Shown piece after piece: positions 1 to 55,615 of a stretch of 55,615 nt of DNA (within the stretch, counting starts at the first letter, position 1; the number at the start of each line of letters is the position of its first letter). The notes below the pieces were generated by a model that worked only from the letters and a program-made list of their open reading frames with translations, did not search any database and had not been told where the DNA came from. The position numbers and the translations under genes are program-made. This DNA comes from Methanobacteriota archaeon (lineage in GTDB: Archaea; Undinarchaeota; Undinarchaeia; Undinarchaeales; Undinarchaeaceae). The DNA lies in the NCBI GenBank assembly GCA_002687935.1, contig NZBN01000010.1, positions 1 through 55,615 of the forward strand, written 5' to 3'.

Positions 1-2
1 CA

Positions 3-107
3 GGAAGTAAGAAGCCGGCAAAGGAACCTGAAGCACCCGCTGAAGAAAAAGCAGAAGAAAAACCTGCAGAACCTGAAGCACCCGCTGAAGAGGAAAAATC
101 TGAATAA
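3..107 (+). CDS. 3' end of a gene with an acidic/Pro-rich tail, probably ribosomal protein L7Ae (partial)
   Basis: Open frame [34 protein letters not shown] ends at TAA 105-107, overlapping the rps28e ATG (TAATG). The identity is inferred only from the conserved rpl7ae-rps28e-rpl24e-ndk order. Confidence 0.5.
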
Positions 108-487
108 TGGCGAAGAAGGAGGCCGAGCCTGAAAAGAAGGAACTCACTGAAGAGTCAAAAGACTCAAAGGAAGATTCCAAAGATTCTGAAGCTCCTAAAG
201 AGGTCTCTAAAAAACCTTCAAAAGAAAAATCAAAGAAAACTTCAAAAAAAGAGTCAAAACAGGAAGGCGCACCTCTTGCAGCAGAATCTTCAATTCCTGC
301 ACGAGTTACTGAAATAATGAGACGAACTGGTGCAACTGGAGGAATTATTCAGGTTAGAGCTGAGGTTCTCGACGGAAGAGACAAAGGGCGCGTTGTAAAA
401 AGAAATGTTAAAGGACCTATTCGTGAAGGAGATATACTTCTTCTAAAACGCGGTCTTATGGATGTAGGAGATATAAAGAGAGTTTAA
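107..487 (+). CDS. rps28e: 30S ribosomal protein S28e with ~60-aa charged N-terminal extension
   Basis: Core [48 protein letters not shown]; precedes rpl24e. Confidence 0.95.
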
Positions 488-488
488 A

Positions 489-821
489 ATGGAAAGATGT
501 TCTTTTTGCGGTACCGAGATTGAAAGAGGTACTGGTAAGATTTTCGTCAAGAAAGAGGGTTCACTTCTCTATTTCTGTTCTAACAAGTGCGAGAAGAACC
601 TTCTCAAACTCGGAAGAAATCCTGTTAAATTTGGTTGGACACGAAAATATCAGAAGGCAAAAGGAAGAATAGATGTAGCAGCTGAGGTTCGTGCAAAGTC
701 GGAAGCTCAGCCAAAGAAGGAAAAGGGTAAGCCTCCAAAACCTGAAAATGAAGCTGAACTAGTAAAAACAACAGAGAATAAAGAAGAGAAGAAAGAAGCA
801 GAGGAAAAGAAAAATGACTGA
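489..821 (+). CDS. rpl24e: 50S ribosomal protein L24e with charged C-terminal tail
   Basis: CSFCG..IERGTGKIFVKKEG...FCSNKCEKN...RNPVKFGWT zinc-binding TRASH motif. Confidence 0.95.
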   Translation: MERCSFCGTEIERGTGKIFVKKEGSLLYFCSNKCEKNLLKLGRNPVKFGWTRKYQKAKGRIDVAAEVRAKSEAQPKKEKGKPPKPENEAELVKTTENKEEKKEAEEKKND

Positions 822-1233
822 GAGAACTTTTTGCATGATAAAACCTGATTCTGTAAAAAGAGGACTTGTTGGTGAAATAATCAAGAGAATAGAAGGTGCC
901 GGTTTTACAATAAGGGCTGCGAAACTTTTCAATGTTTCACAGGAACAGGCAGAGACATTATATCAGGAGCATTCAGAAAGAGACTTTTATCAAGGACTTG
1001 TTGATTTCGCTATGGAAGGTCCTGCTCTCCTATTGGTTCTTGAGTCAGAAGGAGCAGTTCAGAAAGTTCGTGATTTAATCGGTGCAACTAATCCTGAGAA
1101 TGCCGAGTCTGGAACAATCCGTGGAGATCTTGGGGAAGAAGAACTTCCTCGAAACTTAGTTCACGCTTCAGATTCTATTAAATCAGCTGAGAGAGAAATT
1201 CCAATATTCTTTAGTGAATCCGAATTAGTATAA
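814..1233 (+). CDS. ndk: nucleoside diphosphate kinase
   Basis: ERTFCMIKPDSVKRGLVGEII, GTIRGD, NLVHASDS (catalytic His). Confidence 0.97.
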   Translation: MTERTFCMIKPDSVKRGLVGEIIKRIEGAGFTIRAAKLFNVSQEQAETLYQEHSERDFYQGLVDFAMEGPALLLVLESEGAVQKVRDLIGATNPENAESGTIRGDLGEEELPRNLVHASDSIKSAEREIPIFFSESELV

Positions 1234-1374
1234 TTATTGCTCGCTTGTTATTGTTTTTACAGCTCTGTTAATGCTCTATAACAGATATGTTAGAGAATGG
1301 TTATACTTTTATTAGAAATAACTAACAATAGAATGATTTATATATGACCTTTCCATAACGCAAAGATAATGAGG

Positions 1375-1401
1375 ATGTAACTTTAACGTTACATTTATAT
1401 A
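1375..1401 (+). promoter_or_regulatory. perfect 7-6-7 inverted repeat abutting a TATA box
   Basis: ATGTAAC-tttaac-GTTACAT (1375-1394) runs into TTTATATA (1394-1401), 24 bp upstream of the ATG at 1425. Confidence 0.5.
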
Positions 1402-1424
1402 CACAGAGGTGCAACAAGTCCTTT

Positions 1425-1637
1425 ATGCAAACAGAGACCCCCGATGGGCTTGTGAATAAAGCAGAGGAGATAGTAAGGGATAGTCCCCGTGGAGTCTCCA
1501 TCCAGGACGTGGCCCAGAAGCTACGCATTTCGAGATACCAGGCAAATGGTATTTTGGGAATCTTAATCGGATCTGGAAAAGTTGGTGTTAGTCAAATAGG
1601 TCCTGTAAAGGTACACTATTGGAAAGGAGGTGATTAG
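1425..1637 (+). CDS. small winged-helix/HTH DNA-binding protein
   Basis: GVSIQDVAQKLRISRYQANGILGIL HTH pattern followed by a beta-wing (VGVSQIGPVKVHYW). Confidence 0.7.
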   Translation: MQTETPDGLVNKAEEIVRDSPRGVSIQDVAQKLRISRYQANGILGILIGSGKVGVSQIGPVKVHYWKGGD

Positions 1638-2321
1638 ATGCCTGTAAACATAGTAGAGCCAGTTATTTCCCCGGTCAAAGGAGGGCTGTATTCAGCAGTC
1701 GCTACAATGACGGGTATGCTAGACAATATTGTAGCTGCCGCAATACTCCTAATTGTTGGTGTTATTGTAGGGAAAGTCATCGGAGCTGCGATTCTTGAGC
1801 TTTTAAAGAGATTCAAGATTGACAGTTACGTTGGAATTAAGAGAGAACATTTGAAGGTCAGCAAGCTGATTTCTGATATCTCTCGATGGCTCATCTACTT
1901 ACTCTTCCTGAGTGAAGCAGCTGCGGTACTCGAGATACAAATAATCGCAAATGCCCTCACTAGCTTAGTAAACTACTTACCAAATGTGCTAACAGCAATT
2001 TTGGTTCTTACAGTAGGTTACGTCGTTGCTAGGTACATTGAAGACGCTATAGAAGACACTCATGTGGCATACTCAGGCCTTATGAGCAGGGTATTCTTCT
2101 TCTTCGTAGTGTACTTATCTGCTGCAATCGCTCTCAACTCTCTTGGAAGCCGAATTATCAACACAGTTCTTGTTGATCAGATACTATTGATCATCGTAGC
2201 AACTTTCGGTGTTGGTTTGTCAATTGCAATGGGTCTTGGATTTAAATCAATGTTCAAGTCTCTTGGTGACGAAATCGGTAGAGACCTCGTCTCTGGCCTA
2301 AAGAGGAAAAGGAAAGCGTAA
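1638..2321 (+). CDS. membrane protein with repeated conserved TM helix (CmpX/MscS-associated TM_helix family)
   Basis: Two repeats of (L)PN(I/V)..A(I)L.L.VG..V(A/G)(K/R); multiple TM segments; ends GLSIAMGLG; no cytoplasmic MscS beta-domain visible. Confidence 0.7.
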   Translation: MPVNIVEPVISPVKGGLYSAVATMTGMLDNIVAAAILLIVGVIVGKVIGAAILELLKRFKIDSYVGIKREHLKVSKLISDISRWLIYLLFLSEAAAVLEIQIIANALTSLVNYLPNVLTAILVLTVGYVVARYIEDAIEDTHVAYSGLMSRVFFFFVVYLSAAIALNSLGSRIINTVLVDQILLIIVATFGVGLSIAMGLGFKSMFKSLGDEIGRDLVSGLKRKRKA

Positions 2322-2340
2322 ACAGATATACCCATAAAAT

Positions 2341-2425
2341 TGCCTGCGGTGCGGTGGCAACATATTTTTTATAATATGCCATCTCCCACCTCCCACAGCC
2401 GCATTGCAGGCACTTCTTTTTTTTT
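2341..2425 (+). terminator. long stem-loop plus T9 tract between convergent genes
   Basis: 2341-2355 pairs with 2398-2412 (15 bp including 3 G-U pairs); T-tract at 2417-2425. Confidence 0.5.
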
Positions 2426-2428
2426 AAA

Positions 2429-2836
2429 TTATTTTGAAAGAACTATTTCTGTTTCTCTGCCAAATATAGAAGGAAGGCTTATAATAAAAGAACCCTCCCT
2501 TTGTCTGACAACAATGGGCTTTCCTTTCATAAGAGCTTCAATATTTATCTCGTAAACACCTGACTTTTTAACATTTATAGTCTCTATTCCAAACTTACTT
2601 TCACTTTTTTCTACTTTCTGCTCAGAAACTTCATCAGCTTTTTTTTCAAGAGGTGCTTCTGGAAGCTCTTTAATTTCCTCTATTTTTTCAGAAAGTTCTT
2701 CATAAATTTCCTCTGCTCTGTCCTCGTCTTCCTCACTTCTCACAAGTAAGAACATTCTTCCGCCGCAGGAGCATCCGCTGACAACAGGAACTTTATCTTC
2801 CTCAAATCTCTCCCCACATTTCAGGCACTTGTGCAT
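2429..2836 (-). CDS. oapC: Zn-ribbon protein, OapC/DUF2072 family
   Basis: MHKCLKCG...GCSCGGRMF N-terminus; IETINVKKSGVYEINIEAL...EGSFIISL C-terminus; third gene of an oapABC-like operon. Confidence 0.8.
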   Translation of the reverse strand: MHKCLKCGERFEEDKVPVVSGCSCGGRMFLLVRSEEDEDRAEEIYEELSEKIEEIKELPEAPLEKKADEVSEQKVEKSESKFGIETINVKKSGVYEINIEALMKGKPIVVRQREGSFIISLPSIFGRETEIVLSK

Positions 2837-2838
2837 TA

Positions 2839-3261
2839 TTATAACTCAGCTGACACATGGAATGCACCAAGGTCACGCTTTATATCACTTATTATTGTGG
2901 AAGGTCCTACTAATGTAACACCTGGGCTGGATATTTCTATACCGAAAAGTTTTGCGGTTCTCGCAAAAAATACACGTGCCTTTCCACCTTTTCTAGGGAG
3001 GCTACAGAATTCTATTCCACTGAATTCCTCGTTTATTCCTTCCATCGTTTCTGTAACTAAATGTGCCTCTTCATCGGGACTTAGGGCTTCATCTAAAATT
3101 ACAACGTGTCCAAGCTTTACCTTTTCTAATATGACATCTATCTTCTCATCTATTGTGTCGCCCTTCAATTTTGACATTGAAATGAAATCTATTTTCAGGC
3201 TCTTCTTTGAACTTTTTTTTGTTCTTCGTGTCTTGCTGGATTTTTTCCGTGCTTTTGCCAT
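2839..3261 (-). CDS. oapB: OapB/DUF2073 family protein with basic N-terminal tail
   Basis: KIDVILEKVKLGHVVILDEALSPDEEAHLVTETM...FSGIE...GVTLVGPS; lies between the GTPase and the Zn-ribbon gene. Confidence 0.8.
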   Translation of the reverse strand: MAKARKKSSKTRRTKKSSKKSLKIDFISMSKLKGDTIDEKIDVILEKVKLGHVVILDEALSPDEEAHLVTETMEGINEEFSGIEFCSLPRKGGKARVFFARTAKLFGIEISSPGVTLVGPSTIISDIKRDLGAFHVSAEL

Positions 3262-3263
3262 AA

Positions 3264-4094
3264 TTAAACGTTCTCCGCTATTGTTTTATAAAGATTTTCA
3301 AGATTTCTTACCTCTTTTGCCGATATTGGAACAACCGGATGCTGCGGGAATGCACTCATTATATTATTTGGCTTAGAGCTTTTAGCATCTATTTTGTTTG
3401 CAGCTATAACTATTGGTATTTTCTTTGCTTCCAGATTTCCAAGAAGCATAATATTTACCTGAGTCATCGGATCCTTTGTAGAATCCATCATAACTATCAC
3501 TGAGTCAACATTGTCCAGCCATTTAATAGCTTCAACAATTCCCTTTGTTGCTTCTTCAGCTATTCTCTTCGCACTTACTTTTGTTATCTTCTTGCCCTTC
3601 TTTGAAGATACCTTTATCTTCAATTCTTTAATATGCGTCTGAAGTTTTTTCTTGCTTACTTTCGCCTCAAGTCTTTTTACAATTGTGGCCTTTTTCCCTG
3701 TTTTGGACAAATCTTCTTCTTCAGCTATTCTCTTCAAATCTGAAACTTTCAAATCCTTGAAATCAATATCTCCTCCTGTTGAGCTTTGCTTAAATTTTGT
3801 AAAATCTTTAAAATCGACCTGTGTTGAAAGCCCCGGCATATCAAGGAGGTTCATAACCAGGGTTTTGCTCCCTGCCTTCACTTCAATATGTTCAACCTTT
3901 TGAATCGTTCTTGTTTCGTGAGGCATTTCTGATACAGTTCCCACTTCTTTTCCTAACCAATCCATAGAAATCTTATTTGCAAGAGTAGTCTTTCCTGTAT
4001 TAGGCTCTCCATATATTCCAAGACGTATTACTCGTTTTCTTCCAAAAAGTCTTGAAAATGCGCCTCTTAGTTTCTTTATGAGTTTTCTTACCAT
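3264..4094 (-). CDS. oapA: Era-like GTP-binding protein OapA with internal SAP-like insertion
   Basis: G1 GEPNTGKTT, G2 PHETR, G3 DMPG, EATKGIVEAIKWL, DPMTQVN, G4 NKID. The ATG at 4094 is preferred over the TTG at 4112. Confidence 0.85.
   Translation of the reverse strand: MVRKLIKKLRGAFSRLFGRKRVIRLGIYGEPNTGKTTLANKISMDWLGKEVGTVSEMPHETRTIQKVEHIEVKAGSKTLVMNLLDMPGLSTQVDFKDFTKFKQSSTGGDIDFKDLKVSDLKRIAEEEDLSKTGKKATIVKRLEAKVSKKKLQTHIKELKIKVSSKKGKKITKVSAKRIAEEATKGIVEAIKWLDNVDSVIVMMDSTKDPMTQVNIMLLGNLEAKKIPIVIAANKIDAKSSKPNNIMSAFPQHPVVPISAKEVRNLENLYKTIAENV
3551..3735. repeat. perfect 20-bp direct repeat inside oapA, 165 bp apart (in frame)
   Basis: CTTCTTCAGCTATTCTCTTC at 3551-3570 and 3716-3735; both copies encode KRIAEE. 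Confidence 0.9.
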
Positions 4095-4143
4095 ACAACT
4101 CCCACATCCCAATATAACTGATGTTTATATTTAAACTATTTGT

Positions 4144-5544
4144 TTAGTAGACAATTTTTGGTCCGTATCCCCATAGTTTTACAGCCACGGCAAGCTCTGA
4201 TTCTGGGTTTAACTTTATCCATTCTCTAATTGGGATTCCTTCCATCGCTATTTTCCGGGATTGCTCAATTGCCTTTACTCCCGCTTCCACTCCATCAGGG
4301 TGTCCAAGGAGTCCCCCTCCACATTGTATCATTATATCCTCTCCCAGTGCGTTAATTACTGCTTCAAAGTCTCCGGGATGGAGACCTCCTGATGCAACCA
4401 TCCAAACTGGCTTGATGTGATGCCACTTCTGTCCCAGTGAAGGAATTTTGTCGTGTTCTTCAGTTTCATCGTCCTGAAGAATATGTCTGATATATTCGGC
4501 TTCTCCGTAATCCTCCATTTTTGCAAGCGGAGAGCCACCATGTAGAGAGTCGACTCCAAGAAGTCTGAACAACTTGGCAAGAACTATCATTGATATGGAA
4601 AATCCAAACAATCTTCCTTTTCCGTGAACTCCGGGTGAATTATCCCTTGTTATAAATCCGTGCATTGCCCTGTGAGCGTGTATCGCAAGTCCGGTATCTC
4701 TTCTCCGCATTGTGTCAACAGCCGCGAATCCAGTCGTTACCACGTCCATCATCATATAAATTCCACCGTTCTTCTTTATGGTTTCAGCCCGTTTCTCCAT
4801 TATGTCCAGGTTTGAATGAGTTATATTTGCAAGATAGAATTTCTTCTTTCCTGTTCTGAGTTCTGCATCTTTAAGTTTTGATAGAACCTTCCTAGTCCTG
4901 TCTTCGAATTTATTGAATTCAAGGCTTGTAAGGTTCTCATCATCCTTTATTCCTTCATATGTTCCCTTTCCTGATGTGAAAAGCTCCCAGGCAAGGTGAG
5001 CCTGTTCTCCGGAAGTTCTCCCTATCTTTGGTTTCGGAACAGTCGCTACAATCGGACCCTTGGGTTTCTTTAAAAGTTTTCTAATTCCCTGAACTCCATG
5101 CGTTGGTCCCAGAAATTCTGCTATCATTTTTCTTGGAAATCTCACATCATAAAAACGCATTGCTGAAACCATCTTCATTCCTGCTATGTTTCCTACAATT
5201 CCCGCAAGAAGTCCTGATATATTGTCTAATTCAAAAAGCTCAAGGGGGTATGCAACCTTAAACATGGACTTTTTGTAGTCCAGGTCATAGGCAAGCGCGC
5301 GTTTTTTTCTTGCGAGCGGAACTCCGGACTGTGGACCATCATAAACCTTTGTCCAGGTTCCTGTTGATGATTCAGCAGCAATAGATGCAGCTGCTTCTTC
5401 AAAAACAATTTTTTTCGTGCGGTTTCCAACCTCTTTAATTGCTTTTTCTGAAAGTTCAACCTTAAGAAGAGTTATGAGATAGTTTTCCTCGGCATTTTTT
5501 GGCTTCCAACCTTTTGGAGCCAGATAGTTGAATTGTACTGCCAT
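4144..5544 (-). CDS. rbcL: RuBisCO large subunit, archaeal form III-type
   Basis: AAESSTGTW, VPKPKIG, GIKDDENL (carbamylated Lys motif), HAHRAMHG, AKME, VASGGLHPG, QCGGG; catalytic set appears intact. Confidence 0.95.
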   Translation of the reverse strand: MAVQFNYLAPKGWKPKNAEENYLITLLKVELSEKAIKEVGNRTKKIVFEEAAASIAAESSTGTWTKVYDGPQSGVPLARKKRALAYDLDYKKSMFKVAYPLELFELDNISGLLAGIVGNIAGMKMVSAMRFYDVRFPRKMIAEFLGPTHGVQGIRKLLKKPKGPIVATVPKPKIGRTSGEQAHLAWELFTSGKGTYEGIKDDENLTSLEFNKFEDRTRKVLSKLKDAELRTGKKKFYLANITHSNLDIMEKRAETIKKNGGIYMMMDVVTTGFAAVDTMRRRDTGLAIHAHRAMHGFITRDNSPGVHGKGRLFGFSISMIVLAKLFRLLGVDSLHGGSPLAKMEDYGEAEYIRHILQDDETEEHDKIPSLGQKWHHIKPVWMVASGGLHPGDFEAVINALGEDIMIQCGGGLLGHPDGVEAGVKAIEQSRKIAMEGIPIREWIKLNPESELAVAVKLWGYGPKIVY

Positions 5545-5574
5545 GAGTTTCCTAAATCCTGTGTATTTATATTC

Positions 5575-7062
5575 TTATTTGTAAAAGCTTCCCCATTGCT
5601 TTCTGTTTATAGTTGCCATAAGAAGAACAAGAACTGGAAGTATTTCCAACCTTCCAAGGAGCATTTCTATTATCAGAACTATTTTTCCAAGCAGAGGCAT
5701 TGTAAATTGAGTGATTCCTGTGGACATTCCAACTGTTGCAGAGGCTGAAGTTATTTCAAATAAAGATTCTATGAATGGATAACCTATAATCGTCAATATT
5801 ATTGCCCCGAGGAATGTGATAAAAAGGTAAATGAACAGATAAACACTGACCTGACTTATCTCATCTTTCCCAAATACATGCGTTCCAACTTTCAAGGGGA
5901 AAACTGCCGTTTTTGGCAGGAGGAAGCGTCTGACCGTCCATGGTATTGCTTTGAGAAGTATGAGGAATCGTATTATTTTCAGTCCTCCTGCCGTAGAACC
6001 CGCTGAGCCTCCTATGAACATTACAAAAGTTAGAAGAAGAAGTCCAACATCTCCCATTCCAGCAATATCCATATTTACGAATCCTGTCGTCGTCGATGCA
6101 GATACTGTCTGGAATATTCCCTTCCACAGTGGATTCTCTGTTCCAACAAGCCAGAAATGTGTTGACAAAGCTCCTGCAAAAATTGCCATAAATAGGAACC
6201 AAACTTTCATTTCATAATTCTTTGCGAATCTTCCAAGGTCTTTCCATTTTAATCCAAGTAATTTGTAATGGAATAGAAATGAAGTCGCTCCCACAATCAT
6301 AAATATTCCTATTGCAGTATCCAGCCAAACACTTCCATAAGTTCCTGTGCTGGCCACCTGCGTCGAGAATCCTCCTGTCGAAACGCTTGTCAATATATGG
6401 TTAATAGAATCCATCAGAGGCATTCCTGCCATTCTATAAATCACAAGTCCGATTATTGTGTAAAAAACATAGACCTTTGCAATGCCTCTTACACTCTTTG
6501 CTGTACTTGGCTCAAGCCTTTCTTCATTTGCCTCTCCTTTGAAAAGGTAATAGGCGCTCATTCCCGGAACTGAAGAGCCCATAGTTTTCGAAACGAAGAA
6601 GATGAGGAAGAGAACTACAATTCCGACGCCTCCTATCCATTGAGTTAGTGATCTCCAAAACAAGAGTGATTCAGGTACTACTGTTATATCTGGGAGGATT
6701 GTCAATCCTGTTGTTGTGAATCCGGACATAGATTCAAAATAAGCGCTGACATAGGCATTTACTCCTACCTCCCCATATATTGTCTGTGATTGCATGATGT
6801 AGGGAACTGCTCCTACAAGAGCTATGGCTACAAAGGCAATCGCTGACAGTGTCATCGCACGTCCCATTGTTACTTCTCCTGCCTCATAATGAGTCATCAT
6901 AAAAATTCCGGAGATTATGGAAACGGTTGCCGGTATGATAAAGGTGAATGCAAGTTCCTGGAAAAAATAAGCCGCGATTGCAGGGAAAAGCATTACAAAT
7001 CCAGTTATTGTGAGTGCAAGTCCTAGGTAATGCAGTACTGTCTCTTTGAATTGGCGTTTCAT
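5575..7062 (-). CDS. trkH: Trk potassium uptake membrane protein
   Basis: FESMSGFTTTG, WRSLTQWIGGVG, SVSTGGF, GGSAGSTAGGLK, SATVGMSTG pore loops. Confidence 0.95.
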   Translation of the reverse strand: MKRQFKETVLHYLGLALTITGFVMLFPAIAAYFFQELAFTFIIPATVSIISGIFMMTHYEAGEVTMGRAMTLSAIAFVAIALVGAVPYIMQSQTIYGEVGVNAYVSAYFESMSGFTTTGLTILPDITVVPESLLFWRSLTQWIGGVGIVVLFLIFFVSKTMGSSVPGMSAYYLFKGEANEERLEPSTAKSVRGIAKVYVFYTIIGLVIYRMAGMPLMDSINHILTSVSTGGFSTQVASTGTYGSVWLDTAIGIFMIVGATSFLFHYKLLGLKWKDLGRFAKNYEMKVWFLFMAIFAGALSTHFWLVGTENPLWKGIFQTVSASTTTGFVNMDIAGMGDVGLLLLTFVMFIGGSAGSTAGGLKIIRFLILLKAIPWTVRRFLLPKTAVFPLKVGTHVFGKDEISQVSVYLFIYLFITFLGAIILTIIGYPFIESLFEITSASATVGMSTGITQFTMPLLGKIVLIIEMLLGRLEILPVLVLLMATINRKQWGSFYK

Positions 7063-7065
7063 AAG

Positions 7066-7725
7066 CTACTTCTTCTCAAAGTGCTCAACTACTTTCTTGG
7101 CAGAGGAGCTCTTTGCAATTACTCCAAGAATATCTCCTTTCTTTATTGTGCGACTGTCGTCTGCAATAATTACTTCTCCCTTTCTTTCTATACTCAAAAT
7201 TTTTGCGTCGTTCCTGTCAATCCCTGCTTCAGAAACATTCTTTCCTACAATCTTACTTTTGACTCCTACGTAGATTTCCATGACTTCAATAGCCCCTGAT
7301 GCCAGTGTTGCAACAGTTTTTGAGCCCTTGCCCCTGAGAACATTATTGAAATCTGTAACTATTGAACTCGTCGATGATATGGCTGACTCAACACCAGCCT
7401 GAATAAACAGAGCTTCATTTTCAGGTTCGTTTATTCTTGCAAGGACTCTCTTGACTTTTGCCTGATTTGCAATTTCACATATCATAAGATTGGTTTTGTC
7501 ATCTCCGGTCATTGCAACAACTGCATCTGCTTTTTCTATTCCAGCATCCTTCAAAACATCAATATTTGTACTGTCCCCACTTATGATTAGCGCGTCAAGT
7601 TCCTCTGCAAGTCTCTCTGCTCGTTCTTTGTCAGATTCTATAAGAACTACATCTTCTTTCTCAGTAACAAGAGATTTTGCCAGAGCTTCTCCACTGTTTC
7701 CGCCACCTGCTATAATAACGTACAT
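7066..7725 (-). CDS. trkA: TrkA family potassium uptake NAD-binding protein
   Basis: VIIAGGGNSG, GDSTNIDVLKDAGIEKAD, C-terminal RCK-C domain. Confidence 0.93.
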   Translation of the reverse strand: MYVIIAGGGNSGEALAKSLVTEKEDVVLIESDKERAERLAEELDALIISGDSTNIDVLKDAGIEKADAVVAMTGDDKTNLMICEIANQAKVKRVLARINEPENEALFIQAGVESAISSTSSIVTDFNNVLRGKGSKTVATLASGAIEVMEIYVGVKSKIVGKNVSEAGIDRNDAKILSIERKGEVIIADDSRTIKKGDILGVIAKSSSAKKVVEHFEKK

Positions 7726-7757
7726 AAATGCGTATAATGAGCCTGCCTATTAAAAGT

Positions 7758-7976
7758 TTACTTAGTCTTCTCCTTTGGTGGACTATTTATTATTTTAGCA
7801 GCCTTAGTTGGCTTATCTATCTTTCCTGGGCCATCGCCAACCGTTGTATTGTCAACTTGAATCTTCTTCCCTGCCTTGACTCCCTTGCTGAATCCCTGCT
7901 TTCGACCTTTTTTTATGGCTCGTAGAAGAAAAAATATTGCGATAAGTGCAATAATTGCAATTATTATCGGATTCAT
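7758..7976 (-). CDS. small N-terminally membrane-anchored basic protein
   Basis: One hydrophobic helix, then a Lys-rich tail; fills the gap upstream of trkA on the same strand. Confidence 0.6.
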   Translation of the reverse strand: MNPIIIAIIALIAIFFLLRAIKKGRKQGFSKGVKAGKKIQVDNTTVGDGPGKIDKPTKAAKIINSPPKEKTK

Positions 7977-8065
7977 TACTTTCCATACTTATTCTGTCCT
8001 TAAATAAGTAGTGGTCAAAACTTACAGAAAGCTATATATAACGGATTTCCTATGAAATAAGAGCA

Positions 8066-8356
8066 ATGAAACATTCTAAGGGATTTAAATCTAGAAGCAG
8101 GCACAAGCTTCGAGGAGGAAGGTTTTCAATAGCAGAGGCTCTGAAAACTCTTTCAGACGGTGCACGAGTTATAGTAAAAATCAATCCCGCAGTTCATTCA
8201 GGCATGCCACATCCAAAATACCACGGACAACAGGGAATTGTCGAAGGAAAAAGAGGACGTGCATATTTAGTTTCAATAAACGATGGAAATAAGGGAAAGA
8301 CGCTTTTGACACGTCCTGAGCATCTTATAAAGGTAAAAGACCAGGTGGAAAAATGA
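8066..8356 (+). CDS. rpl21e: 50S ribosomal protein L21e
   Basis: SKGFKSRSRHKL, INPAVHSGMPHPKYHGQQG, RPEHL. Confidence 0.95.
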   Translation: MKHSKGFKSRSRHKLRGGRFSIAEALKTLSDGARVIVKINPAVHSGMPHPKYHGQQGIVEGKRGRAYLVSINDGNKGKTLLTRPEHLIKVKDQVEK

Positions 8357-8691
8357 TAGGGAAAAGAGTTTTGTCACAGGAAGCAGTAAGTCTTGCAGAA
8401 GTCAAGGAAATTACCGAGGCTCGCCAGAAAGAGGGAGAACTTACTTACGAGCAGACCCTCACTCTGGATTACTGCAAGAAATTCGCAAGGATTGACAAGA
8501 AAAAGGCAGAAGAGCTCATAGCTGAGGTCGAAGGACTTGACAAACTTTCAAGAAAGCACGCAATATCACTTGCAGACCTTTTACCTTCAAATGCAGATGA
8601 AATCAAGCTTCTATTTTCAAAGGAACATTTTGTCCTCTCTGATGAGGAAATTTCCAAAATACTTGACATTGTCGGGAAGTATAGGGGTTAA
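8353..8691 (+). CDS. rpoF: RNA polymerase subunit Rpo4 (RpoF)
   Basis: MIGKRVL..E.VSLAEVKEI, ELTYEQ...LDY, DLLPSNADEIK; conserved rpl21e-rpoF-DUF655-rsmA order. Confidence 0.92.
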   Translation: MIGKRVLSQEAVSLAEVKEITEARQKEGELTYEQTLTLDYCKKFARIDKKKAEELIAEVEGLDKLSRKHAISLADLLPSNADEIKLLFSKEHFVLSDEEISKILDIVGKYRG

Positions 8692-8693
8692 CC

Positions 8694-9383
8694 ATGCCAT
8701 CTGATGAGACTGCGATAGTGCTAGATTACTTACCAGAAGGAAGAATGGAGTCAAATATCCCTGGCTACAGAAGAGAAAAAAATGTGGCTCAGATAGTTGG
8801 TGACAGATTTTTTAGTCTTCTCGAGATAGTTCTAAGGGAAGGTCATTCAACAAGTGCAAGCAAGGTACTCTATATTGGAAAAGGTGTCAGAGAAGATGTT
8901 CATCACATAGTTAAGCGCCTGAATTATGATGAGCTTACTTCAACAGGAAAGGTTGAACTGGAATTTACTCTTGACAAACTTATAAGTGAGCAGGAAGAGC
9001 GATTTATAAAATTTTTCAATGAATGCGGTCCATTGACAACCAGACTTCACAGGCTTGAGCTTCTCCCTGGTGTCGGAAAGAAGCACATGATGGAGCTTGT
9101 CAGAATTCGAAATATAAAACTCTTCGAAAGTTTTGCGGATTTGGCAGAGCGAGTCAAACTACTTCCAGATCCAAAGAAAATTCTCATAAAGAGAATAATC
9201 TGGGAACTCAGAGGAGAAGACGACAGAGGAAAACAAATCAAATACAAGCTTCTTGTTGGAGTTCCTCTCTTCGCTGACGACGTGCCGACACAAGAAGCTC
9301 CTTCTGAAGCAGCTCTTGCAGAAGCCTCCTCAGAAGAGGTAGTCACTGAAACAAAATCGGAGCCTGAAGCTTCGAAGGAATAA
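8694..9383 (+). CDS. DUF655 putative RNA-binding protein with acidic tail
   Basis: AIVLDYLPEG, FFNECGPLTTRLHRLELLPGVGKK (HhH), FESFADL.ERV. Confidence 0.9.
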   Translation: MPSDETAIVLDYLPEGRMESNIPGYRREKNVAQIVGDRFFSLLEIVLREGHSTSASKVLYIGKGVREDVHHIVKRLNYDELTSTGKVELEFTLDKLISEQEERFIKFFNECGPLTTRLHRLELLPGVGKKHMMELVRIRNIKLFESFADLAERVKLLPDPKKILIKRIIWELRGEDDRGKQIKYKLLVGVPLFADDVPTQEAPSEAALAEASSEEVVTETKSEPEASKE

Positions 9384-10162
9384 TGCTTCTCCAAGAACTT
9401 AAGAAAATTCTAAAAGAGAATAATTTTTTTCTGTCTAAGTCACTGGACCAACATTTTCTCTATGCCGATTCAATACTAAAGCGTGAAGTTGAATATGCAG
9501 AAATAAATACTGAAGATAAACTTCTTGAGATAGGTCCTGGTATTGGAACTCTTACAGAGAAAATACTTGAAAAAACAAATAATCTGACAGTTATAGAAAT
9601 TGATTCAAAATTTGAACCCCTTCTTCAGAAAAATGTGGGGGAAGTCATAATTGGTGACGCTCTTAAAGTTGAATGGCCGGAATGTAACAAGATAATTTCA
9701 AATGTTCCCTATTCTATCTCAAGTCCTCTAGTTTTCAAGATACTTGAACAGCCAATAGAGCTTGCAGTTCTCTGTCTTCAGAAAGAATTTGCAAATAGAA
9801 TGGTGGCTGAACCCGGAACAAAAAATTATTCAAGACTTTCAGTTAATTGCGCAGTAAGGGCAGACATAGAGTTTTTGGAAACAATTTCCAAAGGAAAGTT
9901 CTTTCCAATTCCTCTAGTTGATTCAGCACTCGTAAGACTTCGTCCGAAAAATATACACCTTCCTGAGAAGTTTGATGATATAACAAGGGCAATTTTCCAA
10001 CACAAAAACAAGAAACTTAGAAATGCTTTGATGGACTCTTACCATGAAATCGGAACAAAGGAAGAAGTTGCCAGTTTTGTAGAATCTCTTGGTGAAATAG
10101 TTCAGACCAAGGTTTTCAAACTCACTCCGGAGGATATTATAAATATCTCCAGTCAATATTGA
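9383..10162 (+). CDS. rsmA: 16S rRNA dimethyladenosine transferase
   Basis: LDQHFL, LEIGPGIGTLT, ISNVPYSISS, LQKEFA.RM.A. Confidence 0.95.
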   Translation: MLLQELKKILKENNFFLSKSLDQHFLYADSILKREVEYAEINTEDKLLEIGPGIGTLTEKILEKTNNLTVIEIDSKFEPLLQKNVGEVIIGDALKVEWPECNKIISNVPYSISSPLVFKILEQPIELAVLCLQKEFANRMVAEPGTKNYSRLSVNCAVRADIEFLETISKGKFFPIPLVDSALVRLRPKNIHLPEKFDDITRAIFQHKNKKLRNALMDSYHEIGTKEEVASFVESLGEIVQTKVFKLTPEDIINISSQY

Positions 10163-10166
10163 GATT

Positions 10167-10853
10167 ATGGCTGAGCTTATGTTCAAGGCTGAGGATGTCT
10201 GGAAGACCTATATTATGGGTGAGACAAAGACTCATGCTCTTGCCGGAGCATCTCTTGATGTAAAGAAAGGAGAATATGTTTCTATTATTGGACAAAGCGG
10301 TTCTGGGAAAAGCACTATTATGCATATGATTGGTTGTTTAGATTCTCCTACAAGTGGCAAGGTTTTTGTAGAGGGAAGAGATGTCTCAAAACTTTCATCG
10401 AATGAGCTGGCACGAATAAGAAGAGTCCAACTTGGCTTTGTTTTCCAATCTTACAATCTTGTGTCCGGTCTGACAGCTCTTGAAAATGTCTCTCTTCCTC
10501 AACGTTTTGCGGGAGCTACAAAGGAGGAGGCAGAAAAGGAAGCAACAAAGAATCTCAAAGCAGTAGGTCTTGACGACAGAATGCTTCACAAGCCAACAGA
10601 GCTTTCCGGTGGTCAGCAGCAGCGTGTTGCAATCGCAAGAGCGCTTGTCAATGATCCCGATGCTATACTGGCTGATGAGCCAACAGGAAATTTGGATTCA
10701 AAGACAAGTAGGGAGATAGTTGATCTCCTTAATCATTTGAATTCAAAGAAGAAAAAAACTCTTGTTACAATAACTCATGACAGGAAGATAGCAGAAGACG
10801 CAGACAGAAAGATATATATTAAAGATGGGAAAATCCATAGTAAAGGGAAATGA
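10167..10853 (+). CDS. ABC transporter ATP-binding protein (MacB/LolD family)
   Basis: GQSGSGKST, LSGGQQQRVAIARAL, ADEPTGNLD, THD. Confidence 0.95.
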   Translation: MAELMFKAEDVWKTYIMGETKTHALAGASLDVKKGEYVSIIGQSGSGKSTIMHMIGCLDSPTSGKVFVEGRDVSKLSSNELARIRRVQLGFVFQSYNLVSGLTALENVSLPQRFAGATKEEAEKEATKNLKAVGLDDRMLHKPTELSGGQQQRVAIARALVNDPDAILADEPTGNLDSKTSREIVDLLNHLNSKKKKTLVTITHDRKIAEDADRKIYIKDGKIHSKGK

Positions 10854-11995
10854 AAAAACTATTATCTATTCTAATATTTGTGATTGCGATATCGCAGTCA
10901 GCCTATGCAGTCGAGGAACCACTTACTGCAAGCTTCCTAATTTCTGAGGAAAATATACAACCTGGTGAAACATTTGAATTTCGAATGATTCTGGAAAACA
11001 CAGGAACAAATGGAATCACAAATATACAATATGAAGTGGTTGGAGGTCCTGACCTTTCAGGTTTCCCTTCTGGTGTTACACTTTTAGGCGGAGTAGCTAC
11101 TGGAAGCTCAGTTTCCCACAATATTCCGGTAGCAGTTTCAGGTGATGCAAGTTCCGGGAAGCACACCCTATCTTTCCTGATAAAATACCAGCTAAATTCT
11201 CTTGATCAAACTCTTGTAGTAAGTTTCGACTTTGATGTTGGAAGCAATGTTCTTTTCAGAATTTCTGATGTCACTTACGAAGGCGGTCTCCTTGAGCCAG
11301 GTCAGACTTCGAAAACATACGTGACTCTTTCAAATGTTGGTGGTGATAGTGCAAAAGATATATTGGCAACATTCAGCTCTTCAAACACAGAGGTAAAATC
11401 AGTACTCGAGGGAGGAACAGACTTTATTTCATCAATTTCTTCTTTCCAGTCCGGTGTTCTTGAGTTCATTCTTGAGGTTGAGAGTGGAACTGAAGCCAAA
11501 GTTTATGATTCAGAGATAGAGTTGACATACAAGGACTCAAAAGGCAATGAGTATACAGAAAAACTTTCCTTGGGACTTCCTGTCAAAGGAGTTCCAAATC
11601 TTGAAGTTTTGAATACAGAGTTGGATAATGAGGATTTTAAAGTGGAGATTGAAAATCTTGGAACAGCAAAGGCAAAGGCGATATCTGTCAAACTCATTCA
11701 GAATGGGGATCTCATGGGTGTTAAGATAGACAACGAGCTCAAGCCTGACAAACTTTCAACACTTCGATTCAAAAATTTCAGAGGGGGAACAGGACAACTG
11801 GAACTTCACTATCTTGACGATGAAAACCAAGAGTATGATGAAACAGTTTATGTTGAAGTTCCTGGAAGGGGTACTCCCCTTAACACATTAACTGTTCTTC
11901 TATTGTTACTAGTTGCTGCTGAAACTGTTTATATTTATCGCAAAAAGAAGGGTAAATCCCGCCTTCCTTTTACGTCTTCCAAGAAAAAAGCATAG
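10850..11995 (+). CDS. COG1361-type S-layer/Ig-like domain protein, signal peptide plus C-terminal TM
   Basis: Signal peptide; repeated (I/L)..G.T....(I/L).N.G Ig motifs; C-terminal TM helix with basic tail; in an ABC operon. Confidence 0.75.
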   Translation: MKKLLSILIFVIAISQSAYAVEEPLTASFLISEENIQPGETFEFRMILENTGTNGITNIQYEVVGGPDLSGFPSGVTLLGGVATGSSVSHNIPVAVSGDASSGKHTLSFLIKYQLNSLDQTLVVSFDFDVGSNVLFRISDVTYEGGLLEPGQTSKTYVTLSNVGGDSAKDILATFSSSNTEVKSVLEGGTDFISSISSFQSGVLEFILEVESGTEAKVYDSEIELTYKDSKGNEYTEKLSLGLPVKGVPNLEVLNTELDNEDFKVEIENLGTAKAKAISVKLIQNGDLMGVKIDNELKPDKLSTLRFKNFRGGTGQLELHYLDDENQEYDETVYVEVPGRGTPLNTLTVLLLLLVAAETVYIYRKKKGKSRLPFTSSKKKA

Positions 11996-12005
11996 GGGAA
12001 TTTAA

Positions 12006-13106
12006 ATGATAGACCTGGCGCTGAAGGATCTTCGAAGTCACAGGATGCGTACCTTTCTCACAATTTTGGGAATAGTTATTGGCATTACAACTATAGTTTC
12101 TCTCGGTTCAATTTCTTCAGGTATTAACAGTCTTGTCGAAGGTCAGCTCAATATTGTTTCCGGAAAAATTGTGGTTACTCAACACGGAGCAGAGCCTGCG
12201 TCAGGACCTCCCTCAGGCAAAGTTAGTGAAGATATCATTGATGAAATAAGGCAAATTTCCGGCGTTGAAGAAGTCGCAGGTATGCGTTTTGAGCTATGGG
12301 GCAATTTTGTGATAAATGGTGTTGAAATTGATAAGCGCGAATCTATAGGTCTTGGTCAGGTTGAACTTGAAGAAGGTGATTGGGCTGACGTAGGTGCTTA
12401 CGAAGTTACTATGGGCTACCATACCAAGAAGCAGTATGACTTGAACCTCGGGGATTCGGTATCTGTTGAAGGTGAAGACCTTCGCGTTGTAGGACATCTT
12501 GAGGAAGTAGGTGGTTTCATGGATTTTGCTCTCATAACTTCCTGGACAACATTAAATGAAATTTTCGGAGAAGAGGATTATTTCACAATGGTTTTTGTGA
12601 AGCCCCAGGATTTGAGCATAAGTGAGGAAATTTCTGAAAAAATAAAAGAAGAGTTTCCAGAATTAAGTGTTGAAACTACTGAAAGTGCTTCTGAGAATGC
12701 AGAGGAGTCAATACAGCAAATTCGTCTAATAACACTTGGTATTGGCTTTGTGGCAACTCTTGTTGCAATGTTCGGTATAATAAATACAATGGTTATGTCT
12801 GTGAATGAGAAACGCCGTCAGATAGGGATAATGAAGGCAGTCGGAGCCACAAAAAGACAGATAATCATTCGCTTTTTTGAGGAAAGCATTATAATGGGTC
12901 TGGTTGGAAGTTTCGTAGGTCTATTTCTTGGATATCTTGGAACTTCAGCTCTCAATATCCAACTTGGTATGAAAATGGCCCGAGTTACTCCTAGTCTCGC
13001 ATTTTTCAGCGTAATGTTTGCAATGTCAATAACACTTATCGCAACAATATATCCTGCCATAAAGGCAATGAAGGTCGATCCAATCTCGGCAATAAGGGGG
13101 AATTAG
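12006..13106 (+). CDS. ABC transporter permease (MacB/FtsX family)
   Basis: MRTFLTILGIVIG, NTMVMSVNEKRRQIGIMKAVGA, AMKVDPISAIR. Confidence 0.93.
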   Translation: MIDLALKDLRSHRMRTFLTILGIVIGITTIVSLGSISSGINSLVEGQLNIVSGKIVVTQHGAEPASGPPSGKVSEDIIDEIRQISGVEEVAGMRFELWGNFVINGVEIDKRESIGLGQVELEEGDWADVGAYEVTMGYHTKKQYDLNLGDSVSVEGEDLRVVGHLEEVGGFMDFALITSWTTLNEIFGEEDYFTMVFVKPQDLSISEEISEKIKEEFPELSVETTESASENAEESIQQIRLITLGIGFVATLVAMFGIINTMVMSVNEKRRQIGIMKAVGATKRQIIIRFFEESIIMGLVGSFVGLFLGYLGTSALNIQLGMKMARVTPSLAFFSVMFAMSITLIATIYPAIKAMKVDPISAIRGN

Positions 13107-13107
13107 T

Positions 13108-14208
13108 ATGCTCTGGGAAATGGTCCGTGCCCAATTGTCAAGACATAAGCTAAGAACTGCGCTTACTATACTTAGCATTTTTATCGGGATTTTCCTCTTG
13201 TCCAGCACGGTTTCCTTTTCAGAGGGACTAAGAGTTACTTTGGAAGAAAATATGGGTTTATTTTCTGGTGTCGTCGTCGTTATGGAAGAGGGTGCTTCAA
13301 TGACAGACCCTTTTACAAGTGAGATTGATGAGTTTCTAGTTGCTGAAATAGAGGCCATGGCTGATGTTGAAATGGCAAGGGCGTTTACAATGGAAATTTC
13401 TGATGCCGGAATGATTGCAGGGATGGATTCTGATGCCTTTGAGGTATATGGTTTTGATGTAGGTTTTAGTGACGGTGAAATGTTTGATGATAAATCTGAT
13501 CGTGAAGTTGTACTCGGCTCAACTTATTCTAAACACAATAACAAAGGCGTTGGTGACGAAATTACAATCTATAATAAAAAATATGAGGTTGTTGGAGTTC
13601 TCGAAACCATAGGGAGCGCCGGCGATGACAGCAGTATCTTTATATCACTCGAAGAGACTCAGAGGCTGAGCGGAAAAGAGGATATAGTAATGATGATTTC
13701 CGTAAAATCTTCAAATATAGATGATGCAGAAAATGTCGCAAACCAGATTATAGGTGAATTTGATGTCATGGCTCTGTCTGACAAAGAAATGATGCGACAG
13801 ATTCAGGATCTTATGGGGAGCCTTAACATTGCAATTTATGCTATCGGTATAATTTCTTCAATTGTTGCAGGAATTGTCATAATGAATGTTATGTTCATGT
13901 CAGTCAGTGAGAGAACAACTGAAATCGGGGCAATGAAGGCAATAGGGGCTACAAACAAACAAGTTCTCTCTGAAGTTATTACAGAGTCTGTTGTGATGAG
14001 CTTGGTCGGGGGTACTTTAGGAGTCTTCGTCAGTTTTGTTCTTGCAAAGAGTCTTAATATCTACCTAGATACGCGCTTGATGGAAGTAACTGGACGTCTT
14101 ATAATAATTTCAATTCTCTATTCTGGATTCCTTGGCGCTCTTGGAAGTTTCCTACCTGCCAGACAGGCTATGAACATAGACCCAATTGAAGCCTTGAGAT
14201 ATGAATAA
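13108..14208 (+). CDS. ABC transporter permease (MacB/FtsX family), second paralog
   Basis: LRTALTILSIFIG, NVMFMSVSERTTEIGAMKAIGA, PARQAMNIDPIEALRYE. Confidence 0.93.
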   Translation: MLWEMVRAQLSRHKLRTALTILSIFIGIFLLSSTVSFSEGLRVTLEENMGLFSGVVVVMEEGASMTDPFTSEIDEFLVAEIEAMADVEMARAFTMEISDAGMIAGMDSDAFEVYGFDVGFSDGEMFDDKSDREVVLGSTYSKHNNKGVGDEITIYNKKYEVVGVLETIGSAGDDSSIFISLEETQRLSGKEDIVMMISVKSSNIDDAENVANQIIGEFDVMALSDKEMMRQIQDLMGSLNIAIYAIGIISSIVAGIVIMNVMFMSVSERTTEIGAMKAIGATNKQVLSEVITESVVMSLVGGTLGVFVSFVLAKSLNIYLDTRLMEVTGRLIIISILYSGFLGALGSFLPARQAMNIDPIEALRYE

Positions 14209-14232
14209 ATAAGCTGACGACAAAACGCTTTT

Positions 14233-15432
14233 ATGAAACTACCTCCTGTCAGCATATGCCCTTTCTGCAAAGGCAAGCACGAGCTTCCAATACCAAAGCA
14301 CTGCAAGGTCTTTCTCCAGCGCGGGACAGACAGGAAATTAAATCAGAAATTCTCCAAGGATTTTTCAGGTCCGAGTACTTCAGTTTTCGTCGGTCGTTAT
14401 GGATATCCAAATGTAAATATAGGTCCTTCGGGAGTTCTTGACCACGAACTTGCGGGCTCTATTGATAATCCCTCAGAGTGGATTACAATGGACTATACAA
14501 ATGTAATTGAAATGCGAAGCTTTCTTTTGCGTTCGAAGACCTCTCAAGGAATTTACTCAAAAGAAAGAGTAGTTCAGGACTCTCAGCTTCTTTCAATGGC
14601 TTCAAAACCAACAGAAGTGGAGATGAACTTCAGAAAGAAGCCAAACTTTAACTTAAGTTTTTCAAATGTGATACAGCCGATGGGACCCACAGCAGAGCTG
14701 GAAAAACTGTCTTTGACGGAAAACCCGAAAATAGCAAGAAAAGTCGATTATATTGTTTCGGATGAGCTTAAGGCCTCGGATCAGGCAGGCAATCTCTATG
14801 AAGAGGGACTCGACATCTACAAAATAACTTCAATTTTATCTTCAGGAACTCTCGGTCTTAAACAGAAGCTGGTTCCTACGCGCTGGAGTATAACTGCAAC
14901 AGATGATATAGTAGCAAAAAATCTTCTTCCGGAAGTTCGTTGTTTTAAGAGCTTGGACACGTTCAAGGTTTTCGAGGCAGAGCATTTTGATAACCATTTC
15001 GTTATAGTCCTTGCCCCTGGAAAGTGGGAGTTCGAAAACTTTGAAGCATGGGCTCCCGGAAGCAACTGGGAAGCTTATACTGACTCTCTGGTTATTGAAG
15101 AATACGAGCCTCACGAGGGACGAACAAAATACGCAGAAAAACAGGCCGGTGGCTATTATGCTGCGCGCCTTCCTGCTGTTGAATATCTCCACTCAATCAG
15201 AAAACAGGCTCGCGTCCTTTCATTCCGTGAAATAAGTGAGGGCTATTCCGTGCCTCTTGGAGTCTGGGTAGTTCGGGAAACAGTCAGACAGGCATTTAAG
15301 AAAAAGCCGCTTGAGTTCAGCACTATGGAGGAAGTATTGAAATATGCGGAAAGCAGACTTAAAGTTCCAATGCAGGTTTACAAAAAGAAGAGCGCTCTTC
15401 TCCAGCAAAGGAGGCTGGTGGATTTTAGTTAA
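14233..15432 (+). CDS. nreA: archaeal DNA repair protein Nre
   Basis: CPFCKG, SVFVGRYGYPNVNIGP, KLVPTRWSITATD, GGYYAARL, YSVPLGVWVVRETVR; C-terminal PIP box QRRLVDF. Confidence 0.93.
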   Translation: MKLPPVSICPFCKGKHELPIPKHCKVFLQRGTDRKLNQKFSKDFSGPSTSVFVGRYGYPNVNIGPSGVLDHELAGSIDNPSEWITMDYTNVIEMRSFLLRSKTSQGIYSKERVVQDSQLLSMASKPTEVEMNFRKKPNFNLSFSNVIQPMGPTAELEKLSLTENPKIARKVDYIVSDELKASDQAGNLYEEGLDIYKITSILSSGTLGLKQKLVPTRWSITATDDIVAKNLLPEVRCFKSLDTFKVFEAEHFDNHFVIVLAPGKWEFENFEAWAPGSNWEAYTDSLVIEEYEPHEGRTKYAEKQAGGYYAARLPAVEYLHSIRKQARVLSFREISEGYSVPLGVWVVRETVRQAFKKKPLEFSTMEEVLKYAESRLKVPMQVYKKKSALLQQRRLVDFS

Positions 15433-15462
15433 GTTTTTAAGACAATAGTCATTAATGAACTT

Positions 15463-16140
15463 ATGAGCTGGCTAGACGATTTGATGGGCACCGGTGATGA
15501 GGGGCAATATCCTTCCCACAGACTGGCGGGAGCCCTCGGAATTCTTTTGCTAATTATTTATGCTTCATTAGGACTTTCCTATGCGCCTTTTACTGCTCTC
15601 TGGGGAAGACTTTTAGATTTGCTTACTGCGGTCAAGGGAAATTATGTTATGATGCTTTCTCTTGCCCCTCTCTACATTAATTGGATTTCTTCTGATTATT
15701 TCCAGGAGAGAAGGGGGGCAACACTTGGAAATGCTGCCTCAAACGGCTTCACAGGACTCTGGGTCGCCTTCGACTGGGGACGCGCTGCCTATGTCGGATA
15801 CGCTGTTACACAATCCGCTGCATACTTTACTGCAAAAATTTTCCTTGCTTTCATCATGGCGGTATATGGCGGTCTAATAATCTTTGAGGCGGCCAGTGGA
15901 AAAAGAATAGCCCGAATAATAGGCCGTGTCAGGGAAATATCATTTTTTGCAATTATTCTTACTCCGGTTGCATACGGTGTATATCCCTTCGATAAACTAA
16001 CTCTTCTGACACTGATTGTGTTCTATCCTCTATTCTACGGGCTTATAGAATTCCTTAATTTCTTCGTTCTTCCTGTTCCGAAAACTGAAGCACCCAGAGA
16101 AGACGAAAGAGAAGAAGATGAAGAAAGTGAAGAGGAGTAA
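15463..16140 (+). CDS. polytopic membrane protein of unknown function with acidic C-tail
   Basis: 225-aa ORF with about six hydrophobic segments; fills the gene space. Confidence 0.7.
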   Translation: MSWLDDLMGTGDEGQYPSHRLAGALGILLLIIYASLGLSYAPFTALWGRLLDLLTAVKGNYVMMLSLAPLYINWISSDYFQERRGATLGNAASNGFTGLWVAFDWGRAAYVGYAVTQSAAYFTAKIFLAFIMAVYGGLIIFEAASGKRIARIIGRVREISFFAIILTPVAYGVYPFDKLTLLTLIVFYPLFYGLIEFLNFFVLPVPKTEAPREDEREEDEESEEE

Positions 16141-16231
16141 ATAGCGATTTATAGAGGCTTGCACATACAAATTATAGTCCCATTTTTCTGCCAGGAATAT
16201 TATTATATATCACTTCATCCTATAGAATAAT

Positions 16232-16867
16232 ATGGCTAAAGAAAAAACTACCACTACAGAGAAAGACGAAGTTCTGACTATAGAAGGTAAGCGCAGAGAT
16301 ATTCTTGGAAAAAACAACATAGGCACTCTAATTATTACAGGTGACGCAGGAGAGTTTGTAGGCAGTGGAAACAAAGGCACAATCACAGTTATAGGCAAGG
16401 CAGGAAATGGTGTGGGCGATACAAACAAAGGCACAATCACAATTATAGGCAAGGCAGGAAATGGTGTGGGCGCTACAAACAAAGGCACAATCACAATTAT
16501 AGGCAAGGCAGGAAATGGTGTGGGCGCTACAAACAAAGGCACAATCACAGTTACAGGTGACGCAGGAAAGGATGTGGGCGATGGAAACGAAGGCACAATC
16601 ACAATTAACGGCAACGCAGGAAAGGATGTAGGCAATGGAAACGAAGGCACTCTAATTATTACAGGTGACGCAGGAGCTCATGCGGGCGAGAGCAACGAAG
16701 GCACAATCACAGTTAACGGCAACGCAGGAAAACGTGTTGGACATGATAACTACGGCACAATCACAGTTACAGGCACAATAGAAGAACTCCACAAATACGC
16801 TTCCGGCACAATCATAGCAGGAGATGTAACAGAAGACCACGGCATTCCTTGGACTAAAATAACTTAG
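16232..16867 (+). CDS. GXGXG/FwdC-GltB-C-like beta-helix repeat protein, paralog 1 (8 x 18-aa repeats)
   Basis: 30-aa N-cap, 8 repeats of GTIT(V/I)xG(D/N/K)AGxxVGxxN(K/E), 37-aa C-cap ending GTIIAGDVTEDHGIPWTKIT. Confidence 0.85.
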   Translation: MAKEKTTTTEKDEVLTIEGKRRDILGKNNIGTLIITGDAGEFVGSGNKGTITVIGKAGNGVGDTNKGTITIIGKAGNGVGATNKGTITIIGKAGNGVGATNKGTITVTGDAGKDVGDGNEGTITINGNAGKDVGNGNEGTLIITGDAGAHAGESNEGTITVNGNAGKRVGHDNYGTITVTGTIEELHKYASGTIIAGDVTEDHGIPWTKIT

Positions 16868-16909
16868 CCGAGAAATATTATTATATAACAATTCATCTTA
16901 TAGAATAAT

Positions 16910-17707
16910 ATGGCTGAAGAAAAAAATACCACTACCAAGAAAAAAGAAGTTCTTATTATTGAAGGTAAGGGCAGACGCAATCTTGGAAAAAACAACATAG
17001 GCACTCTAATTATTACAGGTGACGCAGGATATGTTGTGGGCGATACAAACAAAGGCACAATCACAATTATAGGCAACGCAGGAAATGGTGTGGGCGATAC
17101 AAACAAAGGCACAATCACAGTTACAGGCAACGTAGACAAAACTGTGGGCTTTAAAAACAAAGGCATAATCACAGTTACAGGCAACGCAGGAGATTATGTG
17201 GGCATTAGAAACAAAGGCACAATCACAGTTAACGGCAACGCAGGAGATAAGCCTGGGGAAGATAATAAAAGCACAATCATAGTCAAAGGCAACGCAGGAA
17301 ATGGTGTGGGCTTTAAAAACAAAGGCACAATCATAGTCTTTGGCAACACAGGAGATAAGGTGGGCGAGAGCAACGAAGGCACAATCACAATTATAGGCAA
17401 GGCAGGAGATAGTGTGGGCTTTAAAAACAAAGGCATAATCACAGTTAACGGCAAGGCAGGAGAGTTTGTAGGCAATGGAAACAAAGGCACAATCACAGTT
17501 ACAGGTGACGCAGGAGATTATGTGGGCGATGGAAACAAAGGCACAATCACAGTTAACGGCAAGGCAGGAGATTATGTGGGCTGGGGAAACGAAGGCACAA
17601 TCACAGTTACAGGCACAATAAAATCACTTGATAGAAAGGCTTCCGGCACAATCATAGCAGGAGATGTAACGGAAGACCACGGCATTCCTTGGACTAAAAT
17701 AACTTAG
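16910..17707 (+). CDS. GXGXG/FwdC-GltB-C-like beta-helix repeat protein, paralog 2 (11 x 18-aa repeats)
   Basis: Same N-cap and C-cap as paralog 1, with 11 repeats. Confidence 0.85.
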   Translation: MAEEKNTTTKKKEVLIIEGKGRRNLGKNNIGTLIITGDAGYVVGDTNKGTITIIGNAGNGVGDTNKGTITVTGNVDKTVGFKNKGIITVTGNAGDYVGIRNKGTITVNGNAGDKPGEDNKSTIIVKGNAGNGVGFKNKGTIIVFGNTGDKVGESNEGTITIIGKAGDSVGFKNKGIITVNGKAGEFVGNGNKGTITVTGDAGDYVGDGNKGTITVNGKAGDYVGWGNEGTITVTGTIKSLDRKASGTIIAGDVTEDHGIPWTKIT

Positions 17708-17743
17708 CCGAGAATTATTCACCAGATCTGAAAGGAGTCCAAT

Positions 17744-18901
17744 TCACTTCTTCACAACAATCTTAATAACATCGTTGGCTTTCAGTTCGTAATTCGCGCC
17801 TACTTTCTTCTTCGTTCTTGCATCAATTCCACAGAGGAAGGCATCTCCAATATCTGTGTGAATCAAATAAGCGAAGTCCTTCGCCGTCGTACCTGCAGGA
17901 ACAAGATGTACATCAGGCAGAACATTTCCCTTTTTGTCCGTCAGCTTGCTCTCGTCCTCGACAGGATAGACCGGAATCAAATTAAGAGTTTCTGAAACAA
18001 CTTTCTCAAGACATTGCTGAACTCCTGTGCTGCCGTATTTCTCAAGGACATCTCTCTTAATTATTTCCAGAACTTTCATATGCTCGTCGGAAGCCTCCAA
18101 AATTTTGAAGTCAGAATCTCCTGGCTTATATTCTATTATTTCGCTTTCATCAGCCTTTCTCAGCGCCAGCTCGGAATCTGCAGAAGTGGGGACAGAGTTT
18201 TCAAGAAGTTTTGCTGTCTCGAGGTCAATTTTGTTTGCGCAAATCAAAATGGGCATAGATACTTCTCTGAGCGCTGTCGCAAATTTCTTCAAATCTTCCT
18301 CAGGCCAGTCTTTTGCCTTCTCTAAGTCCAATTCAGCCTTTCTTGCCGCCGCGAGGATTTCCCCCTCCTTTACCTTTATACCTGAAAATTTATCTGCAAG
18401 CTCCTTGTGGACTTCTTTCTTCGAATGCGCCGCCTCTCTCGTTATCTTTCCCCAACCCTTCTCTATCAGCGAAAGAAACCAGAGGTCTAGTTCCTTCTCC
18501 AAAAAAGTGACATCTTCTTCCGGGTTGTGGCTTCCAGCCTCACATATCTGACCCTCTGCATCAGTCGAACCTGAAGCGTCGACTACGTGTATAAATGCGT
18601 CCGCCTGTGCAAGGTCGTTGAGAAATTGGTTCCCAAGCCCGCGTCCTTTGTGCGCGTCCGGGACAAGCCCAGCAACGTCGAAAAGCTCAACAGGAATGAA
18701 TCTTGTCCCTTTCTTGCACTTTCCACAGGAGTCTACTAGTTCAGTGCAGGGACAATCTTCTCTGATATAACCGACTCCGCGGTTCGGTTTTATTGTCGTA
18801 AAAGGATAGCTACCAGTTTCTGCATTTCCGAGAGTATTTGCATTAAAGAATGTAGATTTTCCGGCATTCGGCTTTCCCACTACTCCCACAAGTTTTCCCA
18901 T
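17744..18901 (-). CDS. ychF: Obg-family ATPase YchF (archaeal type)
   Basis: GVVGKPNAGKSTFFNA, YPFTTI.PN, DVAGLVPDAH.GRGLGNQFL, NKID, C-terminal TGS domain. Start placed at the ATG at 18901. Confidence 0.93.
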   Translation of the reverse strand: MGKLVGVVGKPNAGKSTFFNANTLGNAETGSYPFTTIKPNRGVGYIREDCPCTELVDSCGKCKKGTRFIPVELFDVAGLVPDAHKGRGLGNQFLNDLAQADAFIHVVDASGSTDAEGQICEAGSHNPEEDVTFLEKELDLWFLSLIEKGWGKITREAAHSKKEVHKELADKFSGIKVKEGEILAAARKAELDLEKAKDWPEEDLKKFATALREVSMPILICANKIDLETAKLLENSVPTSADSELALRKADESEIIEYKPGDSDFKILEASDEHMKVLEIIKRDVLEKYGSTGVQQCLEKVVSETLNLIPVYPVEDESKLTDKKGNVLPDVHLVPAGTTAKDFAYLIHTDIGDAFLCGIDARTKKKVGANYELKANDVIKIVVKK

Positions 18902-18962
18902 GGCACTTCTATGGTCTTTCGGGGTTTTAAACCTTTTATACAAGAAAGTACAGATAACTGAT

Positions 18963-19946
18963 ATGCGTGTTCTAGGAATAGAATCAACAGCTCACACCAT
19001 TGGTATTGGTGTTGTCGAGGATGGCGGAAAAGTCCTTTCCAGCGCCCGCCAGACCTATATTCCTGAAGAAGGTGGGATACTTCCAAGCGAGTCTGCCGAT
19101 TTTCTTTCCTCAAAATTTGAAGAAGTTTTACAGGAGTCTCTTGACGCTTCCGGCTGCTCCTTCAATGATATAGACGGAATTGCCTTTTCACAAGGTCCGG
19201 GTCTCGGTCCCTGTCTTCGTGTCGGCGCAGCAGCAGCAAGATATCTCGCAGTAAAACACAAGAAGCCCTTGATTGGAGTAAATCACTGTATTGCTCATAT
19301 TGAGATTGCAAAAGTCACAACTGGCGCAAAAGACCCAGTCATTCTCTATGTATCTGGTGGAAATTCACAGGTAATAGCATATGCCGAGGGACGCTATCGC
19401 GTCTTCGGAGAAACATTAGATATTGCAGTTGGAAATTGTCTTGATGCATTTTCCCGTGTTCTTGGACTTCAGCACCCTGGAGGACCAAAGATAGAGAAGC
19501 TGGCTTCCAAAGGAAAGAATTACATCGAACTTCCTTATGTTGTCAAAGGAATGGACCTGAGCTTTTCAGGTCTCTACTCAGACCTTAAGCGCAAAAAGCA
19601 ATCGGGACAGTATTCTGATGAAGATCTTTGCCATTCTTTCCAAGAGACAGCATTTGCCATGCTGACAGAGGCAACAGAGAGAGCAATGGCACATCTTGAC
19701 AAAGAAGAAGTTCTCGCTACCGGCGGGGTTGCTGCGAATTCACGACTTCAGAATATGTTGGAGATAATGGCAAAAGAAAGAGGTGCAAAATACTACGGGT
19801 GTCCAAGAGAGCACTGCGGAGATAATGGGGCAATGATTGCCTGGGCTGGCCTTCTTATGCTAAAGTCTAATAATACTCTTGATATAAAAGATTCAAAGAT
19901 AAATCCTACCTTCAGAACAGATGATGTGGATGTGACTTGGCTATGA
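18963..19946 (+). CDS. kae1: KEOPS t6A synthesis protein Kae1
   Basis: VLGIESTAHT, NHCIAHIEI, LYVSGGNSQ, GETLDIAVGN, GGVAAN, DNGAMIA. Start placed at the ATG at 18963. Confidence 0.96.
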   Translation: MRVLGIESTAHTIGIGVVEDGGKVLSSARQTYIPEEGGILPSESADFLSSKFEEVLQESLDASGCSFNDIDGIAFSQGPGLGPCLRVGAAAARYLAVKHKKPLIGVNHCIAHIEIAKVTTGAKDPVILYVSGGNSQVIAYAEGRYRVFGETLDIAVGNCLDAFSRVLGLQHPGGPKIEKLASKGKNYIELPYVVKGMDLSFSGLYSDLKRKKQSGQYSDEDLCHSFQETAFAMLTEATERAMAHLDKEEVLATGGVAANSRLQNMLEIMAKERGAKYYGCPREHCGDNGAMIAWAGLLMLKSNNTLDIKDSKINPTFRTDDVDVTWL

Positions 19947-20851
19947 AAATCTCCGTAATAGGAACAGGAAATCTTGGAAGTGAAATAGCATTTATGCTGG
20001 CTCAGAAAGATCTTGGTGATATAGTTCTTCTCGATATAAACAAGGAACTTGCAGAGGGTCATCAGATTGATATTTTGCACTCGGCTTCCGGAATTGGATA
20101 TTCCGGAACGGTAAGTTATGCTTCCTCTCCTGAGGAAATTTCTGGAAGTAATCTTGTTATAATTACTGCTGGGGCTCCAAGACAGCCCAGTATGTCTAGA
20201 GAAGACCTTCTACATAAAAACGCAGAAATAATCAAATCAATATGTGCCGACATAAAGAAAAATGCCCCGGATTCAATTATACTTCTAACAACGAACCCGA
20301 GTGATATTATGCTTATGCTGGCTCTGCAGGATACTGGCTTTCCATCAGGAAGGGTTCTCGGCCTCGGGAACCTTCTGGACAGCTATCGTCTTCGAAGCTT
20401 AATCGCCAGTGAGACAGGGAAAAATATTACTGAAGTTGAAGCACTCGTTATTGGTCAGCACGGAGACAGAATGCTTCCTGTATTGTCAAGCTGCAAAGTT
20501 TCCGGGAAGTCTCTCTCTGAGCTTTTGGATGCTGATAAAATAAGCGAAATTTTTGAAAGGACCAAGTCAGCGGCTTCCAAACTTATCTCTAAAAAGGGCG
20601 CAACCGTCTTCGGTCCGGCCTCAGCAACAGTTGAAATTGCTGAGTCAATAATCAAAGACTTGAAAAAAGAGCTCCCAGTTATTGCTTCTCTGAATGGAGA
20701 ATATGCTTTATTTGAAGTTTCTATGGGAATTACCGGTATCCTCGGAAAATCCGGTCTTGAAAGTATTTCTGAACTGGAATTAAATGAGTCTGAGAAAAAA
20801 AATCTTCAGGAAACATCTACTTTTCTTAAGAAAAAGTTTTCAGAAATTTAG
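19937..20851 (+). CDS. mdh: malate dehydrogenase (LDH/MDH family)
   Basis: GTGNLG, ITAGAPRQPSMSREDL (Arg at the MDH specificity position), NPSD, LDSYR, GQHGD. Confidence 0.85.
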   Translation: MAMKISVIGTGNLGSEIAFMLAQKDLGDIVLLDINKELAEGHQIDILHSASGIGYSGTVSYASSPEEISGSNLVIITAGAPRQPSMSREDLLHKNAEIIKSICADIKKNAPDSIILLTTNPSDIMLMLALQDTGFPSGRVLGLGNLLDSYRLRSLIASETGKNITEVEALVIGQHGDRMLPVLSSCKVSGKSLSELLDADKISEIFERTKSAASKLISKKGATVFGPASATVEIAESIIKDLKKELPVIASLNGEYALFEVSMGITGILGKSGLESISELELNESEKKNLQETSTFLKKKFSEI

Positions 20852-21345
20852 GACTCGTATTCTCGCAGTTTTATTCCAGCCTCTTCAAGTAGAGAAAGTG
20901 AGTCTTTGTCATCATAATTTTTCATATAAATGACTTCCTTTACCCCTGCGTTGGCAATCATTTTTGCGCAGGTGTAGCACGGCGTGTGAGTGCAATAAAG
21001 TGTTGCACCTTCTACACCAACTCCGAAAAGTGCTGCCTGAATTATTGCATTCTGTTCAGCATGAACTGTTCTGCTACAGTGATCTCGCAGGTTTTCAGGG
21101 TTTTCCCCGGCCTTGATAACATTACACCCAACTTCAGAACAGTGTTTTGTCCCTCTTGAAGCTCCATTATACCCGGTTGATATTATTCTGCGATTCTTTA
21201 CCAGTATTGCTCCGACCTTTGCCCTGTTGCAGGTAGAGCGCTCCTTCACAAGATTGGTTATATCAATAAAATAAGTGTCCCAACTGGTTCTATTCTTCTC
21301 AGCCTCCTCGTTGGGAAGCGAATAATGAGGTGTTTCGTTTTCCAT
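20848..21345 (-). CDS. dCMP/deoxycytidylate deaminase (ComEB-like)
   Basis: SWDTYF, RSTCNRAKVGA, TGYNG, HAEQNAI, PCYTCAK zinc motif. Confidence 0.92.
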   Translation of the reverse strand: MENETPHYSLPNEEAEKNRTSWDTYFIDITNLVKERSTCNRAKVGAILVKNRRIISTGYNGASRGTKHCSEVGCNVIKAGENPENLRDHCSRTVHAEQNAIIQAALFGVGVEGATLYCTHTPCYTCAKMIANAGVKEVIYMKNYDDKDSLSLLEEAGIKLREYES

Positions 21346-21386
21346 ACTCCCAAATCTTATTAATGTCCTTCTCTATTTATATTTTC

Positions 21387-21992
21387 ATGAATAAGTTGCT
21401 GAAGGTGGGAGCTGAAGCGAAGCTTTCTCTTGAAGAGGGTATTGTAATCAAAGAAAGAATCTCAAAAGGCTACAGATTGCCTGAGATAGATGCTTCTCTA
21501 AGAAATAAAAGAACCCGTAGGGAGGCAAGTCTTCTCGATAAGGCAAGGCGAGCCCAGCTAAAAGTTCCTGCAGTCAAGAATCTTGACAAGGATACTAATA
21601 CAATATCGATGGAATTTATAGACGGCGATATGTTTCACAAAGTCATGGGTTCATCACTTTCAAAAAAACTCGGCTCTGAACTTGCAAAGCTCCATGATGC
21701 AGGTCTTATTCACGGAGACCTTACGACATCAAATATTCTTGTAAAGTCCAAGGACATATATCTCATTGATTTTGGTCTTGGAGAGGTTTCAGATTCAATT
21801 GAAAAAAAGGCAGTTGATATCAGAGTTTTGAAGGAGTCAATCAAGGCAAGTCATCCAAAGGATTCTGATAAATATATTGAATCAATAATCTCTGGATATT
21901 CTTCTTCTGAAAATTCCGATGCTGTTATGGAGCGCCTTGAACAAGTTGAGGGTAGAGGTCGTTACAAGAAAAAGGTGAAAAAAGTAAAATGA
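21387..21992 (+). CDS. bud32: KEOPS kinase Bud32
   Basis: GAEA, KERISKGYRLPEID..LR..RTRREA, HGDLTTSN, LIDFGL, AVDI.VL, RGRY. Confidence 0.93.
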   Translation: MNKLLKVGAEAKLSLEEGIVIKERISKGYRLPEIDASLRNKRTRREASLLDKARRAQLKVPAVKNLDKDTNTISMEFIDGDMFHKVMGSSLSKKLGSELAKLHDAGLIHGDLTTSNILVKSKDIYLIDFGLGEVSDSIEKKAVDIRVLKESIKASHPKDSDKYIESIISGYSSSENSDAVMERLEQVEGRGRYKKKVKKVK

Positions 21993-22405
21993 AAATTTAC
22001 ACGCAGTCAGATAATGAATGGTTTGGAAGATTTTCGGAAGACTCCGAGCTTAAGGAGAGTATTTTAGAGCTAGCAAAAGAGAAGGGGGTAGAGTCTGGAT
22101 ATTTTACTATAATAGGGGCTGTGAAAAACAGTCGTTTTTCTTATTACGATCAAACACAGAAACAATATCGTGAGATGCGCCTTGACGAACACGCGGAAAT
22201 ACTGAATTGCACCGGCAATATAAGTCTTCTCGAGGGGAAGCCTTTTATCCATGCCCATATAACATTTGCAGATTCTGAAGGAAGATCTTATGGTGGGCAT
22301 CTTGTAGGGGCAAGAATTTTTGCCGCTGAAATATACCTAAAAAAATTCCCAAATTCTCTTGAAAGAGAGCCGGATGAAAGTACAGGACTCCAATTACTAA
22401 AATGA
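21989..22405 (+). CDS. PPC/DUF296 domain protein
   Basis: IIGAV, EILNCTGNIS, FIHAHITFAD...GGHL. Confidence 0.9.
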   Translation: MKIYTQSDNEWFGRFSEDSELKESILELAKEKGVESGYFTIIGAVKNSRFSYYDQTQKQYREMRLDEHAEILNCTGNISLLEGKPFIHAHITFADSEGRSYGGHLVGARIFAAEIYLKKFPNSLEREPDESTGLQLLK

Positions 22406-22953
22406 GATATTACTTTGCAACTTCAAATGCTTCGAAATTCAAGGAAATTTCTGCGTTTTTTAATGCTGCAGACTTAGACTTAGAACACTGTGAAATTGAG
22501 CTGGAAGAGCTCCAAGCTGATACATTCGAGGAAATAGCTCTTCACAGTGCAAGAAAAGCGCATGAATCGCTTGATAAGCCTGTATTTGTCGAAGATGCCG
22601 GCATTTCAGTTGACGCTTTGGATGGTTTTCCTGGCCCTTTTACAAAATATGTGTTTTACACTATAGGAATTCAGGGATTGCTCAAGCTTTTGGAAGGTGT
22701 TTCCGACAGAAAAGCGGAGTACCACTCCGTATTAGCATACAAGGACGAAAATCAAGAAAAAGTATTTAAAGGTAGTTGTAGAGGTAGTATAGCGCGAGAG
22801 CACCGTGGTAATGAAGGTTGGGGATGGGATCCGGTGTTTATTCCTGAAGGGAAGGACTTCACTTTTGGTGAAAATTATTCTTCCAAAAAGGAATATTCTC
22901 ATCGCGCACAGAGTGCAAAGGCGCTCGTAGATTGGCTAAAAACTAATGGCTAG
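22402..22953 (+). CDS. rdgB: non-canonical purine NTP pyrophosphatase (RdgB/HAM1)
   Basis: FATSNASK, VEDAG, GFPGPF, GWGWDPVFIP, SHRAQS. Confidence 0.93.
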   Translation: MRYYFATSNASKFKEISAFFNAADLDLEHCEIELEELQADTFEEIALHSARKAHESLDKPVFVEDAGISVDALDGFPGPFTKYVFYTIGIQGLLKLLEGVSDRKAEYHSVLAYKDENQEKVFKGSCRGSIAREHRGNEGWGWDPVFIPEGKDFTFGENYSSKKEYSHRAQSAKALVDWLKTNG

Positions 22954-23392
22954 AATGTATTCAAGAAATAAGGGAAAATCAGGCTCAGAAAGGCCGCTTA
23001 ATCGCGAGAGTCCTGAGTGGGTTACACTTTCTTCGGCAGAAGTCGAAAAACTCGTAAAGAAGCTATCATCTGAGGGCGTTTCCCCTGCTCAGATAGGTCT
23101 TCGTCTAAGAGATGAATACGGAGTTCCTGATGTAAAAGCCCTCACAGGAAAAAGACTTTCATCAATTATAGAGTCAGATGATGAGGCACTTCCTCACGAT
23201 TTGTCAGATTTAGTTTCAAAAGCTAAGCAACTCAAAACACATCTTCTTAAATCAAGAAAGGATTTGAGTGCAAAAAGAGGACTCGATTTTACAGAGGCAA
23301 AGATAAGAAAACTTGGAAAATATTACGTATCTTCAGGAAAACTTCCAAAAAGCTGGAAATATACAAAAGCAATGAGTGAGGTTTCAGAATAA
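22946..23392 (+). CDS. rps15: 30S ribosomal protein S15 (archaeal uS15)
   Basis: MARMYSRNKGKSGS, IGLRLRDEYGVP, KIRKLGKYY. Confidence 0.96.
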   Translation: MARMYSRNKGKSGSERPLNRESPEWVTLSSAEVEKLVKKLSSEGVSPAQIGLRLRDEYGVPDVKALTGKRLSSIIESDDEALPHDLSDLVSKAKQLKTHLLKSRKDLSAKRGLDFTEAKIRKLGKYYVSSGKLPKSWKYTKAMSEVSE

Positions 23393-23393
23393 T

Positions 23394-23972
23394 ATGGCAG
23401 CACCAAGGACAGTGGACAAGTGGAAGTCGAAGAAGTGGTATTCAGTAATTGCTCCTGACATCTTCAAAAATGTTATCCTTGGCGACACAGTTGCAGCCAA
23501 TTCCAGAATAATTCCTGGTCGAATTGTAGAGGCAAATCTTTCAGACGTTGTTGCAGGCTATGATTCTCGAAGACCGACAAAAAAACTAAGATTCAAAATA
23601 AAAGATGTTCAGGGAGAGAAGGCAAATACACTTTTCCTTGGGCACAGACTTCACAATGAGTTTGAACGTGGTCTTGCTAGAAAAAATTCAAGTAAAGTAT
23701 ATTCAAACGATGTTCTTTCCACTAGTGACGGAAAGAAAATCAGGTTAAAGGGTGTTCTTGTAACCACATCTCCTGTAAATCAGGCAATAAAACAGGATAT
23801 GAGGGTCAAATATCAGGAAATTATCAAAAAGGAAGCTTCATCAAAAAAGCGTGATGAGTTTATTCATTTTATTCTTTCAGGAAAGCTGTCCGGAAAGCTC
23901 AGGTCAGAAATAAAAAGCATAGCTTCCTTAAAACATGCGTTAATTCAGAAGACAGAGCTTATTGCTGAATAA
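23394..23972 (+). CDS. rps3ae: 30S ribosomal protein S3Ae
   Basis: DKWKSKKWYSVIAP, GRIVEANLSD, KLRFKI; follows rps15. Confidence 0.93.
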   Translation: MAAPRTVDKWKSKKWYSVIAPDIFKNVILGDTVAANSRIIPGRIVEANLSDVVAGYDSRRPTKKLRFKIKDVQGEKANTLFLGHRLHNEFERGLARKNSSKVYSNDVLSTSDGKKIRLKGVLVTTSPVNQAIKQDMRVKYQEIIKKEASSKKRDEFIHFILSGKLSGKLRSEIKSIASLKHALIQKTELIAE

Positions 23973-24167
23973 GATTTTGTTTTTGCATTGACTTCAACAC
24001 TACCCTTTTATACTTCCTAAGTCACTTATTTTAGCGCAATGAAGAAGTGAACACCCTCTGATTGCCCCAAAAATGATGAACGGTTGGTAGCTTCTGAGCA
24101 ACATACTCTTTCTATTTTCTTGTATCTATTCGCAATTGTTTTATATCCACTCTTCATAGTTCCTTTC

Positions 24168-25517
24168 ATGGAAAAACTCCTCAAAGAGGTCCTGAAAAGA
24201 GTAAATCCTTCAAAAGAAGAGATTGATGCAATTTCTGAATTCACTAAAAAGGTTCTAAAAACTGCAAAGAGTCTCGGTGTTGAGGCCACAGTCCAGGGCT
24301 CAATTGCCAAAGATACATGGGTTTCTGGAACTCACGATCTTGATGTTTTTATTTGTTTCAATGAGGATGTTCCACGCTCCCGCCTGGAGAAAGACGGAAT
24401 TTCATTCGGAAAGAAAATAATCAAGGAACTTGGAGGAAAGCCTGAACTTGTCTATGCTGAACATCCATATACAAAAAGCACAATTGCTGGGTTTGTTCTT
24501 GATATAGTTCCCTGCTACAAACTGGAATCTGCGTCAAAAATAAAGAGTGCTGTGGACAGGACTCCCTTTCACACTGAATACATTCTCAAAAATTTCTCAG
24601 GAAAGCAGACATCTGAGGTCCGTCTTCTCAAAAGATTCATGAAGGGTATAGGAGTATACGGGGCTAAGGAGAAAGTCCGGGGCTTCTCTGGTTATCTTTG
24701 CGAACTTCTGATTCTGGAATATGGAAGTTTCTTGGACTTGATTTCTGCCGCAGGAAAGTGGAAAGTAGGTCAGTCACTTGACAAGGAAAAGTTCGGAACA
24801 GCAAAAAACTTCGATGATTCTCTTATCGTTATAGACCCAACAGATAAGAATAGAAATGTTGCCGCGGCTCTGGATAAGGATAAGTATGAAATATTCATTA
24901 AAGCTTCTCGTGAATTTCAGAGAAAACACAAAATCGAATTCTTCTTCCCAAATGAAGTAAAAAGCTTTTCAAAAGAGAGTTTAAAAAAAGAGCTTTCTAA
25001 AAGAGGACATTTGGCAATTCTGGAGTTCAAGCCCCCGAAAGTTGTTGAAGATATATTGTATTCACAATTAAGAAAGAGTGCACATACTATCGTAGCTTTT
25101 ATGAAAAGGGCACATTTTCCAGTTCTCGGATATTCATATACATCAGGAGACTTTTCCCATATCCTTTTAGATCTGGAGATTGCGTCTCTTCCTGATAAAC
25201 AGAAGGTGGATGGACCTCCAACTGATGTTGACCAGAAATTCCAGGACGAATTTGCGAAAAAACACAAAAAGAATAAGACCTGGATTTCAGGAGGTCGCTG
25301 GCATGTTGAAATTGACAGAGTTCACAGGACTCCTGAGTCATTATTAAATGAAATAATTAAAAGTCCTAAAGATTATGGAATCGGCAAGTATGTTGCAGAA
25401 TCTCTTTCTAAGGAGTGTAAACTATTATCTTCTGCGGAGATTCTGGACTCAGATTCTGAGGAACTTGCTAAGTTTATCACAAGTTATCTTTCAAAGAAGA
25501 AACCATGGGAGTGGTAG
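24168..25517 (+). CDS. cca: CCA-adding tRNA nucleotidyltransferase (class I, archaeal)
   Basis: GSIAKDTW...DLDVF, YAEHPY, DIVPCY, AVDRTPFH, GFSGYLCELL. Start placed at the ATG at 24168. Confidence 0.96.
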   Translation: MEKLLKEVLKRVNPSKEEIDAISEFTKKVLKTAKSLGVEATVQGSIAKDTWVSGTHDLDVFICFNEDVPRSRLEKDGISFGKKIIKELGGKPELVYAEHPYTKSTIAGFVLDIVPCYKLESASKIKSAVDRTPFHTEYILKNFSGKQTSEVRLLKRFMKGIGVYGAKEKVRGFSGYLCELLILEYGSFLDLISAAGKWKVGQSLDKEKFGTAKNFDDSLIVIDPTDKNRNVAAALDKDKYEIFIKASREFQRKHKIEFFFPNEVKSFSKESLKKELSKRGHLAILEFKPPKVVEDILYSQLRKSAHTIVAFMKRAHFPVLGYSYTSGDFSHILLDLEIASLPDKQKVDGPPTDVDQKFQDEFAKKHKKNKTWISGGRWHVEIDRVHRTPESLLNEIIKSPKDYGIGKYVAESLSKECKLLSSAEILDSDSEELAKFITSYLSKKKPWEW

Positions 25518-25533
25518 ACAATTATAGTCTTAT

Positions 25534-25653
25534 CTATTCGTCGTCGTCTTCTCCGTTGTCTTCTTCGTCCTCACTGTAGTTGTCATCATCATCATCTTCG
25601 AAACTTTCTTCGTCTTCGTCGTCTTCCCTATCGTAGTGTTCTTTGTCTTCCAT
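25534..25653 (-). CDS. 39-aa highly acidic microprotein (not in the ORF track)
   Basis: MEDKEHYDREDDEDEESFEDDDDDNYSEDEEDNGEDDDE*; GGAGGT SD 4 nt upstream of the ATG; TATA-like ATTTATAT further upstream. Confidence 0.7.
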   Translation of the reverse strand: MEDKEHYDREDDEDEESFEDDDDDNYSEDEEDNGEDDDE

Positions 25654-25708
25654 TTTTACCTCCAAATGAAATTACTATAGGGCTCCGTTCAGGAATATAA
25701 ATATTTTT

Positions 25709-25800
25709 CTATAAATCAGAACTTTGCACCTTTAGTCTATTCTGCACCTAAAGTCACGATTTTCAGCTACATTAAGTGCAAAGCTATAAATCAGAACTTT
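25709..25800. repeat. direct repeat bracketing a 62-bp segment with 8-bp terminal inverted repeats
   Basis: CTATAAATCAGAACTTT at 25709-25725 and 25784-25800; CTTTGCAC (25722-25729) and GTGCAAAG (25776-25783). Confidence 0.75.
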
Positions 25801-26206
25801 CACGGTTTATTTCAATTATCTCATCAAGTCGTTTTCCGTCATCATAAGCAAAACTTTTTGAAATTTTGAAATTTTCACCTTTAGTCATCTGTATCTTCGC
25901 CATATCAAGAAATATCCAATCACTTCCTCCAAACTTGACTGCAATCCAGGGTTTTGCCCCAAAGGTCTGTGAGAATGTTATTAGTTTTACAATTTCTTCA
26001 TAACTAAGGTGAACATAATCTCCAGCAACGGACTTACATTCAAATGCAAAAGTCGTCTTTCCGTCGCTTGCCACAACATCAGGGCATGGTCTTCTCGATA
26101 CTCCGCTTCCCGCCGCTCTAAGTGCCGCGAAGCCCCGTTCCCAGAGCATTCCAATCAGCTCGCGCTCAGCTCTTGCCCCTTTTCCGTATTTGTCTTTTAC
26201 TGCCAC
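25784..26206 (-). CDS. hjc: Holliday junction resolvase Hjc
   Basis: YGKGARAERELIGML...GFAALRAAGSG...PDVVA...FECKS PD-(D/E)xK motif. Confidence 0.93.
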   Translation of the reverse strand: MAVKDKYGKGARAERELIGMLWERGFAALRAAGSGVSRRPCPDVVASDGKTTFAFECKSVAGDYVHLSYEEIVKLITFSQTFGAKPWIAVKFGGSDWIFLDMAKIQMTKGENFKISKSFAYDDGKRLDEIIEINRESSDL

Positions 26207-26243
26207 TAAAAACTTAAATATCTCTAGCCTATTAAAATTAACT

Positions 26244-26843
26244 ATGGCGAAAAAGAAAGAGAGAACTGGAGAATGGTGGAGAAAGTATACAAAACGCTAT
26301 ATAGATGAAGATGTTTCCCAGAAAAAAGTTCCAAACAGGCTGAAGAGAAAGCAAGTTCCGAAACAAAAAGCACAGGAACTTCCGTATATTGGTTTTTCAG
26401 AACCTTTCAAGGATATTCAAAACCTTTCAAAGGGAATAAACCAGATGTTTACAGATATGCTGAATCGGGACTTTTCCAAATCCCCTGAGCTTCCAAGGAC
26501 TCTCAAGATGCAGGAAGGTCTCTTTCGTCAGCCGATTGTTCAGGTAAAAGAGGGAAAGAAAGACCTAATTGTAAAAGTCGAGCTCCCTGGTCTAAGAAAG
26601 GATGATATAAATCTAAAAGTTGAGGGAAGTCACCTAATAATAGATGCCAGTATAAAATCAGATAAAAAACAGAAAGATTCAGGTTATATTGGCTTTTCAT
26701 CCAATTATATGGGTTTCAGAAACGTTGTCAGGCTTCCGGTTCCTGTTGATAAAAACCTCAGTAGGGCCACTTACAAGTCCGGTATACTTACTATAATCTT
26801 AAGAAAACTCCCTCCAGGTGAAGGCGAAATCGATATAGAGTAG
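26244..26843 (+). CDS. small heat-shock protein (Hsp20/alpha-crystallin family)
   Basis: VKVELPGLRKDDINL, LPVPVD...ATYKSGILTIIL, C-terminal IDIE. Start placed at the ATG at 26244. Confidence 0.88.
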   Translation: MAKKKERTGEWWRKYTKRYIDEDVSQKKVPNRLKRKQVPKQKAQELPYIGFSEPFKDIQNLSKGINQMFTDMLNRDFSKSPELPRTLKMQEGLFRQPIVQVKEGKKDLIVKVELPGLRKDDINLKVEGSHLIIDASIKSDKKQKDSGYIGFSSNYMGFRNVVRLPVPVDKNLSRATYKSGILTIILRKLPPGEGEIDIE

Positions 26844-26883
26844 TGGAATATTATTTAAGACTCTTAGCTCATAGTTTCTGCGT

Positions 26884-26955
26884 GCCTCAGTAGCTCAGTG
26901 GTAGAGCGCGTCATTGGTAATGACGAGGTCGCGAGTTCAACTCTCGTCTGAGGCT
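26884..26955 (+). tRNA. tRNA-Thr(GGT)
   Basis: GCCTCAG/CTGAGGC acceptor; CGTCA-TTGGTAA-TGACG anticodon arm; GTTCAA T-loop; U discriminator; CCA not encoded. Confidence 0.96.
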
Positions 26956-26992
26956 TAGTAAACTCTATATATTTTCTTAACCATGTTTATTT

Positions 26993-27946
26993 ATGCGTAT
27001 AAAATCGAGGGACGGCGAGAGCCACAAAAATTACAAGTCATTGTGGCTGGACGGGCTGACTGTGAAGGTTATAGATCAGAGAAAACTTCCCTTTTCATTC
27101 AATATACTTGAATTGAAAACTGCAGGTGAAACGCTCTCTGCAATCAGAAATGGTTCTATACAAGGTTCAATTTCTGTGGCTGTTGCATCAGCCTATGCAG
27201 TTGCCCAGGCAGCTAGTGAGTTTGATGGTTCTGCTTATGAGCTGTTCAGACTATCTGTATATGGAAGTGCTGACATTCTAACAAATGAGCTGGACTGCCC
27301 TAATGTTTCTGTCTCTGTAGAACAAGTGCTTAAGTCTATTAAACATTTAGATTCTATAGAGCTTGCCAAAAAGGCGGCATTTGCGTCAGCAGAGGAAGTC
27401 TCGTCTAACTATATAGATGTGTGCAAACGCATCGGATTGCGGGGAGGAAATCTAATTACTACTGGTTCTAAAATTCTTATTCATTGCAATGGCGGAGCTC
27501 TTGGAAGTGTTGATTTCGGAACTTCTCTTGCACCTATCCGCTCTGCTAAGATCCTTGGCAGAAGTTTTCAGGTATATATTGATAAGGACTGTCCCGGTTC
27601 AAATTCATGGGAACTTTCCCAGGAAGGAATAAGTGTTGCTGCAATTCCTCCTCTTGAAACTGGGCATATTATGCGCTCAGGAGAAATAGATTTCTGCATG
27701 ATGGCGGCAGAAAAAGCTGACCTTAATGGGGATGTTTATTCTTCTCCTGGAACTTATGAGAAAGCAGTTCTTTCCAAGGAGCATTCAATTCCCTTCTATG
27801 TTGCACTTCCCCGTTCTTCTGTTGATACAAGCGGAAAAAAATTTCAAGAAGATTCAGGATTCGTTCCTTCTGAATACATTACTGCATATATAACTGAATA
27901 TGGAATGTTTAGACCTGGAAATTTCAAGGACTTAATGCAGGGCTAA
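26993..27946 (+). CDS. divergent MtnA/eIF-2B-family protein (methylthioribose-1-P isomerase-like)
   Basis: IDQRKLP, IHCNGGAL, YEKAVL..EHSIPFYVA.P, ITAYITEYG; several substrate-binding motifs are altered. Confidence 0.8.
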   Translation: MRIKSRDGESHKNYKSLWLDGLTVKVIDQRKLPFSFNILELKTAGETLSAIRNGSIQGSISVAVASAYAVAQAASEFDGSAYELFRLSVYGSADILTNELDCPNVSVSVEQVLKSIKHLDSIELAKKAAFASAEEVSSNYIDVCKRIGLRGGNLITTGSKILIHCNGGALGSVDFGTSLAPIRSAKILGRSFQVYIDKDCPGSNSWELSQEGISVAAIPPLETGHIMRSGEIDFCMMAAEKADLNGDVYSSPGTYEKAVLSKEHSIPFYVALPRSSVDTSGKKFQEDSGFVPSEYITAYITEYGMFRPGNFKDLMQG

Positions 27947-28335
27947 AACTCATATTGGTCAACACTTATACATGGATGTAGCTTTTCCTCGTATATTTGT
28001 ATGTACTCTTCAAAATCAATATTCCGAATACTTTTAAGACGCCTTTCTCGCTCCTTTAACAATTTGTTTAGATGTCTTTTCTTTTCTGAAAGCAGACGAT
28101 TCATTATTCTGTAGGCTGGAAGTGTTCTGTACATTCGCGGCTTCTCACCTTCGCTGGAGAGGAGCTTTCTTTCTTCGAGAGCTTTCAAAACTTGGTAGAC
28201 TTTTGTCAGCGGTATTCCTGAGAGCTCGCTGATGTCCTTTGCTGTCGTCTTTCTCTTGTTCAGAAGAACTACCATCGCCTTTGACTGATATTCTGTCAGA
28301 CCGAGTCTTTTCAGATATAGGATATTTTCCTCCAT
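27943..28335 (-). CDS. TrmB-family HTH transcriptional regulator (N-terminal domain only)
   Basis: LKRLGLTEYQSKAM..LL...TAKDISELSGIPLTKVYQVLKALEERKL...KPRMY. Start placed at the ATG at 28335. Confidence 0.88.
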   Translation of the reverse strand: MEENILYLKRLGLTEYQSKAMVVLLNKRKTTAKDISELSGIPLTKVYQVLKALEERKLLSSEGEKPRMYRTLPAYRIMNRLLSEKKRHLNKLLKERERRLKSIRNIDFEEYIQIYEEKLHPCISVDQYEF

Positions 28336-28408
28336 CTTACTTTTAGTGGGGGTGGGAAAATACATAAGCTCTTAGCGGGAAAATCCCTATTATATAATTA
28401 TAAGAACC

Positions 28409-28425
28409 TTCCCGATTCTCGGGAA
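28409..28425. promoter_or_regulatory. perfect 7-3-7 palindrome, candidate operator
   Basis: TTCCCGA-TTC-TCGGGAA lies between an AT-rich TATA region (28389-28403) and the start of the 1314-aa gene. Confidence 0.5.
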
Positions 28426-28464
28426 CTCGTAAACTATTTAAATACTCCAATATTAATCCCCTGC

Positions 28465-31400
28465 ATGGTGAGGATGGCACGTAGTGGTTTATTTGCAATA
28501 GTATCTTGTGTTACTGCGTTATTCTTTTTCGTAGCTCTATCAGGTCCAGTATTAGCTGGGGGTTGTATAGCCGGAGGAACTCCTATTCCATCGAGTAATG
28601 GAAATTGGACTGTTGTCAATGCAACAAGCTGTGGGAATGTCACAATTAATATTACTGGAAATGTCACAATTAACTCTGGCGGTTCTCTAACTCTTGAAAA
28701 CGTCACACTTCTTTTCAATGTTTCTAATGCTCACAACGCAACTTTAAAAATCCGAGACAATGGAAAACTCTATGCAAATAATACAACTGTAACTACTAAT
28801 GCTACAGGAGGAGGAATTGAAGTTCTTTTCCTAAAGGGCAGCACAGTTTCCATGAACAATTCGCTTGTCCGATATGTTAATGGAACTACTCACAGGGGTA
28901 AGGCAATAGGAACTTATCTCGAGGGAAGTAATAGTACATTAGAATTCAGGAATGTTGTGTTTAATAATTCTCATGCGGGACCTGCCGTCACCCTAAACGG
29001 AACGTCATCTCCTACACTTGTAAATCTTACACTGGATGACAACAAGTGGGGTTTCAATGTAACGAACTCAAGTTCAGTTACAATATATAATTCGACTATT
29101 TCAAACACAAGTAATGCAGATATTACTCTAGCAACAAATTCTAATGTTACACTTCTTGGAACGACGCACAATATCAGCAAAATCCCTGCCTTGTCTGGCT
29201 CAGCATCTTTGAATACAAGCTGGTATATTGAAGTCTATGTCGTTACTTCTCTGGCAAACGGAAACAAATACGAAATGGGAAGCGCTTCAGTTGAAGTCTT
29301 TGCAAATAATACAACTTCAGTAAAGAATGCAACTACCAATGCAAGCGGACTCACTTCTCCCACCTTCATATTGACTCACAGGATAAACTCATCTGGTGGG
29401 AACTATTCAAATAATCAGTACAATGTAACTGCGAATAAGACTGGTGGCGGAACTCTCAATAATACTCTATTCAACTTCAGTAATTCAAATCTAGTCGGTG
29501 CAAGCAATGTCACGGTTCAAATGTTCTGGCCTCTGCATATATTGAGTTTCGATTCAAATGTGACTTCTGTTTCAGTTCCTACACAAAGTTATGCATTCGT
29601 TAATTTGACTCTTAATAATACTGGAAATACTTGGGATAGAGTTGTTTTCAAGGACAATGCCAGTGAGGGTTGGTATTTCAACTTTACTTCTCCAAATAGT
29701 TCCTTCAGTAGTACTGACTATGGTCTGAATATGTCTAATTATGATAATGTTTCCTTCACTTTGCGTGTCGAAGTTCCGACAAACGCAACTCCGGGTAAAT
29801 CTTATTTAATTAATCTCTCTGCCAATTCTACAGGGAACAGTAGCAGAGGTCGCTGGAATGTCTCAAGTATAGTTCTAACTGTAAATATAAGCAATACTAC
29901 ATTAAACTGGGCAAATATGGTTCAGAACGGAACTGCACTTCTCCAGAAAAATATGGATACATCTTTGTTTGTCTGGAATGCCTCTAACTATACCACTGCT
30001 TGGGCACTTTGGGGAATGAATAACACACACAATGCAAATACTACAAGCATATCTCAGATTCTCAACAGGTTCAACAATTCTTCTAATGGTAGTGTTGCTT
30101 GGCTTGATTCAACATATGCTGCGCCAAATGTTACTACTGCTTTGACACTTATAGCACACAAGAAGTCAAGTCTTTCCAATACAGCCTATGCAAATCTGAC
30201 AGCAACTGTAAACTATCTCTCTTTAATAGTTAATGATACAAAAACTCTCCCTGAAACTGCCATAATTCTCTCGGCTATATATCAATCAGGAGTGAATACA
30301 AGCGATGACACAGTAAATGATGCATTCAACTGGTTGCGAGACCAGCAGATTAACAAAACTGCAGGACGGGGAAGCTGGAACAATGACACAATTAATACTT
30401 CCTGGGCTCTATATGCAATGGCATCACTTGGTAATACTTCTGACAACAGGACAGCTGCAAGGCGCTGGCTCCAGTCCAATCAAAGCATGGCTGGCTACTT
30501 CGGAGACGGAAATGGTCTTGTCAACATAACCGCAGTCGCTATATTGGCCCTTACAGAGGATAACACAAACACGTCATGGTTCGTGGACAATGACAGAAAC
30601 TTTTCTACATCAAATGACAGATTCTATAGAGGTTCCATCGAGCGCGGTCTTAACTATTTGGCAAGGAATAGTGTTTCCGGCTCGACTGGAGGCTGGAACA
30701 CTTCGACTGCAGGAGGGGATAACCTTCCAACTGCAATGGTTATTGCGGCTTTTTCAAGTGGGGCAAAATATGGGACTCTATCAGGTTATGTTAATGGAAC
30801 AGGAAATGCAAGTGGCTGGAACAATATCAGTGCAGCTATAGTGTCATTCAATACCAGCTCCGCAAACTACAGCGTTGCCACAAACAATGCCGGTTTCTTT
30901 ACCTTGAATCTTCCTGTAACAAAATACACTCCACTTGTTCACTATGATGCCTATATGACTAATTCAAGTGTCAATGAATTTACCCTTAATAACAGCCAAA
31001 CTTTCAACAGGAGTTTCGGAGCTCTTCCAAAAATAAATGTTTCAGGAGATAATGCAAACCCAAGCAATGGCATTTTCAACGCTACAACAGTTGATGCTGG
31101 TTCTCGAGTTAAGCTAAACGGTTCCGCAGTTTACGCTCACAGCGGTAAGAACTTTACTGGATCAATGTACTATGTTAGCGATAATTCCAATTCAATAAGT
31201 GCCAGCAATATAGCAACTGCGGCATCCACAAATTACACTGAGTATGTCTTCATAGCCCCATCTCCAAGTAGTCTCACAGCATATTCGGTTACTATGTGGG
31301 TTAATGACACATATGGAAGTAATGGCTCTATAACTCAGATAATTAATGTCCGCGCAGTTACAAGTGCTGCATCTTCTGGAGGCGGCGGCGGAGGCGGAGG

Positions 31401-32409
31401 CGGAGCAGCAAGTGACTACGCTCTCACTATTATTGAGTATGATAATCAGCTTACAATTGCACAGGGAGAAAGTCGCTCAACAGTTGTAAAGGTCAAGAAT
31501 TCAGGTATTCAGAGTCTTGAGGATGTTGCTCTTACTGTAACAGGAATACCAAGTTCCTGGTATGCAGTCACTGTCAGGAATTCAACACTATCAACTGAGG
31601 ATTTAAACGCAGGTGAAGTTGTGACTTATGATATTGCCTGGGACATCCCAAGCGACGCCGAAGCGAAAACACATGTTGCTACGTGGAAGGCTACAGATAA
31701 AGATTCAAAGGCTCTTGTTGAAAAATCCCTTGAACTAAAAATTTCCAAAGTATGGACAAATACTACTGTTGGTGATTTGAATGTTACCATAAATCACCTC
31801 AAACTCCGTATGGCAAATCTCACTCTGCTCATTTCTAAACTTGACAGGAAAGGAATAGATGTCACTTCATTAAATGCTGACCTCACGGCGCTAAACTCGA
31901 GCATACAGTCCTCTATACAGAAATACAATGCCGGAGACTATACAGACTCCGAACTTCTGGCAATCCAGGCAGGTCTCAAGGCTGACTCAATGGAGAAGGA
32001 AATAAATGAAGCTCTTGAACAGAAGGGAGCAGTCTTCAGAGCTCTGAAATCTATAGCAGTAGGTGGAAATCTTGGTTCAATACTTGCTGTCCTTATAGTT
32101 TCAGGATTTGCCGGTTTCATAATTTGGTTTAAATTCTTCAAACTGATTCGCATATCACACATAAAGGAAGAGCCATCTAAGTTCGCTGAAGGAACTCGAA
32201 TTGAGGGTGTAGTTAAGTCAATAACTGAAACTTCCAAGGGTAAGGTCTTCTTAATTTCAGACGGAACTGGAAAACTCCATGTACGCTATCCGTATTACAC
32301 GACAGTTGCCCAGGGAGATATGGTACGCTGTATTGGACTGGTGAAATCTTATAAGGATGTTCCATATATGGAAGCAACAGACCTCCACAAGGTTACAATA
32401 AAGCACTAA
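28465..32409 (+). CDS. 1314-aa multidomain cell-surface glycoprotein with C-terminal TM and cytoplasmic OB-fold
   Basis: Signal peptide; beta-helix repeats; Ig-like domains; helical repeats resembling prenyltransferase/alpha-alpha barrel (QINKTAGRGSW, QSMAGYF, STGGW); poly-Gly linker; CARDB-like domain; coiled coil; TM; OB-fold with ISDGTG; dense N-x-S/T sequons. Confidence 0.85.
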   Translation: MVRMARSGLFAIVSCVTALFFFVALSGPVLAGGCIAGGTPIPSSNGNWTVVNATSCGNVTINITGNVTINSGGSLTLENVTLLFNVSNAHNATLKIRDNGKLYANNTTVTTNATGGGIEVLFLKGSTVSMNNSLVRYVNGTTHRGKAIGTYLEGSNSTLEFRNVVFNNSHAGPAVTLNGTSSPTLVNLTLDDNKWGFNVTNSSSVTIYNSTISNTSNADITLATNSNVTLLGTTHNISKIPALSGSASLNTSWYIEVYVVTSLANGNKYEMGSASVEVFANNTTSVKNATTNASGLTSPTFILTHRINSSGGNYSNNQYNVTANKTGGGTLNNTLFNFSNSNLVGASNVTVQMFWPLHILSFDSNVTSVSVPTQSYAFVNLTLNNTGNTWDRVVFKDNASEGWYFNFTSPNSSFSSTDYGLNMSNYDNVSFTLRVEVPTNATPGKSYLINLSANSTGNSSRGRWNVSSIVLTVNISNTTLNWANMVQNGTALLQKNMDTSLFVWNASNYTTAWALWGMNNTHNANTTSISQILNRFNNSSNGSVAWLDSTYAAPNVTTALTLIAHKKSSLSNTAYANLTATVNYLSLIVNDTKTLPETAIILSAIYQSGVNTSDDTVNDAFNWLRDQQINKTAGRGSWNNDTINTSWALYAMASLGNTSDNRTAARRWLQSNQSMAGYFGDGNGLVNITAVAILALTEDNTNTSWFVDNDRNFSTSNDRFYRGSIERGLNYLARNSVSGSTGGWNTSTAGGDNLPTAMVIAAFSSGAKYGTLSGYVNGTGNASGWNNISAAIVSFNTSSANYSVATNNAGFFTLNLPVTKYTPLVHYDAYMTNSSVNEFTLNNSQTFNRSFGALPKINVSGDNANPSNGIFNATTVDAGSRVKLNGSAVYAHSGKNFTGSMYYVSDNSNSISASNIATAASTNYTEYVFIAPSPSSLTAYSVTMWVNDTYGSNGSITQIINVRAVTSAASSGGGGGGGGGAASDYALTIIEYDNQLTIAQGESRSTVVKVKNSGIQSLEDVALTVTGIPSSWYAVTVRNSTLSTEDLNAGEVVTYDIAWDIPSDAEAKTHVATWKATDKDSKALVEKSLELKISKVWTNTTVGDLNVTINHLKLRMANLTLLISKLDRKGIDVTSLNADLTALNSSIQSSIQKYNAGDYTDSELLAIQAGLKADSMEKEINEALEQKGAVFRALKSIAVGGNLGSILAVLIVSGFAGFIIWFKFFKLIRISHIKEEPSKFAEGTRIEGVVKSITETSKGKVFLISDGTGKLHVRYPYYTTVAQGDMVRCIGLVKSYKDVPYMEATDLHKVTIKH

Positions 32410-32411
32410 AT

Positions 32412-33176
32412 TTAGCTTCGAAGCTTATAGCCACGCTTGAACATTGTTACAACAGTAGCGAATAGCACAACTACGAATGCAAGAAGCACAAAGAAGCTTC
32501 CAAGAACACTCGTTTCTGACATCCCAATAAGTCCATAGCGGAATCCGCTTACCATATAGAAGAGGGGATTGAACATCGTTATTTGTTGGAATAGAGGAGG
32601 CAAAATACTTAGTGGATGGAACACTCCACCTAGAAATACGAGGGGTGTGAGAACAAATGCTTGGAATATTGCAAGGTGTTCAAAATCTTCTGCCATGATT
32701 GCAACTACAATTCCAAGGAGTGAAAACACTATTGTTATGAGTACCAGAAATATAAGTGTGTGAATGAAGCTGTACATCATAAACCCAGTGAAAATAGCTG
32801 AGACTAGGTAGACACCAATGGAAACAATAAGTCCTCTTACAACTCCTCCAATTGTTATGGCAATTACAATTTCCATATAGGATAGTGGCGCAGTAAGTAG
32901 ATCAGCTATATTTCCTGCCCACTTAGATATGAATATTGAAAATGAAGTGTTTGCATATGAGCTCTGAATAACACTCATCATTATTACTCCAGGTATTATG
33001 AATTCTAAATAACTAGTTCCTGCAAAACTTGGAACAAGCTTTCCAATTGAATAGCCAAATATGAAAAGGTACAGCAAGGCGCTAATCAGAGGAGTTACCA
33101 ATGTATCTCCGGCCATATTCATAAATCTCCTTATTTCTCTTCGTGCAAGAGCTCTAAGTCCTATAAAATTATTCAT
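32412..33176 (-). CDS. ABC-2 type exporter permease (YadH-like)
   Basis: REIRRF..., YLEFIIPGVIMM, LVFLGGVFHP, NPLFYMVSGFRYG. Confidence 0.92.
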   Translation of the reverse strand: MNNFIGLRALARREIRRFMNMAGDTLVTPLISALLYLFIFGYSIGKLVPSFAGTSYLEFIIPGVIMMSVIQSSYANTSFSIFISKWAGNIADLLTAPLSYMEIVIAITIGGVVRGLIVSIGVYLVSAIFTGFMMYSFIHTLIFLVLITIVFSLLGIVVAIMAEDFEHLAIFQAFVLTPLVFLGGVFHPLSILPPLFQQITMFNPLFYMVSGFRYGLIGMSETSVLGSFFVLLAFVVVLFATVVTMFKRGYKLRS

Positions 33177-34086
33177 TTCCTGTCAACCTCAAAAAGGCGT
33201 TTTCCAGCCTGTTCTCTGCTGTACGTATCTCTAGTATTTTTAGCCCCATCTTCTCAATTTCGTACAGAGCTTTTCCAACTTTACTGTAATCTCCATCGAT
33301 GTATATGCGCATCCTGTTCTTCTTCGCACTCACTCCAAGTTTTTTCAATGAAGAAGAAAGTTTTCCTATTGTCCCTGAAACCACAACAGTCACTTTCTGT
33401 GCACTCAGTTTGTCAATCAAATTTTTCGTTGTGTCTAACTCTATCAATTGGCCGTGGTCTATTATTCCAACTCTTTCACATAGTCTTTCAGCTTCCTCAA
33501 TATAATGCGTTGTTAGAAGTATGGTTTTCCCCTCTTTCACGAATTTTCTGAGGTCCTGCCACATTCCAACTCTTAGTTCAACGTCCAGTCCTGCGGTCGG
33601 TTCGTCAAGTATCAGTATGTCAGGGTCATGTACGAGAGCCTTTGCAATTGAAAGGCGCCTCTTCATACCTCCAGAAAGTTTTCGTATATCTACATCCCTT
33701 TTCGAAGCAAGGTCAAAATGTTCAAGTAGCTCTTCTGCTCGTTTTTGAGCCTCATATTTCTGAATTCCAAAGTAACCAGCCTGATAAGTCAATATTTCCT
33801 CAACACTCAGGAAGCGGTCGAGGGACATAAGATCCTGTTGGGACAGTCCTATTCGTTTTCTAGTTTCTCTATAGTTTTTAATAACATCCTGTCCGAAGAC
33901 ATTTACATTTCCGGAACTAATGTTAACAAGACCGGTTATCGCGTTTATGGTTGTTGTTTTCCCTGCCCCATTTGGTCCAAGAAGTCCGAAAAATTCCCCA
34001 TTCTTTATATCAAAACTTATCCTTTTGACAGCCTCCACACTATCGTAATTCTTCACTAAATTTTGTATGGATATTGCTGGTTTCAC
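33169..34086 (-). CDS. ABC-2 exporter ATP-binding protein
   Basis: GPNGAGKTT, LSGGMKRR, LDEPTAGLD, TTHYIEEAE. Confidence 0.95.
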   Translation of the reverse strand: MKPAISIQNLVKNYDSVEAVKRISFDIKNGEFFGLLGPNGAGKTTTINAITGLVNISSGNVNVFGQDVIKNYRETRKRIGLSQQDLMSLDRFLSVEEILTYQAGYFGIQKYEAQKRAEELLEHFDLASKRDVDIRKLSGGMKRRLSIAKALVHDPDILILDEPTAGLDVELRVGMWQDLRKFVKEGKTILLTTHYIEEAERLCERVGIIDHGQLIELDTTKNLIDKLSAQKVTVVVSGTIGKLSSSLKKLGVSAKKNRMRIYIDGDYSKVGKALYEIEKMGLKILEIRTAENRLENAFLRLTGNE

Positions 34087-34191
34087 GACCTTTATCTAAA
34101 CTCCTTCTTTATTTAAGCTTCTTATGCAGGGAAATCCTTTAATAGTCTTGACTTGATAAATTTAAAGCACCTTCAATTAGAAGTATATGGT

Positions 34192-34263
34192 GCGCCGATG
34201 GTCTAGTGGCTATGATTCGGCCTTGCCAAGGCCGCGACCCGGGTTCAAATCCCGGTCGGCGCA
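34192..34263 (+). tRNA. tRNA-Gly(GCC)
   Basis: GCGCCGA/TCGGCGC acceptor; CGGCC-TTGCCAA-GGCCG anticodon arm; GTTCAAATC T-loop. Confidence 0.96.
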
Positions 34264-34292
34264 TTTTTATATCCTACTACAATAAGTTACTT

Positions 34293-35105
34293 ATGGCAAA
34301 ACAAGAGTCAAGTGTCTACAGGAAAGTACTATTTCTGATAATAGCTGTTTTTTTCTTTGCCGTGGTTTTCAAAGTCATCATTGCCGAAGAATCTACATTG
34401 GAGTTTACAGGAGCAAATATATATCGGGCAGTATATGTGCAGCAGTTAATATCCCATGCCGGCTTTACAAGCAATCTTCAGATAGAGGGTAGTTGGCGCA
34501 GCACTGGAGAACAGTTTTCTGGCGAAGGTAGAATTCTTTCAGCTTCCAAGGGAGTTTTCACTATACTTTATGATGGTCGGCAGATTATGGTTGGAGGCCC
34601 TTCAACAGGGAGTGAGGATATTTCTGCCCGTGCTTTAAGAATTGTCGTACAAAATGAAGATGTTATCAGAGTCGGTATAGAGCCAAGTTCCAATACTGAT
34701 TTTAGTCTCTTTATGTCAGACCTAAGAAATATTCCTGTTCAAATCTCCGGCGAAAATCTAATGGAAACAAGTCTGCGTGGCTCTATATCTATTGATTCTA
34801 CCAATACTATGACTCCAACAATTGCCCAGGACCTGGAAAACATATTGGGCTTCGGTTCTTCCGTCACAATATATGATAAAGGACTTACAATTTCCTTGGA
34901 TGGGGTAATTTTTAACACACTGGATGGGGTTTCTACCTATTTCGATGAAAATAATATTTCTCTTTCAAGGGTTTCCAGTAGTAGGCTTGAACTTGATATA
35001 CGTACAATATCTGACTCCGGTCTTTCAGAATCTGAACTCTATGAGCTCGCGCCGGTTTCCTTCGACTATTATATGTTGAGAGTTATTGACGAGCCTCTGA
35101 AATGA
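34293..35105 (+). CDS. N-terminally anchored extracellular hypothetical protein
   Basis: Hydrophobic N-terminal helix followed by a beta-rich domain. The ORF-track start (34206) lies inside the tRNA, so the ATG at 34293 is used. Confidence 0.7.
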   Translation: MAKQESSVYRKVLFLIIAVFFFAVVFKVIIAEESTLEFTGANIYRAVYVQQLISHAGFTSNLQIEGSWRSTGEQFSGEGRILSASKGVFTILYDGRQIMVGGPSTGSEDISARALRIVVQNEDVIRVGIEPSSNTDFSLFMSDLRNIPVQISGENLMETSLRGSISIDSTNTMTPTIAQDLENILGFGSSVTIYDKGLTISLDGVIFNTLDGVSTYFDENNISLSRVSSSRLELDIRTISDSGLSESELYELAPVSFDYYMLRVIDEPLK

Positions 35106-36139
35106 AAAATAGCAAAGACTTATTGGAAATCGTTCTCAGACCAAGCGTTCTCCTTACGGTTTTTACTTTCATATTTTTTCTGTCTTCTTCACATTCAATT
35201 AGTATTATTTCCTTTAGTTTTGTAGTGCTATGCCTGCTTCTATTCTTCGCGGGTGAGTTGCTCGGAATCCGTTCCTTCACTCAAAGCTCTCCAAAAAAAG
35301 AATCTCCCAATCTTCTTAATATTGGGTATTGGATATATGCAGTGGCTCTGGCGTCTCTTCACCTGAATTTCTACGCATCTGGGGGAATACCACTTTTCCA
35401 GCCTGCAATAAGGCAGTTTATGAATCCCTTATTGACTACACTTTCCTTCCTTATTGTTCCTGCATCTCTTCTTATTTTTGTAGGCTACTCCAATTCTAAA
35501 AATTCAAAATTAAAGATGCTCTTAGTTTTCACTGCAACTCTGTTCTTCATCTCCTTTACAGGTTTTAGAACTGAAGTTATGGTATTCCTCTTTTCAACAT
35601 TGCTAGTTCTTCACTATACAAATATACTTTCAAGAAAACAGCTTTTACAACTTGGAATTTTTGCTCTCATCTTTTTCTTTGCTCTGACATTCATCCGAAC
35701 TGGTGGTTTTGACTCGAACAGAATAAGTTCAACAGTTTCTGCATACGACTTTGTCGTTTCCCAGTCAGGTCCGCTGGGACATACAAATGGCTTTGTCCAA
35801 TTTGCTGATTTCATAGATATGTTTTCAGACCTTCCAATTTATGGGGGTCGTACCCTGATATCGACACTTGTCGGGGTGAGAACTGGAGTTTCTACAACTT
35901 CTACTCTGTATGGGCCACCTTATGCCGATTTTGGCTTTATGGGCTCTTTCATCTTCCTCTTCTTTGGGTGGATTCTCGGATTCGGTTACAAGGCAGCTTC
36001 AAAAGGTAGTGTATATGCAATTTTACACAGTCTTGTGCTGGTTTTTCTCTTACTAGGAATAGAAACTGGAATAGTTGATCTCATAGTATGGCTCTATTTT
36101 ATTGCTGCCTTATCTTATTACAAATACAATGAAATCTAA
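35102..36139 (+). CDS. Wzy-like oligosaccharide repeat unit polymerase family protein 1
   Basis: About 9-10 TM segments; GGIPLF, GFRTE, TSTLYGPPYADFG motifs. Confidence 0.7.
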   Translation: MKNSKDLLEIVLRPSVLLTVFTFIFFLSSSHSISIISFSFVVLCLLLFFAGELLGIRSFTQSSPKKESPNLLNIGYWIYAVALASLHLNFYASGGIPLFQPAIRQFMNPLLTTLSFLIVPASLLIFVGYSNSKNSKLKMLLVFTATLFFISFTGFRTEVMVFLFSTLLVLHYTNILSRKQLLQLGIFALIFFFALTFIRTGGFDSNRISSTVSAYDFVVSQSGPLGHTNGFVQFADFIDMFSDLPIYGGRTLISTLVGVRTGVSTTSTLYGPPYADFGFMGSFIFLFFGWILGFGYKAASKGSVYAILHSLVLVFLLLGIETGIVDLIVWLYFIAALSYYKYNEI

Positions 36140-37310
36140 AAAATTTGACTTAATGGGACCTGCACTTGTTCCAGTACTGTATGTCGTCTTTCTTCTACTT
36201 GCAGGAATCTCATTCCTCTTGAATCTTACTCCTACAAAACCCTCGCTTTTCGGGCTTGTCTTCATCATATTTGCGACTCCCTTCTATTTTATTGGAATTA
36301 GGGCTGCCAGCAGAGTCTATGGTAAGAAAATATCTGTTCTAAACTCAAAAACATTCATTCTACTTTCTGTAATATTCTACTCCTTTGTTATTCAAGGTGT
36401 TTTCAGTATAGGACTTCCTATATCGGCCCTTTTTGCAGGATTAATCGGTCTTTTAACTTATTATCTTCTTACAAAATGGATTTCCTTGAATAAAACTCCT
36501 GATAAACTTCCGTATTATTTTCTCTTTTCCGGTCTGGCCTTCATTCTAATAACAATCTTTGATGTCGGCGCAATTCCCTTACTTGAAGGCTCTGTAAGAT
36601 ACGCCCTTCTTGATAATATTTATTGGGGCTTCGGCTATATTCTTTATTTCATCGGCTATATGCTTCTCCTTCCTAAGATAAAGACAGGAAAAAATCTTCT
36701 TGCTCTAATCTCTTTGTCGGCTTTCCTGTTTATTCTGATGGCTTTTAGAACAGAACTTCTTGTAATACTTATTGTAGGTATAGCCTCAGCGTATTATAGG
36801 AAAAAATTGTCAATAAAAGGGGCTCTTGCAGGACTTGCCTCCGTTTTCGTTCTTATCATAATTTTGGGCTATATTTTTATGCCTCTCCTAAGTCCTCTCG
36901 AAATCCTCCTTTACCGTGCCGGAACTACTTATGTCGTTTTCGACGAAATTGCACAAGAATCCGGCTTTGTTGGAATTGAGCACGGAGCGCTGTCTTTTAA
37001 AGGTGATCCACGCTTCTATGTCGGGAAAATGCTCCTCGGATTACACAGAAATATCACATCAAGTCTTTTGGGACCACCTATTATCGATTTCGGTCTTGCC
37101 GGAGCGGCAGCCTTTATGTTCCTGCTCGGCTTTCTCCTAAAATTGTCACACAAAAGTATGGGCTCCAAAATCATTGCAATGAGGACATTTTATCCAATTC
37201 TTCTTGCATACAGCCTTGTGTGGATAGAGGCGGGCTTTGACCAGCTTGATATGGCTTTCTTTGTAGCTTTCTTTACTGTCTATCTTATGTTAAATTCAAA
37301 AAAATCGTAG
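36129..37310 (+). CDS. Wzy-like oligosaccharide repeat unit polymerase family protein 2
   Basis: Polytopic; GAIPLL...R, AFRTE, TSSLLGPPIIDFG; paralogous to the preceding gene. Confidence 0.7.
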   Translation: MKSKKFDLMGPALVPVLYVVFLLLAGISFLLNLTPTKPSLFGLVFIIFATPFYFIGIRAASRVYGKKISVLNSKTFILLSVIFYSFVIQGVFSIGLPISALFAGLIGLLTYYLLTKWISLNKTPDKLPYYFLFSGLAFILITIFDVGAIPLLEGSVRYALLDNIYWGFGYILYFIGYMLLLPKIKTGKNLLALISLSAFLFILMAFRTELLVILIVGIASAYYRKKLSIKGALAGLASVFVLIIILGYIFMPLLSPLEILLYRAGTTYVVFDEIAQESGFVGIEHGALSFKGDPRFYVGKMLLGLHRNITSSLLGPPIIDFGLAGAAAFMFLLGFLLKLSHKSMGSKIIAMRTFYPILLAYSLVWIEAGFDQLDMAFFVAFFTVYLMLNSKKS

Positions 37311-37383
37311 TGGGCCCGGCCAGAGTCGAACTGGCGATCTTCACCTTGTAAAGGTGACGTCATAACCACTAGACCACGGGCCC
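37311..37383 (-). tRNA. tRNA-Val(TAC)
   Basis: Minus strand: GGGCCCG/CGGGCCC acceptor; TCACC-TTTACAA-GGTGA anticodon arm; GTTCGA T-loop. Confidence 0.96.
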
Positions 37384-37432
37384 AGGGGCTATTGATGTTC
37401 AGCATATTATATAAATTTGATTATAATTGTGC

Positions 37433-37456
37433 GGAGCCGCGCAAAAGCGCGGCCCC
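37433..37456. other. GC-rich hairpin
   Basis: GCCGCGC-AAAA-GCGCGGC perfect stem (37436-37453) in an AT-rich spacer. Confidence 0.55.
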
Positions 37457-37483
37457 CTGGCGGTGGTTGAAACCTTACAGAGC

Positions 37484-37660
37484 CTACTGCTCTGCTGCGT
37501 TTGGAACGAGCAGGAAGTTTAGTTTGCCCTCACTTGGCAAAGGTGCAACTTTCAACTGTAGTGATATGTTGCCATCTTCCTTACTCCATCCTGCTCCGAT
37601 TTCATCCCAGCGCTTATTGCCCGTTTTTACGACGGCTTTGTAGTCAGGTAGGTTAGTCAT
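37484..37660 (-). CDS. 58-aa protein, putative PC4/Drc/DUF736-like ssDNA-binding fold
   Basis: MTNLPDYKAVVKTGNKRWDEIGAGWSKEDGNISLQLKVAP...; GGAGGG SD upstream of the ATG at 37660. Confidence 0.6.
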   Translation of the reverse strand: MTNLPDYKAVVKTGNKRWDEIGAGWSKEDGNISLQLKVAPLPSEGKLNFLLVPNAAEQ

Positions 37661-37725
37661 TGTTCCCTCCGAGATGGCTTGTAGCCTTCCGGCATATAAG
37701 ATTAATTTAACCAAGGAAGTTAGTC

Positions 37726-38577
37726 CTAGAATTTCAGTCGTGCTAGTTCTTTTTCAAGAGTCTCAATTATTTCAGAATTATCTGTGAATTCAAGCTTCTT
37801 TTCACATTTCTGACATCTGAACTCTGTTTCAAGAGCATTGTCAAAGGTTACTCGGCCACATTCTTCTTTATTTTTGCAGGTAAAAAACTGATTTTCTCTT
37901 TCTTGCCTAAGTTCACCCTCGTAGTAACTTATGTCCTTTCCTGCAAGTTCATTCAGAGCCATATCAATTCGTTCTGGATGAAGTTTCCAGTAGTATGTAT
38001 ACCAGCCAGTTTTTGAGCGGTGCCGTCTGTATGTAACGACTCCGTTTTCATAGAGTGCATAAAGATATTTTCTGATTATATTCGCCTTCAAATCCATTCC
38101 CTCTGCAAGCTCAACATCACTTATCTCTTCTGTTGAGATGTTTTCAGCAACTTCTATACCCTCTTCTCCGACGACTGATAAAAGAAACTCATTATATTTT
38201 TTATCTTCCAGAAACTCAGGTCTGTTAGCTCTAATTTCCTTTAGCTTCTTCTTTGCCAGAACCTTAATTTTTCGTTTCTCAGCTTCAGTTCTTTTCGACG
38301 GTCTCGTTCTTTTTGCGCCAACTTTACTTTCTACCTTCCTTGTAGAAGTCTTCTTCTTAATTGTGGCTCTCTTATTAGGAACTGTTTTAACAGTAGTTTT
38401 TTTCACAGTTTTAGAAGGAGATTTCTTTCTTGTCGATGACTTCGTCTTTTTAACCGGTGATTTTACAGAAGTGGTTTTCGTCTTTTTTAAAGATTTTTTT
38501 ACAGGGGATTTCTTTTGTTGAGATGGTTTTATAATTTTTTTAAGACGAGTTCTCATAGTTTTAATTCCCCTTGCCAT
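37726..38577 (-). CDS. tfe: transcription factor E (TFE-alpha) with ~120-aa Lys/Ser/Thr-rich N-terminal extension
   Basis: Winged helix (SDVELAEGMDLKANIIRKYLYALYENG..YRR...TGWYTYYW) plus Zn ribbon (FTCKNKEEC.RVTFDNALETEFRCQKC). Confidence 0.9.
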   Translation of the reverse strand: MARGIKTMRTRLKKIIKPSQQKKSPVKKSLKKTKTTSVKSPVKKTKSSTRKKSPSKTVKKTTVKTVPNKRATIKKKTSTRKVESKVGAKRTRPSKRTEAEKRKIKVLAKKKLKEIRANRPEFLEDKKYNEFLLSVVGEEGIEVAENISTEEISDVELAEGMDLKANIIRKYLYALYENGVVTYRRHRSKTGWYTYYWKLHPERIDMALNELAGKDISYYEGELRQERENQFFTCKNKEECGRVTFDNALETEFRCQKCEKKLEFTDNSEIIETLEKELARLKF

Positions 38578-38649
38578 GTTCTAAGAAAGTGAACAAGTTA
38601 TGTTAAATACTTTACCCTCTATCGGTTTTAATCATTGGTGAGTAGTAAC

Positions 38650-39840
38650 TTAGGCTAAAAGTCCCAATAAATTTGGTCCAATGAAATTGAAAAGCAGTAG
38701 GAGGAATGCAATGCTTCCTACGGCGATTACAATCTGTCTTGCAATCTTTTCATTCTTAACAATACTTCTCACTGTGTCCGAAAACATCAGTCCTCCGTCA
38801 AGCGGCTTGAATGGAAGAAGGTTTATCAGTCCTACTCCAAAGTTCAATATCGCTGTCCACATAATTGCATAGATTATGAACCACATAGTTCCTTGTGGAA
38901 TGAAAGTTGAAGGATAGCACTCCGGTGAAAGTATTCTTATTGTCATTGGTGATGCAATAAAAAGTTTTACAACCTCTCCTGCCGGAATCGCTCCGCAGAA
39001 ACTTATCCCCATAAATGCTCTCCCATTCCTGTCTGCAGTTGTTACAGTATATTCTGAATCATCTATTTTGAGTATGACTTCGTCCCCTGGTGAAAGGTCT
39101 TGTTTATCAAGTATATTGACAAAACTTACAAGGTCGTGTATTTCACCGTCTTCAATTTCTCCAATTATCATGCCCTCTGAAAGACCTGCAAGCTCGGCAG
39201 GACTTCCTTCCTCAACTGCCAGTAGTTTTATTCCATCAACAGGCTCTGTCATATAGGGCAGGACTACAAATGCAAGGAGAGATACAAGAATAATTGACAG
39301 GGTTACATTCATAAATGAACCTGCTGCGTATATTCTCATACGTGGTCCAAGCTTTGCTTTCTGGAGGGATTTTTCATTTGGCTTCACAAAAGCTCCTATC
39401 GGAATAAATCCAAGTGATAGCGTTCCAACAGACTCGACCTTTACCTTCTCAAGCCTTGCAAGAACCCCGTGAGACATTTCGTGGAATACAAGAAGTATCA
39501 CAATGCCGATTATTCCTTCCCAGAGTGGTATTGTTATTCCGGGAATTGCCAGTGCAGCTCCCGGCGCGGTTTCAGGAACCTTAAAAATTCGTATTGCATT
39601 TATGAGCAGTGAGTATGTAACCAAACCCATAAGAAGGAAACCGGTAAGAACTCCTAAATTTCCAAAGATTTTCCAGAATCCGGGGAAAAATCCGCTTATT
39701 TTATCAAGTAATTTGACTCCTCTCTTAGTATTGTATATTGCAAGAGGTCCATAAATGGATACTCCTTTCTTCCGTCCCAATGTTAACTGGCCAACAAGTA
39801 TGAGTCCAATAACTATTGTCCAGACAAAAATGGTTTCCAT
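38650..39840 (-). CDS. site-2 protease family M50 with PDZ domain
   Basis: HEMSH zinc motif, NLLPFKPLDGG, PDZ (GSPAELAGL..G.II). Confidence 0.93.
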   Translation of the reverse strand: METIFVWTIVIGLILVGQLTLGRKKGVSIYGPLAIYNTKRGVKLLDKISGFFPGFWKIFGNLGVLTGFLLMGLVTYSLLINAIRIFKVPETAPGAALAIPGITIPLWEGIIGIVILLVFHEMSHGVLARLEKVKVESVGTLSLGFIPIGAFVKPNEKSLQKAKLGPRMRIYAAGSFMNVTLSIILVSLLAFVVLPYMTEPVDGIKLLAVEEGSPAELAGLSEGMIIGEIEDGEIHDLVSFVNILDKQDLSPGDEVILKIDDSEYTVTTADRNGRAFMGISFCGAIPAGEVVKLFIASPMTIRILSPECYPSTFIPQGTMWFIIYAIMWTAILNFGVGLINLLPFKPLDGGLMFSDTVRSIVKNEKIARQIVIAVGSIAFLLLLFNFIGPNLLGLLA

Positions 39841-39888
39841 GTTAGGCTTTTCGGAGTCGTTATATATAACTTTGCTGTTATATCGTGC

Positions 39889-41544
39889 ATGACCGGAGAC
39901 AGCCTGTTTTGGGCGGATAAATATGCACGTGAGATTATTGAAAGGGCAGAATCAGAGCCCGTTCTTCAGAAAATAGTGAAGAAAAAGGGCTATATCTGTC
40001 TTGATGAGAAGACACCTTCAGGACATATTCATATTGGCTCCGGCAGGGGCTGGATTATTCATGATGTTGTTGCCAAGGCTCTGAGAGATCTTGGTGTAAA
40101 AGGTCGTTTTATTCTTAGTGCTGATGACATAGACCCAATGGACAATCCACCTGCCGGTCTGGACAGCAAAAAATACGAGCAGTATATGGGTGTCCCGTTT
40201 TTCAAAATCCCTTCTCCTGAACCTGGTTACAAAAGTTATGCTGATTATTATTTCAGGGAATGCACCGATAAATTCGAGGAATTCGGCATCGAAGCTGAAC
40301 TGGAAAGCACCGGTCTCTGGTATGAGCGCGGAGACTTTAACCCAACAATAAAGACTGCTCTGGACAATCACGAAAAAATACGCTCAATCTACGAAAGAAT
40401 ATACAAAAAGACAGTTGCTTCCGATAAACTACCATTCAATCCGATTTGCGAGAACTGTGGTAAGATAGGAACTACTGTCGCGTATGAGTGGAATCCTGAA
40501 ACTGAAATGCTGAAATACATGTGTTCCCCAGACCTTGTAAAATGGGCACAGGGCTGTGGCAATGATGGTGAAATATCTCCTTACAATGGAAACGGAAAAT
40601 TTCCTTGGAAAGTTGAATGGGCGGCAAAATGGCCTACTGTCGGAGTTCTCTTCGAAACAGCAGGGAAAGACCACTTTACTGTTGGGGGTTCTAGAACTGT
40701 TTCAATAGCAATTTGTGATGAGGTATTTGACCATACTCCTCCTATCCCTTCAACAAGGAAGACCATAGGAAGTGCATACGAATTTTTCAATATTGGAGGG
40801 AAGAAAATGAGTACTTCCAAGGGCTCCGGTGTTGGCTTTGCCGAGATATCTGAAAAGGTCCCTCCAAAACTTCTTCGCTATCTTCTTGTCCGGACCAGAC
40901 CACACGCAGCTCTTGACTTTGACCCATTCGGAACAAACAAACTTCTCCTTCTTACTGAAAACTACGACAGAACTGAGCGTATTTATTATGGTGAAGAAAA
41001 GGCGGACAATGACCGTGAAGAGGCGCATGAAAAGAGAGTATACGAACTCTCTCATGTCGGAGACGTCCTCAAAAAATTATCTCCTCAGGTTCCCTTTGGC
41101 TATGCGTCCATGGTTGTACAGGCTTGTAATTTTGACATAGATTCTGCAATAGCCAAACTCAAACAAGCAGAATATATCCCTAAGAAACTCGATAAAGAAG
41201 GTCTGAATTACTTGAAAGAACGTCTGGAAATGGCAGGTAGTTGGGTCAGTCACTATGCTCCTGAGGAATACAAATTCACTCTGCTTGATAAGCTTCAAAA
41301 GAATCTTAAAATAGAGGCGGCTGAAAAAGATGCAATAATTAAAATAGTTTCAAAAATCGACAGTTTGTCTGAGAAAGAACTTGAAGCTCTAATATATGAA
41401 ATCGGAAAAGAACTTAGCAGTCCACGGAATTTCTTCAGAATCTTTTATACTGTCCTGCTTGGAAAAGAAAAAGGTCCACGTCTTGCTTCCTTTTTGAAAA
41501 CACTCGGTCAAGAAAGAGTTGAAAAACTGACAAAGTATTTATAG
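39889..41544 (+). CDS. lysS: lysyl-tRNA synthetase, class I
   Basis: TPSGHIHIG, PICENCGKI, KFPWKVEWAAKW, GKDH, KMSTSKG, GPRLASF. Confidence 0.97.
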   Translation: MTGDSLFWADKYAREIIERAESEPVLQKIVKKKGYICLDEKTPSGHIHIGSGRGWIIHDVVAKALRDLGVKGRFILSADDIDPMDNPPAGLDSKKYEQYMGVPFFKIPSPEPGYKSYADYYFRECTDKFEEFGIEAELESTGLWYERGDFNPTIKTALDNHEKIRSIYERIYKKTVASDKLPFNPICENCGKIGTTVAYEWNPETEMLKYMCSPDLVKWAQGCGNDGEISPYNGNGKFPWKVEWAAKWPTVGVLFETAGKDHFTVGGSRTVSIAICDEVFDHTPPIPSTRKTIGSAYEFFNIGGKKMSTSKGSGVGFAEISEKVPPKLLRYLLVRTRPHAALDFDPFGTNKLLLLTENYDRTERIYYGEEKADNDREEAHEKRVYELSHVGDVLKKLSPQVPFGYASMVVQACNFDIDSAIAKLKQAEYIPKKLDKEGLNYLKERLEMAGSWVSHYAPEEYKFTLLDKLQKNLKIEAAEKDAIIKIVSKIDSLSEKELEALIYEIGKELSSPRNFFRIFYTVLLGKEKGPRLASFLKTLGQERVEKLTKYL

Positions 41545-41574
41545 AGTGCTTCCATTTTTAAATTAAGTGGGAAC

Positions 41575-41802
41575 ATGGTAAGCGCATTCATACTCATAAT
41601 GTCGAAAACAGGTACTGAAAGGTCTGTTATCAGGGAACTTTCAAAGCTTGAAGAAGTTGTTGATGTTTCGGTCGTTTACGGTGATTATGATATAATAGCC
41701 AAAATTGAGTCGGAAACACTTGAAGGACTCAACTCAGTAATTCTTGACAAAATTCGAGCTCTTGACGAAGTGTCAAATACTTCAACACTTATTGCAGTTT
41801 GA
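41575..41802 (+). CDS. Lrp/AsnC ligand-binding (RAM) domain protein
   Basis: AFILI...G.E..V...L, VYGDYDIIAKI, TSTLIA; no HTH. Confidence 0.88.
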   Translation: MVSAFILIMSKTGTERSVIRELSKLEEVVDVSVVYGDYDIIAKIESETLEGLNSVILDKIRALDEVSNTSTLIAV

Positions 41803-41903
41803 TGGATAAAAAAGTTCTTCTACAATTTCTCATAGTTATGGGCGTTCTATTTGCTATAACATTTGCATTTGCCCTGCTAAAAGTCTACTTTTTAGGAGCC
41901 TGA
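41802..41903 (+). CDS. 33-aa single-TM microprotein (not in the ORF track)
   Basis: MDKKVLLQFLIVMGVLFAITFAFALLKVYFLGA*; its ATG overlaps the Lrp stop (TGATG). Confidence 0.55.
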   Translation: MDKKVLLQFLIVMGVLFAITFAFALLKVYFLGA

Positions 41904-42373
41904 CCATTTTCTGACAGTTTGTTCTGCATATCAACAAGTGCCAGTGACAGATTTTCTGTCAGCCTCTCAATCTTTTTCTGCTCTTCTTTTGCAGTGTATA
42001 TTTCCTGCTCGTGCAGTAGAAGGAGTTCTTCTATCGTTTCCTTTTCATGTCTCAATGTAATAAGGTTCTCAGAAAGACTGCTCTCGGTTTTAACTCGGTG
42101 GCTGAGCTCTCCATTAAGTGTTTTCCTTGCCCCGTTCATAAGAAGAAGAATTTCTCTCATTTTTATTTCCTTCTCTTTCAAACTCTCTACAGTGTCGAGA
42201 AACTCTTTCTGCAGACTATCTGTGTTAAAAACATTACCTATGTGGGAATCAATATTTCTGAGAACATTGTCAAAATGGATTCCTTCAAGCTCAACCAAGT
42301 CTCCATTAGCCCTTTCTACTTCTTCAGAATTTTCTTTTCTTGCCATGGCTCTACTAAGTGATTTGTCTAACAT
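41885..42373 (-). CDS. coiled-coil hypothetical protein
   Basis: 162-aa E/K/L-rich helical ORF directly downstream of the CPBP pair. Confidence 0.6.
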   Translation of the reverse strand: MLDKSLSRAMARKENSEEVERANGDLVELEGIHFDNVLRNIDSHIGNVFNTDSLQKEFLDTVESLKEKEIKMREILLLMNGARKTLNGELSHRVKTESSLSENLITLRHEKETIEELLLLHEQEIYTAKEEQKKIERLTENLSLALVDMQNKLSENGQAPKK

Positions 42374-42385
42374 TTAAAGTTTTCC

Positions 42386-42808
42386 TCAGAATACTGCGTT
42401 GAGCATTTTGTAGAATAAGTGAGCAGCTATAACTGCTGGAAGTCCGAAATCTATGTAGGCATAGCTGAAAAGAGCCCCTATTACAAGTGCATCTGCAACA
42501 TATATTGGTCCATACATTATAGCATAATACGCCATATAAGCAACAGTCAGAGCGCTGATTCCTCCAAGGACTCCGAACATTCCAATCAATATTGGTAGCA
42601 TTATAAGTCTCAGTGCAAGCTCTTCCATTATAGTGCTGTAAAACACAAATCCTCTGAACTTTCCTTTGAAACTTGAGTAGTAATTTGCTCCGTTGAATAT
42701 CCACATTCTCAATGGAAGTGAAAATGCAGTTGCCAGCAAAGCCAGAACTATTGGAATGCTCCAAAGGTCCATTCCGTACATGAATTGAAAGAGTTTTGTT
42801 TTTATCAT
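42386..42808 (-). CDS. degenerate CPBP (Abi/CAAX-protease-like) membrane protein
   Basis: MEELALR keeps EExxxR; FxxxH is absent; AAHLFYK replaces HxxxN. Confidence 0.65.
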   Translation of the reverse strand: MIKTKLFQFMYGMDLWSIPIVLALLATAFSLPLRMWIFNGANYYSSFKGKFRGFVFYSTIMEELALRLIMLPILIGMFGVLGGISALTVAYMAYYAIMYGPIYVADALVIGALFSYAYIDFGLPAVIAAHLFYKMLNAVF

Positions 42809-43251
42809 CTTATTGTTGCAAGAGTGTTATGAGTGGCGTGAGCAAGTATAGGTACAAATATTCCGAAGTTTACAAATGCCCAACCGAGTACAAGACCTGT
42901 TATTGTAGAGTCAATAAAGCGTGTTTTTCCGTAGAATATGTGGGCTCCTCCAAACATTATTGCAGATATAATTATTGCAGGTAACCATTCTCCGAAAACT
43001 CCGTAAAGTGCACTAATCAGAATCATTCTGAATACTATTTCTTCAAATATAGGGCTTATTACTACAAGACCAAAAATCCATTTAAACTTTCTTTGCATGC
43101 TATTCATAGGAACTGAGCCTGTAAGAATAGCTGTCTGCAAATATGTAACTACTCCAAGAACCATCGCAAGCGACCACATTTTCATCATGTAGTGCGTTCC
43201 AAGTAGATTGAATCTTATAACTTCTGTTAATTGGCTTACTATATATTCCAT
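42805..43251 (-). CDS. CPBP family intramembrane glutamic endopeptidase
   Basis: FEEIVFR, FGGAH, AHATHN: complete motif set. Confidence 0.85.
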   Translation of the reverse strand: MEYIVSQLTEVIRFNLLGTHYMMKMWSLAMVLGVVTYLQTAILTGSVPMNSMQRKFKWIFGLVVISPIFEEIVFRMILISALYGVFGEWLPAIIISAIMFGGAHIFYGKTRFIDSTITGLVLGWAFVNFGIFVPILAHATHNTLATIR

Positions 43252-43297
43252 TGTATTATTTACTACTCAAAAATAGTGAAAACTCTTATATTTATAT

Positions 43298-43456
43298 TTA
43301 TCCTTGACGTTTTCCGTGTCTCTTGATGTATAATGCAATAAGTATCAGGATAGCAAGTCCAGAAATAAGGAGCCATACACCTGTTCTTGTCAGTATTTCA
43401 ATGAACATTGCGTTCGCTGTTACATAAAGTCCTGTCAGTCCTATGTCGCCTGCCAT
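43298..43456 (-). CDS. 52-aa membrane microprotein (not in the ORF track)
   Basis: MAGDIGLTGLYVTANAMFIEILTRTGVWLLISGLAILILIALYIKRHGKRQG*; TATA-like TATATATAA upstream. Confidence 0.6.
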   Translation of the reverse strand: MAGDIGLTGLYVTANAMFIEILTRTGVWLLISGLAILILIALYIKRHGKRQG

Positions 43457-43497
43457 ATTAAGTCGGTGGTTCAGGCATTATATATAATTAATCAGGA

Positions 43498-43641
43498 CTA
43501 TTCCGGTATGTGCCTTCCATCAGTGCAGTCACACTCTTCCAGGGGCTTGTTGTAATTGTTGCAGCTCTCCGCTCCGCAGTTTTTCCGCTCTTCAGCAGCT
43601 CCGCCACAGCCTCCTGTACAAATATAGTGGGGTGTTTTCAT
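43498..43641 (-). CDS. 47-aa Cys-rich (6 Cys) microprotein (not in the ORF track)
   Basis: MKTPHYICTGGCGGAAEERKNCGAESCNNYNKPLEECDCTDGRHIPE*. Confidence 0.7.
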   Translation of the reverse strand: MKTPHYICTGGCGGAAEERKNCGAESCNNYNKPLEECDCTDGRHIPE

Positions 43642-43673
43642 AGTCTGCAATAAAGCGATCCAGTTTTTATAAT

Positions 43674-44849
43674 TTATTTATTTTCTATTCTGTCAACTAC
43701 ATACTCCGCAAAGGCAAGACTCGCAGTAAGTCCTGGAGAAACTGCATTAAGAATGTGAGTTGAGTTGTCATTGAATTCAACAAGCATATCTTTCAATATG
43801 TTCCCTTTTCTGTCAATCGGCTGGGCTCTTATTCCTGGTGGGTGTTTTTTCAAATCTCTCTTCTTTACAGAGGGGCTAATTACTTGTATTTCTTTAAGGA
43901 AGGCTTTTTTCGAGACTGTAACTTTAGCGTTTTCTGCCACAAGTTTTCTGAAGCTTTCCCTTAATATGAGTCTCATGAAGTTTACCGAGCTTGCCATTCC
44001 TAAAAATTCGCCAATATGCATTCCCTTTCTGTACGCCTCTCTTCCCATAGCAAGAGTCGCCGTTGGTCCGGCAAGGACTTTTCCATCAACAGTCCTCGTT
44101 AAATGAACTTTAAGGAAGGGAAAATTAAGGTCCGGAGCCTGGTATACCATTGATTGTATATTCAGATTTTCCACTTCCATATACTCTCCCCTGAATGGAA
44201 CAATTCGTATTCCCTTGCCTGCTTCCATCATGTGTGCTATTTTATCGGAATAAAGTCCTGCACAATTAATTATATGATCTGCTTCAAAAATCTCTTTTCT
44301 GGTTTTCACAGAGTTTCTGTGAATTCCACTTACCTTTGCTCCCATGATGAACTCTGCTCCGTGTTTCTTGGCGTCTTTTACAACAGCTTCAAGAAATCCT
44401 ATGCTATCGACAATTGCCCCACTAGGGGACAAAAGAGCTTTTCTTCCTACAACTTCCGGTTCTCGCTTTTTCAGTTCTCCGGAGTCTATTATCTTAAGTC
44501 CAGGAACCCCCACCCGCTTTCCCATTGCCATAAGTTGCTCAAGGATTTCATCGTCTTCGTCTGAGTTTGAAATAACTAAAGTTCCTACTTCTTCTATACG
44601 GACTTTATGCTTCCTGCAGAACTGCTTAAGAAGTGCGTTTCCTTTTAAACAGAGCTCCGCTTTTATGCTTCCAGGCTTCTGGTTAATTCCTGAATGTACA
44701 ACGCCACTGTTTCTTCCGGATGCGTGCATTCCGAGATTCTGTTCTTTCTCAAGAACTGTTACTTTACCAAGTCCTCTTCGTGAAATTTCCCTGGCTATGG
44801 AGCTTCCTATTATTCCTGCGCCGATGATAAGGTAGTGCTTTTTTTCCAC
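43674..44849 (-). CDS. lhgO: L-2-hydroxyglutarate oxidase-like FAD-dependent oxidoreductase
   Basis: IIGAGIIG, VLEKE, HASGRNSGVVHSG, PFRGEY, FPFLKVHLT, GIRAQ, NAVSPGLTASL; GTG start. Confidence 0.85.
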   Translation of the reverse strand: MEKKHYLIIGAGIIGSSIAREISRRGLGKVTVLEKEQNLGMHASGRNSGVVHSGINQKPGSIKAELCLKGNALLKQFCRKHKVRIEEVGTLVISNSDEDDEILEQLMAMGKRVGVPGLKIIDSGELKKREPEVVGRKALLSPSGAIVDSIGFLEAVVKDAKKHGAEFIMGAKVSGIHRNSVKTRKEIFEADHIINCAGLYSDKIAHMMEAGKGIRIVPFRGEYMEVENLNIQSMVYQAPDLNFPFLKVHLTRTVDGKVLAGPTATLAMGREAYRKGMHIGEFLGMASSVNFMRLILRESFRKLVAENAKVTVSKKAFLKEIQVISPSVKKRDLKKHPPGIRAQPIDRKGNILKDMLVEFNDNSTHILNAVSPGLTASLAFAEYVVDRIENK

Positions 44850-44899
44850 GTATTTTATTTATTCTCGATGTTTATGTAAGTTGTGAGGAGAAAAGGCAG

Positions 44900-45015
44900 A
44901 GCGCCTAGGGTCAAATTCACTTCGTGAATAAACTCTCGTTGCAGGTTAAGTAATCTAAGCACATAGGGTCAGATTCACTTCGTGAATAACCCCTCGTCGC
45001 AGGTTAAGTAATTCA
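44900..45015. repeat. two 58-bp direct repeats adjoining the tRNA-Ser 3' end
   Basis: Units at 44900-44957 and 44958-45015. Each starts like the tRNA end (AGCGCCGAGGG vs AGCGCCTAGGG / AGCACATAGGG) and contains ATTCAC-TTC-GTGAAT. Confidence 0.85.
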
Positions 45016-45017
45016 AG

Positions 45018-45101
45018 CGCCGAGGGCAGGATTTGAACCTGCATATCCAAAAGGAAACTGGTTTTCAAGACCAGCGCAATACCAGATTATGCGACCTCGG
45101 C
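45018..45101 (-). tRNA. tRNA-Ser(TGA)
   Basis: Minus strand: GCCGAGG/CCTCGGC acceptor; CTGGT-CTTGAAA-ACCAG anticodon arm; long variable arm; G discriminator; 84 nt. Confidence 0.95.
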
Positions 45102-45113
45102 GAGCTTATGCGA

Positions 45114-45162
45114 GCCGAGGGTTATGCAGTATCCAATTGCATTGTCTGCATCTGACCTCGGC
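45114..45162 (-). other. tRNA-Ser acceptor-stem minihelix-like copy
   Basis: GCCGAGGTC...ATGCAG...CTGCAT...CCCTCGGC; both acceptor strands are identical to those of the adjacent tRNA-Ser. Confidence 0.65.
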
Positions 45163-45309
45163 ATTATTACCTATGTTCTCACTACCGAGTTTACATAGTA
45201 ACCATTTTTAGGGTCTATGTCTGACCACGGTAGAACTAAAAAGTACTGATTTTCTCTCCTATTAAACTTTTTGTGAAGCTATAAATGTCATAGTACTCTA
45301 TTCTTTATT

Positions 45310-45684
45310 ATGGGTATTTTAAGGCGCAGGCGTCCTCCGGAAGCCGTGGAAACGGTGACTGCAACTTTTGTGTTTACTCTGGGTAATGACTTGGCAAAAG
45401 TTTTTTTCAAACCAGATCACAAAGAATTTCTTATAACCTCAGGTTCTCAGAAGCAGTATATACGTCTTGAAACAGAATCTCGTAAAAGCCTGGAGCCTCA
45501 AACCGAATACCTCCTCCAGCTTCCAAAAGGGGAGGAATGTGAATTTTTAGAGCCTGGAAGTGATCCTAGACTTGTTGTTATTTTTGATGGTGAGCGTTTA
45601 GAGAGAAAAGGGCGTTCAATACATGCTAAGCTTGGAAAAATCAAAAAAGACACAAGATTCGAGTTCAAACTTCTCTACGAGTAG
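45310..45684 (+). CDS. hypothetical protein (beta-rich, 124 aa)
   Basis: ORF fills the gap between tRNA-Ser and SRP RNA; no recognised family. Confidence 0.6.
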   Translation: MGILRRRRPPEAVETVTATFVFTLGNDLAKVFFKPDHKEFLITSGSQKQYIRLETESRKSLEPQTEYLLQLPKGEECEFLEPGSDPRLVVIFDGERLERKGRSIHAKLGKIKKDTRFEFKLLYE

Positions 45685-45725
45685 AACTCTCAAGCTTTTT
45701 ATACTGGCTAATCAACTAATTTACT

Positions 45726-45998
45726 GGCACGGCTAGGCTGGGGAAGTAGTCCTACCTTGTAACCACAAATGGGCTTTATGGTGGAGCTGAGTGCCGGAGA
45801 AAGATTGGCGTTTTTGTAGCCGTCTTGGAATTTGGCGTCGAAGCCTCGTCCCTCGGGATTGGAGTTCCTGCCAAACGGGTCAGGTCCGGAAGGAAGCAGC
45901 CCTAACAGGTTCTGTTAATGCTCGCGGGGTCGCGGGGTGGAGTCCTTTTTCAAGGCTAGCGGCCGCAGGAGTGCCCGGCGATTTCCGGATGCCGTGCT
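45726..45998 (+). ncRNA. ffs: archaeal signal recognition particle (7S) RNA
   Basis: Helix 8 motif TCAGGTCCGGAAGGAAGCA; Alu TGTAAC; terminal pairing GGCACGGC/GCCGTGC; GC-rich; TTTTATA promoter upstream. Confidence 0.9.
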
Positions 45999-46000
45999 AC

Positions 46001-46915
46001 CTATTCTTTATTTGCGTTAGCCTTTAGTTCGCAGAACTTGCAAATTTTTCCTGATGTGTTTTGCCCGCATTTTTCACACTTTTTTAATGTATTTTTCTCT
46101 ATATTGATATCTGCCAGAATGCTTCTGAGATTTTCAGCACTGTTGTAAATTCCAAATTTAAATCCAGGATATTTATCCTCAATAAGATTTAGATGATCTC
46201 TGATATTCAGCCTGAAAGCATTTGCAACATTTGGGCATTCGTCTTCATGAATTTCATAACCTTTTAATATCGCGTAGAGTCCCACTTCCTTTTCAGGTAT
46301 ATTGCACAGGGGTTTTACTCTTGGTATGAACCCTTCTTTATTTGCAGTCTTTGGTCCGCTTCGTGCTATTCGTGGAAATTCACTCCTGGTGTAATTCATA
46401 AATATGCTCTGGGCTTCATCGTCAAGATTGTGCCCCGTCGCTATCTTGTCGGCTCCCATTTCTCTCGCACCGTCTTCAATCAATCTTCTTCTGAAAACAC
46501 CACAATATTCACAGGCTCTGCTTATGTCTGGTCTCTCCATTATTTTGTCAAGGGATTTTCCAACCCTGTCTTTATATGTAAGTATAGTGTAATCAACCCC
46601 AAGTTCCTTGTAAGTCTTTTCAGCGATTTCTATACTCTCAGGTCTGTAGCCCACAATTCCCTCGTCTATTGTTACCCCGACAATTTCGAGTCCCCTTTTG
46701 TTTGAGATATCGTGAAGTGCTCTGAGAGTTACTATAGAGTCCTTCCCCCCAGAAACAGCGACAGCCACGCGGTCACCTCTTTCAAAGAATTTGTTTTTGT
46801 TAATTGTTTTGCGTATTCTGTCCGTCGTCAGCCCAATAAAATGGTTCTTGCAAAGCCTTATATCTGAATACCTTAGGTGGGCAACCGCAGGGTTTTGGCA
46901 CTTGTCGCAGTTCAT
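46001..46915 (-). CDS. ncsA: tRNA 2-thiolation protein (NcsA/TtuA family)
   Basis: CDKC...C.NHF, AVSGGKDS, CEYCGVFRR, TGHNLDDEAQS, C-terminal CEKCG...CKFC. Confidence 0.9.
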   Translation of the reverse strand: MNCDKCQNPAVAHLRYSDIRLCKNHFIGLTTDRIRKTINKNKFFERGDRVAVAVSGGKDSIVTLRALHDISNKRGLEIVGVTIDEGIVGYRPESIEIAEKTYKELGVDYTILTYKDRVGKSLDKIMERPDISRACEYCGVFRRRLIEDGAREMGADKIATGHNLDDEAQSIFMNYTRSEFPRIARSGPKTANKEGFIPRVKPLCNIPEKEVGLYAILKGYEIHEDECPNVANAFRLNIRDHLNLIEDKYPGFKFGIYNSAENLRSILADINIEKNTLKKCEKCGQNTSGKICKFCELKANANKE

Positions 46916-47116
46916 TTATCCACCTGAAATAATTTTTATCAGTTCGAGCTCATCACCGTCTGACAGAGGCTCTTCACCTATTATAACTTCTTCAGCTCTC
47001 TTTATTATATAGGCCTCAGAACTTTCTCCTAGCTTCCTGAAAATCTCACTGGCGGTGGCTCCCTCTTCCAGTTCAATTGTTTTCTCTCCTTCTTTTCTAA
47101 GAATCTTTATTTTCAT
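46916..47116 (-). CDS. ubiquitin-like sulfur carrier (SAMP/ThiS/MoaD family)
   Basis: 66 aa, C-terminal ISGG; adjacent to ncsA. Confidence 0.9.
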   Translation of the reverse strand: MKIKILRKEGEKTIELEEGATASEIFRKLGESSEAYIIKRAEEVIIGEEPLSDGDELELIKIISGG

Positions 47117-47631
47117 TTTCTCACTATATCCTTCCCTCGTTCGGACGGTTTTACAGAAATATTTGCATCTGGAAATTCTGTTTCCAGAGCTTCCCCACCA
47201 GAATAGCGGTCAAGAAACACTGCAAGAGCAGCTATTTCTGAATGTGGTTGTCCTGTCACCGCAATGTTGTAGTCTGCGATATCATAAACTTCTCCTGGGA
47301 CTTTCTGACCCCCTAGTATTATAAGAACGTTTTTCCCGTTCATTTCTGAAATAGTATTCTGAACTAATTCTCCGTACATGGTAAGGTGAACCTTTATTCC
47401 GTCAAATTCCTTCGCAAACTTCTTCCAGTTCTTTATGTATTCTGTTTCGAAGTTCCCGCCCCATCTCTCACTTATGTCATTTATACTATTTTCAAGAGTG
47501 TCATCTTTCTGACCGCTGTAATGCAGTTTGGAAGCTCCAAGAGCGCGCGCTACCAGACCTATATGCGTTGATACACGGGCATCCCTGTGTGCTCGGTGTC
47601 CGAGCCTCAGAACTTCAGCTTCCATAAACAA
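47113..47631 (-). CDS. trm56: tRNA (cytidine-56-2'-O)-methyltransferase
   Basis: VLRLGHR..RD.RVSTH..LVARALGA, VHLTMYG, GGQKVP, NIAVTGQPHSEIAALAVFLDR. Confidence 0.95.
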   Translation of the reverse strand: MFMEAEVLRLGHRAHRDARVSTHIGLVARALGASKLHYSGQKDDTLENSINDISERWGGNFETEYIKNWKKFAKEFDGIKVHLTMYGELVQNTISEMNGKNVLIILGGQKVPGEVYDIADYNIAVTGQPHSEIAALAVFLDRYSGGEALETEFPDANISVKPSERGKDIVRK

Positions 47632-47663
47632 TATAAAAGCGTTGCAACACCTATTTAACGACT

Positions 47664-48128
47664 ATGGGTGATGAATTCGGACTTTTGATGGTTCCAAGGG
47701 AATCAGGTTCTATTTCCAGTTTTATGAAAGAGATTTCCAGCACAAATTTTGAGTCTCAGGTAGCCGGAACTCTCAAAAAAATGAAGATAAGTCCTGTTAA
47801 GATTTCACTCTCTGCCTATGACAAGGGCTCAGGTAAAAAGGGAACTGCTCTTGAAGGTTTTAAATTTATAAAATATGCGGTCAAGCTCCGTGGAAAGAGA
47901 AAGCGAATTTTCAGAACTGTTCCTTGGAAATCAGACTCTGAATTGACAATTCTTGTCGGAACTGGGGACAACAAAAGGGATGGCGTTATGCTATCCTGCA
48001 GACGCGGCAATATTTCTGATATGCGTCTAATCTTCGGAAGCATAGTTGACAGACTTGCTGAATTGATGGGCGGAGAAGGAGTTCTGCACTGGTCTCAGTC
48101 AACAAAGACAGGAAGCCTCGCGCAGTAG
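47664..48128 (+). CDS. hypothetical protein
   Basis: 154-aa ORF fills the gap; no recognised motif. Confidence 0.55.
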   Translation: MGDEFGLLMVPRESGSISSFMKEISSTNFESQVAGTLKKMKISPVKISLSAYDKGSGKKGTALEGFKFIKYAVKLRGKRKRIFRTVPWKSDSELTILVGTGDNKRDGVMLSCRRGNISDMRLIFGSIVDRLAELMGGEGVLHWSQSTKTGSLAQ

Positions 48129-48175
48129 ACAAGATATATTATTTAAGCAGATAGTTCATCATTATTGAGAGATAT

Positions 48176-48248
48176 AGCCCCGTGGTGTAGTGGTCAATCA
48201 TACGAGACTCTGAATCTCGTGACACTGGTTCGAATCCGGTCGGGGCTA
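48176..48248 (+). tRNA. tRNA-Gln(CTG)
   Basis: AGCCCCG/CGGGGCT acceptor; CGAGA-CTCTGAA-TCTCG anticodon arm; GTTCGAATC T-loop. Confidence 0.96.
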
Positions 48249-48285
48249 TCACAAGCCTTATATTAAGATATTTCATATTCCGTGT

Positions 48286-48888
48286 ATGGCAAACCACGAA
48301 CTTCCTAAACTCAATTATGCATATGATGCACTGGAACCCTTTATAGATGCACAGACTATGGAGATCCACCATTCCAAACATCATCAGGCTTATGTAAATA
48401 ATCTTAACAAAGCTCTTGACGACCAGGACGAGCTTACAAAACTGTCGCCGTCTGAACTTCTAAAAGATTTGTCAACCATTCCAGATGATATAAAACAAAA
48501 AATTATTAATCACAGTGGGGGTCACGTCAATCATTCGATGTTTTGGACACTGCTTGAAAAGGATGTAGAAATTCCGGAACCTTTTATGGAAGCTCTTAAG
48601 AATGATTTTGGAAGTTTCGATGCATTCAAAGAAGAGTTCACAAAGGCGGCCAGTACTGTATTCGGCTCAGGCTGGGCTTGGCTCGTTCTTGATTCAGGAA
48701 AGCTCAGTATTACAAGCAGTTCAAATCAGGACAGTCCTATAAGTCAGGGTCTAAAACCCGTTCTCACAATTGATGTCTGGGAGCACGCATATTATCTGAA
48801 GTACCAAAACAGGCGCGCGGATTATATTGACGCATTCTTCAATGTCATAAACTGGGAACAGGTTCACAATAATTTCAAATCTGACTAA
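48286..48888 (+). CDS. sod: Fe/Mn superoxide dismutase
   Basis: LPKLNYAYDALEP, HHSKHHQAYV, GGHVNHSMFW, FGSGWAW, DVWEHAYY. Confidence 0.97.
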   Translation: MANHELPKLNYAYDALEPFIDAQTMEIHHSKHHQAYVNNLNKALDDQDELTKLSPSELLKDLSTIPDDIKQKIINHSGGHVNHSMFWTLLEKDVEIPEPFMEALKNDFGSFDAFKEEFTKAASTVFGSGWAWLVLDSGKLSITSSSNQDSPISQGLKPVLTIDVWEHAYYLKYQNRRADYIDAFFNVINWEQVHNNFKSD

Positions 48889-48896
48889 GTTTCTAA

Positions 48897-49220
48897 ATTC
48901 CTTCAAGAGCATTTGTACCGACAGACCTTTTCCATACTTATATGGGTCCGACACTTCTCGGAATTGCTGTAACTTTCCTGGTCGCAACGGTTATAGAAGT
49001 CTGTTCTGAGGGAAGCTCCCCACTCGCATTTGAAATATACAATCAGACTGGAGCTTTCGGAAACTCCTTTGTCTTCCTTATGGCCGGCGTGGCAACAGAC
49101 TATACTGAAATAGGATTAATCTGGTCAAACATCGGAAAACGCGCTGCACTTTGGCTACCGGTAATAACTGTGCCACAAATTATGTTGCTTGGTTATTTCT
49201 TTAATTTGTTTCTGCTTTAA
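48897..49220 (+). pseudogene. 5'-truncated remnant of a DUF318/ArsP-type permease
   Basis: The frame continues upstream of M48942 (RAFVPTDLFHTYMGPTLLG) to an in-frame TAA at 48894-48896; EVCSEGSSPLAFEI and FLMAGVATDYTEIG match the C-terminal third of such permeases. Confidence 0.65.
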
Positions 49221-49230
49221 TATTAGTGCA

Positions 49231-50415
49231 TCATATCTCTAAAAGAATCGTCTTTGCTGTTTTCGAAACCTTCTTGATATTTTCTGAGGAAGTATAAACT
49301 CCCACGTTCCAGTACTTCCACTGCGCCTCATGAAGCGCTTTTACAAGCGGTGAGAATTTTTCAAGCTTCTTGAGCTTTCCTGAGTCTGATATTAAAGTTT
49401 TAACTTCCTTCTTATATTGAGGGTGAGGAACTTCCAGAAGTACAGTGTTTCTTTCCAGTCCACACTCTTCTGTAATTTCTGCTTCAAGCTTCTTGAGACT
49501 TCTTATGTCAGATTTTAAACTCATAACTTTCTCAAAATTTTCTCCCAATTCTTCTTTTGAAAGGTTCAATGCAGTTTTGTGCAGGTCTCTCCGTTCTATG
49601 CTGTCCAAAAGATTTTCCCCTTCCCCTCCATGGGACCGTATATTCTGGAATACTTCGGCGTCATCCATAGCAAATAACTCATCAATCGTAAATGCCTTTT
49701 CCTGAATGCACTCTATCAGCGCATTCGTAAACATCGCGTCTGCTATTCTGGAAGTTTTGTGGCTGTAAACTGCCGGATACATAAGATAACGTGCTATTAG
49801 CATAGATTCAACTGCCGAGAGGCCTCCACTTTCAATAATGAGTCCTTTCTTATTCATCATAAGTTTCAGGAGCAGATGGTCAAGGTCCACAATTCCGTAG
49901 GCTGCTCCGGTATAATATGAATCTCGCATAAGGTAATCCATCCTGTCCGCGTCTATATCACCTGATACAATGTCACTGTTCGGTCTTTTCCGTCCTGTTG
50001 CAATTTTTGCTATTTCATCAGGATTGTGGTCGGCTTCTTCTAAAGCGTCGGAAACTGCAGATTTTCGTATTATTTTGTTTGTATATATCTCATGTGTCGT
50101 TTTCTTAAAAAAATTAGATGCAATTTCTGAACTGTGCGAGTAAGGTCCATGTCCAACATCGTGCAGAAGCGCCGCAAGTTTTACTTTTTCTATTTCTTTC
50201 TTTTCCAATCCAACTGCTGTTGCTATTTTACCTGCGACATGGAAAGCCCCGAGTGAGTGTTCAAATCTGCTATGGGTTGCCGAGGGATAAACAAAATAGA
50301 CAAATCCAAGTTGCCGGACTCTCCGAAGCCTTTGCATCTCTGGTGCATCCAGAACTCTGAGCTCCTCTTCTGAAATTGTAAGATTCCCGTGTATGGGGTC
50401 ACGTATTATTTTCAT
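49231..50415 (-). CDS. HD-domain phosphohydrolase (SAMHD1/dGTPase-like)
   Basis: IRDPIHG, QRLRRVRQLG, HSRFEHSLG, LLHDVGHGPYSH, DADRMDYL.RDS. Confidence 0.93.
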   Translation of the reverse strand: MKIIRDPIHGNLTISEEELRVLDAPEMQRLRRVRQLGFVYFVYPSATHSRFEHSLGAFHVAGKIATAVGLEKKEIEKVKLAALLHDVGHGPYSHSSEIASNFFKKTTHEIYTNKIIRKSAVSDALEEADHNPDEIAKIATGRKRPNSDIVSGDIDADRMDYLMRDSYYTGAAYGIVDLDHLLLKLMMNKKGLIIESGGLSAVESMLIARYLMYPAVYSHKTSRIADAMFTNALIECIQEKAFTIDELFAMDDAEVFQNIRSHGGEGENLLDSIERRDLHKTALNLSKEELGENFEKVMSLKSDIRSLKKLEAEITEECGLERNTVLLEVPHPQYKKEVKTLISDSGKLKKLEKFSPLVKALHEAQWKYWNVGVYTSSENIKKVSKTAKTILLEI

Positions 50416-50488
50416 ATATTATCTTGGCTTGTCTATGTTATATATTCTCAGAAACCTTTAAATAAAAAGCCCACGAGTTAAAAACAAC

Positions 50489-51175
50489 ATGGCAGATAAG
50501 ATTTCAAAAGGAGATTTCATAAAGGTAGATTATACTGGCTCAGAGAAAGAGGGCGGCAGAGTTTTTGATACTACGGATGAGGCCCTTGCAAAGAAGGAAA
50601 ATATCTACAATGAAAATTCAAAATTTGGCACTATAACTCTTGTAGTCGGAGCTGGACATGTTCTTCCTGGTCTTGACAAGGAGCTCACAAGTCTAAGCGT
50701 CGGTGACAAGAAAAAAATCACAATAAGCAAAGAAGATGCATTCGGTTCGAAGGATTCTGACTTGATAAAACTGGTTCCTCGAAGTGTATTTAAAAGAAGT
50801 AGAATGAACCCTGTTCCTGGACTTCCTGTGGAAGTTGGAGGGCGGCAGGGAATAGTTAAAACTGTAAGTGGCGGAAGAATAAATGTTGATTTCAATCATC
50901 CTCTGGCAGGAAAAGAACTTGAGTATGAAATTGAAGTAAAAGGAAAAGTAACAGACCAGAAGGAACAGGTCCTGTCTTTCTTTTATCTTCATCTTCCGAA
51001 GCTGGATTTGAAGGATATTGACATAAAAATTAGCTCAGGAAATGCAGAAATTAGGACGCCAAATGACGAAAACACCAGAAGATATATAAGTATGGTTAAG
51101 CCTATAATATCAAGAGATGTATTGAACTACATCAGTGAGATAAAGAAAGTTACTTTCATTGATGTGTTTGAATAA
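50489..51175 (+). CDS. slyD: FKBP-type peptidyl-prolyl isomerase (archaeal SlyD-like)
   Basis: GDFIKVDYTG, FDTT, VGAGHVLPGLD, VDFNHPLAGKEL.Y. Confidence 0.92.
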   Translation: MADKISKGDFIKVDYTGSEKEGGRVFDTTDEALAKKENIYNENSKFGTITLVVGAGHVLPGLDKELTSLSVGDKKKITISKEDAFGSKDSDLIKLVPRSVFKRSRMNPVPGLPVEVGGRQGIVKTVSGGRINVDFNHPLAGKELEYEIEVKGKVTDQKEQVLSFFYLHLPKLDLKDIDIKISSGNAEIRTPNDENTRRYISMVKPIISRDVLNYISEIKKVTFIDVFE

Positions 51176-51194
51176 TCTATCGTGGGAGAAGTAA

Positions 51195-52295
51195 ATGGAT
51201 TCTACAACTGAAAACAAGGCCGAAGGCAACGGCAACGTATATACTCTATCTTCAGACTCAGGTCTTGAAGAAGTGGTTCAGGCAAAGAAGACTGCAATCA
51301 AAGTTCTTGGAGCTGGCGGAGCCGGAAATAACACAATAAACAGACTTATGGAGGTTGGCATTGACGGTGCAGAGTGCATAGCCGTCAACACAGATGCCCA
51401 GGACCTTCTGTACACAGAAGCTGACCAGAAAGTTCTTATCGGAAAGGACGTTACTGGCGGTCTCGGGGCTGGAAGCAACCCTGACCTTGGAATGGAAGCT
51501 GCCAAGGAAGATGAAAAAGAGCTTAAGGAGCTAATCAAGGGCTCAGATCTTGTATTTGTTACTTGCGGACTCGGTGGAGGAACAGGAACTGGTTCTTTGC
51601 CCGTCCTTTCAGAGTTTGCAAAGAAGGAAAAAGCTCTGACTATTGGAATTGTTACAATGCCCTTCAGTATTGAAGGAGCGGTTCGCTGGGAAAACGCTCA
51701 GGCAGGTCTCAAGCAACTCAGAGAACACACAGATACAGTAATTGTTATACCAAATGACAAGCTTTTGGAAATTGTCCCTGAGCTTCCACTTAATGCAGCT
51801 TTCAAGGTTGCTGATGAAGTTCTTGTAAACGCAGTTAAAGGTATCACTGAACTTGTCACTAAAGAAGGTTTGGTTAACCTGGACTTCGCTGACATAAGAA
51901 CTATTATGCGTGATGGCGGAACAGCAATGATTGGACTAGGGGAGTCTGATACTGATGACAGAGCCCGCGATGCAGTCGAGAAAGCACTGTCAAATCCACT
52001 ACTTGATGTAGATATAACTGGCGCAACTGGAGCATTGATAAATGTAATCGGTGATCCGGATATGTCTCTACAGGATGCAAGAATTGTTATGGAGACAGTT
52101 TCAGACAAACTTGACCCCAATGCAAAGATAATTTGGGGTTCCAGAATAGATCCTGACTTCCAAAACACTCTGCGGGCAATGCTGGTAATAACTGGTCTTA
52201 AGCCACAACAGCAGGTTCTTGGACCAGAAACTTCTGAAGAGAAGAAGGTATACAAATCCAAGATGGAAAAGGAATACGGCATTGAGTTCCTCTGA
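51195..52295 (+). CDS. ftsZ: cell division protein FtsZ (FtsZ1)
   Basis: [30 protein letters not shown]; ftsZ-secE-spt5 context. Confidence 0.98.
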
Positions 52296-52459
52296 TGGGA
52301 AAACTGAACGATAAATTTCAACAGTATGTCCGTATAATGAGAATTGCTAAGAAACCCGGTGGCCACGAATTCAAAACAATTTTGAAGGTCACAGGCTTGG
52401 GAATTTTTCTAATAGGATTTTTGGGCTTCATAATAAAGCTCATTGCTCGTCTCTTTTGA
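52295..52459 (+). CDS. secE: protein translocase subunit SecE/Sec61-gamma (not in the ORF track)
   Basis: [54 protein letters not shown]; TGATG overlap with ftsZ. Confidence 0.93.
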
Positions 52460-52539
52460 AGGTTAAATATATATACGGGCTACCAGATAAGAGACAAGAC
52501 TTATTTTGTCTATCAACTTAATGGAGTCTTTACAGTAAA

Positions 52540-53064
52540 ATGGGAATCTACGCTATAAGAACTACAGCGAATAAGGAGAAAAACGTAGCCAGTAAGCTAG
52601 CTGACCGCGTTGAGAAAGAAGGCTACAATATAGCTTCTATAATAGTTTCCGGTCTGAAGAGTTATATCCTTGTTGAAGGAGATAGAGCAGATATTGACAA
52701 GGCATATCGTGGCGTCGCTCATGCCAGAGGTCTAGTTTCTGGAGAGTCAAGTCTTGATGAGATACAGCACTTCCTCAAGCCAAAACTGGCTGTTACAAAC
52801 CTTGTTGAAGGTTACATCGTTGAAGTTATCAGCGGTCCGTTCAAAGGAGAGAAGGCAAGAATAACAAGAATTGATACAACAAAGAATGAAATAACAATTG
52901 AGTTGCTCGAGGCAACTATTGCTATTCCAATAACAGTTCCTGCAGAATCTGTAAGGGTTCTTGAAAAGGTAGAGTCAGAAGGCTCGGCAGAAGCAGCATT
53001 AGAAGTAAAAGAAGAAAACAAAGAAGGAAGTTCCTCTGGAGGAGACTTCCCGGTACCAGGATAA
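52540..53064 (+). CDS. spt5: transcription elongation factor Spt5
   Basis: YAIRTTANKEKNVA, YILVEG, KOW motif VEVISGPFKGEKARI; acidic tail. Confidence 0.95.
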   Translation: MGIYAIRTTANKEKNVASKLADRVEKEGYNIASIIVSGLKSYILVEGDRADIDKAYRGVAHARGLVSGESSLDEIQHFLKPKLAVTNLVEGYIVEVISGPFKGEKARITRIDTTKNEITIELLEATIAIPITVPAESVRVLEKVESEGSAEAALEVKEENKEGSSSGGDFPVPG

Positions 53065-53065
53065 T

Positions 53066-53857
53066 ATGGCAGATCAGATAAAGACTTTGGTGACAGGCGG
53101 ACAGGCAAGTGCCGGCCCACCTCTGGGTCCAGCTCTTGGGCCACTTGGAGTTCCAGTTAATCAGGTTGTTGAAAAAATAAATGAGGCTACAAAGGATTTC
53201 GCCGGTATGCGAGTTCCTGTTGTTGTAAAGGTTGATCCAAAAACTCGAGCTTTCGAAATTGAAGTTGGCAGCCCTCCTGTTTCTGCTCTTATTAAAAAAG
53301 AAATGAATCTCGAGAAGGGCTCCAGTTCTCCAACTACTGAGAAAGTGGCAGATATGGTTATTGAGCAGGCAATTAAGATTGCAATAATGAAGGAAGACTC
53401 TCTTATGGCAGGTTCAAGAAAGGCTGGAGTAAAAACTGTTATAGGAACTTGCCAGGCGATGGGAATATTAGTCCAGGGAAAACCAGCTCCTGAAACTCTT
53501 AAGGATATTGATGAAGGAATGTATGATGAAAAGATTGAATCTGGGAAGACAGAGCTTTCCGAAGCAGAATTACAGAAGATTGAGGAAGATAAGATAAGAC
53601 TTGCAGAAGAAGCTGAACAAATGCGCGAAGAGAACGAAGCAAAAGCTAAGGAGCTAATTGGCGCACTCAAGGGTAAACCTGATGATGAAGTAAGGGACGC
53701 ACTCAAGGAAGCAGGAATTCCAAGCAACATCATACTAGGGCTCTTGCCAAAGGCAGAGGAACCAGCCGAAGGTGAAGAGGGCGCTGAGGGCGCAGAAGGC
53801 GACGAAGGCGCATCTAAGGAAGAAGGCGACGAAGAAAAGAAAGATGGAGATAAGTAA
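53066..53857 (+). CDS. rpl11: 50S ribosomal protein L11 with ~100-aa C-terminal extension
   Basis: GGQASAGPPLGPALGPLG, FAGMRVPV, GTCQAMGI. Confidence 0.96.
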   Translation: MADQIKTLVTGGQASAGPPLGPALGPLGVPVNQVVEKINEATKDFAGMRVPVVVKVDPKTRAFEIEVGSPPVSALIKKEMNLEKGSSSPTTEKVADMVIEQAIKIAIMKEDSLMAGSRKAGVKTVIGTCQAMGILVQGKPAPETLKDIDEGMYDEKIESGKTELSEAELQKIEEDKIRLAEEAEQMREENEAKAKELIGALKGKPDDEVRDALKEAGIPSNIILGLLPKAEEPAEGEEGAEGAEGDEGASKEEGDEEKKDGDK

Positions 53858-53923
53858 GCTTTAAATAAGGCGTCTCTCATAGTCTAAACTCATCCGACAT
53901 ACTACCATTGGGTAGGAGGGTAT

Positions 53924-54604
53924 ATGGAGCAAAAACACGTACAAGAAGCAATCAAACAAGCTCGTGAAAATTCCAAGAAGAGGAATTTTTCTCAGACTTT
54001 TGATTTAGTGGTATCTTTAAAAGAATTTGATCTCTCTAAAGCGGAGAATAAAGTTAAGGAAGAGGTAGTTCTTCCTGCCGGCCGAGGTAAGCCTGTTAGC
54101 ATTGGAGCAATTGCCGAAGGTGAACTTGCAGAAAATGCAAAGAAAGCCGGAATTGAAATTATCGTTAGCAAGGCAGACCTTCAAAAAATGAAGGATGACA
54201 AGAAATCTGCAAAAAAACTTGTAAATAAGGTTGATGTTTTCCTGGCTTCTCCTGACCTAATGGCAGAGGTCGGAAAGACTCTTGGTCCTCTTCTAGGTCC
54301 ACGGGATAAAATGCCAAAACCAGTTCCTCCGACAGCGCCTCTTGAAGCTTTTATACAGAGGATGAATATGGTCGTTAATGTAAGGACAAGAGATCAGCCT
54401 ATAGTTCAGTGCCTTGTCGGTACTGAGGCAATGAAGGATGAGGAAATAAGCCAAAATCTTATGGCAGTTTTGAAGGTTCTTGAGAACAAACTTCCAAAAG
54501 GTCTTGGAAATATAAAAGCTGCTTATGTTAAACTTACTATGGGTAAACCTGCACTTATTGGGGGAAGCAAAATACAGGAAGATTCTGGTGGGGGCGAGGA
54601 ATAA
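53924..54604 (+). CDS. rpl1: 50S ribosomal protein L1
   Basis: KRNFSQTFDL, LGPLLGPRDKMP, VGTEAM, YVKLTMGKP. Confidence 0.96.
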   Translation: MEQKHVQEAIKQARENSKKRNFSQTFDLVVSLKEFDLSKAENKVKEEVVLPAGRGKPVSIGAIAEGELAENAKKAGIEIIVSKADLQKMKDDKKSAKKLVNKVDVFLASPDLMAEVGKTLGPLLGPRDKMPKPVPPTAPLEAFIQRMNMVVNVRTRDQPIVQCLVGTEAMKDEEISQNLMAVLKVLENKLPKGLGNIKAAYVKLTMGKPALIGGSKIQEDSGGGEE

Positions 54605-55615
54605 TGAGGGAAGGTGATATTCCTCAACAGAAGGTAGACCTAGTCAATGAGCTTGTCAATCTGATTAATGAAAATTCAGTTGTCGCTGTTGTAGATATTT
54701 TAAATTTGCCTTCAAAACAGTTTTTGCAGATGAAGCACGCACTTCGCGGAAAAGCTGTAGTGAGGATGGCAAGGAAGAGTGCTCTTCTACGTGCTCTTGA
54801 ACAGACAGATAGTAAGGGTCTTGTTGAGTATTTGAAAGGAATGCCAGCTATTCTAGTCTCTTCAGAAAATCCCTTCATGCTTTCAAAAATTCTAAAAAGT
54901 AGTAAGGCAACCGCCCCTGCAAAAGAGGGCACAACATTGAACAAGGATATAGTAATTCCGGCTGGCGAAACTTCATTTGCACCTGGTCCTGTCGTCGGCG
55001 AAATGCAAATGATGGGTGTCAAAGCAGCAATAGAAGGTGGAAAAGTTGTTGTAAAGGAAGATTCAGTTCTCGCAAAAGAAGGGGAAGTTGTTGATAAGAA
55101 AAAAGCAGACCTCATGGCGAAACTAGGTCTTGAGCCAATAGAGATTGGTCTTGATATGGTGGCCGCTTACGAAAATGGATTAATTTTCACTTCAGATGTT
55201 CTTAACATTGATACAGAGGAAACTCTTTCTCAGCTTGCTATCGCATCTGCAAATGCATTTGGTCTTGCGTACAGTATCAAGTATCCAACAAGTGATAACA
55301 TTGAAATGTTCATAAAAGAGGCATTCGTGCAGGCAAAGGGTCTTGCTATGGAGGTAGACTATATGTGCAGTGCGACCGCCGAGGACCTGTTGAAGAAGGG
55401 TGTCCGGGAAGCATCTGCTCTTGAGAGCAAGCTTCCAGCGGCTCCAGCTGAAGAAAAACCTAAAGAAGAAGCTCCTCCTGTAGAAAAACCAGAAGAAGCT
55501 CCAGAAGAAAAGGCTGAAGAAACTAAAGAAGAAGCTCCTCCTGTAGAAAAACCAGAAGAAGCTCCAGAAGAAAAGGCTGAAGAAACTAAAGAAGAAGCTC
55601 CTCCTGTAGAAAAAC
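54604..55615 (+). CDS. rpl10: 50S ribosomal protein L10/P0 (runs off the window end)
   Basis: Manual translation MREGDIPQQKVDLVNEL...LPSKQFLQM...PAGETSFAPGPVVGE...; no stop before 55615. Confidence 0.93.
   Translation, partial: MREGDIPQQKVDLVNELVNLINENSVVAVVDILNLPSKQFLQMKHALRGKAVVRMARKSALLRALEQTDSKGLVEYLKGMPAILVSSENPFMLSKILKSSKATAPAKEGTTLNKDIVIPAGETSFAPGPVVGEMQMMGVKAAIEGGKVVVKEDSVLAKEGEVVDKKKADLMAKLGLEPIEIGLDMVAAYENGLIFTSDVLNIDTEETLSQLAIASANAFGLAYSIKYPTSDNIEMFIKEAFVQAKGLAMEVDYMCSATAEDLLKKGVREASALESKLPAAPAEEKPKEEAPPVEKPEEAPEEKAEETKEEAPPVEKPEEAPEEKAEETKEEAPPVEK
55462..55615 (+). repeat. perfect 63-bp tandem repeat (KEEAPPVEKPEEAPEEKAEET) in the rpl10 tail
   Basis: Identical units at 55462-55524 and 55525-55587, plus a partial unit from 55588. 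Confidence 0.92.

Follow-up and report, generated by a model that had tools for sequence, protein, structure and literature searches.

The gene at positions 3264-4094 on the minus strand of contig NZBN01000010.1, from an Undinarchaeota assembly (GCA_002687935.1; 667 kb, 41% GC, 87% complete), encodes a small GTPase with a lysine-rich insertion behind its G3 motif, and an exact 20-bp repeat occurs twice inside the same gene. This raises two questions: whether the insertion is a cassette that recombination between the repeats could remove or a permanent part of the protein, and what such an insertion might bind. We addressed both using the whole contig, a stretch of 55,615 nucleotides that we refer to as the window, together with related genes from other genomes.

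The arvABC locus and its GTPase

Three closely packed genes occupy positions 2429-4094 of the minus strand, the GTPase gene followed by those for OapB and OapC, in the same order as in the HVO_3014 operon of Haloferax volcanii (ArvA/B/C; PMC10927574).

3264..4094, minus strand: arvA/oapA, 276 aa, stop codon included; small GTPase with insert; Pfam MMR_HSR1 and GTP_EFTU
2839..3261, minus strand: arvB/oapB, 140 aa; PF09846 at 3.6e-19
2429..2836, minus strand: arvC/oapC, 135-aa Zn-ribbon protein; PF09845 at 1.1e-21

An earlier note on this DNA had recognized an OapA-type GTPase in an oapABC cluster, and the profile searches agree. The GTPase matches MMR_HSR1 at 4e-11 and GTP_EFTU at 8e-10, and the OapB and OapC matches, in the genes that directly follow arvA on the same strand, both exceed the curated Pfam cut-offs; NCBIfam holds no specific model for ArvA, ArvB, or ArvC. 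In local alignments, the protein is 43-66% identical to Era-like GTP-binding proteins of about 207 aa from other DPANN archaea, and its closest homologs bear the database names Candidatus Undinarchaeota and Naiadarchaeales. Judged from these neighbors and this homology, the window GTPase is a member of the ArvA/OapA family. We take the ATG at 4094 as its start because the orthologs begin MV(R/K)K; the TTG at 4112, which opens the longest ORF, is a wrong start.

The features of the G domain and of the N terminus are as follows.

3987..4010, minus strand: G1/P-loop GEPNTGKT, residues 29-36; invariant columns G29, N32, G34, K35, and T36
3831..3842, minus strand: G3 DMPG, residues 85-88, followed by switch II; invariant D85, M86, P87, and G88
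3387..3398, minus strand: G4 NKID, residues 233-236; invariant N233, K234, and D236
4041..4088, minus strand: N-terminal amphipathic helix, residues 3-18; predicted, with low pLDDT

Together with G5 (SAK, residues 258-260), the G1, G3, and G4 motifs are intact, and their columns are invariant across 27-64 homologs. The full-length AF2 model, built with 64 aligned homologs, has a pLDDT of 82, and the best PDB folds for the whole model are Era, MnmE, and Rab7. The predicted helix at residues 3-18 has a hydrophobic moment of 0.62.

One substitution in the G domain deserves mention. Residue 262 (window 3309-3311), just after G5 in the context SAKE-G-RN, is valine here versus glycine in all 27 homologs of alignment A1, and the representative of the same-species protein cluster (P0001, on 17 contigs) also has glycine. 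Either the consensus is in error at this position, or a glycine that is otherwise invariant has been replaced in this assembly alone.

The function of the family, which the earlier note had called unresolved, was addressed in 2024, when OapA was shown to drive vesicle formation in H. volcanii (PMC10927574). Deletion of oapA abolishes RNA-carrying extracellular vesicles in this organism, and its overexpression leads to hypervesiculation (Mills et al., PNAS 2024, PMC10927574). The genes downstream of oapA also affect vesicle output in H. volcanii (PMC10927574). OapA contains an amphipathic helix at its N terminus, has homologs in seven DPANN phyla, and now bears the name ArvA, which stands for archaeal vesiculating GTPase (PMC10927574). 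That paper makes no mention of an insertion, a SAP domain, DNA binding, switch II, or the Undinarchaeota, and no description of a SAP insert in ArvA was found in the literature we searched.

The window protein resembles the family in being a small GTPase with G1-G5 and a predicted N-terminal amphipathic helix. Compared with H. volcanii ArvABC, however, the window ArvA adds a 72-aa insertion of SAP motif, helix, and polylysine stretch after switch II, the window ArvB has a polybasic N-terminal tail, and the cluster is not beside orc1/cdc6 in the assembly. The last of these differences bears on the suggestion of a nearby replication origin, which did not hold. The sole Cdc6_C match in the 87%-complete assembly lies mid-contig on a different contig (C6:33547-33822, as against C10 for the window), and within the window GC skew tracks gene strand only. 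Since the Orc1/Cdc6 match is on another contig, we rejected an origin linkage in the haloarchaeal oapABC sense, although a second orc gene may lie in the part of the genome missing from the assembly.

Directly upstream of arvA, window 4144-5544 (minus strand) encodes a homolog of the RuBisCO large subunit. It scores 400.9 bits versus the NCBIfam type III cut-off of 497 and is therefore a divergent form III or III-like enzyme.

A SAP-type motif inserted after G3

The insertion comprises a SAP motif, a third helix, and a lysine-rich linker.

3582..3797, minus strand: lineage-specific insert, residues 100-171, about 72 aa; found in every Undinarchaeota-type ortholog, missing from those of 207 aa
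3666..3764, minus strand: SAP motif, residues 111-143; helix 117-126, extended loop, helix 135-145; PF02037
3624..3653, minus strand: third insert helix, residues 148-157, with conserved ELxxLxKxLxIK; AF2 helix, with conserved L55 and L62 columns in profile A3
3579..3620, minus strand: Lys-rich linker, residues 159-172, KIKVSSKKGKKITK; K-rich columns conserved in all orthologs

The insert begins 12 residues past G3, after a short helix (95-98), ends where the long helix alpha-2 (172-195) starts, and takes the place of a short loop, G[LM]S.EE, in the 207-aa forms. By analogy with other Ras-like GTPases, the insertion point would be the junction of switch II and alpha-2. The insert contains 22 K/R versus 10 D/E, for a net charge of about +12, and the lysine-rich stretch that the earlier note had seen after the SAP motif recurs as K-rich columns in every ortholog.

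The SAP identity proposed in the earlier note was confirmed by a profile scan, in which residues 111-143 match Pfam SAP (PF02037) at 32.2 bits versus a cut-off of 23.9. Rho_N, HeH, and LEM gave no match in the window protein at E up to 0.1, and of these models SAP fits best by a clear margin. In a six-frame search, the motif scores 35 bits and is the sole SAP match in the genome, and 26 of the 64 aligned members have a SAP match at E up to 0.05. The motif follows the pattern common to SAP domains, L..(E/D)LK.IA...(L/I)...G.K...(I/L)..(R/K)L, and conserves the G-K-K turn typical of DNA-binding SAP motifs. Like the roughly 35 residues of known SAP domains (PF02037; SAF-A/B, Acinus, PIAS), it runs helix, extended loop, helix.

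The insert profile (A3), built from 13 genomes and searched against 1.8 billion representatives, finds, at 1e-15 to 1e-11, proteins in which Pfam recognizes as many as six SAP domains in tandem. The Rho_N, HeH, and LEM modules have the same helix-extended-helix architecture as the insert, and some of the best database matches to the insert profile score with Rho_N and HeH as well. To look for SAP inserts in other GTPases, 20 of the 150 best matches were scanned with Pfam, and the sole GTPase among them was an ArvA-type fragment (P0121); a known ortholog (P0005) is also among the 150, and the other one-stretch matches that were checked are unrelated SAP proteins. Against PDB sequences, the SAP domains of Hcc-1 and MANF come first, with weak E-values of 0.02-0.3.

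Structure prediction leads to the same fold. Over residues 110-150 of the full model, the AF2 pLDDT is 87-90, and the helices 117-126 and 135-145 are joined by an 8-residue connector. Because a Foldseek search with the whole protein returned GTPases only, the insert was folded alone (78 aa, pLDDT 75). With this model, two independent aligners rank SAP domains first or nearly so, and the predicted structure superposes on SAP domains of known structure, examples of the family being Hcc-1/SARNP (2do1), E1B-AP5 (1zrj), Tho1 (2wqg), Ku70 (1jjr), FAN1, and DEK. Foldseek lists Tho1, Hcc-1, 3′hExo, PIAS1, SF3B2, E1B-AP5, FAN1, and DEK, all at E > 1. For the FAN1 SAP, VIA-align gives Z 5.2, and for E1B-AP5 it gives Z 5.1 with an rmsd of 2.7 over 47 residues; Hcc-1 reaches Z 4.8, the Rho N-terminal domain (1a62) Z 3.4, and LEM Z 2.9-3.1. 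As Z is at most 5.5, the fold searches support SAP by ranking only; weak absolute statistics are expected, since only 40 residues are involved. What counts is that the fold ranking converges with the sequence evidence, and on profile matches and predicted structure taken together, the insert carries a genuine SAP-type motif. Two of these results nevertheless weigh against the nucleic acid reading set out below, namely the weak fold-search statistics of the 78-aa model (Foldseek E > 1, Z about 5) and the six-frame SAP scores across genomes, which pass the Pfam cut-off only within this genus.

Distribution of the insert and the 20-bp repeat

The earlier note had also regarded the insert as a lineage-specific acquisition, and its distribution bears this out. 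Sixteen other genomes of the phylum were searched, and in 13 of them a single continuous match spans the insert; in one further genome (G012), the ortholog is an N-terminal fragment that stops at the contig end before the insert, and two of the 16 gave no ArvA match. Archaea of other phyla show two separate matches flanking the insert, with the insert itself missing, and their OapA proteins, of about 207 aa, lack residues ~100-171. In a protein search, all 45 full-length insert-bearing homologs (45/45; 265-295 aa) outscore the ~207-aa forms from Altiarchaeota, Aenigmatarchaeota, and others. Used alone as the query, the insert matches the ArvA gene only, once per genome.

Comparisons within the genus put dN/dS at 0.04-0.06 in the SAP motif, 0.05-0.17 across the whole insert, and 0.03-0.05 in the G domain; dS is saturated for the window genome (G000) versus its congeners, and so the pair of congeners, G001 and G002, is the cleaner comparison. 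Presence across the phylum and low dN/dS together indicate that the insert is old, constitutive, and constrained. A single gain, at or close to the root of the phylum, would have been followed by retention under purifying selection.

These data also bear on the idea that the insert is a neutral, tolerated loop expansion without a function of its own. Growth of AT-rich, Lys-rich low-complexity sequence is common in reduced genomes, and in this genome, which has 41% GC, 30 of about 649 crude ORFs contain Lys-rich segments. Against this stand the confidently predicted three-helix fold, a dN/dS as low as that of the G domain, a hydrophobic pattern conserved across the phylum, and the significant SAP profile match, which together make a neutral expansion very unlikely.

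Two metagenomic ArvA proteins of the Undinarchaeota type, P0044 (231 aa) and P0047 (228 aa), both on short contigs, have neither the SAP motif nor helix 3 but retain a Lys-rich linker of 25-29 residues. In a G-domain tree (FastTree, midpoint rooting), they are nested in the insert-bearing clade and yet are not sisters, which suggests secondary losses.

In a genome from another family of the phylum (G014), the ArvA ortholog is a 690-aa ORF (L014:1477-3549, minus strand) whose P-loop is interrupted by an intein-like insertion of about 450 aa with the look of a LAGLIDADG-type endonuclease. The insertion ends ...VVHN, followed by TSLANRISLDW, and the extein retains the SAP insert.

The two copies of the 20-bp repeat are placed as follows.

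3716..3735, minus strand: 20-bp repeat copy 1; K121-E126, inside SAP helix 1
3551..3570, minus strand: 20-bp repeat copy 2; K176-E181, start of helix alpha-2

The earlier note had these coordinates and the 55-codon spacing right. The 55.6-kb window contains two exact copies of the repeat, CTTCTTCAGCTATTCTCTTC, spaced 165 bp apart, and no further copy was found there with two mismatches allowed; shuffling gave zero such repeats in 100 shuffles. On the coding (minus) strand, both copies read AAG AGA ATA GCT GAA GAA with a G on each side. In the congeners G001 and G002, which are 83% identical in nucleotides to the window genome, site 1 reads AAG AGG ATA GCT GAG GAA and site 2 reads AGG AAA ATA GCA GAG GAA, encoding ARKIAEE; the two sites differ at 4 of 19 positions there, and no repeat exceeds 11 bp. 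Among 10 more distant full-length orthologs, no comparable repeat between the two sites was found, and the one repeat longer than 11 bp, of 18 bp, lies upstream of the SAP motif (L004). The 20-bp repeat is thus found in the window genome only.

What is shared among the orthologs is the peptide. Both sites encode conserved K[KR]IAEE peptides, and the two are conserved for separate reasons: LK(K/R)IA is the SAP helix-1 consensus, and AK.IAEEATKG is the invariant start of alpha-2, for which the insert-less forms have A.EATKG. Given the shared hexapeptide, the probability of six identical codons is about 0.005 under the codon usage of the genome, so that pure chance is not a comfortable cause. Chance and a short intragenic conversion in this lineage are as plausible as each other as the origin of the repeat. 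A duplication of helix alpha-2 was considered as the source of the insert and set aside; the likeness does not extend beyond the K[KR]IAEE hexapeptide, itself in line with the general helix-1 consensus of SAP and Rho_N.

From the repeat, the earlier note had proposed that the SAP module is a switchable cassette, in which recombination between the copies removes 55 codons and leaves a nearly canonical OapA. In favor of this, the repeat is an exact one that lies in frame and would not be expected statistically, a deletion between the copies would preserve the reading frame, and isolated local repeats of at least 20 bp outside tandem-repeat genes number only about half a dozen in the 667-kb genome. 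However, the insert is under purifying selection across the phylum, and the repeat is absent from both congeners and from all other orthologs; that most orthologs carry the insert without the repeat counts directly against a switch. No 221-aa deletion allele was found among the proteins of about 15 billion sequences, and apart from one 75-aa fragment, the protein cluster of the species consists of 276-aa forms, which occur on 17 contigs. A metagenome scan returned relatives at no more than 66% identity and no same-species contig. Moreover, no recombinase gene adjoins arvA among its neighbors, the break points of the natural SAP-less forms P0044 and P0047 differ from those expected of the 20-bp repeat, and the product would be left with about 20 residues of the insert, while the conserved Lys-rich linker would be gone. 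We rejected the switchable cassette, which we regard as extremely improbable, on the grounds that relatives lack the repeat, that purifying selection acts on the insert, and that no deletion allele was found among database proteins; being private to one genome, the repeat also deprives the idea of importance. The 20-bp repeat is incidental and at most a weak, unselected deletion hotspot.

The window contains further repeats. Long, exact tandem repeats lie at both contig ends (window 55460-55615, 93 bp with a 63-bp period; window 24-91, 23 bp with a 45-bp period), encode Glu/Pro/Ala-rich low-complexity protein, and are the likely reason why the assembly breaks there. Dense exact repeats with 54- and 108-bp periods, up to 76 bp long, lie at window 16300-17550 inside two repeat-protein genes.

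The ArvB tail and possible ligands of the module

The basic tail that the earlier note had ascribed to OapB is real. Encoded at about 3196-3261 (minus strand), it is polybasic and N-terminal, and it recurs in all 12 orthologs of the order (those of L002-L012 among them), with a length of 15-40 residues, as many as 20 of the first 30 being K/R. Two other families of the phylum have a shorter tail, and three outgroup archaea have none. An N terminus as basic as this occurs in 8 of about 649 crude ORFs in the genome, of which about half look like ribosomal proteins. ArvB would have gained its tail in the same lineage in which ArvA carries the insert. With the two segments side by side, two subunits of one machine appear to have gained polycationic segments in the same lineage.

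Taking these results together, we favor, as on balance probable, a reading in which the ArvA of Undinarchaeota carries a constitutive SAP and polylysine insertion that binds a polyanion and ties nucleic acid to a membrane-remodeling GTPase. In this mechanism, the putative ligand of the module would most likely be DNA or RNA, which the module probably couples to the membrane-budding activity of ArvA. Because the module hangs from switch II, its binding of nucleic acid could depend on the nucleotide state of the GTPase. Some points weigh against this reading. SAP folds can mediate protein-protein contacts, as in the MANF-BiP complex, which is among the matches; a polybasic segment could bind acidic lipids rather than nucleic acid; and the role of ArvA in vesicle formation has been demonstrated for a haloarchaeon only. 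The repeat is awkward as well, given the uncomfortably low probability of six identical codons by chance and an unproven micro-conversion.

The first two of these points can be joined into an alternative, in which the insert and the ArvB tail form a membrane- or protein-docking device instead of a nucleic acid binder. The polybasic stretch would bind anionic archaeal lipids, as K-Ras-type anchors do, and the SAP motif would bind a partner protein, as the MANF SAP binds BiP. The charge of about +12 within 72 aa would suit such a device, ArvA acts at the membrane, and SAP-BiP complexes of MANF and CDNF are among both the sequence and the structure matches. In addition, P0044 and P0047 retain only the linker, so that the linker may be the essential part. 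On the other side, by sequence the motif is most closely related to classical multi-SAP, Rho_N, and HeH proteins, the conserved G-K-K turn is the one typical of DNA-binding SAP motifs, and ArvA already has its predicted N-terminal amphipathic helix for membrane binding. We consider a docking device possible but rather unlikely, and we retain nucleic acid binding by a constitutive insertion as the preferred reading.

Haloarchaeal vesicles carry RNA and plasmid DNA. To our knowledge, no prokaryotic small GTPase had been shown to drive vesicle budding before ArvA. In contrast to SAP domains that form a terminal module in nuclear proteins, the SAP of the window protein is an internal insertion in the G domain of a DPANN archaeon and, unlike known SAP domains, is followed by an extra helix and a polylysine linker; it is a rare case of a SAP motif inserted within a G domain, and in an archaeon. 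An ArvA variant with a built-in SAP motif beside its nucleotide switch would address how vesicle cargo is selected, and the SAP insert and the co-evolved basic tail of ArvB offer a direct, testable handle on cargo coupling. As a more speculative extension, which we hold to be doubtful, the ArvABC system of Undinarchaeota may have been rebuilt as a nucleic acid handler, in which the SAP motif at switch II and the ArvB tail would capture DNA or RNA in a GTP-state-dependent manner and load it into vesicles or membrane bridges. If true, these genome-reduced DPANN cells, which depend on hosts, would have a dedicated path by which to exchange nucleic acids with their hosts or kin.
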